A stretch of 64,000 bases of DNA from Prevotella sp. (GCA_017458225.1 JAFTFX010000006.1:76103-140102); one strand, 5' to 3'. Counted from the first letter of the stretch, positions 1 to 64,000 are shown. Program-made: numbers and translations. Notes: generated by a model not told the origin, from the letters alone.

Positions 1-456
1 CAGTTCATGGAGATCAAAACGAAAAACAACCACGGGCGCACAAAGAAAAAACGCATCGAGGTTCACGACATGGACCTTGCCGACGATGAGAAGCGTCTCT
101 TCATAGGCGATCACCTACACTTCAGCGTTGATGACCTGATTCCACACATGCACAACTATTTCCATCGCATCACCCTCGTGAATCACGCCAAGACCGAGCG
201 ACTGACTATCGACACTGCCTTGGAATTCAACAACCTGCAGACCGATACCCAGAAACGCATGGGTGACTTGGTAATCATCGAACTAAAACGCGATGGACTG
301 GTCTACTCGCCCGTACTTGAAATGCTGCGACAGTTGCGCATACATCCCCACGGTTTCAGCAAATACTGTATGGGAGCGGCTATGACAAACAATGGGCTAC
401 ACGTCAACCGCTTCAAGACAAAACTGCGCGATATTGAAAAGATATTAGGAAAATAA
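1..456 (+). CDS. VTC-domain (polyphosphate polymerase/CYTH-like) protein, 5'-truncated by the window edge
   Basis: Frame is open from base 1. Motifs EIKTK..GRTKKKR, RITLVN..KTERLTID, IIELK and FSKYC are typical of bacterial VTC-domain proteins, and a DUF4956-like gene follows. Confidence 0.8.
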   Translation, partial: QFMEIKTKNNHGRTKKKRIEVHDMDLADDEKRLFIGDHLHFSVDDLIPHMHNYFHRITLVNHAKTERLTIDTALEFNNLQTDTQKRMGDLVIIELKRDGLVYSPVLEMLRQLRIHPHGFSKYCMGAAMTNNGLHVNRFKTKLRDIEKILGK

Positions 457-476
457 AAGAATAAAAAACAAACGCT

Positions 477-1115
477 ATGGAAGCTCTTTTTTCAACTGAA
501 TTCAGCGCCACGCTGCTGAGATTCATCACTTGCATCGTTATCAACTGGGGAATCATCCACTTCCTCTACTACCGTAAGAGTCATCGCAATGATTTCTACT
601 TCACGTTTATGCTCATGACCGTAGCCATCTTCTTCCTTGTCTACTTCATGATGGGCATGGATCGCGGCAAGGCTACTATGGGCGTAGGCCTGGGTCTGTT
701 CGGTATCTTCTCCATTATGCGCTATCGTACCGATGCGATGCCCGTCAGAGAGATGACCTATTTGTTCCTCATCGTCTGCCTGTCAGTGGTTCACGCTATG
801 GCCGAGAGCTATGGTGAACTGATTGTTGTCGACGTACTCACAGTGTCAGCCATCATTGTTTGCGAACTACGTTTCAAAGTTCACGCCACTAAGCTCATAC
901 AGTATGACCGCGTGGAGCTTATTAAGCCTGAAAAACGTGAAGAATTGATTGCTGATTTGGAGAGCCGCACAGGATTAAAAATACTGAAAATCGACGTAGG
1001 CGGCATTGACTTTCTGAAGGATTCGGTGGTGCTGCGCGTAACTTACGACAACGATCAGACAAACGAAGTGGACAACCAATTCAAAGTAAGGAAATCGCAA
1101 TGGAGAGAAATATGA
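477..1115 (+). CDS. DUF4956-family membrane protein
   Basis: Several TM helices and the signature GVGLGLFGIFSIMRYRT..REMTYLF; the usual partner of bacterial VTC genes. Confidence 0.85.
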   Translation: MEALFSTEFSATLLRFITCIVINWGIIHFLYYRKSHRNDFYFTFMLMTVAIFFLVYFMMGMDRGKATMGVGLGLFGIFSIMRYRTDAMPVREMTYLFLIVCLSVVHAMAESYGELIVVDVLTVSAIIVCELRFKVHATKLIQYDRVELIKPEKREELIADLESRTGLKILKIDVGGIDFLKDSVVLRVTYDNDQTNEVDNQFKVRKSQWREI

Positions 1116-1915
1116 GTCACGCCGGAAACTGGAGAAAATGCTTGATGATAGCGGCCTTGTGCCTGCCATCACCCCTATTCATTTCTCAAGTTTCCATCAG
1201 TCAGGCACAAGAGAACGACTTCGGCATGTGGTACGAGCTGGGAGCCGAAAAGAAACTCTCGCAAAAATGGAACGTAGCAGGCGAAGCCGAACTGCGCACC
1301 CGCAACAATGCCCGCACGCTTGACAGATGGAGTGCCGGCGTGAGTGCAGAATACAAGATTGCCAAGTGGCAGCTGGGGGCCAGCAAACTCTCGCTGAAAG
1401 CCTCTGGCGGCTACACGCTGCTCTACGACAACAACCAAGAGGAACTGTCGCTGAAGAAAGACGGTGTAACGGCCAATAAATGGACGCCATCCTACTGGGC
1501 AGCGCGCCACCGCTTCAACATCAGCCTTGGCGGAACGCTCGACTGGCACCGACTCTCCATCGGGCTGCGCGAGCGCTGGCAGTACACCTACCGCCCCGAG
1601 GCCGAAGGCAAGAAGTACGACATTGACAACGACGAATGGGATTCTGTGAAAGGAAAAGGCAAGAATGTGCTGCGCAGCCGCCTGCAGGCCTCCTACGATT
1701 TTCCGCACTGGAAGCTGGACCCCACGGCCAGCGTCGAGATGTTCACGGCCAAAGGCGGCACGCAGAAAATGCGCTACCAGCTGGGCTTCGACTACAAGCT
1801 GCAGAAGCAGCACGTCTTCTCGCTGACCTACCGCTACCAGAACGTGTTCGACGACGATGACGACCAGGAAGTCAACAGCCACCTCATCGGTTTAAGCTAC
1901 AAGTATAAATTCTAA
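1112..1915 (+). CDS. DUF2490-like outer-membrane beta-barrel protein
   Basis: Signal peptide, alternating amphipathic beta-strands and C-terminal LSYKYKF beta-signal. The ATG at 1112 overlaps the upstream stop (ATGA). Confidence 0.75.
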   Translation: MSHAGNWRKCLMIAALCLPSPLFISQVSISQAQENDFGMWYELGAEKKLSQKWNVAGEAELRTRNNARTLDRWSAGVSAEYKIAKWQLGASKLSLKASGGYTLLYDNNQEELSLKKDGVTANKWTPSYWAARHRFNISLGGTLDWHRLSIGLRERWQYTYRPEAEGKKYDIDNDEWDSVKGKGKNVLRSRLQASYDFPHWKLDPTASVEMFTAKGGTQKMRYQLGFDYKLQKQHVFSLTYRYQNVFDDDDDQEVNSHLIGLSYKYKF

Positions 1916-1934
1916 GCCCGCCCTTATTACAGGT

Positions 1935-3071
1935 ATGAACATTTCATCACGCATAACCATCATCATCATGTTGCTCTGCACGCTGTTTGCATCGTGCGAG
2001 AACGACGACCAATATGAACTGAGCGACTTCGTAGGCAACGATACCATCAGCATTGCGTTCCAAGGCAGCACGGCAACCGTAGGCACGGTTCCGGGGTTCG
2101 TCAGCGTCGAAGCCAGCGGGGCTCACGTCACCATTCATTCCAACACCAGCAAGTTCCTGGTAGTGCAGCTGAGCGGCGCTACCACCAATGGCTCGCTGCT
2201 CGTCTACAGCCAGAAGAAGCTGGGCATCGTGCTCAATGGGGTAAGCATACAGAACCCGCAGGGGCCTGCCATCAACAACCAGTGCGGCAAGTCGCTCTAC
2301 GTAACGCTGGCAGCAGGAACCACCAGCACGCTGACCGATGGAGCCACCTATGCCGACGCACCCACCAATACACTGGGCGAGACCATCGACCAGAAGGGTG
2401 TTCTCTTCAGCGAGGGCCAGATTTACTTCCGTGGCACAGGCTCGCTGAGCGTGAACGGCCATGCCAAAAACGGCATTGCCAGCGACGACTACCTTACCTT
2501 TGAGCATGCTGGCCAGATCACGGTCGACGTCGACTCTGCCGGCAGCAACGGCCTGAAGGCCAACGACGGGGTGTTCATCAGCAGTGGAGCCCTCAGCGTG
2601 AGCGTTGCCGCAGACGGTGCACGCGGCATCAAGAACGATGCACGCATGGAGATGAGCGGCGGCAACGTAAGCATCACCACTACCGGCGACTGCAAGGTAG
2701 AGACCGTAGACGGCGTACAGGACACCACCTCGTGTGCTGCCATCAAGTGCGACAGCCTCTTCACGCTGTCTGGCGGCACCCTGACGCTGCTCAGCAAAGG
2801 CGACGGCGGCAAGGGCATCAACTGCTCGCAGAACTTCGAGCAGACGGGCGGCACGCTCAGCGTTACCACCACGGGCAGCAACAAGAATGCCAAGCCCAAG
2901 GGCGTGAAGAGCGATACCGGCGTCATCGTGAGCGGCGGCACGTTTGAGTCGACCGTCAACAAAAGCAAGGCATGCGACAATGCCGGCCAGAACTGGCCCA
3001 CCGTTATTGGTACGCCCAGCAAGACCAACGAAGACGACGGCGACAGCAAACACGTATATATTACGTTCTAA
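1935..3071 (+). CDS. Lipoprotein with a Cthe_2159/DUF4353-like beta-helix carbohydrate-binding domain
   Basis: Lipobox LFASC; motifs LNGVSIQNPQGPAIN, KGVLFSEG and repeated G(I/L)K...SGG beta-helix rungs. Confidence 0.8.
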   Translation: MNISSRITIIIMLLCTLFASCENDDQYELSDFVGNDTISIAFQGSTATVGTVPGFVSVEASGAHVTIHSNTSKFLVVQLSGATTNGSLLVYSQKKLGIVLNGVSIQNPQGPAINNQCGKSLYVTLAAGTTSTLTDGATYADAPTNTLGETIDQKGVLFSEGQIYFRGTGSLSVNGHAKNGIASDDYLTFEHAGQITVDVDSAGSNGLKANDGVFISSGALSVSVAADGARGIKNDARMEMSGGNVSITTTGDCKVETVDGVQDTTSCAAIKCDSLFTLSGGTLTLLSKGDGGKGINCSQNFEQTGGTLSVTTTGSNKNAKPKGVKSDTGVIVSGGTFESTVNKSKACDNAGQNWPTVIGTPSKTNEDDGDSKHVYITF

Positions 3072-3944
3072 TCATTCATCGTCGTCATCGCGATAGGCTT
3101 CAACGCCTATAGGTTCGCGACTGCCAATGGTGAGCTGTCGCAGATCGTAGTATGAGCCATTGTAGATGTTAAGGTCTACATAGCCCTTGATGCCCGGCAG
3201 TCGGCCAACGTCGGTGTGCTGCCAGAATTTCCAGGGTCCCTTGTATTCCACGCTATCCACATAATAATGTGCAATCCAGTAGGGATAGTCGTTGAACGCT
3301 TCGTCATCAAGATAGCGCATCTTGAACTTATAATAGGTGTAGATAATCGGCTTCACATTGTAGTGTTGCTCAACCATGCGAAGCCACGTCAGCACACTCA
3401 TCTTGAATTCATCGTCTGACTGGTTCCTCGGCTTATGCTCCACATCAAGCACTGGCGGAAGATCTCCTTTCAGCAGTTTGACATTGTGCATGAAAAAACG
3501 AGCTTGCTGATCGGCTGGAGAGTGAACACTATAAAAGTGATAAGCACCTCGCGTAAATCCATACTCTAACGACTGTTCAAAATTATCCTCGAAGTTCGGG
3601 TCTATACGGTTGGAACCCTCCGTTGCCTTGATCATTACAAAACGAATAGGGCACTTGTCAATCATACCCTGATTGCGCAGTACCTCCCAGTCTATCGTTC
3701 CCTGATAGTGCGATATGTCAATGCCGTGAATCTCGTAGCCATCAGGACTGCTCAGGTCGCCATAGAGTGCACGCCAGCGAAACCCAAAGGGAGAGACAAA
3801 GAAGTAATAGAAAAACCACACATAAGCTGCTATCACCAGCAAACCACCAAACCAGTATGACCATCGAGGCATTCTGCGTAGAATCCTGATGATCATACCG
3901 GGTCGTTTGTGCCTAACAGACTTGGTGCGCCTCACCTTAGGCAT
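3072..3944 (-). CDS. Glycoside hydrolase family 25 (lysozyme/muramidase), membrane-anchored
   Basis: GIDISHYQG, MIKATEG, GAYHF, PPVLDVE and WQHT motifs; N-terminal TM helix. Start taken at ATG 3944. Confidence 0.92.
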   Translation of the reverse strand: MPKVRRTKSVRHKRPGMIIRILRRMPRWSYWFGGLLVIAAYVWFFYYFFVSPFGFRWRALYGDLSSPDGYEIHGIDISHYQGTIDWEVLRNQGMIDKCPIRFVMIKATEGSNRIDPNFEDNFEQSLEYGFTRGAYHFYSVHSPADQQARFFMHNVKLLKGDLPPVLDVEHKPRNQSDDEFKMSVLTWLRMVEQHYNVKPIIYTYYKFKMRYLDDEAFNDYPYWIAHYYVDSVEYKGPWKFWQHTDVGRLPGIKGYVDLNIYNGSYYDLRQLTIGSREPIGVEAYRDDDDE

Positions 3945-3948
3945 ATTT

Positions 3949-5586
3949 TTATTTGTTCTGCTCAAGAGCTAAAGTCTTCGTGGGCTGGTCGCATACTTCA
4001 GTAGGTCCCCAGTACTGGATAGGACCAGGATAGACGTATGCTGTTTCGCGAGCCCATACGTCGCGCTGGGCAGCAAAACACTTGAAAGGTGCACCGTCAA
4101 GTTCAACGAGAGCCTTGCGGATCACTGGCTTCATCTCGCCGTTGCGGCGTTCCATATTCATCATCATCGTGATGGGCACTCCACCAGCCTTCCATTCTGC
4201 AGCAGGAGCCGTGGTGTTCTTCACGATGGCCATATAACCCGTCTTACCAGCAGCGATGAGCTGAGCAGCACTGGCACCCAGTGCATAGCAGTAGTCTGCA
4301 TCGAAGTTTGAAGGAGCAGCACAGCGGCCCTCGTAGCCGAAGAAGTGGTGCTGAGTGGCGAACTTACCCTTGAAGGTACCCTCCTTCTTCATTTTCTCCA
4401 GTTTCTGAGCAACCATTGTGGAAAGCAGTTTCTCGGTCTCGATAAGTGACACCTGTACGTTTCCGTGAGGATCGCGGTCAAGGGCCAGCTGACGGGCAAC
4501 GCCCACGGGCAGCGAGTTGAACACAGCCAGGTTCTCCTCCGTCAGATGACTTTTGGCGAAGTCCACCTGCTCGTCGCGGCTAATGTCCTTAGCCTCGGGC
4601 AGAGCCAGCACATCGTTCAGCTGTGCAATAAGTTTCTTGATAGCAGGGATGAACTCGATGACACCCTCAGGAATGATAACCGTACCGAAGTTGTTGCCGT
4701 CAGCAGCACGCTGGGCAACAGCCTTAGCGATATAGTCTACAATGTCATTTAGACTCATGCCCTTCTGCTCAATCTCCTCCGAAATCAGGCAGATATTAGG
4801 CTGTGTCTGCAGGGCGCACTCCAAAGCGATGTGGCTAGCCGAACGACCCATCACCTTAATAAAGTGCCAGTACTTACGGGCTGAGTTACAGTCACGCTCA
4901 ATATTACCTATCAGTTCCGAGTAGGTCTTACAAGCGGTGTCGAAACCAAACGAGGTCTCAATCTGCGAGTTCTTCAAGTCGCCATCAATGGTCTTCGGAC
5001 AGCCGATGACCTGCACACCATATTTCTTGGCAGCATAGTATTCGGCCAACACACAGGCATTCGTATTCGAGTCGTCACCACCGATGATTACGATAGCCTT
5101 GATGCCCAACTCGCGAATAATCTCAAGACCTTTCTCAAACTGCTCCTCTTTTTCCAGTTTCGTGCGGCCTGAGCCAATCATATCGAAGCCGCCCGTGTTG
5201 CGATACTCGTCAATGATGTCTTTCGTCAGTTCCATGTAATTGTGGTCCACCAGACCGCCAGGCCCCAGAATAAAGCCAAACAGACGGTTCTCGGGATTCA
5301 GCTTCTTCACCATGTCGAAGAGGCCCGTAATCACATTGTGACCGCCGGGAGCCTGACCGCCCGAAAGAATGATACCAACGTTCATCGGCTCATGCTTTGT
5401 CTCCTCACCAGGAACAAACTCTACGAGCGGCATGCCGTAAGTATTGGGGAAGAGAGCTTTGATCTCCTCCTGATTATCAACACTCTGTGTAGGAGCACCT
5501 TCCTGCACCTTCACTGCGCCCTGCAAGCCACGTGGCAGCTTGGGCTGATAGGCGGCTCTTGCCACCTGCAATGCACTTTTCTGCAT
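3949..5586 (-). CDS. pfp: Pyrophosphate-dependent phosphofructokinase
   Basis: [17 protein letters not shown] (PPi-type Asp), PKTIDGD and MGRSASH motifs. Confidence 0.95.
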
Positions 5587-5635
5587 AAATACTTCTTTTT
5601 TATAATGAAATAATAATGAATAATCGTTTGGGACG

Positions 5636-5643
5636 CAAAGTTA
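5636..5643 (-). promoter_or_regulatory. Bacteroidetes -7 promoter element for pfp
   Basis: TAACTTTG on the minus strand matches TAnnTTTG, about 50 bp upstream of the start. Confidence 0.6.
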
Positions 5644-5717
5644 CTTATTTATATTGAAAAAAGAATAGAATTAAGTTTTTTTTTGAATATTGTTCATGTC
5701 ATATCGAATATTTTACC

Positions 5718-5725
5718 TAACTTTG
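5718..5725 (+). promoter_or_regulatory. Bacteroidetes -7 promoter element for the operon starting at 5756
   Basis: TAACTTTG 30 bp upstream of ATG 5756. Confidence 0.6.
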
Positions 5726-5755
5726 GCAATTGAACATTAAAATCTTTCATGACTT

Positions 5756-6025
5756 ATGGCAAATAAACGTTCACTTAAACATGCAATCAACCTCGTGTGC
5801 GAGGAGTTGCTGGCAGAATGCATAGCCGCATCGCTCTATGGAGCAGAGACAAATGACGACAATGCCGAGGCCTTGCTCTATTCCATCATCAAGATGCAAT
5901 CTGATTTCATCTGCCGGGTGTCTCATCCAGAACCAGGCATCACAGCAAAGGCATACTACAAAGACCTGCGCACTAAGTTTACTGCACAGGTCAGTGAGGT
6001 CGTCGACCAAATCAACAACCTATAA
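5756..6025 (+). CDS. Small hypothetical protein
   Basis: Clean 89-aa helical ORF directly behind a promoter, first gene of an operon. Confidence 0.7.
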   Translation: MANKRSLKHAINLVCEELLAECIAASLYGAETNDDNAEALLYSIIKMQSDFICRVSHPEPGITAKAYYKDLRTKFTAQVSEVVDQINNL

Positions 6026-6036
6026 CCAACATCGTC

Positions 6037-6591
6037 ATGTGGAAAAAATTCTGTAATTGGCTGTTATACAAACGAATGGGATGGAAATCCGTAGTAACGG
6101 AAGAACATCCCGACAAGTTCATTATCTGCTTGGCTCCTCATACTAGCAACTACGACTTTTTTATTGGCCAGCTCTACAATGGAGCAGTTGGTCTGCACTC
6201 TAATTTCTTGATGAAAAAAGAGTGGTTCTTCTGGCCGTTAGGCCCTATCTTCCGCAGCATAGGCGGCATACCAGTCTATCGACAGAAGCATACACGTATG
6301 ACCGATGCAATGGCCGAGACCGCACGACAGGCGAAGACGTTCCACCTCTGTATAACGCCTGAGGGCACGCGCTCGCGCGTTGACGAATGGAAGAAAGGCT
6401 TCTACTTCATTGCCCAGGGAGCGCAGATTCCCATTCTGCTCTATGGTGTCGACTACGAACGTAAGCTCATCCAGTGCACCAAAACCATCATCCCTACTGG
6501 CGACATTGAGAAAGACATGCGGGAGATTAAGTTGTATTTCAAGGACTTCAAAGGCAAGCACCCTGAGAATTTCAGCATCGGGGAGGTTTAA
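6037..6591 (+). CDS. PlsC-family acyltransferase
   Basis: HTSNYD (HxxxxD), ITPEGTR and KKGFY motifs. Confidence 0.88.
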   Translation: MWKKFCNWLLYKRMGWKSVVTEEHPDKFIICLAPHTSNYDFFIGQLYNGAVGLHSNFLMKKEWFFWPLGPIFRSIGGIPVYRQKHTRMTDAMAETARQAKTFHLCITPEGTRSRVDEWKKGFYFIAQGAQIPILLYGVDYERKLIQCTKTIIPTGDIEKDMREIKLYFKDFKGKHPENFSIGEV

Positions 6592-6592
6592 G

Positions 6593-9166
6593 ATGAAACG
6601 CTACGCACTGCTATTTTCGGTCATCATTGCCTTTTCGATTGCGACCTTTGCCCAGCCCGATGATTGGAAGGGATTGGAGTATAAAGGGGAACCATGGGTC
6701 AGAAATGCATCACGTCCTTATGACATCTCTGAAGGTCTCGAAGGCCGTCATCTATCCTTGTGGGCTTCTCACGGGCGTTTCTACGACGTTGCCCGTCAGA
6801 AATGGCGCTGGCAACGGCCGCCGCTCTACACCACCTGTGAGGATCTCTTCACACAGACCATCGTGGTGCCCTACCTTATCCCCATGCTTGAGAATGCCGG
6901 AGCCATCGTTTTCACACCTCGCGAGCGCGACTGGCAGCGAAATGAGGTCATTGTCGACAATGACACATCGCCCCTGAAGAATTACAGCGAGCAGAGCCGT
7001 TCCAAGGATTGGCAGGATGCCCCTGCAAGAGGGTTCACCTTCAAAGGCGGAAATTTGCAGGATGGTGAGAATCCTTTCGAGGCAGGAACAGCTCGCACCA
7101 CTAAAACTACCAAGTCGCAAAGCCGACAAAGTTTTGTCATCTATCGCCCCGATATTCCTGAGACAGGCCGTTATGCCGTCTATGTCAGCTATCAGACTCT
7201 TCCCAACAGCATTAGCGATGCCCACTACACCGTCTACCATCAAGGCCAAAAGACCGATTTTCTGGTCAACCAGCAAATGGGTGGCTCAACATGGGTCTAT
7301 CTGGGCACCTTTCCTTTCGATGCCGGCAACAGTGCCGACAACTGTGTCATTCTCTCCAACCTAAGCAGCCAAAACGGAACCGTTTCAGCCGATGCCGTTC
7401 GCTTTGGCGGAGGCATGGGCAACATAGAGCGTGAAGGAACTGTTAGCCAACTGCCTCGCTGTCTGGAAGGTGCTCGCTACTGGGCACAGTGGGCAGGCAT
7501 GCCCTACAATGTATACTCTCCCAGAGGTGGCGAGAACGACTATGCCGATGATATCAATGTACGCTCGCTGATGACTAACGAACTCTGTGGCGGTTCTGTC
7601 TATGCCCCTGATTCTGCCGGTCGTGGCGTTCCCATTGAACTGTCGCTGGCTGTTCATAGCGATGCAGGCTACAACAAACCCTACGGTGAAGGCATCTACG
7701 GTTCGCTCACCATCTGCACCACCATGCATGGCGACTCGCTACTGGCTGCTGGGCGCACACGACAGATGTCGAAAGAACTGGCTTCCGAACTGCTCGACAA
7801 CACTGTCATTGACCTACAGCGCAAATATGGCCGGTGGACCATTCGCGAGGTCTACGACCGCAACTATTCTGAGACACGACTGCCTATTGTTCCCTCGGCC
7901 ATCCTCGAGACGCTATCGCACCAGAACTTTCTGGACATGCGCTATGCCCTCGATCCCAACTTCCGCTTCACGTTGGCTCGTTCCATCTACAAGACCCTTT
8001 TGCGCTATGTGGCCCGTAAACATAACACAGAATACACAGTAACACCGCTCGCACCTCACAACTTTCGTATTGAATTCACAGGCAAGGAGAAAGGCGAGGT
8101 ACGCATCTGCTGGTCGCCAACGTCCGATCCTTATGAGCCCAGTTCAGCACCCACGGCCTATCTGTTACAGATTGCTGAAGGAGATCAGGACTTCGACAAC
8201 GGTATGATTGTTCACGGAACGGCCGTCACCACACGCTTGCGCCGCGATGCTCTTGTCCATTTCCGCGTGACAGCTGTCAACGATGGCGGCATCAGTTTCC
8301 CCTCATCAGTACTCTCAGCTTGCTACCGTTCGCAAAAAAGTCCCACCGTCATCGTTGTCGATGGTTTCCGTCGTCTATCCTCTCCGGCAGTGAAGGCAAA
8401 TGGCTTTGATCTGAACGAGGATGCTGGTGTATCTTTCGGACGTACCTGCGGCACTCTGGGCCATCAGAAAGGCTTTGACATCAGCCGCATTGGCATTGAG
8501 GATTCCACCGGTCTGGGCTATACCGTCAACGACCTCGAAGGCCGCTTCATCGCCGGCAATGATTTCAACTATGTACGTACACATGCATCAGCCATCTACG
8601 AAGCTGGCAAATACAACATCGTCAGCTGCAGCTCTGAAGTGCTGCCAACTGTTGCGCTCTATCAGTACGATTTGGTCGACATGTTCACCGGCTTGGAAAA
8701 GAACGACGGCCATAGTTTGCTGCCCTACAAGGCCTTCCCACAACCCGTCAGCAGTGCCCTTAGCCAGTATGTTGCCCAAGGCGGCCGACTATTGGTTAGC
8801 GGAGCCTATTTGGGCAGCGACATGAACAGTGCTGATGAGCAACTGTTCCTGAAAAATGTGCTCAAAATCCAGCAACAAGGGGTCTATCACGGCAGCAGCG
8901 AAACAATTAGCGGCTTGGGCACCACCTTCGACATTTACCACCAACTCAACGAACACCACTATGCCGCTACCCACTGCGACGTGCTCATGCCTTCTGAGAA
9001 TGGAGCTTTCAGCGCCATGCTGTATGCCGACGGAACAAGTGCTGCCACAGCCTATAAGGGTAGTGACTGTCGTCTCTTCGTCATGGGCTTCCCCTTTGAA
9101 TGCATCAAGGGCAGTCAGCGACAAAAGTCACTGATGAAAGGCATCCTCAATTTCCTGCTGAAATAA
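6593..9166 (+). CDS. Exported multidomain protein with a split amidase_3-like domain, golvesin/xanthan-lyase-like module and FN3
   Basis: Signal peptide from ATG 6593; SHG...CEDL, AVHSDAG and ILETLSH amidase-like motifs; VNQQMGGSTWVYLGTF...ADAVRF module; FRVTAVNDGG FN3 motif. Confidence 0.7.
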   Translation: MKRYALLFSVIIAFSIATFAQPDDWKGLEYKGEPWVRNASRPYDISEGLEGRHLSLWASHGRFYDVARQKWRWQRPPLYTTCEDLFTQTIVVPYLIPMLENAGAIVFTPRERDWQRNEVIVDNDTSPLKNYSEQSRSKDWQDAPARGFTFKGGNLQDGENPFEAGTARTTKTTKSQSRQSFVIYRPDIPETGRYAVYVSYQTLPNSISDAHYTVYHQGQKTDFLVNQQMGGSTWVYLGTFPFDAGNSADNCVILSNLSSQNGTVSADAVRFGGGMGNIEREGTVSQLPRCLEGARYWAQWAGMPYNVYSPRGGENDYADDINVRSLMTNELCGGSVYAPDSAGRGVPIELSLAVHSDAGYNKPYGEGIYGSLTICTTMHGDSLLAAGRTRQMSKELASELLDNTVIDLQRKYGRWTIREVYDRNYSETRLPIVPSAILETLSHQNFLDMRYALDPNFRFTLARSIYKTLLRYVARKHNTEYTVTPLAPHNFRIEFTGKEKGEVRICWSPTSDPYEPSSAPTAYLLQIAEGDQDFDNGMIVHGTAVTTRLRRDALVHFRVTAVNDGGISFPSSVLSACYRSQKSPTVIVVDGFRRLSSPAVKANGFDLNEDAGVSFGRTCGTLGHQKGFDISRIGIEDSTGLGYTVNDLEGRFIAGNDFNYVRTHASAIYEAGKYNIVSCSSEVLPTVALYQYDLVDMFTGLEKNDGHSLLPYKAFPQPVSSALSQYVAQGGRLLVSGAYLGSDMNSADEQLFLKNVLKIQQQGVYHGSSETISGLGTTFDIYHQLNEHHYAATHCDVLMPSENGAFSAMLYADGTSAATAYKGSDCRLFVMGFPFECIKGSQRQKSLMKGILNFLLK

Positions 9167-9217
9167 CAATTTCTTTTTGCATATCACAAACAGAATCATT
9201 TAGAAAACAAATATAGT

Positions 9218-9556
9218 ATGACAACAAAAATTCAAACCAATGCCTCGGGAACCAGAAATATCGAAGTAAGCGAGCGCCACTTGCAGACCATCGACCGCTA
9301 TCAACTGTTCCGCGACTTGATCGACTCGAACGGCATCGTCGACGAACCTGTTCTCGACAAACTGAAACTGAACATCCGCGCCTTGCTGGAGGCTTCTGTC
9401 GAACAGAACAAAGACCTACTCGACCTATGCCTCGATGTCATCTACCACCAAAACATGAAAGCCTACGGACTGCAGCAACTTGTACTGCTCTACATTAACT
9501 GGAAGGACTTGGCCGCTGGAGAGCAGGCAGAGGAACAAGCAGCTGAAGAAGCATAA
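9218..9556 (+). CDS. Hypothetical protein
   Basis: 112-aa ORF with host-like codon usage, ending 3 bp before ygiQ. Confidence 0.7.
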   Translation: MTTKIQTNASGTRNIEVSERHLQTIDRYQLFRDLIDSNGIVDEPVLDKLKLNIRALLEASVEQNKDLLDLCLDVIYHQNMKAYGLQQLVLLYINWKDLAAGEQAEEQAAEEA

Positions 9557-9559
9557 TCC

Positions 9560-11419
9560 ATGGAATATCGACTGACCGATTTTCTGCCAACTACCAAGAA
9601 GGAAGTGGAGCTACGAGGATGGGATGAACTGGACATCATTCTGTTCTCGGGCGATGCTTATGTTGACCACCCGTCGTTTGGCGCTGCCGTCATAGGGCGC
9701 ACCCTCGAAGCCCAGGGCTACCGTGTAGCCATTGTGCCGCAACCCGACTGGCACGGTGACTTCCGTGACTTCAAAAAGCTGGGCCGTCCACGTCTTTTCT
9801 TTGGTATTTCTCCTGGTTGCATGGACTCTATGGTCAACAAGTACACAGCCGCACGCCGTCTGCGCTCTGAAGATGCCTATTCGCCCGACGGTCGCCACGA
9901 CATGCGTCCTGAATATCCCACCATCGTCTATAGTCAGATTCTCAAGAAACTCTATCCTGACGTGCCCGTCATTCTGGGCGGTATCGAGGCTTCTTTGCGC
10001 CGGCTCACCCACTACGATTACTGGCAAGACCGACTGCGTCCCTGCATTCTCTGCGACAGTGGTGCCGACCTCATCATCTACGGTATGGGCGAGAAGCCCA
10101 TCACAGAGCTGGCCCACCGTATAAGTGAAGGTGATCCGCTAACAGATATTCCTCAAACCGTTTATTTGGCATCTGACATTACCCCAACTTCCAATGACAT
10201 CGTTCTCCACAGTCATGAGGAGTGCCTGCGCAACAAGCGTGCCGAAGCCGAGAACTATCGCCACATAGAAGAGCAGTCGAACATGATGCACGCACAGCGC
10301 ATCCTGCAGCCGGTCATGGGAAAGACCGTTGTCGTGAACCCTCCATATCCTCCGCTCACCACAACCGAGCTTGATGCCTCTTACGACCTGCCCTACACGC
10401 GCCAGCCACACCCAAAATATAAAGGCAAGCGAATCCCAGCTTTCGATATGATCAAGCATTCCGTCAACATCCATCGCGGATGTTTCGGCGGTTGTGCCTT
10501 CTGCACCATCTCGGCCCATCAAGGCAAGTTCATCAGCTGTCGTTCTAAAGAGAGCATTCTCAAAGAGGTTAAGAAAGTTGCCCAAATGCCCGACTTTAAA
10601 GGCTATCTATCCGATCTGGGAGCTCCCTCAGCCAATATGTACGGCATGCATGGCCGCAACCTCAACGCCTGCGAAAAATGCCGTCGTCCCAGTTGCATCC
10701 ATCCGCAGGTTTGCCCCAATCTTAACACCAGCCACGCCAAACTGCTCGACATCTATCGTGCCGTCGACGCACTTCCTGAGGTGAAGAAGAGCTTCATTGG
10801 CTCTGGCGTGCGCTACGACCTGCTGCTGCACAGGGGTAAGGACGAAGCCGCCAACCGCTCTGCTGAAGAATATACGCGCGAGTTGATTTGCCATCACGTC
10901 AGTGGCCGTTTGAAAGTGGCCCCCGAGCATACCAGCGACCGTGTACTCTACCTCATGCGCAAGCCGTCCTTCAGCCAGTTTGGTCAGTTCAAGCGTATCT
11001 TCGACCGCATCAACCGTGAGGAGAACCTGCACCAGCAAATTATCCCATACTTCATATCGTCCCATCCCGGCTGCCGTGAGGAGGATATGGCTGAACTGGC
11101 CGTACTCACCAAGCAGATGGACTTTCAACTGGAGCAGGTGCAGGACTTCACACCCACGCCGATGACCATTGCCACCGAGATGTGGTACACGGGCTACGAC
11201 CCCTACACGCTCGAGCCTGTTTTTTCGGCCAAGACTCCACGCGAGAAGCAAGCTCAGCGCCAGTTCTTCTTCTGGTACAAGCCCGAAGAGCGCCGCGGCA
11301 TCGAGCAATCGTTGCGCCGCATCGGTCGTCCAGACCTCATACAGAAATTGTTTGGAAATGGTTTTGGCAAACCGCAATCACAAGCAAAAGGGTCGCATAG
11401 CAAACGCAATCGCAGATAA
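9560..11419 (+). CDS. ygiQ: YgiQ-family radical SAM protein
   Basis: GDAYVDHPSFG, RGCFGGCAFC (CxxxCxxC), LKVAPEH and QVQDFTPTP motifs. Confidence 0.93.
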   Translation: MEYRLTDFLPTTKKEVELRGWDELDIILFSGDAYVDHPSFGAAVIGRTLEAQGYRVAIVPQPDWHGDFRDFKKLGRPRLFFGISPGCMDSMVNKYTAARRLRSEDAYSPDGRHDMRPEYPTIVYSQILKKLYPDVPVILGGIEASLRRLTHYDYWQDRLRPCILCDSGADLIIYGMGEKPITELAHRISEGDPLTDIPQTVYLASDITPTSNDIVLHSHEECLRNKRAEAENYRHIEEQSNMMHAQRILQPVMGKTVVVNPPYPPLTTTELDASYDLPYTRQPHPKYKGKRIPAFDMIKHSVNIHRGCFGGCAFCTISAHQGKFISCRSKESILKEVKKVAQMPDFKGYLSDLGAPSANMYGMHGRNLNACEKCRRPSCIHPQVCPNLNTSHAKLLDIYRAVDALPEVKKSFIGSGVRYDLLLHRGKDEAANRSAEEYTRELICHHVSGRLKVAPEHTSDRVLYLMRKPSFSQFGQFKRIFDRINREENLHQQIIPYFISSHPGCREEDMAELAVLTKQMDFQLEQVQDFTPTPMTIATEMWYTGYDPYTLEPVFSAKTPREKQAQRQFFFWYKPEERRGIEQSLRRIGRPDLIQKLFGNGFGKPQSQAKGSHSKRNRR

Positions 11420-11456
11420 AAGGCACAAAAAATTTGGCCGTTCGCAAAAAAATGCC

Positions 11457-11464
11457 TACCTTTG
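11457..11464 (+). promoter_or_regulatory. -7 promoter element for tRNA-Arg
   Basis: TACCTTTG, with a TTTG -33 element at about 11434. Confidence 0.7.
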
Positions 11465-11486
11465 CACCCACATTAAAAAAGGGGAT

Positions 11487-11560
11487 GGTTCCGTAGCTCA
11501 GCTGGATAGAGCAACTGCCTTCTAAGCAGTAGGCCTTGGGTTCGAGTCCCAACGGAATCA
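11487..11560 (+). tRNA. tRNA-Arg (anticodon TCT)
   Basis: Acceptor stem GGTTCCG/CGGAATC, D-arm GCTCAGCTGGATAGAGC, anticodon arm ACTGC-CTTCTAA-GCAGT and T-loop GGTTCGAGTCC; CCA is not encoded. Confidence 0.97.
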
Positions 11561-11562
11561 CG

Positions 11563-11594
11563 AAAAAGGGAGCATTTTTAATTGCTCCCTTTTT
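11563..11594. terminator. Bidirectional intrinsic terminator
   Basis: AAAAAGGGAGCA...TGCTCCCTTTTT between the convergent tRNA and S41 peptidase genes. Confidence 0.85.
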
Positions 11595-11604
11595 CGTTTT
11601 CCGT

Positions 11605-13200
11605 TTACTTTTCGTTAAACAACTGGAGGGTGCGCAGGATTGCAGGATCATCGGCATTAAGGTATTCTATCCATGACTGCTCGTCGAGCATATTGTAAAT
11701 GATACGGCTCACCAGGAAATGCTCCAACAACTTGTAAGAGCGCTGAATGAGCAGATTGCGACGCTTCAGCCCTTGACGGTCGGCATAGGTAACAAAACGC
11801 TCTACGATGTTCTGACGTTTCAAGTATTTCTCCAGCGAATGGATATCGGTATATTTCGACAGCTCTTCACGATGGTCGTCGGTATAGTCGTAGCAGAACT
11901 GCAAAATCAGGCCTGACATGGTGGCTTCTTTATAATAAGAAGTATAAGAAGCAGTATCTTCACCCACGAAGATGTCGGGCGTGATGCCACCACCGCCATA
12001 GACCACACGACCGCCCACGGTATGGTATTCAGGACCAGTGTGCTTGATGCTGTCCTGCGAGAAGAACTCCCCATGCTGGTAGCGCATCATCAGGTCTTCC
12101 TCGTAATCTTTGTCCTGCCCACTGGTATAGGGTTTCTGGATGCAGCGACCTGAAGGAGAATAATAGCGGGCTATGGTGAGTCGCATCATCGAGCCATCGT
12201 TGAACTCAATGGGCTGCTGAACCAGACCTTTTCCGAACGAACGACGGCCAATGATGGTTCCACGGTCGTTATCCTGAATGGCACCAGCAAGAATCTCACT
12301 GGCCGAAGCCGATCCTTCATCAATAAGAATGACCAATGGAATATCCAGATAGCTACCACGCCCATCAGAGCGGTATTCCTGACGCTGCGAACGACGGCCC
12401 TCGGTATAGACTATCAGACGGTTCTTGGGCAAAAACTCGTTAGCTATCTGCACGGCTGAGCCCAAATAGCCGCCCGTATTGCCACGCAAGTCGATCACCA
12501 AATTAGAGAAGTCGCTCTGCGACAACTGAGCCAACGCAATGAGCAGTTCAGGATAAGTATTCTCACCGAAGTTCTTGATTCGGATATATCCCGTCGTCTC
12601 GTCAAGCATATATACCGCATTGACGCTCTTCATTGGAATCTCGCCGCGTGTCACGGTGACGTAGTAAAGTTCTTTCTGTCCACGTCGCACAATACCCAGT
12701 TTCACCTTCGTGTCCTTAGGACCTTTCAGGCGGTGCATAGCTTCTTCGTTGGTCACTTCCTTGCCAACAAAGGCGGAATCGTCAATTTCTACGATCTTAT
12801 CGCCTGCCAGCACCCCGGCACGCTCCGACGGTCCGTTCTTAATGACGTTCTGCACACGCAGCGTGTCTTTCCTGATAACGAACTCGATGCCCACACCTGA
12901 GAAAGAACCACGCAAGTCATCTTCAGCCATCTGCTTATCCTTGGCAGAGATATAGACCGAGTGAGGATCTAATTCAGAAAGCAACTGTGGCATTGCCTTT
13001 TCCACCAGATCGGCAACATTGACCGAATCGACATATTGATCGTCGACAATATGCAGCAGGTTGTTCAGTTTGTTTGTACCCGAATTGATGATGTTCAGCC
13101 GCTGGCCTCCGAAATGGTTGGCATAGAACGTGCCGATGAAGATGCCCACGACAGCACTAAGTGCCAGCCACAAGGGCGAAAAATGATTATGCTTGTTCAT
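11605..13200 (-). CDS. S41-family C-terminal processing peptidase
   Basis: LDPHSVY, PDZ GVGI, IDLRGNTGG, SASASEI and FGKGLVQ motifs. Confidence 0.93.
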   Translation of the reverse strand: MNKHNHFSPLWLALSAVVGIFIGTFYANHFGGQRLNIINSGTNKLNNLLHIVDDQYVDSVNVADLVEKAMPQLLSELDPHSVYISAKDKQMAEDDLRGSFSGVGIEFVIRKDTLRVQNVIKNGPSERAGVLAGDKIVEIDDSAFVGKEVTNEEAMHRLKGPKDTKVKLGIVRRGQKELYYVTVTRGEIPMKSVNAVYMLDETTGYIRIKNFGENTYPELLIALAQLSQSDFSNLVIDLRGNTGGYLGSAVQIANEFLPKNRLIVYTEGRRSQRQEYRSDGRGSYLDIPLVILIDEGSASASEILAGAIQDNDRGTIIGRRSFGKGLVQQPIEFNDGSMMRLTIARYYSPSGRCIQKPYTSGQDKDYEEDLMMRYQHGEFFSQDSIKHTGPEYHTVGGRVVYGGGGITPDIFVGEDTASYTSYYKEATMSGLILQFCYDYTDDHREELSKYTDIHSLEKYLKRQNIVERFVTYADRQGLKRRNLLIQRSYKLLEHFLVSRIIYNMLDEQSWIEYLNADDPAILRTLQLFNEK

Positions 13201-13648
13201 GCGTCTCCTCCTTTCCGTAAGTAGCTAGTTCCTTATAGACCACTTCTATACCGGCTCTCTCCAACAGGTCAATGCCGTCGGTCAGTCGATATTTCTCCCC
13301 ATAGACCACACGCTTAATGCCTGCCTGAATAATCAACTTGGCACACTCTATGCAGGGCGATGCCGTGATATATATGGTTGCCCCGTCACTATTATTGCCC
13401 GAACGGGCCAGTTTTGTGATGGCATTAGCCTCGGCATGCAGCACGTAGGGCTTCGTCACGCCGCTCTCGTCTTCACACACGTTCTCAAAGCCACTCGGGG
13501 TGCCATTGTAACCATCGCTGATGATCATTTTGTCCTTCACCACCAAAGCCCCTACCTGCCGACGCTGGCAGTAGGAGTTTTCTGCCCAGATGCGGGCCAT
13601 GCGCAGATAGCGCCAGTCCAACTTACTTTGTTTTTCGTTTAATTCCAT
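13187..13648 (-). CDS. dCMP deaminase family protein
   Basis: GYNGTP, HAEANAI and SPCIEC zinc-binding motifs. Confidence 0.92.
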   Translation of the reverse strand: MELNEKQSKLDWRYLRMARIWAENSYCQRRQVGALVVKDKMIISDGYNGTPSGFENVCEDESGVTKPYVLHAEANAITKLARSGNNSDGATIYITASPCIECAKLIIQAGIKRVVYGEKYRLTDGIDLLERAGIEVVYKELATYGKEETHEQA

Positions 13649-15704
13649 TTCGCTTCAGAAGTGCATCAATTGTGGGTTCACCCCCACGGAAACGTTTATA
13701 TAGTGTCATCGGGTGCTCAGTTCCTCCTTTCGAAAGAATGTTCTCACGGAAACTCTGAGCCGTCTTCTGGTCGAAGATGCCGTTTCGCTTAAAGACACTG
13801 AAGGCATCGGCATCGAGCACCTCAGCCCATTTGTAGCTGTAGTAGCCTGCCGCATAGCCGCCTGCCATGATGTGCGAGAACTGCACAGTCATACAGGTGT
13901 CAGTCAGTTGCTTGCCCAAAATGGCTTTCTTCCAAGCATTCTTCTCAAAGGGAATGATGTCCTGACTGAATTCGTGCCGCTGGGTGTAATAAGCCATGTC
14001 GAGCAGACCGAAGCTGACCTGACGCAGACAGGCGGTAGCCACCATGAAGTTGCGGCTCTTCACAATGCGGTCAATCAGCTCGTCAGGCAGAGGTTCGCCT
14101 GTCTGATAATGGAAAGCGAACGTACGCAGAAACTCTTTCTCAATGGAGAAATTCTCCATGAACTGCGAAGGCAGTTCCACGAAGTCCCACCACACATTCG
14201 TGCCGCTCAAGCTCTCGAAACGTGTGTTGGCGAACATGCCGTGCAGCGAGTGGCCGAACTCATGCAGGAAGGTCTCCACCTCGCCCAGTGTCAGCAGAGC
14301 AGGCTTTTCCTCTGTCGGCTTCGTCAGGTTCATCACCACCGACACATGGGGTCGCTCGTTGATGCCTTTCAGATTGATGCACTGTCCCTGATACTCAGTC
14401 ATCCAAGCCCCACCCTGCTTTCCTTTGCGCGGATGGAAGTCGGCATAGAACACGGCTAAATAGGATCCGTCTTTATCGAACACCTCGTAAGCCTTCACGT
14501 CAGGATGATAGACAGGAATGTCCTTGTTCTCACGGAACGTTATACCATACAGGCGATTGGCCAAGCCAAACACGCCGCTGATGACTTTCGACAGTTCGAA
14601 GTACGGGCGCAGCATTTCGGCATCCAAGTTGAACTTTTTCAGTTGCAGTTTGTGTGAATAGAACGCTGCGTCCCAAGGTTTCACCTTGAAGTCTTTGCCC
14701 TCCATTCTGACTGCCAGTTTCTTTAGCTCCTCGCGCTCGCGTTCAGCTGTAGGCTTATAGGCATCAATCAGGTCGTTTAGCAGCTTGTAGACGCTCCGTG
14801 TGTTGGAGGCCATGCGGCGCACCAGCACATAGTCGGCATACGTCTTATAACCCAGCAGCTGAGCTATCTCGCGACGCAGGTTCACCAGTCTCTTGCAGAT
14901 TTCAAGGTTGTTGGCATCATTCGAATGAGTGCACAGTGTGTTGCGTGCCATATACATCTGCTCGCGCAGGTCACGCTGCGTGCTGTAAGTCATAAAGGGC
15001 GAATAGGAGGGATAGTCGAGCGTGAACACCCAGCCCTCCTTCTGCTGTTCCTTGGCCGTCTGGGCTGCAGCTTCGACAGCTGTATCGGGCAGACCATCGA
15101 GCTGAGCACGGTCAGTGATATGGAGCGTGAAGGCCTTTGTCTCCTTCAGCAGATTCTGCGAAAACTGGAGTGACAGTACTGATGCTTCCTCAGTCAGCTT
15201 GCGTAGCCGCTCTTTGCCTTCCTTATCGAGCAGGGCTCCGCTACGCACAAATCCCTGATAAGTATTCTCCAACAGCATTTTCTCCTCAGCTGTCAGTTTG
15301 CGGTGATGGCGATGCACATACTGGACGCGCTTGAACAATTGCTCGTTCAGTCTGACATCGTTGGCATGCTGCGTCAGGATGGGCTGAATTTTCTGGGCCA
15401 ACGCATCCATCTCGTCATTGGTCTCGGCCGACAGCAGATTGAAGAACACCGTCGAGACACGTTCCAACAGGTCGTAGTACCCCTCTGTATCGTCTTCCTT
15501 GTCGATAATGGTGTTGTCGAAAGTGGGCTTCTGGGGATTATTGATGGTCTTCTCTACCTGCTCGTTGTCACGGCGAATACCCTCCATGAATGCCTCCTCG
15601 AAATGCTCCAGCTTGATACGGTCGAAAGGTACCGTGTCGTGAGGCGTATCGTAGGGCAGAAAAAAGGGGTTCTGCTGCTCAGTATTCTGTGCTTGTTGGC
15701 TCAT
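13623..15704 (-). CDS. dcp: M3 peptidyl-dipeptidase Dcp / oligopeptidase A
   Basis: NPF..P..TP start; HEFGHSLH, DFVELPSQ and YAAGYYSYKWAEVL motifs. Confidence 0.9.
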   Translation of the reverse strand: MSQQAQNTEQQNPFFLPYDTPHDTVPFDRIKLEHFEEAFMEGIRRDNEQVEKTINNPQKPTFDNTIIDKEDDTEGYYDLLERVSTVFFNLLSAETNDEMDALAQKIQPILTQHANDVRLNEQLFKRVQYVHRHHRKLTAEEKMLLENTYQGFVRSGALLDKEGKERLRKLTEEASVLSLQFSQNLLKETKAFTLHITDRAQLDGLPDTAVEAAAQTAKEQQKEGWVFTLDYPSYSPFMTYSTQRDLREQMYMARNTLCTHSNDANNLEICKRLVNLRREIAQLLGYKTYADYVLVRRMASNTRSVYKLLNDLIDAYKPTAEREREELKKLAVRMEGKDFKVKPWDAAFYSHKLQLKKFNLDAEMLRPYFELSKVISGVFGLANRLYGITFRENKDIPVYHPDVKAYEVFDKDGSYLAVFYADFHPRKGKQGGAWMTEYQGQCINLKGINERPHVSVVMNLTKPTEEKPALLTLGEVETFLHEFGHSLHGMFANTRFESLSGTNVWWDFVELPSQFMENFSIEKEFLRTFAFHYQTGEPLPDELIDRIVKSRNFMVATACLRQVSFGLLDMAYYTQRHEFSQDIIPFEKNAWKKAILGKQLTDTCMTVQFSHIMAGGYAAGYYSYKWAEVLDADAFSVFKRNGIFDQKTAQSFRENILSKGGTEHPMTLYKRFRGGEPTIDALLKRNGIKRKTK

Positions 15705-15745
15705 TGCTTTTCTCCTCTTATATTATTTGGGATGCAAAAGTACGA

Positions 15746-15803
15746 AATTTTTGCAAAAATTCATTCAATTTATGCGTAAATTGGTTCAATTTATGCAAAA
15801 ATT
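15746..15803. promoter_or_regulatory. Three 16-bp palindromes at 21-bp period between divergent promoters
   Basis: AATTTTTGCAAAAATT (15746), AATTTATGCGTAAATT (15767) and AATTTATGCAAAAATT (15788); flanked by -7 boxes at 15735-15742 (-) and 15817-15824 (+). Confidence 0.6.
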
Positions 15804-15857
15804 CAAAGTTATTTGTTACCTTTGCACTCAATTATTACGTAATAACATTCAAAAACA

Positions 15858-17060
15858 ATGCCCGAAATATCAGTTCGCGGACTGGAAATGCCCGAGAGCC
15901 CTATCAGGAAACTGGCTCCGTTGGCAGCTGCCGCAAAAAAACGTGGAACCAAGGTCTACCATCTGAATATTGGTCAGCCGGACCTGCCCACTCCCGAGAT
16001 TGCCTTAGATGCTCTCAAGCACATCGACCGCACCATCCTTGAGTACTCGCCCTCACAAGGCTACCAGAGCTATCGTGAGAAACTAGTAGGCTACTATGCG
16101 AAGTATAACATCAACGTCACGGCTGACGACATTATCATCACCTCGGGTGGTTCCGAGGCTGTATTGTTCGCTTTCTTGTCGTGTCTGAACCCTGGCGACG
16201 AGATCATTGTGCCCGAGCCTGCATACGCTAACTATATGGCCTTTGCCATCTCGGCAGGTGCAAAGATCCGCACCATCGCCACCACGATAGACGAAGGCTT
16301 CTCACTGCCGAAAGTGGAGAAGTTCGAAGAGCTCATCAACGAGCGCACTCGTGCCATCATGATCTGCAACCCGAACAACCCCACGGGCTACCTGTACACA
16401 CGGCGCGAGATGAACCAGATTCGCGATTTGGTGAAGAAATACGACCTCTATCTGTTCTCCGACGAAGTCTATCGCGAATATATCTATACTGGTTCGCCTT
16501 ATATCTCTGCCTGTCATCTGGAAGGCATCGAACAGAACGTCATTCTCATCGACTCCGTCTCGAAGCGCTATTCTGAGTGCGGCATCCGCATCGGAGCACT
16601 CATCACGAAGAATAAAGAGGTGCGTGCAGCCGTGATGAAGTTCTGTCAGGCACGCCTATCGCCGCCCCTCATCGGTCAGATTGTAGCCGAGGCCTCGCTC
16701 GATGCACCTGAAGAGTATTATCGCGATGTATACGACGAATACGTAGAGCGACGCAAGTGTCTCATTGACGGTCTAAACCGCATTCCCGGTGTTTATTCCC
16801 CCATCCCTATGGGAGCTTTCTACACGGTGGCCAAACTGCCTGTCGACGATGCTGAGAAGTTCTGCCGCTGGTGCTTGTCTGAGTTCGAATACGAAGGTGC
16901 AACGGTCATGATGGCTCCTGCCGCAGGATTCTACACCACGCCAGGGGCTGGTCGCGATCAGGTACGTATCGCTTACGTGCTGAAGAAAGAAGACCTCACC
17001 CACGCCCTCGTCGTGCTCCGCAAGGCACTGGAGGCCTACCCCGGTCGCATCACAGAATAA
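15858..17060 (+). CDS. Class I/II PLP-dependent aminotransferase (aspartate aminotransferase-like)
   Basis: LNIGQPD, NPNNPTG, SDEVY and SVSKRYSECGIRIG motifs. Confidence 0.92.
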   Translation: MPEISVRGLEMPESPIRKLAPLAAAAKKRGTKVYHLNIGQPDLPTPEIALDALKHIDRTILEYSPSQGYQSYREKLVGYYAKYNINVTADDIIITSGGSEAVLFAFLSCLNPGDEIIVPEPAYANYMAFAISAGAKIRTIATTIDEGFSLPKVEKFEELINERTRAIMICNPNNPTGYLYTRREMNQIRDLVKKYDLYLFSDEVYREYIYTGSPYISACHLEGIEQNVILIDSVSKRYSECGIRIGALITKNKEVRAAVMKFCQARLSPPLIGQIVAEASLDAPEEYYRDVYDEYVERRKCLIDGLNRIPGVYSPIPMGAFYTVAKLPVDDAEKFCRWCLSEFEYEGATVMMAPAAGFYTTPGAGRDQVRIAYVLKKEDLTHALVVLRKALEAYPGRITE

Positions 17061-17070
17061 CCAAAAGCCC

Positions 17071-18318
17071 ATGAACCTACCCCTGTTTCTATCACAACGC
17101 ATCTACGGAGGCGAAAGGGACGACAAGCGAGTGAGCCGTCCTGCCATCCGCATTGCCACCATCGGCGTAGCCATCGGTCTGGCCGTGATGATTGTAACCG
17201 TCAGTGTGGTGTTAGGGTTCAAGCATACCATCCGCGACAAGGTGTCAGGCTTCGGCAGCCATATTCAGGTGCAGAATCTCATGACGTTTTCCACCGGTGC
17301 CCCCACTCCCGTGTGCATCAACGACAGCATGCTGCAGGTGCTGAACAGCATTGAAGGCGTTCGCCACGCAGAGCGATACGCACTGACACAGGGCATTCTG
17401 AAGACCGACAACGACTTTCTGGGCATCATGCTGAAAGGCATAGGTCCCGAATATGACCTGACATTCATGCAGGAGAATCTAGTTGAGGGCGAGCTGCCGC
17501 AGTTCTGCGACACAGCGACCACCTATCCCTTGGTCATCTCGAAGACTATTTCTGACAAGCTGCATCTGAAGATTGGAGAACGCATCTTTGCCTATTTCAT
17601 CAGCGAAGAAGGAGCCAAAGCCCGTCGTTTCACCGTCTGTGCTATCTATCAGACAAATATGAAGCGGTTCGACGATTCTTTCTGTCTGACAGACATCTAC
17701 GCAACAAACAAGCTCAACGGATGGTTCACTGATCAGTGCACCGGAGCCGAGTTGCTGGTGAACAGTTTTGACAATCTGGAAGCAACCCACCACAACGTAG
17801 TCAAACAGGTGAACAGGACCCACGACCGCTATAATAACATTATCTCATCGTGCACCATTCTGGATACCTATCCGCAGATATTCTCCTGGCTCGAACTGCT
17901 CGACATCAACGTGTGGATCATTCTCGGCCTGATGATTGTGCTGGCAGGTTTTACTATGACCAGCGGACTGCTCATCATTATTCTGGAGCGTACGCAAATG
18001 ATTGGCATACTCAAAGCACTCGGAGCCCGCAATGTCACCATCCGCAAGACATTCCTCTGGTTTGCCGTCTTCATCATCGGACGAGGCTTGCTTTGGGGCA
18101 ATTTAGTGGGCATCGGCATTGTCGTTCTGCAGATGACGACAGGTATCGTTACGCTCGACCCACAGAACTACTACGTAAGCGAGGCACCCATGGAACTGAA
18201 CATTCCACTCGTTCTGCTCATCAACATGGCAACGCTGCTCATCAGCGTCTTCGTACTGATAGCCCCCAGCTATCTGGTATCGAAAATCCATCCTGCTCGC
18301 TCCATGAGATACGAATAA
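17071..18318 (+). CDS. LolC/E-type ABC transporter permease
   Basis: N-terminal TM, periplasmic domain, three C-terminal TMs, ERTQMIGILKALGA and P...RYE ending. Confidence 0.85.
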   Translation: MNLPLFLSQRIYGGERDDKRVSRPAIRIATIGVAIGLAVMIVTVSVVLGFKHTIRDKVSGFGSHIQVQNLMTFSTGAPTPVCINDSMLQVLNSIEGVRHAERYALTQGILKTDNDFLGIMLKGIGPEYDLTFMQENLVEGELPQFCDTATTYPLVISKTISDKLHLKIGERIFAYFISEEGAKARRFTVCAIYQTNMKRFDDSFCLTDIYATNKLNGWFTDQCTGAELLVNSFDNLEATHHNVVKQVNRTHDRYNNIISSCTILDTYPQIFSWLELLDINVWIILGLMIVLAGFTMTSGLLIIILERTQMIGILKALGARNVTIRKTFLWFAVFIIGRGLLWGNLVGIGIVVLQMTTGIVTLDPQNYYVSEAPMELNIPLVLLINMATLLISVFVLIAPSYLVSKIHPARSMRYE

Positions 18319-18338
18319 TTAAAAAACCGATATAAATA

Positions 18339-20066
18339 ATGCATTTCAAATGGAATTACGAACAACCTACACCCGAGCGACAGCAAGCAGCTAAGGAACT
18401 GGCCGATAAAGTCGGCATGAGTCCTGTCATCGGACAACTGCTCTTCAGGCGAGGCATCAAGACCGAGTCGGCAGCCAAACGGTTCTTCCGTCCGATGCTC
18501 AACGAACTCATCGACCCGTTCCTGATGAACGACATGGACATTGCCGTCGACCGACTGAACGATGCCATGGGGCGCAAGGAGCGCATCATGGTCTACGGCG
18601 ACTACGATGTCGACGGATGTACAGCTGTAGCGTTGGTCTACAAGTTCTTGCAACAGTTCTATTCCAACATGGAATACTACATTCCAGACCGCTATGAGGA
18701 AGGGTATGGCATCAGCAAGAAAGCGCTCGACTACGCTGCCCAGCAAGGTGTAAAACTGATTATTGTTCTCGATTGCGGCATCAAGGCTATCGACGAGATT
18801 GCTTATGCCAAAAGCCTCGGCATCGACTTCATCATCTGCGACCACCACGTGCCCGACGATGTATTGCCCTGTGCCGTAGCCATTCTGAACCCCAAGCGTG
18901 TCGACTCCACCTATCCTTTCAAGGATTTGTGCGGCTGCGGCGTAGGCTTCAAGTTCATGCAAGCCTTTGCCAAGAACAACGGCATTCCTTTCTCGCAGCT
19001 CATTCCCCTACTCGACTTCTGTGCCGTCAGCATAGCAGCCGACATTGTTCCAGTGATGGGCGAGAACAGAATCCTGGCCTATCACGGCTTGAAGCAGCTG
19101 AACCAAAATCCCAGCGTCGGTCTGAAGTCAATCATTGAGATCTGCGGACTCACTGGCCGTGAGCTCACCATGAGCGACATCATTTTCAAGATCGGGCCTC
19201 GCATCAATGCCTCAGGTCGTGTACAAAACGGCACTGAGACCGTCGACCTGCTCGTAGAGAAAGATTTCCAGAAAGCCCTGACCGAGGCTATTCATATCAA
19301 TGAATACAACGAGCAGCGCAAGGACATAGACAAGCAGATGACCGAAGAGGCCAACCAGATTGTAGAGCGACTGGAAAGTCAGGAACACCAACCTGCCATC
19401 GTGCTTTACGGAGAGGGGTGGAAGAAAGGTGTGGTGGGCATCGTTGCATCTCGCCTCACCGAGATGTACTTCCGCCCGACGGTGGTACTTTCCTGTCAAG
19501 ACGGCATAGCCAGCGGATCGGCCCGCAGCGTTGCCGGCTATGACATCTATGATGCCATTAAGAGTTGTCGCGACCTGTTGGAGAATTTCGGCGGACATAC
19601 TTATGCCGTCGGCCTGTCACTCCGTGTGGAGAATATTCCAGAGTTCCGCCGCCGTTTCCAAGACTACGTCAGCAGCCATATCCTGCCCGAACAGACGGAA
19701 GCTCTGGTAGAAATAGAGTCCGTGCTCGACTTCAAGGACATCAATAAGAAACTACTCAACGAACTGAAGCGGCTGGCTCCTCACGGTCCCGACAATCCCA
19801 AGCCCCTATTCTGCACGCGCAACGTCTATGACTACGGCACCTCGAAAGTGGTGGGCAAGCAGCAGGAACATATCAAACTGGAACTTGTCGACTCCAATTC
19901 GAGCAACGTGATGAACGGCATTGCTTTCGGACAGAGTGCCGCCGCCCACTACATCAAATCGAAGTGTTCATTCAATATCGTCTACACCATTGAAGAGAAC
20001 ATTTACAAGCGAGGCGAGGTTCAGTTGCAGATAGAAGACATCAAACCAAGCAACAGTGAACAGTGA
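18339..20066 (+). CDS. recJ: ssDNA-specific exonuclease RecJ
   Basis: YGDYDVDG, LDCG, DHH, GPRINASGR, GSARS and GGH motifs. Confidence 0.96.
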   Translation: MHFKWNYEQPTPERQQAAKELADKVGMSPVIGQLLFRRGIKTESAAKRFFRPMLNELIDPFLMNDMDIAVDRLNDAMGRKERIMVYGDYDVDGCTAVALVYKFLQQFYSNMEYYIPDRYEEGYGISKKALDYAAQQGVKLIIVLDCGIKAIDEIAYAKSLGIDFIICDHHVPDDVLPCAVAILNPKRVDSTYPFKDLCGCGVGFKFMQAFAKNNGIPFSQLIPLLDFCAVSIAADIVPVMGENRILAYHGLKQLNQNPSVGLKSIIEICGLTGRELTMSDIIFKIGPRINASGRVQNGTETVDLLVEKDFQKALTEAIHINEYNEQRKDIDKQMTEEANQIVERLESQEHQPAIVLYGEGWKKGVVGIVASRLTEMYFRPTVVLSCQDGIASGSARSVAGYDIYDAIKSCRDLLENFGGHTYAVGLSLRVENIPEFRRRFQDYVSSHILPEQTEALVEIESVLDFKDINKKLLNELKRLAPHGPDNPKPLFCTRNVYDYGTSKVVGKQQEHIKLELVDSNSSNVMNGIAFGQSAAAHYIKSKCSFNIVYTIEENIYKRGEVQLQIEDIKPSNSEQ

Positions 20067-21966
20067 CTATTCACAAATCCTGAAGCGCTATTGGGGATAT
20101 GACGGATTCCGTGGCATCCAGAAGGAGATCATAGAATCCGTCATTGACGGTCATGACACCTTGGGCTTGATGCCCACAGGCGGCGGAAAGTCGCTGACCT
20201 TCCAGATACCGGCGCTGATGAAAGAAGGTGTGTGCATCGTGGTCACACCGCTCATCGCCCTGATGAAGGATCAAGTCAGCCATCTGCTGCAAAAAGGCAT
20301 TCGCGCTGCAGCCATCTACTCCGACCTGCAGAAAGACGAGATGCTGCGCATTCTGGAGAATGCCATCTTCGGAGCCGTCAAACTGCTTTACGTATCGCCC
20401 GAAAGACTTTCATCTGAACTATTCCGTACCAAGTTGCGCCACATGAACGTCAGCTTCATCTGCGTAGACGAGGCTCACTGCATCTCCCAATGGGGCTACG
20501 ACTTCCGTCCAAGCTATCTGGAAATTTCCGATATTAGAAAAGACTTTCCTAACGCCCCTGTTCTGGCACTTACGGCGACGGCAACCCCTGCTGTTGTCGA
20601 TGACATTCAGAAACAGTTACATTTCCGCGAGGAGCGAGTCTTCCGCATGAGTTTCGAACGCAAGAATCTGGCATACATTGTGCGCTATGCCACCGACAAG
20701 GAAGACCAGCTCATACATATTCTGAAAAACACGACGGGATCGGCCATCGTCTATGCAAGAAGTCGGCAGCACACCAAAGACTATGCCGAAGTGCTCAACA
20801 AGGCCGGCCTGCATGCAACCTTCTTCCACGCCGGGTTGGAGAGTAACGAAAAAGATCAGCGACAGAAAGACTGGCAAGCCGACAGAGTGCGTATCATAGT
20901 GGCTACCAATGCCTTTGGCATGGGCATCGACAAGCCAGATGTCAGGTGCGTCATACACATGGACTGTCCCAGCAGCATCGAAGCCTATTTTCAGGAAGCC
21001 GGCCGGGCAGGGCGCGACGGTCAAAAAGCCTACGCCATCCTGCTCTACAATCGCAACGACTTCATCAAGATGCGCAAACGCATAGCCGACAGTTTCCCTG
21101 ACAAAGATTATATACGCAGGGTCTATGACAGTCTGGCTTATTTCTACCAAATAGGTGTAGGCTCGGGCTATAATGCCTACTTCGAGTTCCCCATCGACAA
21201 GTTCTGCTACACCTATGGCTACTTCCCCATTCAGGCCGACTCTGCCCTTAGAATCTTGGACCGTGCAGGCTATATCGAATACGAAGACGAGCACGACAGC
21301 CAGGCTCGTGTCATGTTCATTCTTGAACGCGACGAGCTCTATTTGCTCAAAGGGAACACTGCCAACGAGGAACGTGTCATAACTGCCCTACTGCGCAACT
21401 ACAGCGGTCTTTTCAACAACTATGCCTACATCGACGAAGCTTTCATTGCCCAACAGACCGATCTTTCAATGCCTGCCGTCTACTTGATACTGAAAGAACT
21501 TGCCGACCGCCACATCATTAGTTTCATTCCACAGAAGAAGGTGCCCCACATCCGCTATCGCCAGCGCAGGGAAGATTCACAATATCTGCAGATTCCCCCT
21601 GAGATCTACGAACATCTGCGCCAGCGACTAACCGACCGCGTTGATGCCATGATTCAGTATGTCAGCACGGAGAATCAGTGCCGCTCTCGTCAGCTGCTGC
21701 GCTATTTCGGTGAAGAACATACTGACGACTGTGGGCAATGTGATGTCTGTCTGGCTCGCAAGGATGACGATGTTTCCCGTCAGCAATACAAAACAGCACA
21801 GCAACAGATTCTTGATTTACTCAAAGACGGCAAGCGCCATCCCATCAAGGAACTCTACAACATTCCTATCCCTATGCATATCGTGCAGAACGCCCTCAGC
21901 TTCCTCATCGCTGAAGAACAGGTCTATCATCTGAATGGCGACTTAGTTCTTGGCAATGACGCATGA
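20056..21966 (+). CDS. recQ: RecQ-family ATP-dependent DNA helicase
   Basis: MPTGGGKS, DEAHCISQWGYDFRP, AFGMGIDK, QEAGRAGRDG and CGQCDVC motifs; GTG start overlapping recJ. Confidence 0.92.
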   Translation: MNSDYSQILKRYWGYDGFRGIQKEIIESVIDGHDTLGLMPTGGGKSLTFQIPALMKEGVCIVVTPLIALMKDQVSHLLQKGIRAAAIYSDLQKDEMLRILENAIFGAVKLLYVSPERLSSELFRTKLRHMNVSFICVDEAHCISQWGYDFRPSYLEISDIRKDFPNAPVLALTATATPAVVDDIQKQLHFREERVFRMSFERKNLAYIVRYATDKEDQLIHILKNTTGSAIVYARSRQHTKDYAEVLNKAGLHATFFHAGLESNEKDQRQKDWQADRVRIIVATNAFGMGIDKPDVRCVIHMDCPSSIEAYFQEAGRAGRDGQKAYAILLYNRNDFIKMRKRIADSFPDKDYIRRVYDSLAYFYQIGVGSGYNAYFEFPIDKFCYTYGYFPIQADSALRILDRAGYIEYEDEHDSQARVMFILERDELYLLKGNTANEERVITALLRNYSGLFNNYAYIDEAFIAQQTDLSMPAVYLILKELADRHIISFIPQKKVPHIRYRQRREDSQYLQIPPEIYEHLRQRLTDRVDAMIQYVSTENQCRSRQLLRYFGEEHTDDCGQCDVCLARKDDDVSRQQYKTAQQQILDLLKDGKRHPIKELYNIPIPMHIVQNALSFLIAEEQVYHLNGDLVLGNDA

Positions 21967-22067
21967 AACATGACGAATGGCAAACGCATAGAAGTTAAAA
22001 AACTCATATTTTAGCAAAAAGGAACTAAAAATACCAATCATTTAACTTCTGTTCTTGAAGGGTTTTG

Positions 22068-22106
22068 TACCTTTGTTACTTCGCAGAACAAGCTAACGTT
22101 CTGCGA
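22068..22106 (+). promoter_or_regulatory. -7 promoter box followed by a 5'-UTR hairpin
   Basis: TACCTTTG at 22068-22075; TCGCAGAAC-N8-GTTCTGCGA at 22081-22106, near the expected transcription start. Confidence 0.55.
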
Positions 22107-22119
22107 TATCTGAAAACAA

Positions 22120-24333
22120 ATGAAGTATATGACAAAACTATGGATTGCGCTTGTTGCGATGCTAACCATCAGCACGGGCAGCGCACAAGCACAGAATGAC
22201 GTGAGAATTAGAAAACAGAACATCAGTGTGAAGGACGGCCGAATGACGCCTGAGGCTCTTTGGGCCATGGGGCGCATCAGCAGCTATGCAGCCTCACCCG
22301 ACGGACAGAAAATTGTCTACCAGGTGGGTTACTACAGCGTGAAGCACAACAAGAGTCACCACGTGCTCTACATGATGAATGCCGACGGTACAGGCCAGCA
22401 ACTGCTGACCACCAGCGACAAGAACGAAACGGATGCCACTTGGCTGAACGCTGAGACGATAGCCTTCCTGCGCGGCGGTGAAATCTGGACAATGAAGCAT
22501 GATGGTTCTGACCGCCGACAACTGTCGCAGACTGACGGAAGCGTGGAAGGCTTCAAATTCTCACCTGACAGAAAGAAGGTCATCATCTTGAAGTCGATAC
22601 CGTTCCACGGCAGCATCATGGAGAATCCCGCTGACCTACCTAAGGCTACAGGCCGACTGGTCACCGACCTGATGTATCGCCACTGGGACCACTACGTTGA
22701 ATCCATTCAGCACCCCTTTGTGGCAGAAGTACAAACCAACGAAAATTCTCAACTCACCATTCTCGACTCACAATTGACTGACATTCTGGAGGGCGAGCCC
22801 TACGAGTGCCCCATGGAACCCTTCGGCGGCATTGAGCAGCTCGACTGGAGTACAGATTCAAAAACAATTGCCTATACCTGTCGGAAAAAGACAGGTGTAG
22901 CCTACTCTATCTCGACAGACTCCGATATCTATATATATAATATAGGTACGCGCGAGACCAAGAATCTCTGCAAGCCTGCCGACTACAAAGTTCCTGAGGT
23001 AGACCCCACGAAAACACTCAAGACACAGAGTGTGAACAGCGAGGAGAACCTGAAGAACCTGCCAGGCTACGACCAGAACCCGAAGTTCTCGCCCGACGGC
23101 AAATACGTGGCATGGCTTTCCATGAGCCGCGACGGCTATGAGAGCGACCGCCAGCGTTTGTGCTGCTGTGACCTAACCACAGGCGAGAAAAAATTCCTCA
23201 CTGAGTCGTTCGACTCTCACGTTGACGACTTCTGCTGGTCGGACAACAAAGATGCCATGATCTATTTCATCGGCGTATGGCATGCTACCGAGAACCTCTA
23301 CGCCATTAACTGGAAGGGCGAACTGAAACAACTCACGAACACCTGGCACGACTTTGGCTCGCTGCAGATGATGAACGACGGTAAGCGCATCCTTGCCGAG
23401 CGCCATTGCTACACGGCACCAGCCGATCTCTATGCCATCACGCCCAACTTCAAGAAGCCCGAGAAGACTGTCGTTGCTCAGATTACTGAGGAGAACAAAC
23501 ATATCCTCGACCAACTGGACAAGCCCACAGTTGACCAGCGCTGGGTGAAGACAACTGACGGACAGAAGATGCTCTACTGGATTATTCTGCCGCCGAACTT
23601 CGACGAAACGAAGAAGTATCCCACCCTGCTGTTCTGCGAGGGAGGGCCACAAAGCCCCGTCAGCCAGTTCTGGAGCTATCGCTGGAACTTCATGATCATG
23701 GCCTCGCAGGGCTACGTCATCATTGCACCAAACCGACACGGACTGCCTGGATTCGGCCAGGAGTGGCTGGAAGAAATCAGTGGCGACTGGACAGGACAGT
23801 GCATGAGCGACTATCTGACGGCCATCGACGATGCAGCCGCCAACCTGCCATACGTAGACAAAGACCATCTGGGTGCCGTGGGTGCCTCGTTCGGCGGCTT
23901 CTCTGTCTACTATCTGGCCGGTCATCACGACAAGCGCTTCAAGTGCTTCATCGCCCACGATGGTGCCTTCAATCTTGAAGCTATGTACACTGAGACTGAA
24001 GAGAACTGGTTCTCAAACTGGGAGTATGATGATGCCTACTGGAACCGCGATCAGACGGCTAATGCACGCAAGACCTACCAGAACTCCCCCCACCGATTCA
24101 TCGACAAGTGGGACACGCCCATTCTCTGCATCCACGGCGAGAAAGACTATCGCATCAATGCCACGCAGGGCATGAGCGCCTTCAATGCCGCTCGCATGCG
24201 CGGCATCGAAGCACAGTTGCTCATTTTCCCTGACGAGAACCATTGGGTGCTGAAGCCGCAGAACGGCATTCTCTGGCAGCGCACCTACTTTGGCTGGCTG
24301 GATCGCTGGCTGAAAGAAGAAGTTTCGAAATAG
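22120..24333 (+). CDS. S9 serine peptidase, dipeptidyl-peptidase 5-like
   Basis: Signal peptide, PD40-like propeller repeats, catalytic GASFGG, GEKDYR and DENHWVLKPQN. Confidence 0.88.
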   Translation: MKYMTKLWIALVAMLTISTGSAQAQNDVRIRKQNISVKDGRMTPEALWAMGRISSYAASPDGQKIVYQVGYYSVKHNKSHHVLYMMNADGTGQQLLTTSDKNETDATWLNAETIAFLRGGEIWTMKHDGSDRRQLSQTDGSVEGFKFSPDRKKVIILKSIPFHGSIMENPADLPKATGRLVTDLMYRHWDHYVESIQHPFVAEVQTNENSQLTILDSQLTDILEGEPYECPMEPFGGIEQLDWSTDSKTIAYTCRKKTGVAYSISTDSDIYIYNIGTRETKNLCKPADYKVPEVDPTKTLKTQSVNSEENLKNLPGYDQNPKFSPDGKYVAWLSMSRDGYESDRQRLCCCDLTTGEKKFLTESFDSHVDDFCWSDNKDAMIYFIGVWHATENLYAINWKGELKQLTNTWHDFGSLQMMNDGKRILAERHCYTAPADLYAITPNFKKPEKTVVAQITEENKHILDQLDKPTVDQRWVKTTDGQKMLYWIILPPNFDETKKYPTLLFCEGGPQSPVSQFWSYRWNFMIMASQGYVIIAPNRHGLPGFGQEWLEEISGDWTGQCMSDYLTAIDDAAANLPYVDKDHLGAVGASFGGFSVYYLAGHHDKRFKCFIAHDGAFNLEAMYTETEENWFSNWEYDDAYWNRDQTANARKTYQNSPHRFIDKWDTPILCIHGEKDYRINATQGMSAFNAARMRGIEAQLLIFPDENHWVLKPQNGILWQRTYFGWLDRWLKEEVSK

Positions 24334-24337
24334 CCCG

Positions 24338-24401
24338 ATAATGATATCACGTCATCATGACATAACGATATAACGCAATAACGACATAACGTAATAACGA
24401 T
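24338..24401 (+). repeat. Eight tandem degenerate octamers ATMAYGNN
   Basis: ataatgat atcacgtc atcatgac ataacgat ataacgca ataacgac ataacgta ataacgat fill the peptidase-MFS intergenic gap. Confidence 0.85.
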
Positions 24402-24410
24402 AAAATAGTA

Positions 24411-26039
24411 ATGTCACAAGCAATTCAAAAAACTCTGCGCGACTCTGCCGCCATGCGGTGGACCGCTTTGCTGCTGCTGGCCTTAGCCATGTTCTGCAGC
24501 TACATTTTCATGGACATCCTCTCACCCATCAAGGACCTGATGCAAGAGACCCGTGGCTGGGACTCTACTGCTTTTGGCACCATGCAGGGAGCCGAGGTGT
24601 TCCTGAACGTCTTCGCATTCTTCCTGATCTTTGCCGGCATCATTCTCGACAAGATGGGCGTGCGCTTTACGGCTGTTCTCTCGGCTGTTGTCATGCTGGT
24701 GGGTGCCTGCATCAAATGGTATGCCGTAAGTGACGGCTTTATCGGCAGCGGTTTGGAAACATGGTTCACAAACAACCTGAACTACATTCCTGGCTTCGAC
24801 GAATTAGGTGTCTCTCCCTTCTATCAGGGCATGCCTGCTTCTGCCAAATTTGCTGCCTGCGGCTTCATGATCTTCGGCTGCGGCTGTGAGATGGCAGGCA
24901 TCACGGTGAGCCGAGGTATTGTGAAGTGGTTCAAAGGCCGCGAGATGGCACTGGCCATGGGTTCAGAAATGGCACTGGCCCGTCTGGGTGTTGCAACTTG
25001 CATGATTTTCTCGCCATTCTTTGCCCGCCTGGGTGGTGAAGTAAGCGTCAGCCGCTCAGTGGCTTTCGGTGTAGTGCTGATGTGCATCGCCTTGATTATG
25101 ACCATTGTCTACTTTGTGATGGACCAAAAACTTGACGCACAGACAGGAGAAGTTGAAGAGAAAGACGATCCCTTCAAGATCAGCGACCTGGGTAAGATTC
25201 TGACCGATAGCGGTTTCTGGATCGTGGCTCTGCTCTGTGTGCTCTACTATTCAGCCATCTTCCCCTTCCAGAAGTATGCTGTAAACATGCTGCAGTGCAA
25301 CCTGTCGCTGACGCTTCCCGATGCCAGCTCGTTCTGGGCCAGCGATAATGTGACCTATGTGCAGTATATCGTCATGCTGATTGTGGCTGCAGCCGGCTTT
25401 GCCAGCAACTTCCAGAAAGACAAGACACGCCGCTATGGCCTGTTGTGCCTGTCGATTGTGGCTCTCATCACCTATTGCTACATGGGCTATATGCGCCAAA
25501 CGGCTGAGAGTATCTTCGCTGTATTCCCCTTGCTGGCCGTGCTCATCACGCCCATTCTTGGCAGCTATCTCGACCATCACGGCAAGGCTGTCACAATGCT
25601 GATTCTGGGTTCACTGCTGCTCATAGGCTGTCACCTGACGTTTGCCTTTGTCCTGCCCCTGTTCAAGGGCAATGCTATTGGCGGCATCATCATCGCCTAC
25701 GCCACGATTCTGGTACTCGGAGCTTCGTTCTCGCTGGTGCCTGCTTCGTTGTGGCCCTCAGTGCCCAAGTTGGTAGATGCAAAAATCATTGGTTCTGCAT
25801 ACGCGCTGATTTTCTGGATTCAGAACATCGGGCTCTGGCTCTTCCCCTTGCTCATCGGTAAAGTGCTTGATGCAACCAATCCTGCCGGCACCAGTTCTAC
25901 TGAACTCGACTACACCGTGCCCCTTGTGATGCTGGCCTGTCTGGGTGTAGCTGCCTTGTTGTTAGGCTTCGTCTTGAAAGCTGTTGACAAGAAAAAAGGC
26001 ATAGGTCTCGAACTTCCAAACATCAAGGAAGAAGCATAA
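24411..26039 (+). CDS. MFS transporter (MFSD1-like)
   Basis: At least 12 TM helices, motif A GIILDKMGVR, RW..L....MFCSY..D start and VKWFKGREMALAMG. Confidence 0.85.
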   Translation: MSQAIQKTLRDSAAMRWTALLLLALAMFCSYIFMDILSPIKDLMQETRGWDSTAFGTMQGAEVFLNVFAFFLIFAGIILDKMGVRFTAVLSAVVMLVGACIKWYAVSDGFIGSGLETWFTNNLNYIPGFDELGVSPFYQGMPASAKFAACGFMIFGCGCEMAGITVSRGIVKWFKGREMALAMGSEMALARLGVATCMIFSPFFARLGGEVSVSRSVAFGVVLMCIALIMTIVYFVMDQKLDAQTGEVEEKDDPFKISDLGKILTDSGFWIVALLCVLYYSAIFPFQKYAVNMLQCNLSLTLPDASSFWASDNVTYVQYIVMLIVAAAGFASNFQKDKTRRYGLLCLSIVALITYCYMGYMRQTAESIFAVFPLLAVLITPILGSYLDHHGKAVTMLILGSLLLIGCHLTFAFVLPLFKGNAIGGIIIAYATILVLGASFSLVPASLWPSVPKLVDAKIIGSAYALIFWIQNIGLWLFPLLIGKVLDATNPAGTSSTELDYTVPLVMLACLGVAALLLGFVLKAVDKKKGIGLELPNIKEEA

Positions 26040-26044
26040 AAGGC

Positions 26045-26154
26045 AAACTCTCCGAGTGTTTAAGTCAAACGCTCGGAGAGTTTCAGTTAAATACTCAGAG
26101 AATTCCATTGAAATACTCTGAGAATTCCATTGAAATACTCAGAGAATTACAGTT
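26045..26154. repeat. Five 22-bp units (17-bp imperfect palindrome AAAnnCTCnGAGnnTTn plus 5 bp); units 1-2 also form a terminator-like hairpin
   Basis: Units start at 26045, 26067, 26089, 26111 and 26133. AAACTCTCCGAGTGTTT...AAACGCTCGGAGAGTTT can pair. The array lies between convergent genes. Confidence 0.8.
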
Positions 26155-26156
26155 AC

Positions 26157-27110
26157 TTACTCACTCTTGAAAAGATCCTTGATACCGCCGATAGACCCCA
26201 TCAGGTTGGTAGCCTCGTATGGCAAGTAGACAGTCTTCGTCTTATCGCCTGAAGCAAGTTCTTCAAGCATCTGGATATATTTCTGAGCCAACAGATAGTT
26301 TGCTGGATTCGTGCTCTTTCCGACAGCCTCTGTAATCAGTTCGATAGCCTTTGCCTCAGCTTCGGCCTTGCGAATGCGAGCCTGTGCTTCACCCTCAGCT
26401 GTGAGGATAGCTTGCTGCTTGGCAGCTTCAGCACGGTTGATCATAGCCGTCTTCTCACCTTCAGATGCCAGAATCTCGGCAGCCTTCTCTCCCTCAGAGG
26501 TCAGAATCTGTGCACGCTTGTTACGCTCAGCCTGCATCTGCTTCTCCATAGCGTTCAGCACGGTCGACGGCGGAGTGATATCCTGCAACTCTACGCGGTT
26601 CACTTTGACACCCCACTTGTCGGTAGCCTCGTCGAGCACCAGCCGCAGCTTGTTGTTGATAGTGTCGCGCGAGGTAAGCGTCTCGTCGAGTTCCAGCTCA
26701 CCAATGATGTTACGCAGCGTGGTCTGCGTCAACTTCTCAATAGCGTTAGGAAGGTTGTTGATTTCGTAGGCAGCCTTGTAAGGATCCATAATCTGGAAGT
26801 AGAGCAGCGCATTGATCTCCATCTGGATATTATCCTTCGTAATCACGTTCTGCGAAGGGAAGTCGTACACCTGTTCGCGCAGGTCAATGGTCGACGAGTA
26901 GGAATAGCGGCCGTGATTGAGCACAACGATGTTCTTCGCATTGTCGATAAAGGGAATGATCCAGTTCAGACCCGGCTTCATGATGAACTTAAACTCTCCA
27001 AGTCGCTCAATGATTCTGGTCTCCGATTGCGGAACAATTACCAGAGCCTTCTTCACAATCACAATGGCCAGAACAGCCAGGAAGATTAAGAAATAGAATG
27101 TAAAATCCAT
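26157..27110 (-). CDS. SPFH/band 7 (QmcA/stomatin-like) protein
   Basis: IIERLG, PGLNWIIPFID, ITKDN, TTLRNIIG and QMQAERNKRA motifs; start ATG 27110. Confidence 0.92.
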   Translation of the reverse strand: MDFTFYFLIFLAVLAIVIVKKALVIVPQSETRIIERLGEFKFIMKPGLNWIIPFIDNAKNIVVLNHGRYSYSSTIDLREQVYDFPSQNVITKDNIQMEINALLYFQIMDPYKAAYEINNLPNAIEKLTQTTLRNIIGELELDETLTSRDTINNKLRLVLDEATDKWGVKVNRVELQDITPPSTVLNAMEKQMQAERNKRAQILTSEGEKAAEILASEGEKTAMINRAEAAKQQAILTAEGEAQARIRKAEAEAKAIELITEAVGKSTNPANYLLAQKYIQMLEELASGDKTKTVYLPYEATNLMGSIGGIKDLFKSE

Positions 27111-27145
27111 AGTTTTTAAATTATTAATTTGGTGAAACATTTATA

Positions 27146-27595
27146 TTAAAGATCTTGCTCGACAGTGAGGATGGTGCTCTCGCGGCCTGTTACGGTGACG
27201 CGCGCACCTTCAGCTATCTCATTGTCATCGACTGCAACGGCCTTCCAGCGGTCTCCATCAATGGCTACATAGCCCGAGCCCTTAGCCTGAATGGTCATGG
27301 TGACACGTCCCTTCCGGCCAATCAGTGCATCGGCATTGCTCACTCGCTTGCTGCCCTTGCCACGCAGGTAGCGAAGGGCGAAGGGGCGAACCTGCCACAA
27401 ACAGAAGAGGGTGACCACACTGAACACGATGAGTTGCACGTAGACCCCTGCAAAAGGAGCCGTGATAGCTGCTCCTGCAGCTCCGATGGCAATACACATA
27501 ATGAAGAAGTCGCCCGATGTCAATTCAAGAATCAAGCCCAGAACGGCCATCACCGCCCACACTTGCCACATATTGGCTAACAGATATTCAATCAT
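27146..27595 (-). CDS. NfeD-family protein
   Basis: N-terminal TMs followed by an LIGRKG...G.V.IDGDRWKA OB fold; adjacent to the SPFH gene. Confidence 0.88.
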   Translation of the reverse strand: MIEYLLANMWQVWAVMAVLGLILELTSGDFFIMCIAIGAAGAAITAPFAGVYVQLIVFSVVTLFCLWQVRPFALRYLRGKGSKRVSNADALIGRKGRVTMTIQAKGSGYVAIDGDRWKAVAVDDNEIAEGARVTVTGRESTILTVEQDL

Positions 27596-27623
27596 AAGCA
27601 TATATATTAATAAGGTGAAACAA

Positions 27624-28286
27624 TCAGAGTGAAAGTATGAAGTCGTCCCAGTCCTTCGTTGAGCCCTTCTTACCAAAGATTTTCTGATAGAGGCGGCTGC
27701 GCGTGGTGGCCACGCTTTCTTTGGAATGGGCTGTCAGCAGGGCAATGTCCTTTGGTTGGATGCGAATCTTGATGAGCAGGCACACGTGGTAGTCGTTGGC
27801 CGATAGTTTATAGAGACTATACAATTTATCAGTGAAACCGGTATAGATGCTGTCCACCAGCAAAGCTAACTGCTGCCACTGCTCGTCGCCCAAGCTTTTC
27901 CCTTCGCTCAGCAGTTGCTGTATCTTCAGGTACACATCAGAAGTAAAAATGTCTGTTTCGGCCCTTTCGCGCTTCTCGCTCTCTATGCGAGCCATCGTGT
28001 TGGCATAGTTCAGCCGTTCTTTTTTCTCTTCCAGTTCCAACTTCAGCATAGAGTTTTCAGAACCCAGCTTGGCGATGAGTCGCTCCAGTTCTTCTATCTT
28101 CTGCTTGTTGGCCTCTACATCCTGCGTTTCCTGCATGGCGCGGACTTTGTCGAGACGCTGTTGCAGCAACAGCACCTTGCGACGGCTGTTCTGCCACGTC
28201 ACCACGAAAAGGGCCACGTAGGTCACAGCACCTATTATTAATAGGAACAGCTCGCGCTGGGTAAGAATTGTCGTCGTTAGGTTCAT
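27624..28286 (-). CDS. Membrane-anchored coiled-coil protein with a C-terminal LuxR-like HTH (putative regulator)
   Basis: One TM, coiled coil, then W..L...VD..Y.GF...L...LS..D..VCLLIK....PKDIALL....ESVATTRSRLYQK, like the C-termini of Bacteroidales regulators. Confidence 0.65.
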   Translation of the reverse strand: MNLTTTILTQRELFLLIIGAVTYVALFVVTWQNSRRKVLLLQQRLDKVRAMQETQDVEANKQKIEELERLIAKLGSENSMLKLELEEKKERLNYANTMARIESEKRERAETDIFTSDVYLKIQQLLSEGKSLGDEQWQQLALLVDSIYTGFTDKLYSLYKLSANDYHVCLLIKIRIQPKDIALLTAHSKESVATTRSRLYQKIFGKKGSTKDWDDFILSL

Positions 28287-28330
28287 GTTGCAAATTTACG
28301 CTAAAAAAGCCAACACGCCAAACATTTTCC

Positions 28331-28413
28331 TTTGCAATAGTTCGCAATTTATCGGTTCTGTTTGCAAAAGTTTGCAAATTGTTTGGTGAATCAGTCATTA
28401 TTTCGTATTTTTG
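28331..28413 (+). promoter_or_regulatory. Promoter with four upstream TTYGCAA boxes
   Basis: Boxes at 28331, 28341, 28361 and 28371; -33 TTTG at 28382; -7 TATTTTTG at 28406-28413. Confidence 0.6.
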
Positions 28414-28459
28414 CCACAGGAAACGATAAACAAACCCTTATAAATTAAACTGATTTAAT

Positions 28460-29221
28460 ATGAAAAGACTCTACATGATTGCAGCCCTCACAGTGGCCAC
28501 ACTTACTGTCAATGCTCAGCAGAAATTGTACTTGAGCACCTTCAATGGTACTAACGTAGAGAAGTATGACGGACAGACTTGCAACGTCGTTGCCAACCGT
28601 TACGTGTTCAATGGTTGGAACACCGTCGCCCTGCCTTTCCTGATGACGACCGACGAACTGAACACCATCTTTGGCAATGACTGCCGACTGGAGCGTCTCG
28701 TAGGCGTGGAGAACGATGGCAATGACATCGTACTCAACTTCCAGGACTGCAAGGCTGAAGGTCTGCAGGCCAACACCCCCTACTTGCTCTATTATACTGG
28801 TGATAACGGAACCAAGAAAATAGAGAAAGAAACGCTGATCAGCAACGAGCCATCAACCGTTACGTTCAAGACCAACCGTGGCGAGACCGTTACAATGGCT
28901 GGCGCACAGACGCAGACAAAAGGCATCGGCTTCTACGGCATTCCTGCCAAGGACAATGCTGAGGTTAACTTCCGTAAGATCGACGAAAGCCTGAACGGAT
29001 TCCTGGCCACTCGTTGCTACATCCAGCTCAACTCTTCTACTGCTACCACGCTGAAAGCACGTCACTTGGCTGCAGGCGAGATTAGCGGCATCCAGACCAT
29101 TGTCAAGACTGGTGAAAAAGTGGAGGTCTACAACACCAATGGTGTAAAGGTTGCCAACAGCACACAGAACTTACAACCTGGCATCTACGTCGTGAGGGGA
29201 CAGAAAGTGCTGGTGAAATAA
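28460..29221 (+). CDS. Secreted protein with a short T9SS-type C-terminal domain
   Basis: Signal peptide; GWNTVALPF and ANTPYLL motifs; C-terminal SGIQTI...VYNTNGVKV...LQPGIYVVRGQKVLVK. Confidence 0.75.
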   Translation: MKRLYMIAALTVATLTVNAQQKLYLSTFNGTNVEKYDGQTCNVVANRYVFNGWNTVALPFLMTTDELNTIFGNDCRLERLVGVENDGNDIVLNFQDCKAEGLQANTPYLLYYTGDNGTKKIEKETLISNEPSTVTFKTNRGETVTMAGAQTQTKGIGFYGIPAKDNAEVNFRKIDESLNGFLATRCYIQLNSSTATTLKARHLAAGEISGIQTIVKTGEKVEVYNTNGVKVANSTQNLQPGIYVVRGQKVLVK

Positions 29222-29243
29222 GACATACAAAACTTGCTAATAC

Positions 29244-29277
29244 GATGAAGGGACTCCTGGTTGGGAGCCCCTTCATC
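29244..29277. terminator. Hairpin between convergent genes (probable terminator)
   Basis: GATGAAGGGACTCC-N6-GGAGCCCCTTCATC. Confidence 0.7.
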
Positions 29278-29282
29278 ATTAT

Positions 29283-29367
29283 ATCTTCAATTCCTCACGT
29301 TACTAAATCTTCAGCTTCTCACGTTACTAAATCTTCAGTTCCTCACGTTACTAAATCTTCAGTTCCT
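29283..29367. repeat. 3.5 tandem copies of a 24-bp unit overlapping the dapA stop codon
   Basis: ATCTTCAGTTCCTCACGTTACTAA-like units at 29283, 29307 and 29331, with a partial copy at 29355. Confidence 0.9.
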
Positions 29368-30238
29368 TCATGATTTCCGACATACGCTGCAGTGTTGAGA
29401 TGCGCGTGGGCACCAGCGGCAGTCGCAACACGTTCTCAATGAAGCCCATCTCGTGGAGCATAGCCTTCACGCCTGCAGGGTTGCCGTCAACGAAGAGCAG
29501 TGAGAACAGGTCGGTAAAGCGGTGATGAATCTTACGGGCAGGATCGTATTCGCCACGCATCTGCAGGCGAATCATCTTCGAGAACTCCTTCGGCAGAGCA
29601 TTGCCAATAACTGAAATCACGCCAACGGCACCACAACTGACCATAGGGAATGTCAACGAGTCATCGCCAGAAATCACGTCAAACTCTTTCGGCTTGTTCT
29701 TGATAATCTCGTCAACCTGCTCCAGATTGCCACTGGCCTCCTTGATGGCCACGATGTTCTTGCAATCGCGAGCCAGACGCACTGTCGTAGCAGCCTGCAG
29801 GTTCACGCCCGTTCGGCCAGGCACATTATAGAGCACAACGGGCAGTTCTGTAGCAGCCGCTATAGCCTTGAAATGCTGATAAAGGCCCTCCTGCGAAGGC
29901 TTATTATAATAAGGGCAGACACTCAGCACACCATCGATGCCACGAAAATCTCCGTCCTTTAGTTCACGTACCACTGCTGCCGTATTATTACCGCCACATC
30001 CCATCAGAATGGGTACACGACCACGCACACGGTCAACAATCAAGTTCTTGATGTTCAGTTTTTCTTCAGCCGAAAGTGTTGGTGTTTCGCCTGTCGTAGC
30101 AAGAATGCAGAAGAAATCGGCACCGTTATCCAATTGATAGTCAACCAAGCGCAATAGCGCATCATAGTCTACCTCGCCGTTCTGCTTGAAGGGAGTTATC
30201 AGGGCAATTCCCAAGCCCTTGAAAATATTACGTACCAT
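29351..30238 (-). CDS. dapA: 4-hydroxy-tetrahydrodipicolinate synthase
   Basis: ALITPF, ATTGE, PYYNKPSQEG, LYNVPGRTG, AIKEASG and SGDD motifs; ATG 30238. Confidence 0.95.
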   Translation of the reverse strand: MVRNIFKGLGIALITPFKQNGEVDYDALLRLVDYQLDNGADFFCILATTGETPTLSAEEKLNIKNLIVDRVRGRVPILMGCGGNNTAAVVRELKDGDFRGIDGVLSVCPYYNKPSQEGLYQHFKAIAAATELPVVLYNVPGRTGVNLQAATTVRLARDCKNIVAIKEASGNLEQVDEIIKNKPKEFDVISGDDSLTFPMVSCGAVGVISVIGNALPKEFSKMIRLQMRGEYDPARKIHHRFTDLFSLLFVDGNPAGVKAMLHEMGFIENVLRLPLVPTRISTLQRMSEIMKELKI

Positions 30239-30249
30239 AAAAGTGAGAG

Positions 30250-30573
30250 CTATTTGACGGTGACTTTCCGAACCACCTTGCCCACTTTCAGGATATAACA
30301 ACCTTTCGGTATGTTCAGTTCTATCCGTTGAGCAGGGCTGTCAATTCGGTAGGAAGCCACTTGACGGCCTGTCAGCGACACGACCTCGAGCACCAGTCCT
30401 GTAGCACCAGTTACCTGAACGCTATTCGCCTCAACTGTGATGCTGACATTTCTTTCTGGTTCTACTTGCTCAGCAACGCCCATTTCCATAGCCATCAACA
30501 TCGGTTCAGCTTGCATGGAAACAGCTGCAGTCATACATAAAAAAGAAGAAAATATAAGTAGTCTTTTGCGCAT
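30250..30573 (-). CDS. Small secreted protein consisting mainly of a T9SS CTD-like domain
   Basis: Signal peptide followed by EVVSLTGRQV...IPKGCYILKVG..VRKVTVK; -7 box at 30592-30599. Confidence 0.7.
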   Translation of the reverse strand: MRKRLLIFSSFLCMTAAVSMQAEPMLMAMEMGVAEQVEPERNVSITVEANSVQVTGATGLVLEVVSLTGRQVASYRIDSPAQRIELNIPKGCYILKVGKVVRKVTVK

Positions 30574-30638
30574 AAGATCATATATTTTCTGCAAAAATAG
30601 GGAAATTATTCATATTATGCAAATAATTTTGAAAGAAA

Positions 30639-30675
30639 ATGCTGATAACAGCAACAATTTGGCTGTTATCAGCAT
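30639..30675 (-). terminator. Intrinsic terminator of the beta-galactosidase gene
   Basis: 14-bp stem ATGCTGATAACAGC/GCTGTTATCAGCAT followed by a T-rich tract on the minus strand. Confidence 0.75.
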
Positions 30676-30703
30676 GAATAGACGCAGAGTTTTTCTTGAA
30701 AAA

Positions 30704-33880
<3,177 letters not shown>

Positions 33881-34594
33881 TCACTCATAGTCGTCGATGA
33901 CCGCATTCATGAAGTCCATCATCGGCTTGGCAGTACGGAAGATTTTCTCCATTTCGTCAAGCCAACGGTCACCCTCGAAGAAGTCGTTGTCCACGTGGTG
34001 CCAGGCGCAATAGTCTTTTAGACGCAGATAGCGGACGTACTCGTAATCGCGAGGGAAGCCCGAAGGACAAGTTTTCAGTTTTGTCAGACCGAAGCCTTGC
34101 TGAGAATCCCATGACTCGTTCCAATCCAGCGTGTCTTCCTGCGCACTGAAATATTTCTTAAAATCCTTGCTCTCTACCGCTTTCAGCCATTCTTCCTCGT
34201 TGGCCATGATCTCGTTGCGGCAAGAGGTCAGTATATTTGTGGGCAGCCAGTAATTACCAACAGCCAACAAACAATGGTCGGGTTCCAGATGAATATAGTA
34301 GCCACCACGCAAAGCTTTTTTACCCTTTGCATTGATATAGGCCCCGAAATGGTTCTTATAGGGCGACTTATCGGCAGAAAAGCGCGTGTCGCGATAGAAA
34401 CGATAGACACAGTCCTTCACCGTCTGATTACCGATGGAAGGATCGAACGAAACGATGCGCTCCAATGCTTGTGCCACACCACACTCCCACTCTACTCTGA
34501 CAGCCTCATATTCCGCCTTGTGTTCTTGAAACCAAGGACGGTTGTTATTAGCCATGACGGCTTTCAAAAAATCATGTATTCTTTTAGAGTCCAT
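33881..34594 (-). CDS. DUF2461-family protein
   Basis: NNNRPWF, RFYRDTRFSADKSPYK and GGYYIHLEP motifs. Confidence 0.88.
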   Translation of the reverse strand: MDSKRIHDFLKAVMANNNRPWFQEHKAEYEAVRVEWECGVAQALERIVSFDPSIGNQTVKDCVYRFYRDTRFSADKSPYKNHFGAYINAKGKKALRGGYYIHLEPDHCLLAVGNYWLPTNILTSCRNEIMANEEEWLKAVESKDFKKYFSAQEDTLDWNESWDSQQGFGLTKLKTCPSGFPRDYEYVRYLRLKDYCAWHHVDNDFFEGDRWLDEMEKIFRTAKPMMDFMNAVIDDYE

Positions 34595-34625
34595 TTTCTA
34601 TGTTTTTTCTTCAGTGTCAACACGC

Positions 34626-35378
34626 TTATGCGAACATCAGCTTACTACGGCATGTCTCTGTGCCGTCGCTTCTCATAATCCTTACGCAGTATTCCTGTTC
34701 ACCCGTCTGCTCACGATAGAACGACAGTCGGTCGCCTTCATGCGCCTCGGCTACATAGGCTATCTCAAAGCGCTTCAAGAAATGTTCTTTATACCACTCG
34801 AGCGGCCACAGGTCCAAAACGTGTTCGATATACTTCACCGAATTGATATGTCCGTTGATGTCCACATCGTTATAATGGGTATCTATCGTGCGTATGAACT
34901 CAGCATTGTCTGACATTTTCACGCGCCCACCTTTCTCTATAGGACACGGCTTCTCTTTTTCAATCCACTGGTTGATGGCACCGTCGTGGATTGACAATAT
35001 ATCCGTGGGCTGCCGACTCTCTGTGTCGATCATTGCCCACACGCTGCGACCATAGCCAAACACTTTCTCTTCGCCGTTTTCTGTCTTTCCTACCACGCGG
35101 AAATTACGGTTAGTGAAGTAGCGCATGGCTCCCTCCACCCACGTCTCCACGTTGAACTTGGTATATTGACTGGGCATTTCCTCCATCTCTATCGCCAGTC
35201 GCGACAACACCCACGAGCGCTGTATCGTCATCAGATAGCGCATACCAAAACCACGGTCCGTAGAGTGGAAGTCGGCTGCATTCAGCATGTGGTTGCCCAG
35301 ATGTCCCATGAACAACTTTCCCTGAAAGTCGCAATGGAACGGCTCTGCCATAAATTCGTATATTCCTACTTTTTCCAT
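34626..35378 (-). CDS. Acyl-ACP thioesterase
   Basis: WVLSRL, SVWAMID and DVDINGHINSVKY motifs. Confidence 0.88.
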   Translation of the reverse strand: MEKVGIYEFMAEPFHCDFQGKLFMGHLGNHMLNAADFHSTDRGFGMRYLMTIQRSWVLSRLAIEMEEMPSQYTKFNVETWVEGAMRYFTNRNFRVVGKTENGEEKVFGYGRSVWAMIDTESRQPTDILSIHDGAINQWIEKEKPCPIEKGGRVKMSDNAEFIRTIDTHYNDVDINGHINSVKYIEHVLDLWPLEWYKEHFLKRFEIAYVAEAHEGDRLSFYREQTGEQEYCVRIMRSDGTETCRSKLMFA

Positions 35379-35382
35379 TATT

Positions 35383-35970
35383 CTATTCTCCAAAACTCAG
35401 TTTTTTCAGTTTCGTCCTCAACTGCTCAGCCTCCGACTTTCGAATACTCAGCGTCACCTGACAGTCGTTGTCGTAGGTCTGACTGACAATGCGCGGCTGC
35501 ATTTCCTTCACCACCCTCATCACATCGTTCATCATCAGATAGGGAAAGTCGAAGACTACCGTTTCCTCTACCTGACGAGTGACAATCTCTGCATGGGCAA
35601 TAGCATCGGCGGCAGCCTCACGATAAGCCACTATCAATCCGCTGGTTCCCAGATTCACTCCTCCATAATAGCGCACCACGACAATCAGAATATCAGTCAG
35701 CTCATTGCTGTTGATCTGTCCCAAGATTGGTTTGCCTGCCGTTGACGAGGGTTCTCCGTCGTCGTTAGCACGGAAGTCTTTTCTGTCGGCTCCCAACATA
35801 TAGGCATAGCAAACATGACGGGCATCAAAATACTTCTTGCGATAAGCCGCCAGAATGTTTTTTATCTCATCAACCGTCTCTACATGATGGACAAAAGCGA
35901 GGAATTTACTCCGTTTTTCAGAGTAAAATCCCTCGCTTGTACCTGTTATCGTCTTAAACTCGTCAGTCAA
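35383..35970 (-). CDS. yigZ: YigZ/IMPACT-family protein
   Basis: KRSKF, ARHVCYAY, DDGEPSSTAG and RYYGGVNLGTSGL motifs; TTG start. Confidence 0.9.
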   Translation of the reverse strand: MTDEFKTITGTSEGFYSEKRSKFLAFVHHVETVDEIKNILAAYRKKYFDARHVCYAYMLGADRKDFRANDDGEPSSTAGKPILGQINSNELTDILIVVVRYYGGVNLGTSGLIVAYREAAADAIAHAEIVTRQVEETVVFDFPYLMMNDVMRVVKEMQPRIVSQTYDNDCQVTLSIRKSEAEQLRTKLKKLSFGE

Positions 35971-35974
35971 AATA

Positions 35975-37222
35975 TCAAACTAATTTATGGATGACAAGTC
36001 CAGAACGCAGTTTCGGTTCAAACCAAGTAGCCTTCGGCGGCATGATCTTTCCGCTGTCGGCAATATCCATGATCTGCTGCATGGAGACAGGATAGAGCGC
36101 CAGAGCCATGCGCATCTCGCCGCTGTCCACCCGACGCTTCAGTTCACCAAGACCACGCAGTCCTCCCACGAAGTCGATTCGTTTATCGGAACGCAGATCC
36201 TTGATGCCCAGAATCTCGTCGAGAATCAGTCGGCTGGAAATATCAACATCAAGCACACCGATAGGGTCGTTGTTGTCATAGGTACCCTCCTTGGCCTTCA
36301 GGCTATACCAATGCTCGTCCAGATAGAGCGAGAACTCATGCAGCTGCTGCGGCTTGTAGATATCAGTACCCTTGTCTTCCACAACAAAGTTCTTCTGCAG
36401 GGCAGCCAAGAACAGTTCAGACGTAAGTCCGTTCAGGTCTTTCACCACGCGGTTGTAGTCGAGGATGGTGAGCTGTGATGCCTGGAAGCACACGGCCATA
36501 AAATAGTTGTATTCTTCCTTACCTGTGTGATTAGGATTCTGCTTCTGCTTTTCTGCTCCGACCAATGCTGCAGCAGCAGAACGATGATGTCCGTCGGCAA
36601 TATACATTGTAGGCATCTTGGCAAACTCGGTGGTGATGGTCTTCATGTCCTGCTCGTCGCTGATCACCCAGAACTGATGACGGAAGCCGTCGATGGGAGC
36701 AATGAAGTCATACTCCGGCTCGGTGGCAGCATAGCGCATAATGAGCTTATCAAGCACCTCATTGTCTGGATAGGCGAAAAACACTGGTTCGATGTTGGCA
36801 TTGTTCACACGCACATGCTTCATGCGGTCTTCCTCCTTGTCGCGACGGGTCAGCTCGTGCTTCTTGATGCGTCCCTGCATATAGTCGTCAACCAAGGCAC
36901 CTACAACCAAGCCATACTGCGTCTTTCCGTTCATGGTCTGGGCGTAGATATAATAGTGTTCCTGGTCGTCCTGTACCAGCCAGCCTTTATCCTGGAACCT
37001 CTGGAAGTTCTCGGCAGCCTTCTCATAGACGCGAGGATCATATTCGCTCGTTCCAACAGGGAAGTCTATTTCTGGCTTGATGATGTGATAAAGACTCTTT
37101 TCGTTGTCGCCAGCCTCAGCACGGGCCTCTTCGGAATCGAGCACATCGTATGGACGGCTCTCCACCTGCTCCACCAGTTCTTTGGGAGGGCGTATTCCTT
37201 TAAATGGTTTGATTGTTGCCAT
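35975..37222 (-). CDS. DUF1015-family protein
   Basis: PYDV, IKKHELT, YIADGHHRSA and MPPKATWFEPKLRSGL motifs; -7 box at 37255-37262. Confidence 0.9.
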   Translation of the reverse strand: MATIKPFKGIRPPKELVEQVESRPYDVLDSEEARAEAGDNEKSLYHIIKPEIDFPVGTSEYDPRVYEKAAENFQRFQDKGWLVQDDQEHYYIYAQTMNGKTQYGLVVGALVDDYMQGRIKKHELTRRDKEEDRMKHVRVNNANIEPVFFAYPDNEVLDKLIMRYAATEPEYDFIAPIDGFRHQFWVISDEQDMKTITTEFAKMPTMYIADGHHRSAAAALVGAEKQKQNPNHTGKEEYNYFMAVCFQASQLTILDYNRVVKDLNGLTSELFLAALQKNFVVEDKGTDIYKPQQLHEFSLYLDEHWYSLKAKEGTYDNNDPIGVLDVDISSRLILDEILGIKDLRSDKRIDFVGGLRGLGELKRRVDSGEMRMALALYPVSMQQIMDIADSGKIMPPKATWFEPKLRSGLVIHKLV

Positions 37223-37333
37223 AGTTATAGTCTTACATAATAGAGATTTGCATGCAAAGATACGAAAAATGAAGGGCAGAACGCCATTTAGACTGTTAAT
37301 CTAACAAAAAACTCGCAAAAAGATATATCTTTC

Positions 37334-38251
37334 CTAATGGCTGCCGATGTACAGGCATATCATGCCGAGCAATACCAGTGCCAAGTCGAAGGCCTTAGCC
37401 TTGAGATTCTTCTCGTGGAAGAACATAGCGCCGAAGAGGAAACTGACGATAACAGAGCCTCGCCGCACCATTGAGACGATGCTGATCAATGCATCGGGCA
37501 GCGACAGGGAGTAGAAATAAACGAAGTCGGCCGTGCTGAGAAACAGGCTGACACCAATGATGGCCCAATCCCAGTGGAAGGGAGTTGTCTGTTCGTGCTT
37601 GGGCCACCAAAGCAGCATGAGCATTGCCAGCATCATGAAGCACTGGTAGATGTTGTACCACGACTGCACCATCATGCGGTCGAGCCCCACTCCACCCGAC
37701 TCTACCGGAGCCATGAGATACTTGTCGTAGAGTCCGCTGACAGCCCCCAAGACGGCAGCACCCACAATCATATAAATCCAATGATCGTGCTTGAAGTCAA
37801 TACCCTCTTTCTTGCCGCTTCTGCTCAGCAGGAAGAACGATGCCACTGCCAACAGCACACCCACCCATTGCCAGCCGTTCAGCCGTTCGCCAAACACTAG
37901 CAGTGCGCCTACAAGTACCATCACCGGCCGTGTGGCATTGATAGGTCCCACGATGGTCAGCGGCAGATGTTTCATGCCGAAATAGCCAAGCACCCAGCTG
38001 GACAGCACAATCAAAGCCTTCAAGACAATATACTTATGCATCTCCCATCCGCCGGAAGCCACATGGAAGATGGTTCCGTCGAGCACTGTCCCCGTAGCGC
38101 TCAACACGATGAAGGGCAGGAAAATCAGGGAAGAGAAAAGTGTGTTCAGGAAAAGGATGGGAATCACGGCATTGTTCTTCAATGCCTTTTTCTTCAGCGA
38201 ATCATAGACACCCAGAAAGGCGGCCGACATAAATGCTAACAGTAACCACAT
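37334..38251 (-). CDS. EamA/DMT-family transporter
   Basis: About 10 TM helices in two repeats, with GERL and FHEK loops. Confidence 0.85.
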   Translation of the reverse strand: MWLLLAFMSAAFLGVYDSLKKKALKNNAVIPILFLNTLFSSLIFLPFIVLSATGTVLDGTIFHVASGGWEMHKYIVLKALIVLSSWVLGYFGMKHLPLTIVGPINATRPVMVLVGALLVFGERLNGWQWVGVLLAVASFFLLSRSGKKEGIDFKHDHWIYMIVGAAVLGAVSGLYDKYLMAPVESGGVGLDRMMVQSWYNIYQCFMMLAMLMLLWWPKHEQTTPFHWDWAIIGVSLFLSTADFVYFYSLSLPDALISIVSMVRRGSVIVSFLFGAMFFHEKNLKAKAFDLALVLLGMICLYIGSH

Positions 38252-38259
38252 TTTTTCAA

Positions 38260-38988
38260 TCAATATTCTATACGTTCCAGAAACAATGCATTGCCAGGCA
38301 TGGACTCACCAGCTTCAGTACGCCTCTTGCCTTCCACCACACGACGGAAGTCGTCGAGCGACAATCGGCCGCGCCCCACCTCAATCAGCGTGCCCACCAC
38401 AGCGCGTACCATGTTGCGCAGAAAGCGGTTGGCCGTAATCTCAAAGTACCACGTGTCAGCCGAGGTCTGATGCCATTCGGCCTTCGTCACCTTGCACAGC
38501 GTCGTCTTCACGTCGGCATGGGCCTTGCAAAAAGCTCCGAAGTCGTCGTATTCAAGCAGCTGACGGGCTGCCTCATTCATTTTCGGAAAGTCTAACGGAT
38601 AGTGCAACTCACACGAATAATGGTGCAGGAAGGGCGACTTGGCCGTATGTATATAATAGTGGTATGTACGCGATGTTGCCGAGAAACGGGCATGCATGTC
38701 GTCGGCCACTTGTTCAATCTTCTGAATAGCGATATCCGATGGCAGAAACTTGTTCAGCTTGTATGCCAGCTGCACACCATCTATTTCGCTGTCTATATCA
38801 AAATGAGCCACCATCATCCGTGCATGCACGCCAGTATCTGTGCGACCGGCCCCCGTAACGGAGACCTTCTGCCGCAGAAGCACCGACAATGCTTTCTGGA
38901 GTTCTTCCTGCACGGTGGTTCCATTCGGCTGTATCTGCCACCCGTGAAAGCGTGTGCCGTCGTAGCTCAAAGTGATGAAGTAGCGCAT
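38260..38988 (-). CDS. truA: tRNA pseudouridine(38-40) synthase
   Basis: YDGT.FHGWQ, GAGRTDTGVHA and FLRNMVR motifs; -7 box at 39020-39027. Confidence 0.96.
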   Translation of the reverse strand: MRYFITLSYDGTRFHGWQIQPNGTTVQEELQKALSVLLRQKVSVTGAGRTDTGVHARMMVAHFDIDSEIDGVQLAYKLNKFLPSDIAIQKIEQVADDMHARFSATSRTYHYYIHTAKSPFLHHYSCELHYPLDFPKMNEAARQLLEYDDFGAFCKAHADVKTTLCKVTKAEWHQTSADTWYFEITANRFLRNMVRAVVGTLIEVGRGRLSLDDFRRVVEGKRRTEAGESMPGNALFLERIEY

Positions 38989-39092
38989 GGTTCTTGTTAC
39001 CTTTTCATTTTTGAAGTTGCAAAATTACGCAAAAACAACGAAACGCGCAAGAACAGGCGTTTCTTTTTTCACCGACCGCCGCTATATAGCCG

Positions 39093-39124
39093 AAAAAGGG
39101 GAACCTTCTCAGGCTCCCCTTTTT
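39093..39124. terminator. Intrinsic terminator with A/T tails on both sides
   Basis: AAAAAGGGGAACC-TTCTCA-GGCTCCCCTTTTT. Confidence 0.85.
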
Positions 39125-39240
39125 GTTGATCCATTTGCATTATAAAAATAAATACATTGCAAGTGGACATTGCGAAATCTTGTGTCTCACGACACTCTGA
39201 TTTCTAATTAACCTTAATAATCTAATACCATGAAAAACAC
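39093..39240 (-). ncRNA. Putative ~150-nt small regulatory RNA (possibly related to the Bacteroides FopS paralogous sRNA family)
   Basis: Dedicated promoter (-33 TTTG 39273-39276, -7 TATTTTTG 39246-39253); hairpin GTGTC-GTGA-GACAC; terminator GGGGAGCC...GGTTCCCC-TTTTT; no ORF. Confidence 0.7.
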
Positions 39241-39327
39241 ACGTGCAAAAATACTCATTTTTTCGCAATCTGCAAAGAATTGGTGTTCATTTTTACACGC
39301 ATTTAATGTTAATTAACTTTTCATGGC

Positions 39328-39945
39328 TTATAATTCCATGTTTATGCTGCGCAAAGCCGACTTCGATATTCGCTCATAGACAAGGCCTAAATCGGCAAAG
39401 TGCATGACACTCTGCAAGGCTGCTTTTCTGAGTGCGAGGTTCGGCGACTGCAGAGCCACAAGTGCCTGGTCGACAAACTCGTTGATGTCGCGTTCCGTTG
39501 GTTCACATTTCCGCATAAACAGGCGCGACAGGATATGGTAGCCGCATATCTGCGTCAGGTCATTTTCTGACGAGAGCCACAAGAAGGCTTTGTCGGCTGC
39601 ATAGTCAAGATGCTGATAGAGGTTGAAAGCTGCCTGTTCGGCTATCTCCAGTGTTTCCGTCTGCTCCATCCAGAGGTCAACGACCTCAGACAGCATCTGC
39701 TTAGGCGGCATGATCATCGTGGCGAGAATCTTGCATTCGCGCACATTCTCCTTCCACAACTCAATGGCCAAGTCATAGTTAGGACCTATTTCATTGGCCA
39801 TCTCGCGCAATCGGGGAATCGTTGCGCCCCAGTTCAACCGGTAGTTAGCCCCCTTCTCTCTCATAGATGCCGCCGTTGCACCGTCCATAACCAGACGGAA
39901 CGAGCGCTTAATCTCCTGTATCTGTCGTCTGACTTCTTCTGTCAT
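39328..39945 (-). CDS. DNA alkylation repair (AlkD-like, HEAT-repeat) protein
   Basis: NWGATIPRLR and LAIELWKENVRECKILA motifs. Confidence 0.75.
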   Translation of the reverse strand: MTEEVRRQIQEIKRSFRLVMDGATAASMREKGANYRLNWGATIPRLREMANEIGPNYDLAIELWKENVRECKILATMIMPPKQMLSEVVDLWMEQTETLEIAEQAAFNLYQHLDYAADKAFLWLSSENDLTQICGYHILSRLFMRKCEPTERDINEFVDQALVALQSPNLALRKAALQSVMHFADLGLVYERISKSALRSINMEL

Positions 39946-39978
39946 ATTACCATCTATTGTCTAAACACCCAAACTCCT

Positions 39979-41934
39979 TTAAATCAACGTTCCATACTCC
40001 GAGCTGTAGCGCAGCATCTGGTGAGCATAGCTCTCCCCGTAGTAGGGCACCACGTCGGCCACTTCACCTTGTCCGTCGTATTGCAGCAGAAGCATCGGGT
40101 TGATGAAGCCCTTGTAGGGAGCCAGATGGAGCCGTTCGTAGCGAGCAAGAATCTCGTCGTGCAGGGCCGGATCAATCTTGATGGCATACTGTTCAACCAG
40201 CTGTCGGGCCGCTTCGAAGTCGCCCTCGCTCTTGATGCGCTGTATTTCAGCCAGCAGCTCGGCAATGAGCTGTCTGAGTTGCGGATAATCCGTAATCTCC
40301 AGATAGGTCTTTCCGTCCAGTTTCACCAGTCGCATGGCATCGCCGTGCTCCAAGCACCAATGGGCAATCAGGGCGCGGTTGCGCATGTGTGCCTCCTCTA
40401 TCTGGTGACCGCGCTCTATGCGCACCAACTGCGTCAACAGACCGTTCATCATATAGGTATAATACTGTGCCTGATAGGCCGTTTCGTCGGGCACAAGTCC
40501 CAGTTCCACCATCTTGCGGTCGGCCACATAGTAGAGACCAAAGAGATCGGCGCGTGCCTCCTCGATGGTGTTGCCGTATGCCTTCAGCGCATCTGGATCC
40601 GTTCCTGGCAGCAGTTGTCCGCTTCCGTGTCCCAGACACTCATGCAGATCGGTATGCAGATTGTCGAGTGCATCGGCATAACGAGTGATCATGTCAAGCG
40701 TCTTCGGTGAGTCGACGAACTCCTCGCGGAAGCCATTGCCTTGTGCGGCTTTGTCGTAGGCATCGGTGATGTTCGAGATGGTGATGCTCTTCGAACCGTA
40801 TTCCGCACGAATCCAGTCGGCATTAGGCAGGTTGATGCCGATAGCCGTTGAGGGATATTCGTCGCCACCCAGCATCGCTGCACAGATCACCTTTGCCGAC
40901 ACGCCCTTCACCTGCTTCTTCTTGAAGCGAGGGTCTACAGGCGAATGGTCCTCGAACCACTGGGCGTTCTGACTGGTCAGCTCTGTGCGGCGCGTGGCTT
41001 CTTCATCCACATATTCCACCAGTCCTTCCCACGAGCCTTTCAAACCAAGCGGATCGCCGTAGACTTCAATGAAACCGTTGATGAAGTCCACCTTCCCGTC
41101 AAGGGCTTTCACCCACCGTTTGCAGTATTCGTTGAAGTAGCGCAGGTCACCTGTCTCATAGTAAGAAACGAGCAAAGCTATTACTTCCTTTTGTGCTTCA
41201 TTTTCAGTATATTGTGCTGCCTTATTCAACCAAAACACTATCTTCTTGATAGCCTTTGCATAACGGCCTTGCGCGCTCCATTTCACCTCTTCCAGACGGC
41301 CGTTTTTCTTTACCAACGTAGCGTTCAAGCCGTAGGAAACCGGCTCTTGATCGTCGGCCGAAGCAGCCTTTTGAGCAGCATAGAAGTCTTCAGCCTCTTG
41401 CTGCGAAACGCCCTCATAGAAATTGCATGCCGAAGTCTGCACCAGGTCTTCACCGTCGGCCTTGTTCACCCTCTTGGGCATGTACGACGGGTCAAAAACA
41501 ACTGGGGCAATCAGTTCGAACAGTTGCTCTGCCGTCTGCCCGTTTTCGAGTGGCAGACACTTGGGGTCTACCTGCTGCATACAGGCCTTCAGATAGTCTT
41601 TTGAAAAGGCCGGAACGAACTTCTGACTGCCATAGTGGTGATAGATGCCATTGGAGAACCACACGCGCTTCAGATAGACCTCCAACTGCCGGAACTCCTC
41701 AGTCGCATGATCTATCGAGAAGTCTGTATAGATGGCCTCCAGCACCTTGCGGATGCGCAGGTTATAGGCTCCAAACTGGTCAAAGACAATGTCGCGGCCA
41801 AACAGCGTCGCCTGCGACAGGCAATAGACATATTTCTTCTGCTCGAGCGTCAGTTGCTCGAAGCCATTCAGCCGATAGCGCAGCATCTGCAAGTCGGCAA
41901 AGCGCTCATCGGCATATTTAAAATGATCATTCAT
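39979..41934 (-). CDS. Dipeptidyl-peptidase III (M49)
   Basis: HECLGH hexapeptide, EEARAD, GFIEVYGDP and GINLPN motifs. Confidence 0.93.
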   Translation of the reverse strand: MNDHFKYADERFADLQMLRYRLNGFEQLTLEQKKYVYCLSQATLFGRDIVFDQFGAYNLRIRKVLEAIYTDFSIDHATEEFRQLEVYLKRVWFSNGIYHHYGSQKFVPAFSKDYLKACMQQVDPKCLPLENGQTAEQLFELIAPVVFDPSYMPKRVNKADGEDLVQTSACNFYEGVSQQEAEDFYAAQKAASADDQEPVSYGLNATLVKKNGRLEEVKWSAQGRYAKAIKKIVFWLNKAAQYTENEAQKEVIALLVSYYETGDLRYFNEYCKRWVKALDGKVDFINGFIEVYGDPLGLKGSWEGLVEYVDEEATRRTELTSQNAQWFEDHSPVDPRFKKKQVKGVSAKVICAAMLGGDEYPSTAIGINLPNADWIRAEYGSKSITISNITDAYDKAAQGNGFREEFVDSPKTLDMITRYADALDNLHTDLHECLGHGSGQLLPGTDPDALKAYGNTIEEARADLFGLYYVADRKMVELGLVPDETAYQAQYYTYMMNGLLTQLVRIERGHQIEEAHMRNRALIAHWCLEHGDAMRLVKLDGKTYLEITDYPQLRQLIAELLAEIQRIKSEGDFEAARQLVEQYAIKIDPALHDEILARYERLHLAPYKGFINPMLLLQYDGQGEVADVVPYYGESYAHQMLRYSSEYGTLI

Positions 41935-41978
41935 ATTCTGTATTTCCCTTTATTCTTATTCTGTTCCTGTTTACGGTT

Positions 41979-42347
41979 TCACTCCTCCCCCATTTGCTCC
42001 TGTTGCAGTCGGAAAGCTCGCGGCGTCGTTCCCGTGAACCTGACGAAAGCCGCATGGAACGTCTGACGGTAGGCAAAGCCCACCTTGTCGCCAATATCCT
42101 CGATACTCAAGTCACGAAAGTGCCTGTCGCTCAGCAGTTTCATGGCTTCCTTTACGCGGTAGCCGTTCACCAGCGAAGCATAGTTTACATTGAACTCCTG
42201 CCGCAGCACTTCCGACAGGTAGCGTTGGTTGATTCCCAACTCCTCCGCCAGTTTCCTTGCTGTATAGTCGGCAACCAGGTATTTCTTTTCACCCAACAAT
42301 TTCTTCTCTATCAGCTTTTTGATAGCCTCTTTGTTCTTTACAGTCAT
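41979..42347 (-). CDS. Stand-alone AraC-type HTH protein
   Basis: LAEELGINQRYLS...YRVKEA...IGDKVGF...F...TGTTPRAFR; -7 box at 42370-42377. Confidence 0.85.
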   Translation of the reverse strand: MTVKNKEAIKKLIEKKLLGEKKYLVADYTARKLAEELGINQRYLSEVLRQEFNVNYASLVNGYRVKEAMKLLSDRHFRDLSIEDIGDKVGFAYRQTFHAAFVRFTGTTPRAFRLQQEQMGEE

Positions 42348-42509
42348 GCAGCCCCTTCGAATTTCAGTGCAAAAGTACACAAAACAAACCGATTTCTTGT
42401 CAGAATCACAAAAAATCTTTCAAAAGAGCACCTTTATCTCAAGCAAAATAACTACCTTTGCATTGTATATTCACTACTTAATTTTTATTGTATTCAAAAC
42501 CAAAGTATC

Positions 42510-42944
42510 ATGGAAAAAACATTCGATTTCAGACAAGTACCCGACGGTTGGACACTATGTTTTCTTGCCGACTGTCCACGCCGCGAAGAGTGCATGCGTT
42601 ACCAAGTGGCGCAACTGGCTCCAGAGAAGATGACTAAAGGAAGCTGCGTAATGCCCGTCGTGTTAAAACGCGACTCCTGTCCACACTTCATGCCCGTCCG
42701 CATTGTTCGCGCTGCAGCCGGTTTTACTCAGATTTTCAAGGATGTCAAAGAACGTCATCATGCCGAGATGCGCCAAAAGATTGCCAACCATCTTGGCGGT
42801 GGAGGCACTTACTATCGCTACCGCAACGGCTCAAAGCTGCTCATGCCAGAACAGCAGCAATGGATTCGCAACCTCTTCAAACAATACGGCTATCAGGAGG
42901 AGATAGACTTTGATGACTATCGCAACGTATACCGTTTCGACTGA
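42510..42944 (+). CDS. DUF6078-like protein with a Cys-rich N-terminus and HTH-like C-terminus
   Basis: ATG 42510 behind the -7 box TACCTTTG (42453-42460); C-x4-C-x5-C...C...CPHF; TYYRYRNG..LLMPEQQQWI..LFKQYG. Confidence 0.75.
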   Translation: MEKTFDFRQVPDGWTLCFLADCPRREECMRYQVAQLAPEKMTKGSCVMPVVLKRDSCPHFMPVRIVRAAAGFTQIFKDVKERHHAEMRQKIANHLGGGGTYYRYRNGSKLLMPEQQQWIRNLFKQYGYQEEIDFDDYRNVYRFD

Positions 42945-42961
42945 CCCGTTTACCATTTCGT

Positions 42962-43088
42962 TTACCAGCCTTTGGTAATCAGCTTACCAATAGCTGGTAA
43001 ACTCATTACCAATATACGGTAAGCCTATTACCAAAGTGTGGTAAGCCTATTACCACAATGAGGTAATGGCATTACCAAAAAGCGGTAA
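42962..43088. repeat. Array of six TTACC-N7-GGTAA palindromes separated by N5 (exact 22-bp period)
   Basis: Units start at 42962, 42984, 43006, 43028, 43050 and 43072. Arms are invariant and loops variable; an extra half-site lies at 42950. Confidence 0.95.
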
Positions 43089-43091
43089 ACT

Positions 43092-43490
43092 TTATATCTT
43101 AACAAGACTCTTCAATTTCTCAGCAAGATTGCAAACTTGAGGGAACAGCTCATCAAGCTGTTCCTTACTGACTTGTTTAAAATCCTCGTAGTCACTGCTC
43201 TGTCGAAGACTAAACATTTGAGAAAGGAGTGCTCCGTCATCCAACGACAAAATGCCGGTTTTTACAAAATGCAGATTAACTTGTGCTATCATTCCAGAAT
43301 GGGTCTTCACTGGATGTCCTATACTGATTAGCAGTGCAGAACCTACATACCAAAGCGCATAATACAACCTATTTGCAGACAGATTGTACCATCCTTGCTC
43401 TGCCACTTCTTTTGCCTCATCCAGGGTTTGATAGGCTCGTTCTATGCGGTATTCAACGACTGCGCGTCGGCTTTCGTCATCCATACTCAT
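43092..43490 (-). CDS. HEPN-domain protein (MNT-associated)
   Basis: NRLYYA, KTHSG and RQSSDY motifs; ATGA overlap with the MNT gene. Confidence 0.85.
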   Translation of the reverse strand: MSMDDESRRAVVEYRIERAYQTLDEAKEVAEQGWYNLSANRLYYALWYVGSALLISIGHPVKTHSGMIAQVNLHFVKTGILSLDDGALLSQMFSLRQSSDYEDFKQVSKEQLDELFPQVCNLAEKLKSLVKI

Positions 43491-43807
43491 ATTGCAATTC
43501 CCTCATTCACAACATTATACTTAAACATTGAAGGTGGAGCACCTTCCCATTCGTTACGAGTATACAGAGTAGGATTGATTTCCTCACCATAATCCAGCCC
43601 TTTGTAATAGACAGGATAGCACAGACGCTTGAAGTCTGCAAGCCCTGTTTTCTCCTTATCAACAATTACCAGCACATCCCAATCGCTATCTTCCCTGGCA
43701 TCTCCACGGGCACGAGAGCCATAGAGAATAATCTGAGCTGTAGGTTCAGATTCACGAATGGTATCACGAATCATTGCAATGATTTTAGATCGTTTCTCGT
43801 CTGACAT
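43487..43807 (-). CDS. Minimal nucleotidyltransferase (MNT)
   Basis: LYGSRARGDAREDSDWDVLV (GS-x10-DxD); 106 aa; -7 box TATCTTTG at 43834-43841. Confidence 0.9.
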   Translation of the reverse strand: MSDEKRSKIIAMIRDTIRESEPTAQIILYGSRARGDAREDSDWDVLVIVDKEKTGLADFKRLCYPVYYKGLDYGEEINPTLYTRNEWEGAPPSMFKYNVVNEGIAI

Positions 43808-43949
43808 ATTCCTGATGTATTACACTTTGCGTGCAAAGATAAAGAAATAAAAGCAAAAATGCAAGAAAAGTCGATGTTTTCTTTTGTGGTTCGCTCAGTT
43901 ATTCGTACCTTTGCAACTCGAAACACTATTATATAATAATGTACGTAGA

Positions 43950-44813
43950 ATGAAACCAACAGCAATTCTCCTTCTGCACTGCCCCGACCAACAGGGCATC
44001 ATATCAGAAGTGACTAAGTTTATCACAGACAACAAGGGTAACATCGTCTATCTGGACCAATACGTAGACAAACTCGACGGCATGTTCTTCATGCGCATAG
44101 AATGGGAGCTGGAGGGCTTCCTCATTCCGCGCGAGAAGCTGTATGAATATATCACCACGCTCTATGCCCAGCGCTACAAAATGAAGTTCTCGCTCTATTA
44201 TAGCGACAAACGTCCGCGCATGGCCATCTTCGTCAGCAAGATGAGCCACTGTCTGTACGACCTGCTGGCGCGCTGGAAGGCAGGCGAGTTCAACTGCGAC
44301 ATTCCCTGCATCGTGTCGAACCACGAGGATCTGCGCTATGTGGCCGAGCAGTTCAACATTCCCTACTACGTGTGGAGCATCAAAAAGGACCACTCGAACA
44401 AGGCCGAGGTGGAGCAGGCCGAAATGGAGTTGCTGAAGAAAGAGGACATATCGTTCATTGTGCTGGCACGCTATATGCAGATTATCAGCGACGACATGAT
44501 TGCCACCTATCCGCACCACATCATCAACATTCACCACTCGTTCCTGCCTGCCTTCGTGGGTGCCAAGCCCTATCATCAGGCATGGGAACGCGGCGTGAAA
44601 ATCATAGGAGCCACCAGCCACTATGTGACGGCTGAGCTCGACGCAGGTCCCATCATTGAACAGGACGTGACGCGCATCACCCACAAGGACACGCCCGAGA
44701 GCTTGGTGCTGAAAGGCAAGGATCTGGAGAAGATAGTGCTCTCGCATGCTGTGGCCAAGCATATACAGCGCAAGATTCTGACCTACAAGAACAAGACGAT
44801 CATCTTTTCTTGA
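43950..44813 (+). CDS. purU: Formyltetrahydrofolate deformylase
   Basis: N-terminal ACT domain (CPDQQGI); VLARYMQI, INIHHSFLPAF and GVKIIGATSH motifs; promoter at 43883-43913. Confidence 0.95.
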   Translation: MKPTAILLLHCPDQQGIISEVTKFITDNKGNIVYLDQYVDKLDGMFFMRIEWELEGFLIPREKLYEYITTLYAQRYKMKFSLYYSDKRPRMAIFVSKMSHCLYDLLARWKAGEFNCDIPCIVSNHEDLRYVAEQFNIPYYVWSIKKDHSNKAEVEQAEMELLKKEDISFIVLARYMQIISDDMIATYPHHIINIHHSFLPAFVGAKPYHQAWERGVKIIGATSHYVTAELDAGPIIEQDVTRITHKDTPESLVLKGKDLEKIVLSHAVAKHIQRKILTYKNKTIIFS

Positions 44814-44847
44814 TTGAGAATGGATAATTGACAATTGACAATCGACA
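44813..44847 (+). repeat. Five tandem degenerate heptamers (ATTGACA-like)
   Basis: attgaga atggata attgaca attgaca atcgaca fill the purU-hisH gap. Confidence 0.75.
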
Positions 44848-45435
44848 ATGAACGTAGCAATCGTAAAATATAATGCCGGCAATATCTTCTCAGTGCTCAC
44901 TGCGCTGAAGCGACTGGGCATCGAGCCATTGCTGACCGACGATGCTGAAGAGCTGCGCAAGGCCGACCGTGTAATCTTTCCTGGACAGGGCGAGGCACGT
45001 GGGGCAATGGAGTATCTGCAGGCGCGCGGCCTCGACCAGGTGATTCGTTCGCTCCGCCAGCCGGTGCTGGGCATCTGTGTGGGGCAGCAGCTGCTGTGCC
45101 GCCATTCAGAGGAAGGCGATGTTGACTGCATCGGCATCTTCGATGCTGAGGTGAAGCGCTTCTGCCCCACCCGACATGAGGAGAAAGTGCCCTGCATGGG
45201 GTGGAACCGCCTGTACGACACCCGTCCTGAACTGATGAACGGTATTGAAGGACAGTATGTCTACTTCGTGCACAGCTACTACGTGCCGCTCTGCAAAGAG
45301 ACAATAGCTGCGGCCGACTATATCCTGCCCTACAGCGCTGCCCTCCACAAAGACAATTTCTACGCCACCCAGTTCCACCCCGAGAAGAGCGGCAGCGTGG
45401 GTGAGCAGATCATTAAAAACTTTCTTGCCCTATGA
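44848..45435 (+). CDS. hisH: Imidazole glycerol phosphate synthase, glutaminase subunit
   Basis: PGQG, LGICVGQQ, YFVHSY and QFHPEKS motifs. Confidence 0.96.
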   Translation: MNVAIVKYNAGNIFSVLTALKRLGIEPLLTDDAEELRKADRVIFPGQGEARGAMEYLQARGLDQVIRSLRQPVLGICVGQQLLCRHSEEGDVDCIGIFDAEVKRFCPTRHEEKVPCMGWNRLYDTRPELMNGIEGQYVYFVHSYYVPLCKETIAAADYILPYSAALHKDNFYATQFHPEKSGSVGEQIIKNFLAL

Positions 45436-46163
45436 TAAAGATAGAACTGGTACCGGCCATCGACATCATTGACGGGAAGTGCGTGCGCCTGACCAAGGGC
45501 GACTACGACCAGAAGACGGTCTATCGCGACTCGCCTGCCGAGGTGGCAAAGGAGTTTGAAGACCTGGGCTTCAAGCGTCTGCACGTAGTAGACCTGGACG
45601 GAGCCAAGTCGAAGCATATCGTCAACAGCGAGGTGCTGCGGCAGATAACGACTGCGACGCACCTGACCGTCGATTTCGGAGGCGGCATCAAGACCGACGA
45701 CGATATTCAGCAGGCCTTCGACGCAGGCGCATCAATGGTGACCGTAGGTTCGGTGGCCGTCACTTGTCCCGATCTGTTCGAGGGATGGCTGCAGAGATAT
45801 GGTGCCGAGCGCATGATTCTGGGAGCCGATGTGCGAAACGGCCGCATCAGCATCAACGGTTGGAAGGAAGACTCCGACGAGTCACTACTGCCTTTCTTGG
45901 AGAAATATGTCCGTATGGGTGTAAAAAACGTGCTCTGCACAGAGATATCGAAAGACGGCACCCTCAGCGGTCCTGCCATCGAACTCTATAAACAGGTGAT
46001 GGCGGCCTACCCTGCCCTGCACCTGATAGCCAGCGGCGGCGTGAGCTCGCAGGCAGACATCGAGGCCCTCAGCGAAGCCGGCATTCCGTCGGTAGTATTT
46101 GGGAAGGCCATCTATGAAGGCCGAATCGACCTGAAGGAGTTAATTGCGAATAATGAAAAGTGA
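45432..46163 (+). CDS. hisA: ProFAR isomerase
   Basis: [26 protein letters not shown] and ASGGV motifs. Confidence 0.96.
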
Positions 46164-46174
46164 ACAATAGCGAA

Positions 46175-46933
46175 ATGGGACTGGCAAAAAGAATCATACC
46201 CTGTCTGGATGTTAAGAACGGTGAGACGGTCAAAGGCGTAAACTTCGTAGACCTGCGCAGTGCCGGCGACCCTGTGGAACTGGGCAAAGCCTATAGCGAT
46301 GCAGGAGCTGACGAACTGGTGTTTCTCGACATCACCGCATCGTTCGAGGGGCGCAAGACGTTCACCGAGATGGTCACCCGTGTGGCCGAGGCTATCAATA
46401 TTCCGTTCACTGTAGGCGGAGGCATCAACGAGCTTGCCGACGTGGAGCGTCTGCTCTATGCCGGAGCCGACAAGGTGAGTGTGAACAGTGCAGCCCTGCG
46501 CCGCCCTGAACTTATCGAAGAGATAGCAAAACGCTTCGGCTCGCAGGTGTGCGTCTGCGCCATCGATGGCAGAAATGATTCAGACGGCTGGCATTGCTAT
46601 CTGAAGGGCGGCCGTGAGCGAACAGAGCGCGGCCTGTTTGAATGGGCTCACGAAGCGCAGGAGCGCGGAGCCGGCGAGATACTGTTCACCAGCATGAACC
46701 ACGACGGCGTGAAGACAGGCTATGCCAACGAAGCACTGGCCCAACTGGCCGACGAGCTAAGCATTCCCGTGATAGCCAGCGGCGGTGCTGGCAAGAAAGA
46801 GCATTTCTGCGATGCCTTCATTGAAGGCAAAGCCGATGCTGCCCTTGCCGCCAGCGTGTTCCACTTCGGAGAAATCAACATACAAGAACTGAAGCAATAC
46901 CTTCACAACGAAGGAATCAACGTAAGATTATAG
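46175..46933 (+). CDS. hisF: Imidazole glycerol phosphate synthase, cyclase subunit
   Basis: [24 protein letters not shown] and AALAASVFH motifs. Confidence 0.97.
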
Positions 46934-46936
46934 AAT

Positions 46937-47584
46937 ATGAACATAGACTTTAAGAAATGCGGAGGCCTTGTCCCTGCCATCATTCAAGATGCAAAGACCA
47001 AGAACGTGCTGATGCTGGGATACATGAACGAAGAGGCTCTGCAAAAGACACTCGACACGAAGAAAGTGACCTTCTGGAGCCGCAGTCGCCAGTGTCTGTG
47101 GACGAAAGGCGAGACATCGGGCAACTTCCTCGACTTGGTGAGCATCAAAGCCGACTGCGACAACGATACTCTGCTGGTCAGGGCCATACCTCACGGTCCG
47201 ACCTGCCACACAGGCACAGACACCTGTTGGGCCGAACAGAACGATGAAAGCCCCATCCAGTTCCTGACAGAGCTGCAGGACTTCATCGAGAAGCGCCACG
47301 AGCAGATGCCTGAAGGCAGCTATACCACCAAACTGTTCAAGGACGGTGTGAACAAGATGGCTCAGAAGGTGGGCGAAGAGGCCCTTGAGACCGTCATCGA
47401 AGCAACCAACGGCACTAGCGAGCACTTGGTATACGAGGCTTCCGACATGCTATACCACCTGATTGTGCTGTTGACCAGCAAAGGACTTCGCATTGAAGAT
47501 TTGGCCACAGAACTACACCGTCGCCACGACCCCAACTGGGATGCTCAGCGACGCAAGGCAAAGGCCGAAGGCACGATGGAGTGA
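46937..47584 (+). CDS. hisIE: Bifunctional PR-AMP cyclohydrolase / PR-ATP pyrophosphatase
   Basis: WTKGETSG, DCDNDTLL, CHTG and KVGEEA motifs. Confidence 0.96.
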   Translation: MNIDFKKCGGLVPAIIQDAKTKNVLMLGYMNEEALQKTLDTKKVTFWSRSRQCLWTKGETSGNFLDLVSIKADCDNDTLLVRAIPHGPTCHTGTDTCWAEQNDESPIQFLTELQDFIEKRHEQMPEGSYTTKLFKDGVNKMAQKVGEEALETVIEATNGTSEHLVYEASDMLYHLIVLLTSKGLRIEDLATELHRRHDPNWDAQRRKAKAEGTME

Positions 47585-47645
47585 CCGCCAAACGCTGTCC
47601 TCGAGAAAAGAACATGTTGACCGAAAAAAAAGGCAAAGAAACACT

Positions 47646-48356
47646 ATGTTAGTAGAATATAAGAACGCAACCATTTACCAGCAGGACGGGTCGGTTGTCT
47701 TGAACCATGTTGACTTCAAGGTCGACGAGAGCGAGTTTGTCTATCTCATCGGCCGTGTGGGTTCAGGAAAAAGTTCGCTGCTCAAGACCATCTACTTCGA
47801 ACTGGAGGTCGACGAGGCCGACAAAGCTGAAGTGCTGGGTGTCGACCTGAAAGCCCTGCGCAGAAAACACATCCCCATGTTGCGCCGACAAATGGGCATT
47901 GTTTTTCAGGACTTTCAACTGCTGGCCGACCGCACAGTCTACAAGAATCTTCGTTTCGTGCTGCGTGCTACCGGCTGGAAGAAGAACGAGGTTGACGACC
48001 GTATAGAAGAAGTTCTCACGCTGGTGGGCATGAAGGACAAGATGCTCAGCATGCCCCACGAACTGTCGGGCGGCGAACAACAGCGAGTGGCCATTGCACG
48101 AGCCCTGCTCAACAATCCCAAGATGATCATCGCCGACGAGCCCACTGGCAACCTTGATCCGGAAACAGCCCTGAACATCATGAACATACTGCGCGAAATA
48201 TCGCAGACAGGAACAGCCGTCGTGATGTCTACCCACAACATGCCCCTGTTGGAGCAATATCCAGGCATCGTCTACAAATGCGAAGACGAACACGTTGAGG
48301 AAATCACCGATGTCTACAACAAGATGAACATCAGTGAGGAAGAAGAGGAACAATAA
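47646..48356 (+). CDS. ftsE: FtsE-like ABC ATPase
   Basis: [37 protein letters not shown] and ADEPTGNLD motifs; ATG 47646. Confidence 0.8.
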
Positions 48357-48388
48357 AAGCAATAACATAAAAATATAACAGAAAGACT

Positions 48389-49705
48389 ATGAAAGTAATG
48401 AAGTTTGGCGGAACCTCAGTAGGTACGCCACAGAGAATGAAAGAAGTCACAGCACTGGTCACCAAGTCAAAGGAGCCTGTCTTTGTGGTTCTTTCGGCCA
48501 TGTCGGGCACGACGAACTCGCTGGTTGAGATTTCCGACTATCTCTACAAGAAGAACCCCGACGGTGCTAACGAGGTCATCAACCGTCTGGAGCAGAAATA
48601 CCTGCGCCACATGGAAGAGCTATACACCGCTGAGGAGTACAAGAAACTGACAACCGATTTCCTGCACGAGGAGTTCAACTTCCTGCGTTCGTTCACGAAA
48701 GAGCTGTTCACCAGTTTTGAGGAGAAGAGCATCGTGGCTCAAGGCGAAATGATGTCGACGAACATGGTGGTGAACTACATGAAGCAGCAGGGTATCGATG
48801 CCATCTTGCTCAATGCTCTCGACTTCATGCGTACCGACAAGAATGCCGAGCCCGATCCCACCTACATCAAAGAGAAGCTGAATGCCATTCTGGAAAAAGA
48901 AGGCCAGCATCAGGTGTACATCACGCAGGGCTTCATCTGCCGCAATGCTTACGGTGAAATCGACAATCTGCAGCGTGGCGGCAGCGACTATACTGCTTCG
49001 CTCATCGGTGCTGCCATCAATGCCGAGGAGATTCAGATATGGACTGACATCGACGGTATGCACAACAACGATCCCCGCGTGGTAGACAAGACAGAGCCCG
49101 TTCATCAGCTGCACTTCGAGGAAGCTGCCGAGCTGGCTTACTTCGGTGCCAAGATTCTTCATCCCACTTGCGTTCAGCCGGCTAAGTATGCAGGCATTCC
49201 CGTCCGTCTGTTGAATACGATGGATCCTGAAGCTGAAGGCACAACCATCTCAAACGCTACCGAGTATGGCAAGATCAAGGCCGTAGCAGCCAAGGACAAC
49301 ATCATCGCCATCAAGATCAAGTCGTCGCGCATGCTGCTGGCTACCGGATTCCTGCGCAAGGTGTTCGAGATCTTCGAGAGCTATCAGACCCCCATCGATA
49401 TGGTGTGCACCTCTGAGGTAGGTGTCTCCATGAGTATCGACAACTCGGCACACCTAGGCGAGATTGTCGACGAGCTGAAGAAATACGGAACAGTCACCGT
49501 CGACACAGGCATGTGCGTCGTCTGCGTGGTGGGCGACCTCGACTGGTCGAACATCGGCTTCGAGACTCGCGTGCTCGATGCCATGAAGAATATCCCCGTC
49601 CGCATGATCAGCTACGGTGGCTCCAACTACAACATCTCCTTCCTGATTCGTGAAGAAGACAAGAAGCGAGCCTTGCAGGCACTGAGCGACACGCTGTTCA
49701 AATAA
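48389..49705 (+). CDS. lysC: Aspartate kinase
   Basis: KFGGTSVG, RGGSDYTA, WTDIDG and GAKILHP motifs; C-terminal ACT domains. Confidence 0.95.
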   Translation: MKVMKFGGTSVGTPQRMKEVTALVTKSKEPVFVVLSAMSGTTNSLVEISDYLYKKNPDGANEVINRLEQKYLRHMEELYTAEEYKKLTTDFLHEEFNFLRSFTKELFTSFEEKSIVAQGEMMSTNMVVNYMKQQGIDAILLNALDFMRTDKNAEPDPTYIKEKLNAILEKEGQHQVYITQGFICRNAYGEIDNLQRGGSDYTASLIGAAINAEEIQIWTDIDGMHNNDPRVVDKTEPVHQLHFEEAAELAYFGAKILHPTCVQPAKYAGIPVRLLNTMDPEAEGTTISNATEYGKIKAVAAKDNIIAIKIKSSRMLLATGFLRKVFEIFESYQTPIDMVCTSEVGVSMSIDNSAHLGEIVDELKKYGTVTVDTGMCVVCVVGDLDWSNIGFETRVLDAMKNIPVRMISYGGSNYNISFLIREEDKKRALQALSDTLFK

Positions 49706-49749
49706 AGAAAAAAAAAGAAGAATCACAACACACAACACGACACCGACAC

Positions 49750-50910
49750 ATGAAAGGTAAATTTCCTTTGGAACGATTTGCGCAGATGCGCACGCCCTTC
49801 TACTATTATGACATGGAACTGCTCAGGGCAACACTCCGTGCCATAAACCAAGAGACGCAGAAGTACGAAAACTTCTGTGTGCACTATGCCGTCAAGGCCA
49901 ATGCCAACCCAAAGGTGCTTCGCTCTATTCGCGAGGCAGGCTTGGGTGCCGACTGCGTGAGTGGCGGCGAGATTGAGGCTGCCATCCGTGCAGGCTTCCC
50001 TGCCGACAAGATTGTCTACGCCGGCGTAGGCAAGAGCGACTGGGAGATCAACCTGGGACTCGACAACGACATTTTCTGCTTCAATGTAGAGAGTGTACCC
50101 GAGTTGCAAGTGATTAACGAACTGGCAGCTGCCAAGGGCAAGACCGCCAACGTGGCCTTCCGCATCAATCCTGATGTAGGAGCACATACGCATGCCAACA
50201 TCACAACCGGCCTGGCCGAGAACAAGTTCGGCATCGCCATGCGCGACATGGAGTCAGTCATTGAGCAGGCTCAAAGCTTGAAGAACGTTCGTTTCGTAGG
50301 ATTACACTTCCATATCGGTTCGCAGATACTCGACATGGGCGACTTCCAGGCACTCTGCAATCGCATCAACGAACTGCAAGACCAACTGGAAAGCCACCGT
50401 ATCATTGTTGAGAACATCAATGTTGGCGGCGGCCTCGGCATCGACTATCAGCACCCCAACCGTGTGCCCATCCCCGACTTCAAGGCCTATTTCGATACCT
50501 ACGCCAAGCGGTTGCGCCTGCGTCCAGGACAAAAGCTACACTTCGAACTGGGGCGTGCTGTCGTGGCACAGTGTGGTTCTCTTATCGCGCGTACCTTATA
50601 TATTAAAGAAGGGGCTCACAAGAAGTTTGCCATTCTCGATGCCGGCATGACCGACCTGATTCGTCCGGCCCTCTATCAGGCTTATCACAAGATTGAGAAC
50701 CTATCAAGCGAGGAGCCGATGGAGGCATATGACGTAGTTGGTCCTATCTGCGAGTCAAGCGACGTGTTTGCCAAGCAGATGGATCTTAATGCCGCACATC
50801 GTGGCGACCTGATGGCCATCCGCTCTGCAGGAGCCTACGGCGAGATCATGGCTTCGTGCTACAACTGCCGACCGTTACCTATAGGCTACAGCAGCGACGA
50901 ACTCTTCTGA
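49750..50910 (+). CDS. lysA: Diaminopimelate decarboxylase
   Basis: YAVKAN, NKFG, HFHIGSQ, GPICESSD and GAYG motifs. Confidence 0.96.
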   Translation: MKGKFPLERFAQMRTPFYYYDMELLRATLRAINQETQKYENFCVHYAVKANANPKVLRSIREAGLGADCVSGGEIEAAIRAGFPADKIVYAGVGKSDWEINLGLDNDIFCFNVESVPELQVINELAAAKGKTANVAFRINPDVGAHTHANITTGLAENKFGIAMRDMESVIEQAQSLKNVRFVGLHFHIGSQILDMGDFQALCNRINELQDQLESHRIIVENINVGGGLGIDYQHPNRVPIPDFKAYFDTYAKRLRLRPGQKLHFELGRAVVAQCGSLIARTLYIKEGAHKKFAILDAGMTDLIRPALYQAYHKIENLSSEEPMEAYDVVGPICESSDVFAKQMDLNAAHRGDLMAIRSAGAYGEIMASCYNCRPLPIGYSSDELF

Positions 50911-50938
50911 ACTGAAAACATCTATTGATTCCGGCACC

Positions 50939-51967
50939 ATGCATATCGTCCATATCTATCCGGCAAACGATCCTGAGACGGCCCATTACGTCAGTCTTCT
51001 TTCGGCACTCCCCAACGAGCAGGTCGAAACGACTGACGATGCCAAGGCGTTGCAGAAGATATGTGCCGAACGATGTCCAGACATCATCCATCAGCATGGT
51101 TGTCTGAATACTGAGATTATCAAATGTACACTTGCAGCACGCCAGCAGGGGGCTCGCATCGTGCTGACACCTCACGGCCAACTGGAGCCTTGGGAGACCG
51201 ATAGGCACATGATGCTCAAGCCGTCAGGGCTCCGTCAGTTAGTGGCCCATGCCTACAGCATCATCGCCCGAAGTCCAATGGAAGTCGACGAGTTGCACCA
51301 TCTGGAATGGAACACACGCATTGAGACCGTTCGCAATCCCGTCATTACGCGCTCTGTCAGCAAAGAAGACTTTCTTGCAGCCCATCAGCGCATCTACCGA
51401 CAAGTGATGGACTCTAATGTGCTGGAACTAATGGATGAAACAACGCTGAAGTCTATGCGCACATTGTTGAAAGTGGGCATCACCGGCGACGAGCGTTGGG
51501 GCGAGCCTCTTGAACCGACAGCTGTCAGTTGGCACCTCTTGACCATCTACGCCCAGCAAGAGGGCATCTTGCCTTTCATTGAGAAAGGGTGTCTTGCCTT
51601 GGGCATACAGATGCCCGAGAAACAAGCTGTTCCAAACTATCTGCCCGACAGCTACGTTGCTCCAGCCCCATTGACGGGAAAACCACTGAGCGATATGATC
51701 AGGCACATCCACCGTCAGGTACAGGACAAGACACTCTCGCTACTGTCACTGGCAGAACTGGACGCAGCGTTGCGATGCAACGACGTGGAAGACGACCACC
51801 TCATGCAACAGTTGGAGGCCGACAGGCTCAGTCAATTCTTCAGTGCCCTCATGACCATTATGAACGAGCAGACGGGGCTCGACGAGGGCTTCATGCCCTG
51901 CACACCCGTCAACAATCAGGAAACTAATCGAATCAGAACAATCATCAAAGAACACCTACAAATATGA
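50939..51967 (+). CDS. Hypothetical protein with an N-terminal GT4-like (GT-B N-lobe) domain
   Basis: PDIIHQHGC, IVLTPHGQLEPW and VRNP motifs; no recognisable GT-B C-lobe; ATGA-coupled to fbp. Confidence 0.6.
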   Translation: MHIVHIYPANDPETAHYVSLLSALPNEQVETTDDAKALQKICAERCPDIIHQHGCLNTEIIKCTLAARQQGARIVLTPHGQLEPWETDRHMMLKPSGLRQLVAHAYSIIARSPMEVDELHHLEWNTRIETVRNPVITRSVSKEDFLAAHQRIYRQVMDSNVLELMDETTLKSMRTLLKVGITGDERWGEPLEPTAVSWHLLTIYAQQEGILPFIEKGCLALGIQMPEKQAVPNYLPDSYVAPAPLTGKPLSDMIRHIHRQVQDKTLSLLSLAELDAALRCNDVEDDHLMQQLEADRLSQFFSALMTIMNEQTGLDEGFMPCTPVNNQETNRIRTIIKEHLQI

Positions 51968-53928
51968 ATACTGACGAAGAACGCTATCTCTGCCTGTTGT
52001 CGCACACCTTCCCAACTATTGCCGATGCTGCAGGCGAAATCATCAATCTGGAAGCTATTCTGAACCTTCCGAAAGGCACCGAGCATTTCCTTGCCGACAT
52101 CCACGGTGAGCATGAAGCCTTCATCCATGTGCTGAAAAATGCCTCGGGCAACATCAAGCGAAAGGTGTCTGAGATATTCGGAACCACCATCCGCGAGGCT
52201 GAGAAGAAAGAACTCTGCACGCTTATCTATTATCCAGAGCAGAAACTGGAACTCATCAAGGCCGTTGAACAGGATCTTGATGACTGGTATCACATCACCA
52301 TTCACCAACTGGTGAAAGTGTGCCGTGAGGTATCGTCGAAATACACCCGCTCAAAAGTACGCAAGTCGCTGCCCGAAGAGTTTTCCTATATCATTGAAGA
52401 GCTGCTCCACGAGCGCCCCGACGATCAGGACAAGGCTGCCTATGTGGCTGTCATCGTCGATACCATCATCTCAACTGGCCGCGCCGACGATTTCATCATA
52501 GCCATTTGTAACGTCATCCACAGGTTGGCCATCGACCAGTTGCATATTCTGGGCGACATCTACGACCGTGGCCCTGGTGCACATATCATCATGGACACCC
52601 TTCGCCAATATCACTCATGGGATATCCAATGGGGCAACCACGACATGCTCTGGATGGGAGCCTCAGCCGGCAATGATGCCTGCATCTGCAATGTGCTGCG
52701 CCTGTCGTTGCGCTATGCCAACCTGGCCACCCTCGAGGAAGGCTACGGCATCAATCTGGTTCCGCTGGCCACCTTTGCCCTCGATACCTACGGAAACGAC
52801 CCCTGCACAGAGTTCATTCCCAAGCTGCTGAAAGGCACTTCGATGGACGTAAAGACCCTGCAACTGACGGCCAAGATGCACAAAGCCATCTCCGTCATTC
52901 AGTTCAAGTTGGAAGCAGCCATTTTCCATCGCCGCCCGGAGTGGAACATGGAAGACCGCTGTTTGCTGGAGTATATTGATTTCGAACACCAGACATGCAC
53001 CATCGACGGCAAGGCCTATGCCATGAAGTCGTGCCACTTTCCGACCATTGACCCAAAGAATCCGTCGGCCATGACTGAGGAAGAGACGCTCCTCATGCAA
53101 AGACTGCACCATTCGTTCCGCGTCAGCGAGAAACTGCGCAAGCACATTCGCACCATTCTCAGCCACGGCTGCATGTACAACATCTGCAATCAGAACCTGC
53201 TGTTCCATGCCTCTATTCCACTCAATGCCGACGGCTCGCTGAAGAGCGTGGAGATTCTTGGACAGAAATATGCTGGCAGAGAACTCATGTCCTACATAGG
53301 CCAGCTTGTCCGTGCTGCCTTCCAGAACGACACGCCTACTGACCTGAAGCAGTATGCGAAGGACTATTTTCTCTACCTCTGGTGCGGCAAGGACTCTCCC
53401 CTCTTCGATAAATCGAAGATGGCCACTTTCGAGCGTTATTTCCTGGAAGACAAGGAGACCTACAAGGAAGAAAAAGGCAACTATTTCCTGCTTCGCGACT
53501 CTTCTGATGTCTGCGACCGCATCCTCGATGCTTTCGGCATTCAAGGCCCCAACCGCCACATCATCAATGGCCACGTGCCTGTACATGCCTCCAAGGGCGA
53601 AAACCCCATCAAGGCAGGCGGACGACTGATGGTTATCGATGGAGGGTTCTCTGAAGCCTATCATTCCGAGACAGGCATTGCCGGCTACACGCTGGTCTAT
53701 CACAGCCGTGGCTTCCAACTGGTGCAGCACGAGCCGTTCACCAGCACCGAAGATGCTATCATGCAAGGCACTGATATCAAGTCGACCACGCAGATTGTCG
53801 AGATGTCTACCCATCGCATGCTGGTAGCCGACACTGACAAAGGGCAAGAATTAAAGGCGCAGATCAGCGACTTGAAGAAGCTGCTCTACGCTTATCGTCA
53901 TGGCATGATCACAGAAAAGCGGAACTAA
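51964..53928 (+). CDS. fbp: Class III fructose-1,6-bisphosphatase
   Basis: LPKGTEHFLADIHGE, GDIYDRGP, WGNHD, INGHVPV and IDGGFS motifs. Confidence 0.95.
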   Translation: MNTDEERYLCLLSHTFPTIADAAGEIINLEAILNLPKGTEHFLADIHGEHEAFIHVLKNASGNIKRKVSEIFGTTIREAEKKELCTLIYYPEQKLELIKAVEQDLDDWYHITIHQLVKVCREVSSKYTRSKVRKSLPEEFSYIIEELLHERPDDQDKAAYVAVIVDTIISTGRADDFIIAICNVIHRLAIDQLHILGDIYDRGPGAHIIMDTLRQYHSWDIQWGNHDMLWMGASAGNDACICNVLRLSLRYANLATLEEGYGINLVPLATFALDTYGNDPCTEFIPKLLKGTSMDVKTLQLTAKMHKAISVIQFKLEAAIFHRRPEWNMEDRCLLEYIDFEHQTCTIDGKAYAMKSCHFPTIDPKNPSAMTEEETLLMQRLHHSFRVSEKLRKHIRTILSHGCMYNICNQNLLFHASIPLNADGSLKSVEILGQKYAGRELMSYIGQLVRAAFQNDTPTDLKQYAKDYFLYLWCGKDSPLFDKSKMATFERYFLEDKETYKEEKGNYFLLRDSSDVCDRILDAFGIQGPNRHIINGHVPVHASKGENPIKAGGRLMVIDGGFSEAYHSETGIAGYTLVYHSRGFQLVQHEPFTSTEDAIMQGTDIKSTTQIVEMSTHRMLVADTDKGQELKAQISDLKKLLYAYRHGMITEKRN

Positions 53929-53966
53929 AACTGCGAAAGTACGTTTAAATAAATTCGAAAACACGA

Positions 53967-54767
53967 TTACAACTCAAAGATGCCAGTAGGAACCGTACGC
54001 TTCAGCACCTCGAGTTCAAAGTCTTTTCCTGCCACGATGCCATAGGAGCGAAGTACCGATTCCACGGTCTTGCGAGCCAGCTCGGGATGGTTGTTCTCCT
54101 CCGACAGATGGCAGAGCCACACATGGCGCAGGCGATCAGTGGCATTTTGGGCTATAGCCTCTCCGCAATCGTCGTTGCTTAAGTGACCAGTAGTGCTGAG
54201 TATGCGCGACTTCAGATAGGGAGGGTATGGTCCCTGCATCAGCATCTCCTTGTCGTGATTGGCCTCAATGACCAAATATTGTGCACGTGCAATATATTGC
54301 TGCATCTCGTCAGTCACGCTTCCAGCATCGGTGATGATGCAGAATGACGTGTCGCCAACGGCAATAAAATAGCCCACGTTGTCACTGCTGTCGTGAGGTA
54401 CATGAAAGGGTGTTACCTGAAACTCCCCCATCTGTTCAGTCACGCCAGCCGTCACCTTGCAACGCTTGTCCAAGCTCACTTTCCGTTGCACGCAGTAGTT
54501 GCGGTCAATGCCTTTGTGCACTTTCTCAGTAGCATAGACGGGCAATTGCAGATCGTAGCTGATGCTCCCCACCGACTTGATATGGTCGGCATGATCGTGA
54601 GTGATTAGCACGCGATGTATCTGCGGCATTTTCAGCCCATAATCCTTGAAATGCTTCTTCAAGGTTCTGATGCCTACGCCCACATCAATCATCAGTCCGT
54701 CTGTTTCGGTATATAGAAAATAGCAGTTTCCACTGCTCCCACTTCCAAATGAAATGAATTTCAACAT
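53967..54767 (-). CDS. MBL-fold metallo-hydrolase (YycJ/WalJ-like)
   Basis: GSGSSGNC, THDHADH, HD, EANHD, GHLSN and HLSEENN motifs. Confidence 0.88.
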   Translation of the reverse strand: MLKFISFGSGSSGNCYFLYTETDGLMIDVGVGIRTLKKHFKDYGLKMPQIHRVLITHDHADHIKSVGSISYDLQLPVYATEKVHKGIDRNYCVQRKVSLDKRCKVTAGVTEQMGEFQVTPFHVPHDSSDNVGYFIAVGDTSFCIITDAGSVTDEMQQYIARAQYLVIEANHDKEMLMQGPYPPYLKSRILSTTGHLSNDDCGEAIAQNATDRLRHVWLCHLSEENNHPELARKTVESVLRSYGIVAGKDFELEVLKRTVPTGIFEL

Positions 54768-54849
54768 ACGTATGTTATGCTCGTTTTTTTATCTTAGTGT
54801 CCTTATATATATCGTGATTATTCCCGTTTTATTATATCAGCAGCTGTTG

Positions 54850-57081
54850 TCAGAACGGCATGCCGACAGCAAAATGGAATGCATAGTCGCGGCTGAAGCG
54901 AGGATGCAGAATTGGATAGTGCTCTTCGTTCTCCGCCTGAAAAGCTGGATTCACCGCCTTCATGCCCAAGTCGAAACGTAGAATGAAGTAGTCAAAGTTG
55001 AACCTGATGCCTGCTCCGTAACTGACGGCTATCTGCTCATAGAAATCATTGAAATGGAACTGTCCGCCCTCTTGCTCGGCATTGGCCTTCAGAGTCCATA
55101 TATTGCCCGCATCGACAAAAAGTGCCCCACCCAGTTTCCAGAACAACTTAGTGCGATATTCTGCATTTAGGTCCAGCTTCATGTCACCCGTCTGATTGAT
55201 GAAGTTGATTCGACCGTCGCTTTCCTTGAACTTACCGGGACCTAACGAACGCACACTCCAGCCACGCACACTATTGGCTCCGCCCGAGAAATATCGTTTC
55301 TCGAATGGCAGCAAACTGCTATTGCCATAGGGATAGGCAACGCCGAGCCCCAAGTGGAACACTAACTGGTTGTTGCGGTCTATCTGCAACGAACGGGTCA
55401 GGTCGATATCGCCTTTCACATACTGTGCGAAGGCTATGTTGAACAGGCGATACTGCCCTATGTCGTCTTTCTTTAGCCGGACTGTTTTTGAGATGGCCGA
55501 CAACACGTTACCCGAAGTCTCAATGTTGCCCTTCAATGCAAAGACCGCGTTACTATACGAGTAGCCAAAGCCTATCTTCGTGATGAACAGATCCTCATAG
55601 TTATAGCGCAGGATAGCATTTCGCGAGTTCTCCGTTTCCAGATACTCCTTGCGGAAAGTGTCTGAAATCCAAGGCATAAAAACATAGTCCAAGTCGAGAA
55701 GGTCCACTTGATAGCGCGCCTTATGCTGGGGAAAATGCCATTTGTATCGCAGCACTCCTGACAACACACGCCGATGAAACTCCGGACGGTTCTGAATGTC
55801 ATAGCGCAACGACACCTCGCTGGTAGCATCGATACTGTGATTGGCTCCTTTGCCGAAAAACGGAATGATAAATCGTGGAAAGGTCAACCGTGTCTCCATT
55901 GAGTATTCAATGAAGTCCTCCTGTGCAGAGTAGCCTTCCAGTCCGTTGATAGCCTCGTAGGCCCCACGCAGTTCTACGCTCAGCACCTCGCTGCCCCTGA
56001 ACAAATTGCGGTTCTGGTAAGTAATAGAAACAGCTGCACCAAGGTCGCCAGCCGTGTTGGTTCCTTCTGGCTGGAAACTGATAGTCGACGGCTTGTTCGT
56101 CTGCAGCGTGATATTACAATCCAGCAATGCCGTATCGGGAATCTGCCGTAGCGAAATGTTGGTGTACTTAACTGCCTGCAATCGTCCGAAATGATTATAC
56201 GTATTCTGCAACTTAGTTCCCGAATAGGGCTCGCCTGCCTTCAGGTAAGTACACTCGTCCAAAACACTCTTCCGCAAGCGTACACGATTGTCGTTGGCAT
56301 CACCGCTGGCATAGTTGATGTTACGAATCAAGTATTGCGTGTGCAGCGTGTCTGGCAAGTGATTCCTCTTATACGGCTCCAGCTTGAGCGTCAAGTCCAC
56401 CAGCGGATAGCCCTTCAGCGTATCAGCATGATAGTTGATGTATTCCTTGTGGAAACGGAAATAGCCTTGATCATTCAAATATTTCGTGATCCGCTTGCGC
56501 TCAGCATCCAGTTTCTGAGCATCGAACCTCATGCCCTCCTTCAACAGCCGGCGCGTACTGTCGCCTACCCACTCCAATCTGAGTGCTATCAGTTCGTCAC
56601 CGATGTCATAGCGCAACCTGCGGATAAAATAAGGTATTCCTGGATGAAGATGATACACCACGTCGGCCTTTTTCCCATGCTTGCGCACTTCCGAAGTTAC
56701 CGCCGCCCTCAGAAAACCTTCATTGTACAGTTCCTGCTGCAGTTCCATACAAGAGCGGCGCGCCAGCATACTGTCGTAAATGACGGGTGCCTCACCTATG
56801 GAGCGCAAGAAACGGTTCATCCATTTCGTAGTGTCACGACCAGAAAGCGAATAGGTTGCCAGCGAAGTCTTGAAGAGGGAGAACAAACGGGAATTGGGCG
56901 ATTGCTTCACCGTGCTTTTCAGCTGCCCCACATTGATATGTTTACCCTCTTTACCCTCCACTTCTAGTTTGACGCTGTTCAGCAAAAACTGGTCATCCGG
57001 CACATAACGGGTAGTGGAGCACGATGCCAGTAAAGCCACCACACCCATCAGCGTCACCAAGTGGAAAATCCGTTTTTGCAT
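54850..57081 (-). CDS. tamL: Omp85-family lipoprotein (TamL-like)
   Basis: Lipobox LASC from ATG 57081; POTRA-like region; FSGGANSVRGW, FVDAGNIW and FAVGMPF motifs; -7 box at 57091-57098. Confidence 0.8.
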   Translation of the reverse strand: MQKRIFHLVTLMGVVALLASCSTTRYVPDDQFLLNSVKLEVEGKEGKHINVGQLKSTVKQSPNSRLFSLFKTSLATYSLSGRDTTKWMNRFLRSIGEAPVIYDSMLARRSCMELQQELYNEGFLRAAVTSEVRKHGKKADVVYHLHPGIPYFIRRLRYDIGDELIALRLEWVGDSTRRLLKEGMRFDAQKLDAERKRITKYLNDQGYFRFHKEYINYHADTLKGYPLVDLTLKLEPYKRNHLPDTLHTQYLIRNINYASGDANDNRVRLRKSVLDECTYLKAGEPYSGTKLQNTYNHFGRLQAVKYTNISLRQIPDTALLDCNITLQTNKPSTISFQPEGTNTAGDLGAAVSITYQNRNLFRGSEVLSVELRGAYEAINGLEGYSAQEDFIEYSMETRLTFPRFIIPFFGKGANHSIDATSEVSLRYDIQNRPEFHRRVLSGVLRYKWHFPQHKARYQVDLLDLDYVFMPWISDTFRKEYLETENSRNAILRYNYEDLFITKIGFGYSYSNAVFALKGNIETSGNVLSAISKTVRLKKDDIGQYRLFNIAFAQYVKGDIDLTRSLQIDRNNQLVFHLGLGVAYPYGNSSLLPFEKRYFSGGANSVRGWSVRSLGPGKFKESDGRINFINQTGDMKLDLNAEYRTKLFWKLGGALFVDAGNIWTLKANAEQEGGQFHFNDFYEQIAVSYGAGIRFNFDYFILRFDLGMKAVNPAFQAENEEHYPILHPRFSRDYAFHFAVGMPF

Positions 57082-57773
57082 AAATTTGTGCAAAGATACG
57101 AAAAAAAGGTTGTAACAAACGAGTGATTTTGGAAGATTAACGCAATTCGACCTGAAATAAGACCGCTCGGCGACGATAGGAGACGCTTGCCAGAGCAAGA
57201 ACATAAAGGAAACTCCGCGAAGCGCCTGAGCACCTGTAAAAGAAAAGAATACGCGAAGAACGAAAAAGTAAAAAAATGAGGAAACGCAAATTGGGAGAAT
57301 TGATGAAAGAGGCTACACCCTCTTGCCGCATCACAGTGCGGCATTCCCTGCAAGCAGGGATTTCACCAGATACAATATGTGTCCTATGGGAAAATGGGAT
57401 AAACTGGGGAACGTAACTTGTACATGATTTACAAAAGTCGTTCAGCACTACCATTTCGAAATTTAAGTGGTAGCGTCTTTATTTGCTCTTCTGTGATGAA
57501 GAACGAAAATCCTTGCAGTCGGGTAAATAGATCTTCGCTGTTAGCTTTTAATTGGTCCTCCATCTTCGCAAATTCTTTGCAAACGTAGCACATTATGAGC
57601 ATAACACCAAGGAAAAAAGAATCCACCGCTCGGCCTTTGGACGCTTTCTTAAAGAAAGAAGGCTTGCGGAAGTGCATTTTTTTGTATAAAAGTGGTTAAG
57701 ATTACGAATAATTGTGTAACTTTGTGGTCAAAAATTGGCAAATCGCAATAGAGACACCTAAAACAGAGGAAAT

Positions 57774-58061
57774 ATGACAAAAGAACAACGGACGGCAATA
57801 GCTCGCATTATCAGCGATATGATCAAGGCTGATAATATCATTGAGGAGAGCGAGATACGGGACATGAAACGGCTCATGTCTGAGTACTCCATCACTCACC
57901 AAGAGATGAGCGATGCCCGCAAGATTCGTTTCTCTTATGCTGTCAATACGTTGAAGGAATTGTCTATCAAAAAACGAAAGGTGTCCTCACAAGCCTCCTT
58001 TTGGTTCCTTCGTAGCGAGGGGGTAGCAAGGAGCAAGCGTAGAGCGAGTTTGGGCCTTTAA
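57774..58061 (+). pseudogene. Truncated TerB-like protein
   Basis: IISDMIKADNIIEESE matches the TerB AD..I...E motif. After about 57980 the frame runs into unrelated GC-richer sequence. Promoter TAACTTTG at 57717-57724. Confidence 0.5.
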
Positions 58062-58149
58062 GAGAAGCTTGATAGAAATAGGAAAGAGCATGAATACACC
58101 TTGAATTGTGCATGAAGATAAAAGAAGTAAAAACGAATAAAGGATATTT

Positions 58150-60060
58150 ATGTCGATTATAGATTTCATAAAAGGCCTGTTTGGTGAAGAGCCCAATCAG
58201 AGTTCCAACGTGGTTGAAGACAAGTCTGTAAACTCGGACGTTATGATTGACAAGACTCCGACCTTAGAGAACGTGGCTCGTTTTGTCATCAAGACAAGAA
58301 AGAGTAAGTGCGCAGATATCCAAAGGTATTTCCAAATAGGTTATAAACTTTCTGGGGACTTGATGTCGCAACTTCAGCAGAATGGAATTTTGGATAACGC
58401 TAATAATGTGTTGGTTGATACCAATATCTCTGATGATAAATTGACGAAATTGTTGAGTCAGGCAACACCAGATACAATAGATTGCCATCATGTTTCATCA
58501 GCCTCCGGTTTTGAGATAAAAATCATCTCTTCATCCCCCATCAACATTGAATCATCCATTAAGACCTATATACCGGGGCTATCGAATTATGAGTGCTACA
58601 TAGTTTTCGATACAGAGACTTCTGGTTTGTCACCCCAACAAGGCCATGAGATTCTTCAGATTGGAGCAGTAAAATACAACACTCGCACAGGAGAAACAAT
58701 TGATACTCGAAGTATCTACATTAAGCCATCCCCCAATTGTGTAATAGAACCAGCTGCTTTGCGTGTCAACGGTATAGATATAGAAAAGTTGAAGCAAACA
58801 GGCGTATCAAAAGGTGAAGCAATCAAAACTTTCATCGAGTTTATAGGTTCCTACCCTCTTTTTGCATACAATGCGCCTTTTGATATGCGATTCTTGAAAT
58901 CCACATGCGAAATGGTTAACGTTCCTCTACCGACAAATCCTGTGTGTGACGTCCTTGCGATGGTTAGAAAACTATCTTTGCCAACTGAAAACAACAAGTT
59001 AGGAACCATTTCTGAACATTTCGGATTTACAGGAGGTAACTATCACGAAGCCATAAAGGACTGCGACGCTACCAATTTCGTGCTCCGCAAAATTTACTTC
59101 AATGAAGAAGGAAAGCCTGTCGGTAAATCGGTTGACAACATACACTTAAACCTTCACAAAGGTGGGGTCGCGCTTGAGCCTTACATTGAGCAAAATATGT
59201 TGGAACTTGACGTGTATTCTCGCTTAACAGGTGAGTACCTGTTTACTAAAAACATAAGGCAATGTGCAGAAAAGGGAATATACGTATCCTATAATACCGT
59301 AAAGGATTTAGAAGGAACTTTGTGGACCACCGATTATGGCATTAGGTTGCATGAAGAGTCGAGAGGAAAGTTAGAGCCTGATATTTATTATGGAAAGCGC
59401 ATCATCGACGTATATTCCAGAACGACTGGTGAATTCCTTTTTACTAAGACATTGGAAGAATGTGCAAGTTTAGCTTCGTCTTTATCACAAAAGAAGATTG
59501 CAAATGCCACAATAGAAATGAGTTGGCTAGGCGAATATGGTTTCCGGGCTCACGAACAAGAACCGCAAGCCAAGATAGAGCGTGACTTCACCTATGGGAA
59601 GCGTCTCATTGATTGCTATTCCAAAGAAGGAGATTTTCTGAAAAGATATGATAGCATTTCCGACATCGTCACCGAGCTGGGCTTTGCTGGCGATAGTCCC
59701 ATCAAGACCATGCTTCGCCAAGACAAGATAACGTATAATCTGAATGGGTATATTTTTATCTATGCGACATCAGAACAGCCAATTCAGAAAATCGAAGGTG
59801 CATCATTGACGAAAGAGGCGAAGCGTCCCATATACGTATTCGACATTGACGGAAATTATCTCAATGTTTTCCTGAAGATAACAGAATGCACAGCGGCGTA
59901 TGGCTTACAAGCCGAAGGAGTAAGAAGATGTTTATCTGCGGGCAAGCCTCAGTATAATGGCTACATCTTCAGATATTCCAATACGCCATTGAGTGAAGAA
60001 GAATTGGCGGCTGCCAAGGAGAATTACGCTTATCGGGAAACGTCTAAAGTAACAAACTAA
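58150..60060 (+). CDS. Fusion of an FtsK-gamma-like wHTH, a DEDDh 3'-5' exonuclease and four NUMOD1-like repeats
   Basis: VARFVI..RKSKCADIQRYFQIGY..SGDLMSQLQQNGI; VFDTETSG, YNAPFD and HEAIKD; repeats such as IDCYSKEGDFLKRYDSISD...GYIFIY. Confidence 0.8.
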   Translation: MSIIDFIKGLFGEEPNQSSNVVEDKSVNSDVMIDKTPTLENVARFVIKTRKSKCADIQRYFQIGYKLSGDLMSQLQQNGILDNANNVLVDTNISDDKLTKLLSQATPDTIDCHHVSSASGFEIKIISSSPINIESSIKTYIPGLSNYECYIVFDTETSGLSPQQGHEILQIGAVKYNTRTGETIDTRSIYIKPSPNCVIEPAALRVNGIDIEKLKQTGVSKGEAIKTFIEFIGSYPLFAYNAPFDMRFLKSTCEMVNVPLPTNPVCDVLAMVRKLSLPTENNKLGTISEHFGFTGGNYHEAIKDCDATNFVLRKIYFNEEGKPVGKSVDNIHLNLHKGGVALEPYIEQNMLELDVYSRLTGEYLFTKNIRQCAEKGIYVSYNTVKDLEGTLWTTDYGIRLHEESRGKLEPDIYYGKRIIDVYSRTTGEFLFTKTLEECASLASSLSQKKIANATIEMSWLGEYGFRAHEQEPQAKIERDFTYGKRLIDCYSKEGDFLKRYDSISDIVTELGFAGDSPIKTMLRQDKITYNLNGYIFIYATSEQPIQKIEGASLTKEAKRPIYVFDIDGNYLNVFLKITECTAAYGLQAEGVRRCLSAGKPQYNGYIFRYSNTPLSEEELAAAKENYAYRETSKVTN

Positions 60061-60136
60061 CGTATCAGGGGGATGAACTAGGAGCAGACAACTGCGTTCT
60101 TTATTGAATGAGCAAGAAAGGTAGATATTAGTATAG

Positions 60137-62587
60137 ATGCGAGATAAGAAACCATCCGGATATTGGACTTATGACAGATGCTTTGCTGAGGCGAAGAAAT
60201 ATAAGTTAAGGGCAGATTTCAAAAAGAATGCTGCCGGAGCTTACGATGCTGCAAAAGACAAAGGATGGCTAATAGAATATACATGGCTTGAATCTCGCCC
60301 GCTGAAATGGACTTATAATACCTGCATCGAGGAAGCTAAGAAGTATAGAACACGCTCGGAGTTCAGTAAAGAGGCAGGTTCTGCATATAATGTAGCTCGC
60401 AAAAATGATTGGCTAAAAGATTACACATGGTTTGAAGAACTACAAAAGCCCGGTGGCTATTGGACTTATGAGACTTGTTACGAGGAAGCAAAAAAATACA
60501 AGTCAAGAGGAGAATTCTCAAAGAAATCTCAGACAGCATATAATCGAGCGAGAATTGAAAATTGGTTAGATGATTTTAGTTGGTTAGCATCTGATGCGAC
60601 ACCCGCAGGCTTTTGGACTTATGAGAAATGTTTTGAAGAGGCGAAGAAATATAAGACAAGAATCGAGTTCAGTAACCAAGCAGGCTATGTCTATAAACTG
60701 ACACAAAAAAACGGCTGGTTTGATGATTATACTTGGCTCGAAAAGAAATTCGTATGGAGCTTCGAGAAATGTTCAGCTGTCGCTAAACAATACAAGACTA
60801 AAAAAGATTTTAAACAGGGAAATAGTGGCGCATATTCTGCTGCGTCAAAGCATGGTTGGCTTAAACATTTTGACTGGTTGAAAAGTAGTCGAATAAATGT
60901 AATAACCGATGAAGTTGACAATGTTTATATGTACTATTTTGAAAACTTCAATGCTGTCTATATTGGTAGGACTGTGAACATAAAGCGACGTGACAGAGAG
61001 CATGTCTTCAATACTACAAATGATTCCGTTGCTAAATTTGCTTTTGCACATGATTGCCCTGTTCCTCCAATGATTCTTTTAGAAGAGAACCTGTCAATAG
61101 AGAAGGGACAGGAACGTGAAGACTATTGGCGAAACTATTATGAAGAACATGGCTATAAAGTGCTAAACAAAGCAAAAACGGGTGTTGGCATAGGTTCCAT
61201 TGGAAGTATAGGTGGTATAAAGTGGACGAAGCAGGCTTGTTATAATGAGGCAAAGAAATACACCCATCGAAAGGAATTTCAACGAGAAAGCGTTGGTGCT
61301 TATACACAGGCGTTGAAGAGAGGCTGGCTGAAAGACTATACATGGTTTGAACGGCCTAAGAATTGGAATCAGATATGGGATAGGGATACTTGTTACGAAG
61401 AGGCTTTAAAGTATACAAAACTATCACAGTTCGAAAAGAATAGTTCTGGAGCCTGTAATGCTGCACGAAAGCACGGATGGATAAAGGAATATACATGGTT
61501 CGAATCAACCTCAAAACCTGTAGGTTATTGGACATACGAGAAATGCTTTGAAGAGGCAAAAAAATTCAGAAGCAGGAATGAATTTAAGAAAGGAGCACAG
61601 TCTGCTTACGGAGTAGCACTTGCAAAAGGTTGGCTTGATGACTACACATGGTTTGTGAGAAAGCGAAAGTCCCATGAAGATTGGACTTACGAAAGATGTT
61701 ATGAGGAAGCAAAAAAGTATAAGACAAAAGCAGAGTTTGCAAATGGAAAAGGCTCTGCTTATGCCTATCGAAAATCGCGTTTGAAGGGTTGGATTAATGA
61801 TTTTGATTGGCTTGAAGAGCCATCGAATCCTTTGGACATTTGGACGTATGAGCGGTGTAAGGAGGAATCCAAGAAACATAAAACGAAAGCCGATTTTATA
61901 AAAGAGGCCCCTGCTGCATATCGAGTATCCCTAAAGTACGAATGGATTAAAGACTTCGTATGGCTTGAAACCAGGAAATTATGGACTTATCCAGAGTGCT
62001 TTTCATTAGCACAAGCCTATACAACCAAGAAAGAATTCAGAAAAGCGCATCCTGCTGCCTATACTGCTGCGAAAAGATATGGTTGGCTGAAGGAATTCAA
62101 ATGGCTTAAGGTTCAATTTAAGGAACCATATTGGACAAAAGAGCGTTGTTATGAAGAAGCGAAGAAATATTCGTCGAAGCAGGATTTCTCTCATTCAAGC
62201 GGAGCATACAGAGTCGCTTATATAAACGGATGGCTAAATGATTATGATTGGCTTGTTGATACACAGTTAGAAAAAAAGCATATCAAAAAGAAATGGACAG
62301 AAGAGGCTTGTTTCAATGAAGCCCAAAAGTACACTTCTAAAAGTGCATTCAAAAGTGGCAACGAAAGTGCTTATTCAGCAGCCTTGAAAAGTGGATGGCT
62401 AAAGGATTATACTTGGTTTACAGGATTAAGAATACCAGAATCATATTGGACGTATGAGAGATGTTGCGAAGAAGCCAGAGAATGTAAGACTAAAAAGGAA
62501 TTCTATCAAGAGCATGATCGTGCATATAGAATTGCATTGCGCAATAGGTGGATGGATAAGATAGCAAAAATCGTAGGATGGAAATGA
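60137..62587 (+). CDS. GIY-YIG-like nuclease flanked by 14 tandem ~50-aa Trp-rich helical repeats
   Basis: Repeat consensus WTYE.C.EEAKKY..R.EF.K....AY..A.K.GWL.DY.W, 5 copies before and 9 after the central NVY-x10-YIGRT...RRDREH...E...LN domain. Confidence 0.8.
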   Translation: MRDKKPSGYWTYDRCFAEAKKYKLRADFKKNAAGAYDAAKDKGWLIEYTWLESRPLKWTYNTCIEEAKKYRTRSEFSKEAGSAYNVARKNDWLKDYTWFEELQKPGGYWTYETCYEEAKKYKSRGEFSKKSQTAYNRARIENWLDDFSWLASDATPAGFWTYEKCFEEAKKYKTRIEFSNQAGYVYKLTQKNGWFDDYTWLEKKFVWSFEKCSAVAKQYKTKKDFKQGNSGAYSAASKHGWLKHFDWLKSSRINVITDEVDNVYMYYFENFNAVYIGRTVNIKRRDREHVFNTTNDSVAKFAFAHDCPVPPMILLEENLSIEKGQEREDYWRNYYEEHGYKVLNKAKTGVGIGSIGSIGGIKWTKQACYNEAKKYTHRKEFQRESVGAYTQALKRGWLKDYTWFERPKNWNQIWDRDTCYEEALKYTKLSQFEKNSSGACNAARKHGWIKEYTWFESTSKPVGYWTYEKCFEEAKKFRSRNEFKKGAQSAYGVALAKGWLDDYTWFVRKRKSHEDWTYERCYEEAKKYKTKAEFANGKGSAYAYRKSRLKGWINDFDWLEEPSNPLDIWTYERCKEESKKHKTKADFIKEAPAAYRVSLKYEWIKDFVWLETRKLWTYPECFSLAQAYTTKKEFRKAHPAAYTAAKRYGWLKEFKWLKVQFKEPYWTKERCYEEAKKYSSKQDFSHSSGAYRVAYINGWLNDYDWLVDTQLEKKHIKKKWTEEACFNEAQKYTSKSAFKSGNESAYSAALKSGWLKDYTWFTGLRIPESYWTYERCCEEARECKTKKEFYQEHDRAYRIALRNRWMDKIAKIVGWK

Positions 62588-63339
62588 ATATGAGAAAAGA
62601 GATAACTATAAAAGATGCTCTATCAATGGTAGAGAAGTTTCAGAAACTGACTGAACTCCGTTACAATGATACTATGTCTAATCGTTTTGTTGCATTGAAC
62701 GATTTGACTAGAAAAATCAGAGCGTGTTTTAATGCTATTTTTCTACTTCCACTCGACAAGTATGATGTATTGTATGTACCTGCAAATTTAATGTATCGTT
62801 GTATTATTTCAGATTTGATGACCTCGCTGTTTATTGCTGTAATAGATGATTCACAACTTGATGAGGTTATACACGTCATGGATATTGATTTTACAAAATC
62901 ATTGAAGAATTCCCTAGAGGCGAATATTGAAATTCGCAAAGAAACCTATCCGGACGAATCTGAAGATTTTGATGAACTTAGTAAAAACTATCAAATTAAG
63001 CTATATGATGACTTAATGAATTGTCTTAGCTCAGAAAAAGGTGAAGAGTGGGAAATAAAAAAAGCAAATTCCGTCTTTATTAATGGCATTGCTTACACTG
63101 GTCGGATTAGACAAATGTACGACATTCTAAAGACACTTGACTATGAAGTGAGAGCCCTTGCTTCTGTCTATCAATATTACAAACTTTTTTCCCAGTCAGA
63201 ACACTATTCTTTGAAGGGACGTATTTTTAACTATAAGCAGGAGCTATACGAAAAGTATTATAACAAGATACACGGCTATATCTACCTCATAGAGAGGTAT
63301 ATCTATAATAGATACGGCAAACAGGTGACACAGAATTAG
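62584..63339 (+). CDS. All-helical protein, DUF5677/HEPN-like
   Basis: ANLMYRCIISD and YQYYKLFSQSEH (Y..(L/F)S...H) motifs; ATG 62584 overlaps the upstream TGA. Confidence 0.55.
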   Translation: MNMRKEITIKDALSMVEKFQKLTELRYNDTMSNRFVALNDLTRKIRACFNAIFLLPLDKYDVLYVPANLMYRCIISDLMTSLFIAVIDDSQLDEVIHVMDIDFTKSLKNSLEANIEIRKETYPDESEDFDELSKNYQIKLYDDLMNCLSSEKGEEWEIKKANSVFINGIAYTGRIRQMYDILKTLDYEVRALASVYQYYKLFSQSEHYSLKGRIFNYKQELYEKYYNKIHGYIYLIERYIYNRYGKQVTQN

Positions 63340-63386
63340 ATCCTTAGTCTCTACATCTAATGATAATAATAGAAAATAATCTCAAT

Positions 63387-64000
63387 ATGGCAAAGAACGA
63401 TAATAACAAAAAGGTTGACATTAACGAAGTTGCTATTACTTTTAAGGTTGATAGTGATGTTGTTAACAAAGTACGTAGTGGTGAGATTACGCATCTTGTT
63501 TGGGAAATCGATGAAGATAATCAAAACCTGATTCTGGAGACCATTGACGGAAATCTGGTGTTGGTTACAGAAGAGATGCCAACCACTTTTCATGGCTGCT
63601 ATCTTTATAATGGTGGCGTATTTCCGTACGTCATTAAGGGTTCGCTCAACTTCATCGTCCTTGACGGAGGCGCAGAAGGCTGTCTTACACGCATTATTGG
63701 CATGGAAACAGAGCCGGGCACCCGTTTCAATTATCAAGGGCCAGGCAAACCTATCGAAGAAGACCCTGATGGCGACAGTTGTGTTTGGGAAGTAGCCTTT
63801 GAGGTGATACCTGTGCCGCAAGAAGCGAAAACGCATCTGCTGAGGTGGAATCCTACAATCAGTTCGTTTACAGAAAAGGACTATGAGGAATGCGTGGCAA
63901 ACATGGAAAATGGAATGTTCCGTATGAACTGGAGCATCCGTGAATGGGAAGAGGCCAGAAGGGGTGACATGTTCTATATGATGCGTATGGGCGATGATAA
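63387..64000 (+). CDS. Partial protein with ASCH-like and EVE/PUA-like segments, running off the window end (absent from the ORF track)
   Basis: Open frame of 204 codons from ATG 63387: MAKNDNNKKVDINEVAITFKVDSDVVNKVRSGE...THLLRWNP...NWSIREWEEARRGDMFYMMRMGDD. Confidence 0.65.
   Translation, partial: MAKNDNNKKVDINEVAITFKVDSDVVNKVRSGEITHLVWEIDEDNQNLILETIDGNLVLVTEEMPTTFHGCYLYNGGVFPYVIKGSLNFIVLDGGAEGCLTRIIGMETEPGTRFNYQGPGKPIEEDPDGDSCVWEVAFEVIPVPQEAKTHLLRWNPTISSFTEKDYEECVANMENGMFRMNWSIREWEEARRGDMFYMMRMGDD

Follow-up and report, generated by a model that had tools for sequence, protein, structure and literature searches.

A GIY-YIG protein with arrays of three-helix modules around its core: a likely homing nuclease family of phages and gut Bacteroidales

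Towards the end of a 64,000-nucleotide stretch of Prevotella sp. DNA (hereafter the window, the whole stretch that was analysed), a single gene encodes many copies of a helical repeat placed around a nuclease-like centre. What kind of protein is this, and do its repeats read DNA? The original prediction, made from the sequence alone, took the repeats for a possibly re-programmable array that recognises its target much as TALE and PPR proteins do.

A GIY-YIG core between two arrays of modules

The translated open reading frame (ORF; 816 aa, computed pI 9.3) contains 14 repeats, five N-terminal and nine C-terminal to a central domain, exactly as predicted, and all 14 hexamers that had been quoted from the AY region match the translation. 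The features of the gene are as follows.

60137..62587, + strand: repeat-armed GIY-YIG nuclease gene, 816 aa (ORF call)
60164..60886, + strand: N-terminal array of five three-helix modules, R-5 to R-1 (repeat search and predicted model); repeats start at 60164, 60308, 60461, 60614 and 60755 (+)
60914..61177, + strand: GIY-YIG nuclease domain, residues 260-347 (Pfam PF01541, I-TevI fold, conserved residues)
61223..62575, + strand: C-terminal array of nine three-helix modules, R+1 to R+9 (repeat search and predicted model); repeats start at 61223, 61376, 61529, 61682, 61841, 61982, 62132, 62294 and 62447 (+)
62521..62587, + strand: 3' half of the last module, common to a distant repeat-GIY gene in G115 (L037)

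Within the protein the start-to-start period of the 14 repeats is 47-54 aa, and their mean pairwise amino acid identity is 44% (range 20-62%). For each repeat, the best DNA identity found within the gene is 56-67%, so that the repeats are conserved at the protein level, as had been noted. The ORF recurs without differences or joints in contigs of four runs from one study, possibly of the same source DNA; these contigs argue against misassembly, as support that is not independent. This genome encodes a second, distant member of the family (410 aa), on contig C34.

Residues 263-340 matched the Pfam GIY-YIG family PF01541 (E 1.3e-4) at 22.6 bits, which is exactly the curated cut-off. In an AlphaFold2 model of the protein alone, built from a 117-sequence alignment (pLDDT 87 and pTM 0.34 for the whole protein), residues 260-347 matched I-TevI (1ln0) with Z 9.8 and an rmsd of 2.4 Å over 84 aligned residues, and the predicted core has the three-stranded sheet flanked by helices of the I-TevI-like fold. 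The second fold match was the GIY-YIG restriction nuclease PD-T4-3 (Z 6.6); the lower rows, which it heads, also include UvrC and T4 EndoII. A Foldseek search with the full-length model returned nothing at E ≤ 0.001; I-TevI scored E 1.5-2.3 there. Residues Y264, Y275, G277, R285, H289, E328 and N344 are each retained in 340-349 of 353 aligned family domains, and R285, E328 and N344 in 345-349 of them. Y264 and Y275 are spaced by 11 and followed by the Arg, Glu and Asn, in conformity with the definition of the superfamily (GIY-N10/11-YIG plus Arg, Glu and Asn) in the available text of PMC2988022; the roles given for R27 and E75 in the available part of PMC12774661 agree with the residues retained in the core. 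By motif and predicted fold, the protein is a member of the GIY-YIG superfamily, as first proposed, with intact catalytic residues and a predicted nuclease activity.

In the model, each repeat is predicted to form three helices and a short Trp-anchored tail, and the linkers between repeats are of low confidence. A predicted pair of modules reached a pTM of 0.51. Because the whole protein combines a pLDDT of 87 with a pTM of 0.34 and low-confidence linkers, the modules likely fold independently. Each has one conserved Cys and no CxxC...CxC motif.

The original prediction knew of no characterised family with this architecture, and our library, PDB and literature searches turned up none with this module. 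The module had no match in Pfam, NCBIfam or PADLOC, and none of significance in a PDB sequence search (best E 0.84 and 0.15). A fold search against the PDB returned none of 48,161 chains at Z ≥ 5 (best row Z 3.4; Myb, Rap1, Reb1, Fis and NtrC reached only Z 2.1-2.2, within noise), and a second fold search returned none at E ≤ 0.001, although a missing structural match is not proof of a new fold. BFVD matches of the module were confined to uncharacterised or unnamed phage proteins, and Atlas clusters containing it had either GIY-YIG or no common family. PHROG 20046, whose function is unnamed, matched nuclease and repeats together (E 9.5e-93). Precomputed annotations assign PF26058 to 30 of 119 homologues and also to some repeat-only proteins; this entry may be a newly given name of the three-helix module or of a relative. 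The literature searched, which lay mostly outside subscription journals, does not describe the module.

The repeat is widespread. A two-repeat profile matched 7,783 of 1.84 billion cluster representatives (50% identity) at E ≤ 0.001, far beyond chance. In a set of 371 family proteins, 347 have the order modules-nuclease-modules and 324 of these carry modules on both sides, shares that are biased upwards because the set was seeded with this architecture; module number per side varies from 0 to 12, and repeat periods are mostly 47-55 aa, with linkers of varying length. That three-helix modules flank the nuclease in variable numbers therefore holds for the family as it does for the window protein. 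Viral arrays have a median of four modules (59 genes) against nine for bacterial arrays (13 genes), a contrast biased by the different queries with which the two sets were gathered.

Phage relatives and the chromosomal islet

Among 50,697 phage records, 27 matched the family. DNA motif scans found 131 viral loci, and the 85 examined yielded 71 distinct repeat ORFs; a protein-seeded scan of viral contigs, unlike the DNA motif scans, gave no matches. In four related Rhizobium phages we found four optional insertions, each right behind a stop codon: before the primase gene, after it, between the dCMP deaminase and helicase genes, and before the portal gene. Each of the four is missing from other members of the phage group, so the relatives there are optional intergenic insertions with empty alleles, as for Seg-type endonucleases.

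Local divergence of the adjacent gene was seen in carriers at three of the four sites. For the portal insertion, carriers and non-carriers differ at 17 positions in the first 120 nt of the portal gene (14 of them synonymous) and at 40 in the next 1,180 nt, a contrast that counts as a single event, because both carriers are identical; the sites, moreover, are not independent. Over the 5' 700 nt of the primase gene, the carrier is 49-84% identical to the non-carriers, which are 86-99% identical among themselves over most of this stretch, and the last 60 nt of the gene differ between carriers and non-carriers of the downstream insertion. At the dCMP deaminase/helicase site we saw no clear local divergence in the helicase. 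The local divergence at three sites fits free-standing homing endonucleases, as judged from these sequence comparisons, and the phage pattern matches the account, in the available text of PMC2988022, of such enzymes lying between conserved genes, cutting at distant sites and showing co-conversion. In the portal gene there is also a second cluster of differences, at nt 414-435.

In uncultured phages, 65 neighbours of the scanned viral genes, hand-picked from 132 and read without a background control, comprised 24 core replication or virion genes, seven other enzymes, three other endonucleases and 31 unnamed genes. The core types were terminase, portal, capsid, protease, helicase, primase, recombinase, ligase and baseplate. 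Where gene copies occupy unrelated sites, homology between them ends at the start and stop codons (L017 and L018, 95% identical).

The window gene itself lies in a different setting, as its neighbours are accessory genes, unlike the core genes at the phage sites.

57700..64000, no strand: low-GC accessory islet, GC 0.36-0.42 (composition and genome comparison)
58150..60060, + strand: upstream neighbour, with an FtsK-gamma-like domain, a DEDDh 3'-5' exonuclease and a weak NUMOD1-like tail
62578..63339, + strand: downstream neighbour, 253 aa, family unnamed; overlaps the stop codon of the nuclease gene

The nuclease gene has a GC content of 0.39 and a GC3 of 0.35, against a GC of 0.51 for window positions 1-57200 and a GC3 of 0.68 for one housekeeping gene. 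The islet extends past the window to the end of the contig and includes, in that part, a RhuM-family gene and an XRE-type HTH gene. The upstream exonuclease gene occurs in a nuclease-free copy in L035 and precedes other family members in L020 and L036. At the L035 junction, the one empty allele compared, we found no recoding (the last 200 nt are 90-95% identical), and no homing signature was seen at the window's chromosomal islet. Two of 60 relatives had a match, one of them a fragment, and parts of the islet were matched, each separately, in 32 of 400 genomes of the genus (two candidates scored per genome). The 16 loci from the genome collection come from gut or rumen assemblies or are unlabelled; 15 are from Bacteroidia, their neighbours are almost all different, and no partner gene is conserved across them.

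The nuclease protein had no match at E ≤ 0.001 in PADLOC (2023 library). Within the window's islet, the RhuM gene matched PADLOC model PDC-S05 (E 1.5e-216), and neighbours at related loci matched SIR2-like, DUF2971/PDC-S31 and Fic/PDC-S72 models. Other homing-type nuclease genes gather in the same islets, an example being HNH-NUMOD4 in L012. The islet is flanked by a direct repeat of 56-63 nt, which we rejected as an attachment site since copies related to it occur on other contigs. No tRNA was found near the islet, and scans for promoters and terminators gave results close to chance.

Variable residues and the inheritance of modules

Module composition was analysed in a non-redundant set of 977, drawn from 2,015 modules. 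Acidic residues (D/E) make up 56-82% at columns 4, 8 and 9 of helix 1 and 51-83% at tail columns 37-38, and at most 12% across columns 15-33, column 18 excepted. The same stretch is basic, with K/R at 73% at column 16, 58% at column 21 and 67% at column 32. All four of the most variable columns (28, 24, 20 and 17) lie on this acid-poor stretch, where the predicted DNA-compatible surface at the variable helix is indeed apparent. Variation had been placed around the AY helix; this is right for columns 24 and 28, but it is not confined there, as columns 17 and 20, which lie in helix 2, vary almost as much. Columns 24, 25, 28 and 29 correspond to positions 1, 2, 5 and 6 of helix 3, and helix-turn-helix proteins read bases through these helix positions. 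At column 28, the polar, base-contact-type residues N, Q, S, T and H together account for 46%. The face formed by helix 2, the turn and helix 3 therefore likely points towards the DNA, with the exposure of the variable residues read from helical periodicity and composition, and DNA binding is putative.

A two-residue code of the TALE type is rejected by these data. Variation extends over at least seven columns, and three candidate column pairs held 244-288 different residue pairs in 3,154 modules, of which the top four made up 11-25%. Nor are the repeats near-identical as in TALE arrays (mean identity 44%, range 20-62%).

Modules are inherited mainly in place. In 12 close genes, the nearest relative of a module sat at the same array position of another gene in 116 of 129 cases, which rejects free scrambling between array positions as the main mode. 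Positional inheritance, the wide alphabet, the at least seven variable columns and the low identity of the repeats together speak against the TALE/PPR analogy. Across 26 close homologues, the variable columns are 90-100% identical at R+1 and 10-40% identical at R-2, R+2 and R+3. Consistent with this, pN is 0.08 and pS 0.77 at R+1, against 0.59 and 0.65 at R-2; R-5, although far from the nuclease, is conserved too (pN 0.12).

Among near-identical alleles, the variable columns have a pN/pS of 0.16 (103 tree edges), against 0.14-0.32 for other surface classes. At 80-85% scaffold identity the ratio is 0.52 against 0.22-0.38 for other classes (89 edges), a contrast inflated by the choice of pairs on scaffold identity. 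We detected no positive selection on the variable columns, all ratios being below 1. Variable residues appear constrained within lineages and change between them, which is compatible with a role in specificity and is no proof of it.

Identity also varies along the genes. Between the window gene and its relative in L010 it is 92% over R-5 and R-4, and 51-78% in the remaining parts. For L011 and L012 it is 89-94% from R+2 to R+4 and 75% in the nuclease; for L011 and L054, 92-96% from R-2 to R+1 and 59% at R+4. The final 66 nt of the window gene and its downstream neighbour are common to the distant member in G115, the crossover falling within the last module, at its AY motif. In the viral locus L151, two adjacent modules have identical variable segments, and the close relative L174 lacks these modules. 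Such mosaics indicate that module blocks are exchanged and duplicated in nature, the exchange occurring by recombination. Of the possibly re-programmable array first proposed, the natural exchange of blocks is supported and a TALE-like code is not; exchanged blocks may or may not alter the target.

Given the homing-like phage sites and the exchange of module blocks, the modules likely grip DNA and help to pick the target, although no simple TALE-like code is visible.

What the arrays may do

We favour a repeat-armed GIY-YIG homing nuclease, whose modules bind DNA and share the specificity among them, as the best explanation of the data as a whole, with a probability of about 0.65. The modules would be beads on a string, each folding alone and joined to the next by short basic linkers, and would turn the acid-poor helix 2-turn-helix 3 face towards the DNA, where six to eight exposed residues could contact backbone and bases. 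R+1, which lies next to the nuclease and is the most constrained, would set the register of the cut, and the outer modules would add affinity and a tolerant specificity to the left and right of a central break. The phage enzymes would break a rival genome's copy of the neighbouring gene, after which repair templated by the carrier would copy in the nuclease gene with its flanks. Recombination between degenerate repeats would retune the target. Specificity would be distributed and dependent on context, not a matter of one base per module.

The modules could differ from this in how much they read. Each might read its own subsite of 2-4 bp, largely independently of its neighbours, through helix-3 positions 1, 2, 5 and 6 plus helix 2, and be swappable like a zinc finger, which would be compatible with homing. 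Such a transferable code would account for the position of the most variable columns (28, 24, 20 and 17) on the acid-poor face, for the fit of columns 24, 25, 28 and 29 to the base-reading pattern of helix-turn-helix proteins, for variable columns that are conserved in close alleles (0.16) and change faster at distance (0.52 against 0.22-0.38), and for natural block swaps that leave genes intact. We think it unlikely, however, as the 3,154 modules reveal no small alphabet (244-288 pairs, the top four at 11-25%), inheritance follows array position in 116 of 129 modules, and the variable linkers (periods mostly 47-55 aa) allow no fixed register. It is likewise doubtful that the three-helix module is a naturally shuffled, programmable DNA-reading unit of a few base pairs per copy, in arrays that flank a monomeric core and place its cut in the middle of a long target. 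At the other extreme, the modules might be largely non-specific grips or spacers that provide avidity, the nuclease and R+1 choosing the target while the outer modules drift. The range of 0-12 modules per side would suit such spacers, as would variable columns that are 10-40% identical at R-2, R+2 and R+3 against 90-100% at R+1 in the 26 homologues, and the nearly equal pN (0.59) and pS (0.65) of R-2. Drift is hard to square with purifying selection on the variable columns in close alleles, with the conservation of the far module R-5 (pN 0.12) or with the 46% of N, Q, S, T and H at column 28, and we hold avidity to be an improbable account of the arrays.

The Bacteroidales copies could also have left homing altogether, and have been domesticated as nucleases against phages or mobile elements, carried as islet cargo. 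Their islet neighbours match PADLOC candidate or defence models, the window gene is intact at a locus without recoding, and PD-T4-3, a restriction nuclease, is the second fold match of the core (Z 6.6). Bacterial arrays are also longer than viral ones (median nine, n=13, against four, n=59), but this difference is biased by the separate queries behind the two sets. The protein itself has no PADLOC match and no conserved partner gene, other homing-type nuclease genes lie in the same islets (HNH-NUMOD4 in L012), and a target spanning tens of bases would presumably be too restrictive for a broad defence. We regard domestication as quite unlikely. The homing nuclease, with specificity spread over its modules, thus remains our preferred reading.

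With 7,783 clusters the module is abundant, and the likely homing nucleases that it arms form a large family in phages and gut Bacteroidales. Holding the nuclease between two arrays, as opposed to the one-armed I-TevI, could bear on double-strand cutting by monomeric GIY-YIG enzymes; how such an enzyme cuts both strands was described as unknown in 2010, in the available text of PMC2988022. The targets of small phage members such as gene 071 of Rhizobium phage RHph_Y21, which has three modules, are open to direct testing, since alleles of carriers and non-carriers are known. Should modules prove transferable, they would offer a new protein-programmable DNA-binding scaffold, and if the module were a programmable unit, thousands of natural arrays, many of them beside likely target genes in phages, would supply the data for a code.

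TALE and PPR proteins also have tandem helical repeats with a conserved scaffold, variable positions and a variable repeat number. The present protein differs from them in lacking a two-residue code, in the low identity of its repeats (44%), in its variable linkers and in that no rigid superhelix is predicted (pTM 0.34).

Among known nucleases, T4 Seg-type enzymes and I-TevI share with the family the GIY-N10/11-YIG motif, the catalytic Arg, Glu and Asn and the I-TevI fold, and Seg-type enzymes share the optional intergenic insertion in phages (PMC2988022 and PMC12774661, available portions); the divergence of carrier flanks known from such enzymes has a possible counterpart at three of the four Rhizobium phage sites. 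I-TevI, in the portions available, has an N-terminal nuclease and one C-terminal DNA-binding arm of a zinc finger, a minor-groove helix and an HTH; in the present family, by contrast, 324 of 371 proteins have a centrally placed nuclease, and a single kind of helical module makes up the arms. The available part of PMC1564403 lists no such helical array among homing nucleases, and PHROG 20046, which spans nuclease and repeats, is an unannotated phage cluster. Another likeness is to T5orf172 proteins with CapR, DUF723 or DUF4379 repeats, which, in the available text of PMC10448857, join a GIY-YIG-superfamily nuclease to beads-on-a-string modules and recombine through degenerate repeats, with a proposed retuning of specificity. 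Repeated, recombining zinc-finger modules on GIY-YIG-type homing nucleases are therefore already published (PMC10448857, as far as available), and the helical module and the central nuclease are the new parts. The T5orf172 repeats are zinc fingers, whereas the present family has a three-helix module in which one Cys is conserved and CxxC...CxC is absent, an I-TevI-like nuclease by fold search and arrays of up to 12 modules on either side of it. DUF723 is predicted to be a DNA-binding zinc finger like CapR in the same available text. Some members of the present family also carry a DUF723-like module: PF05265/DUF723 is listed for many homologues, with no PF05265 match in the window protein, and a CxxHG motif of the DUF723 type occurs in 49 of the 371 family proteins. 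Several members have tails that, by eye, are NUMOD1-like.

Bacterial and phage relatives of the window gene

Members of the repeat-GIY-YIG family, the relatives of the window's nuclease gene, were found in bacterial genomes and phages, including a second gene in the window's own genome (G000) and one within a phage terminase region.

G000 contig C34 (L009:988-2223), minus strand: 410-aa repeat-GIY-YIG gene, the genome's second and a distant member
L192:2803-6566: repeat-GIY-YIG member between two terminase-matching ORFs of an uncultured phage

The 410-aa gene had a profile match probability of 96.7%. In an assembly labelled Selenomonas ruminantium, we found a 67%-identical orthologue (L011:7004-8680) among higher-GC genes, reflecting either cross-phylum transfer or mis-binning. 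Another member, in genome G036 (L006/L008), appears interrupted: its ORF continues into an insertion-sequence transposase gene, with more modules past the insertion.

Both ORFs flanking the uncultured phage member matched the terminase large subunit and the member itself lay on the opposite strand, an arrangement that suggests a terminase gene that is split or interrupted by an intervening sequence. Family members were also present in five related large phages (L143, L175, L187, L203 and L213; also L140 and L164). Those at the first five loci occupy one recombinase/exonuclease junction with differing module layouts, a natural set for comparing modules directed at a single locus.

Modules joined to other domains

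The three-helix module also occurs with other domains, in proteins P0299, P0360, P0319, P0336 and P0035. This set includes a fusion to ADP-ribosylglycohydrolase, identified with Pfam; by eye, the partners in the set also include a nuclease resembling T5orf172 or PD-(D/E)XK enzymes and what looks like a helicase region.

Surroundings of the window gene

The low-GC accessory islet around the window gene carries further genes, among them those listed here, and is flanked by copies of an intergenic repeat.

Window 57774-58061: TerB-like fragment, 95 aa
Window 58150-60060: fused FtsK-gamma-like domain, DEDDh exonuclease and NUMOD1-like tail
Window 63360-64000, running on to L001:8368: 301-aa protein
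Window 57085-57225 and G000 contig C9 142339-142484: intergenic repeat, copies flanking the islet

DEDDh exonuclease genes were present at 11 of the 84 loci examined, a raw count that takes in duplicates and two loci found through the window's exonuclease gene itself. The TerB-like fragment appears truncated, and DNA related to it is present in other genomes. A Pfam search with the 301-aa protein returned no match; judged by eye, it looks like an EVE-like candidate. Its C-terminal part resembles a protein near the family member at L022 (38%).

Copies of the dispersed repeat were 60-150 nt long and 78-92% identical, with others on contigs C21, C29 and C12, often near contig ends. The repeat overlaps the region upstream of a gene labelled BamA-like by eye.
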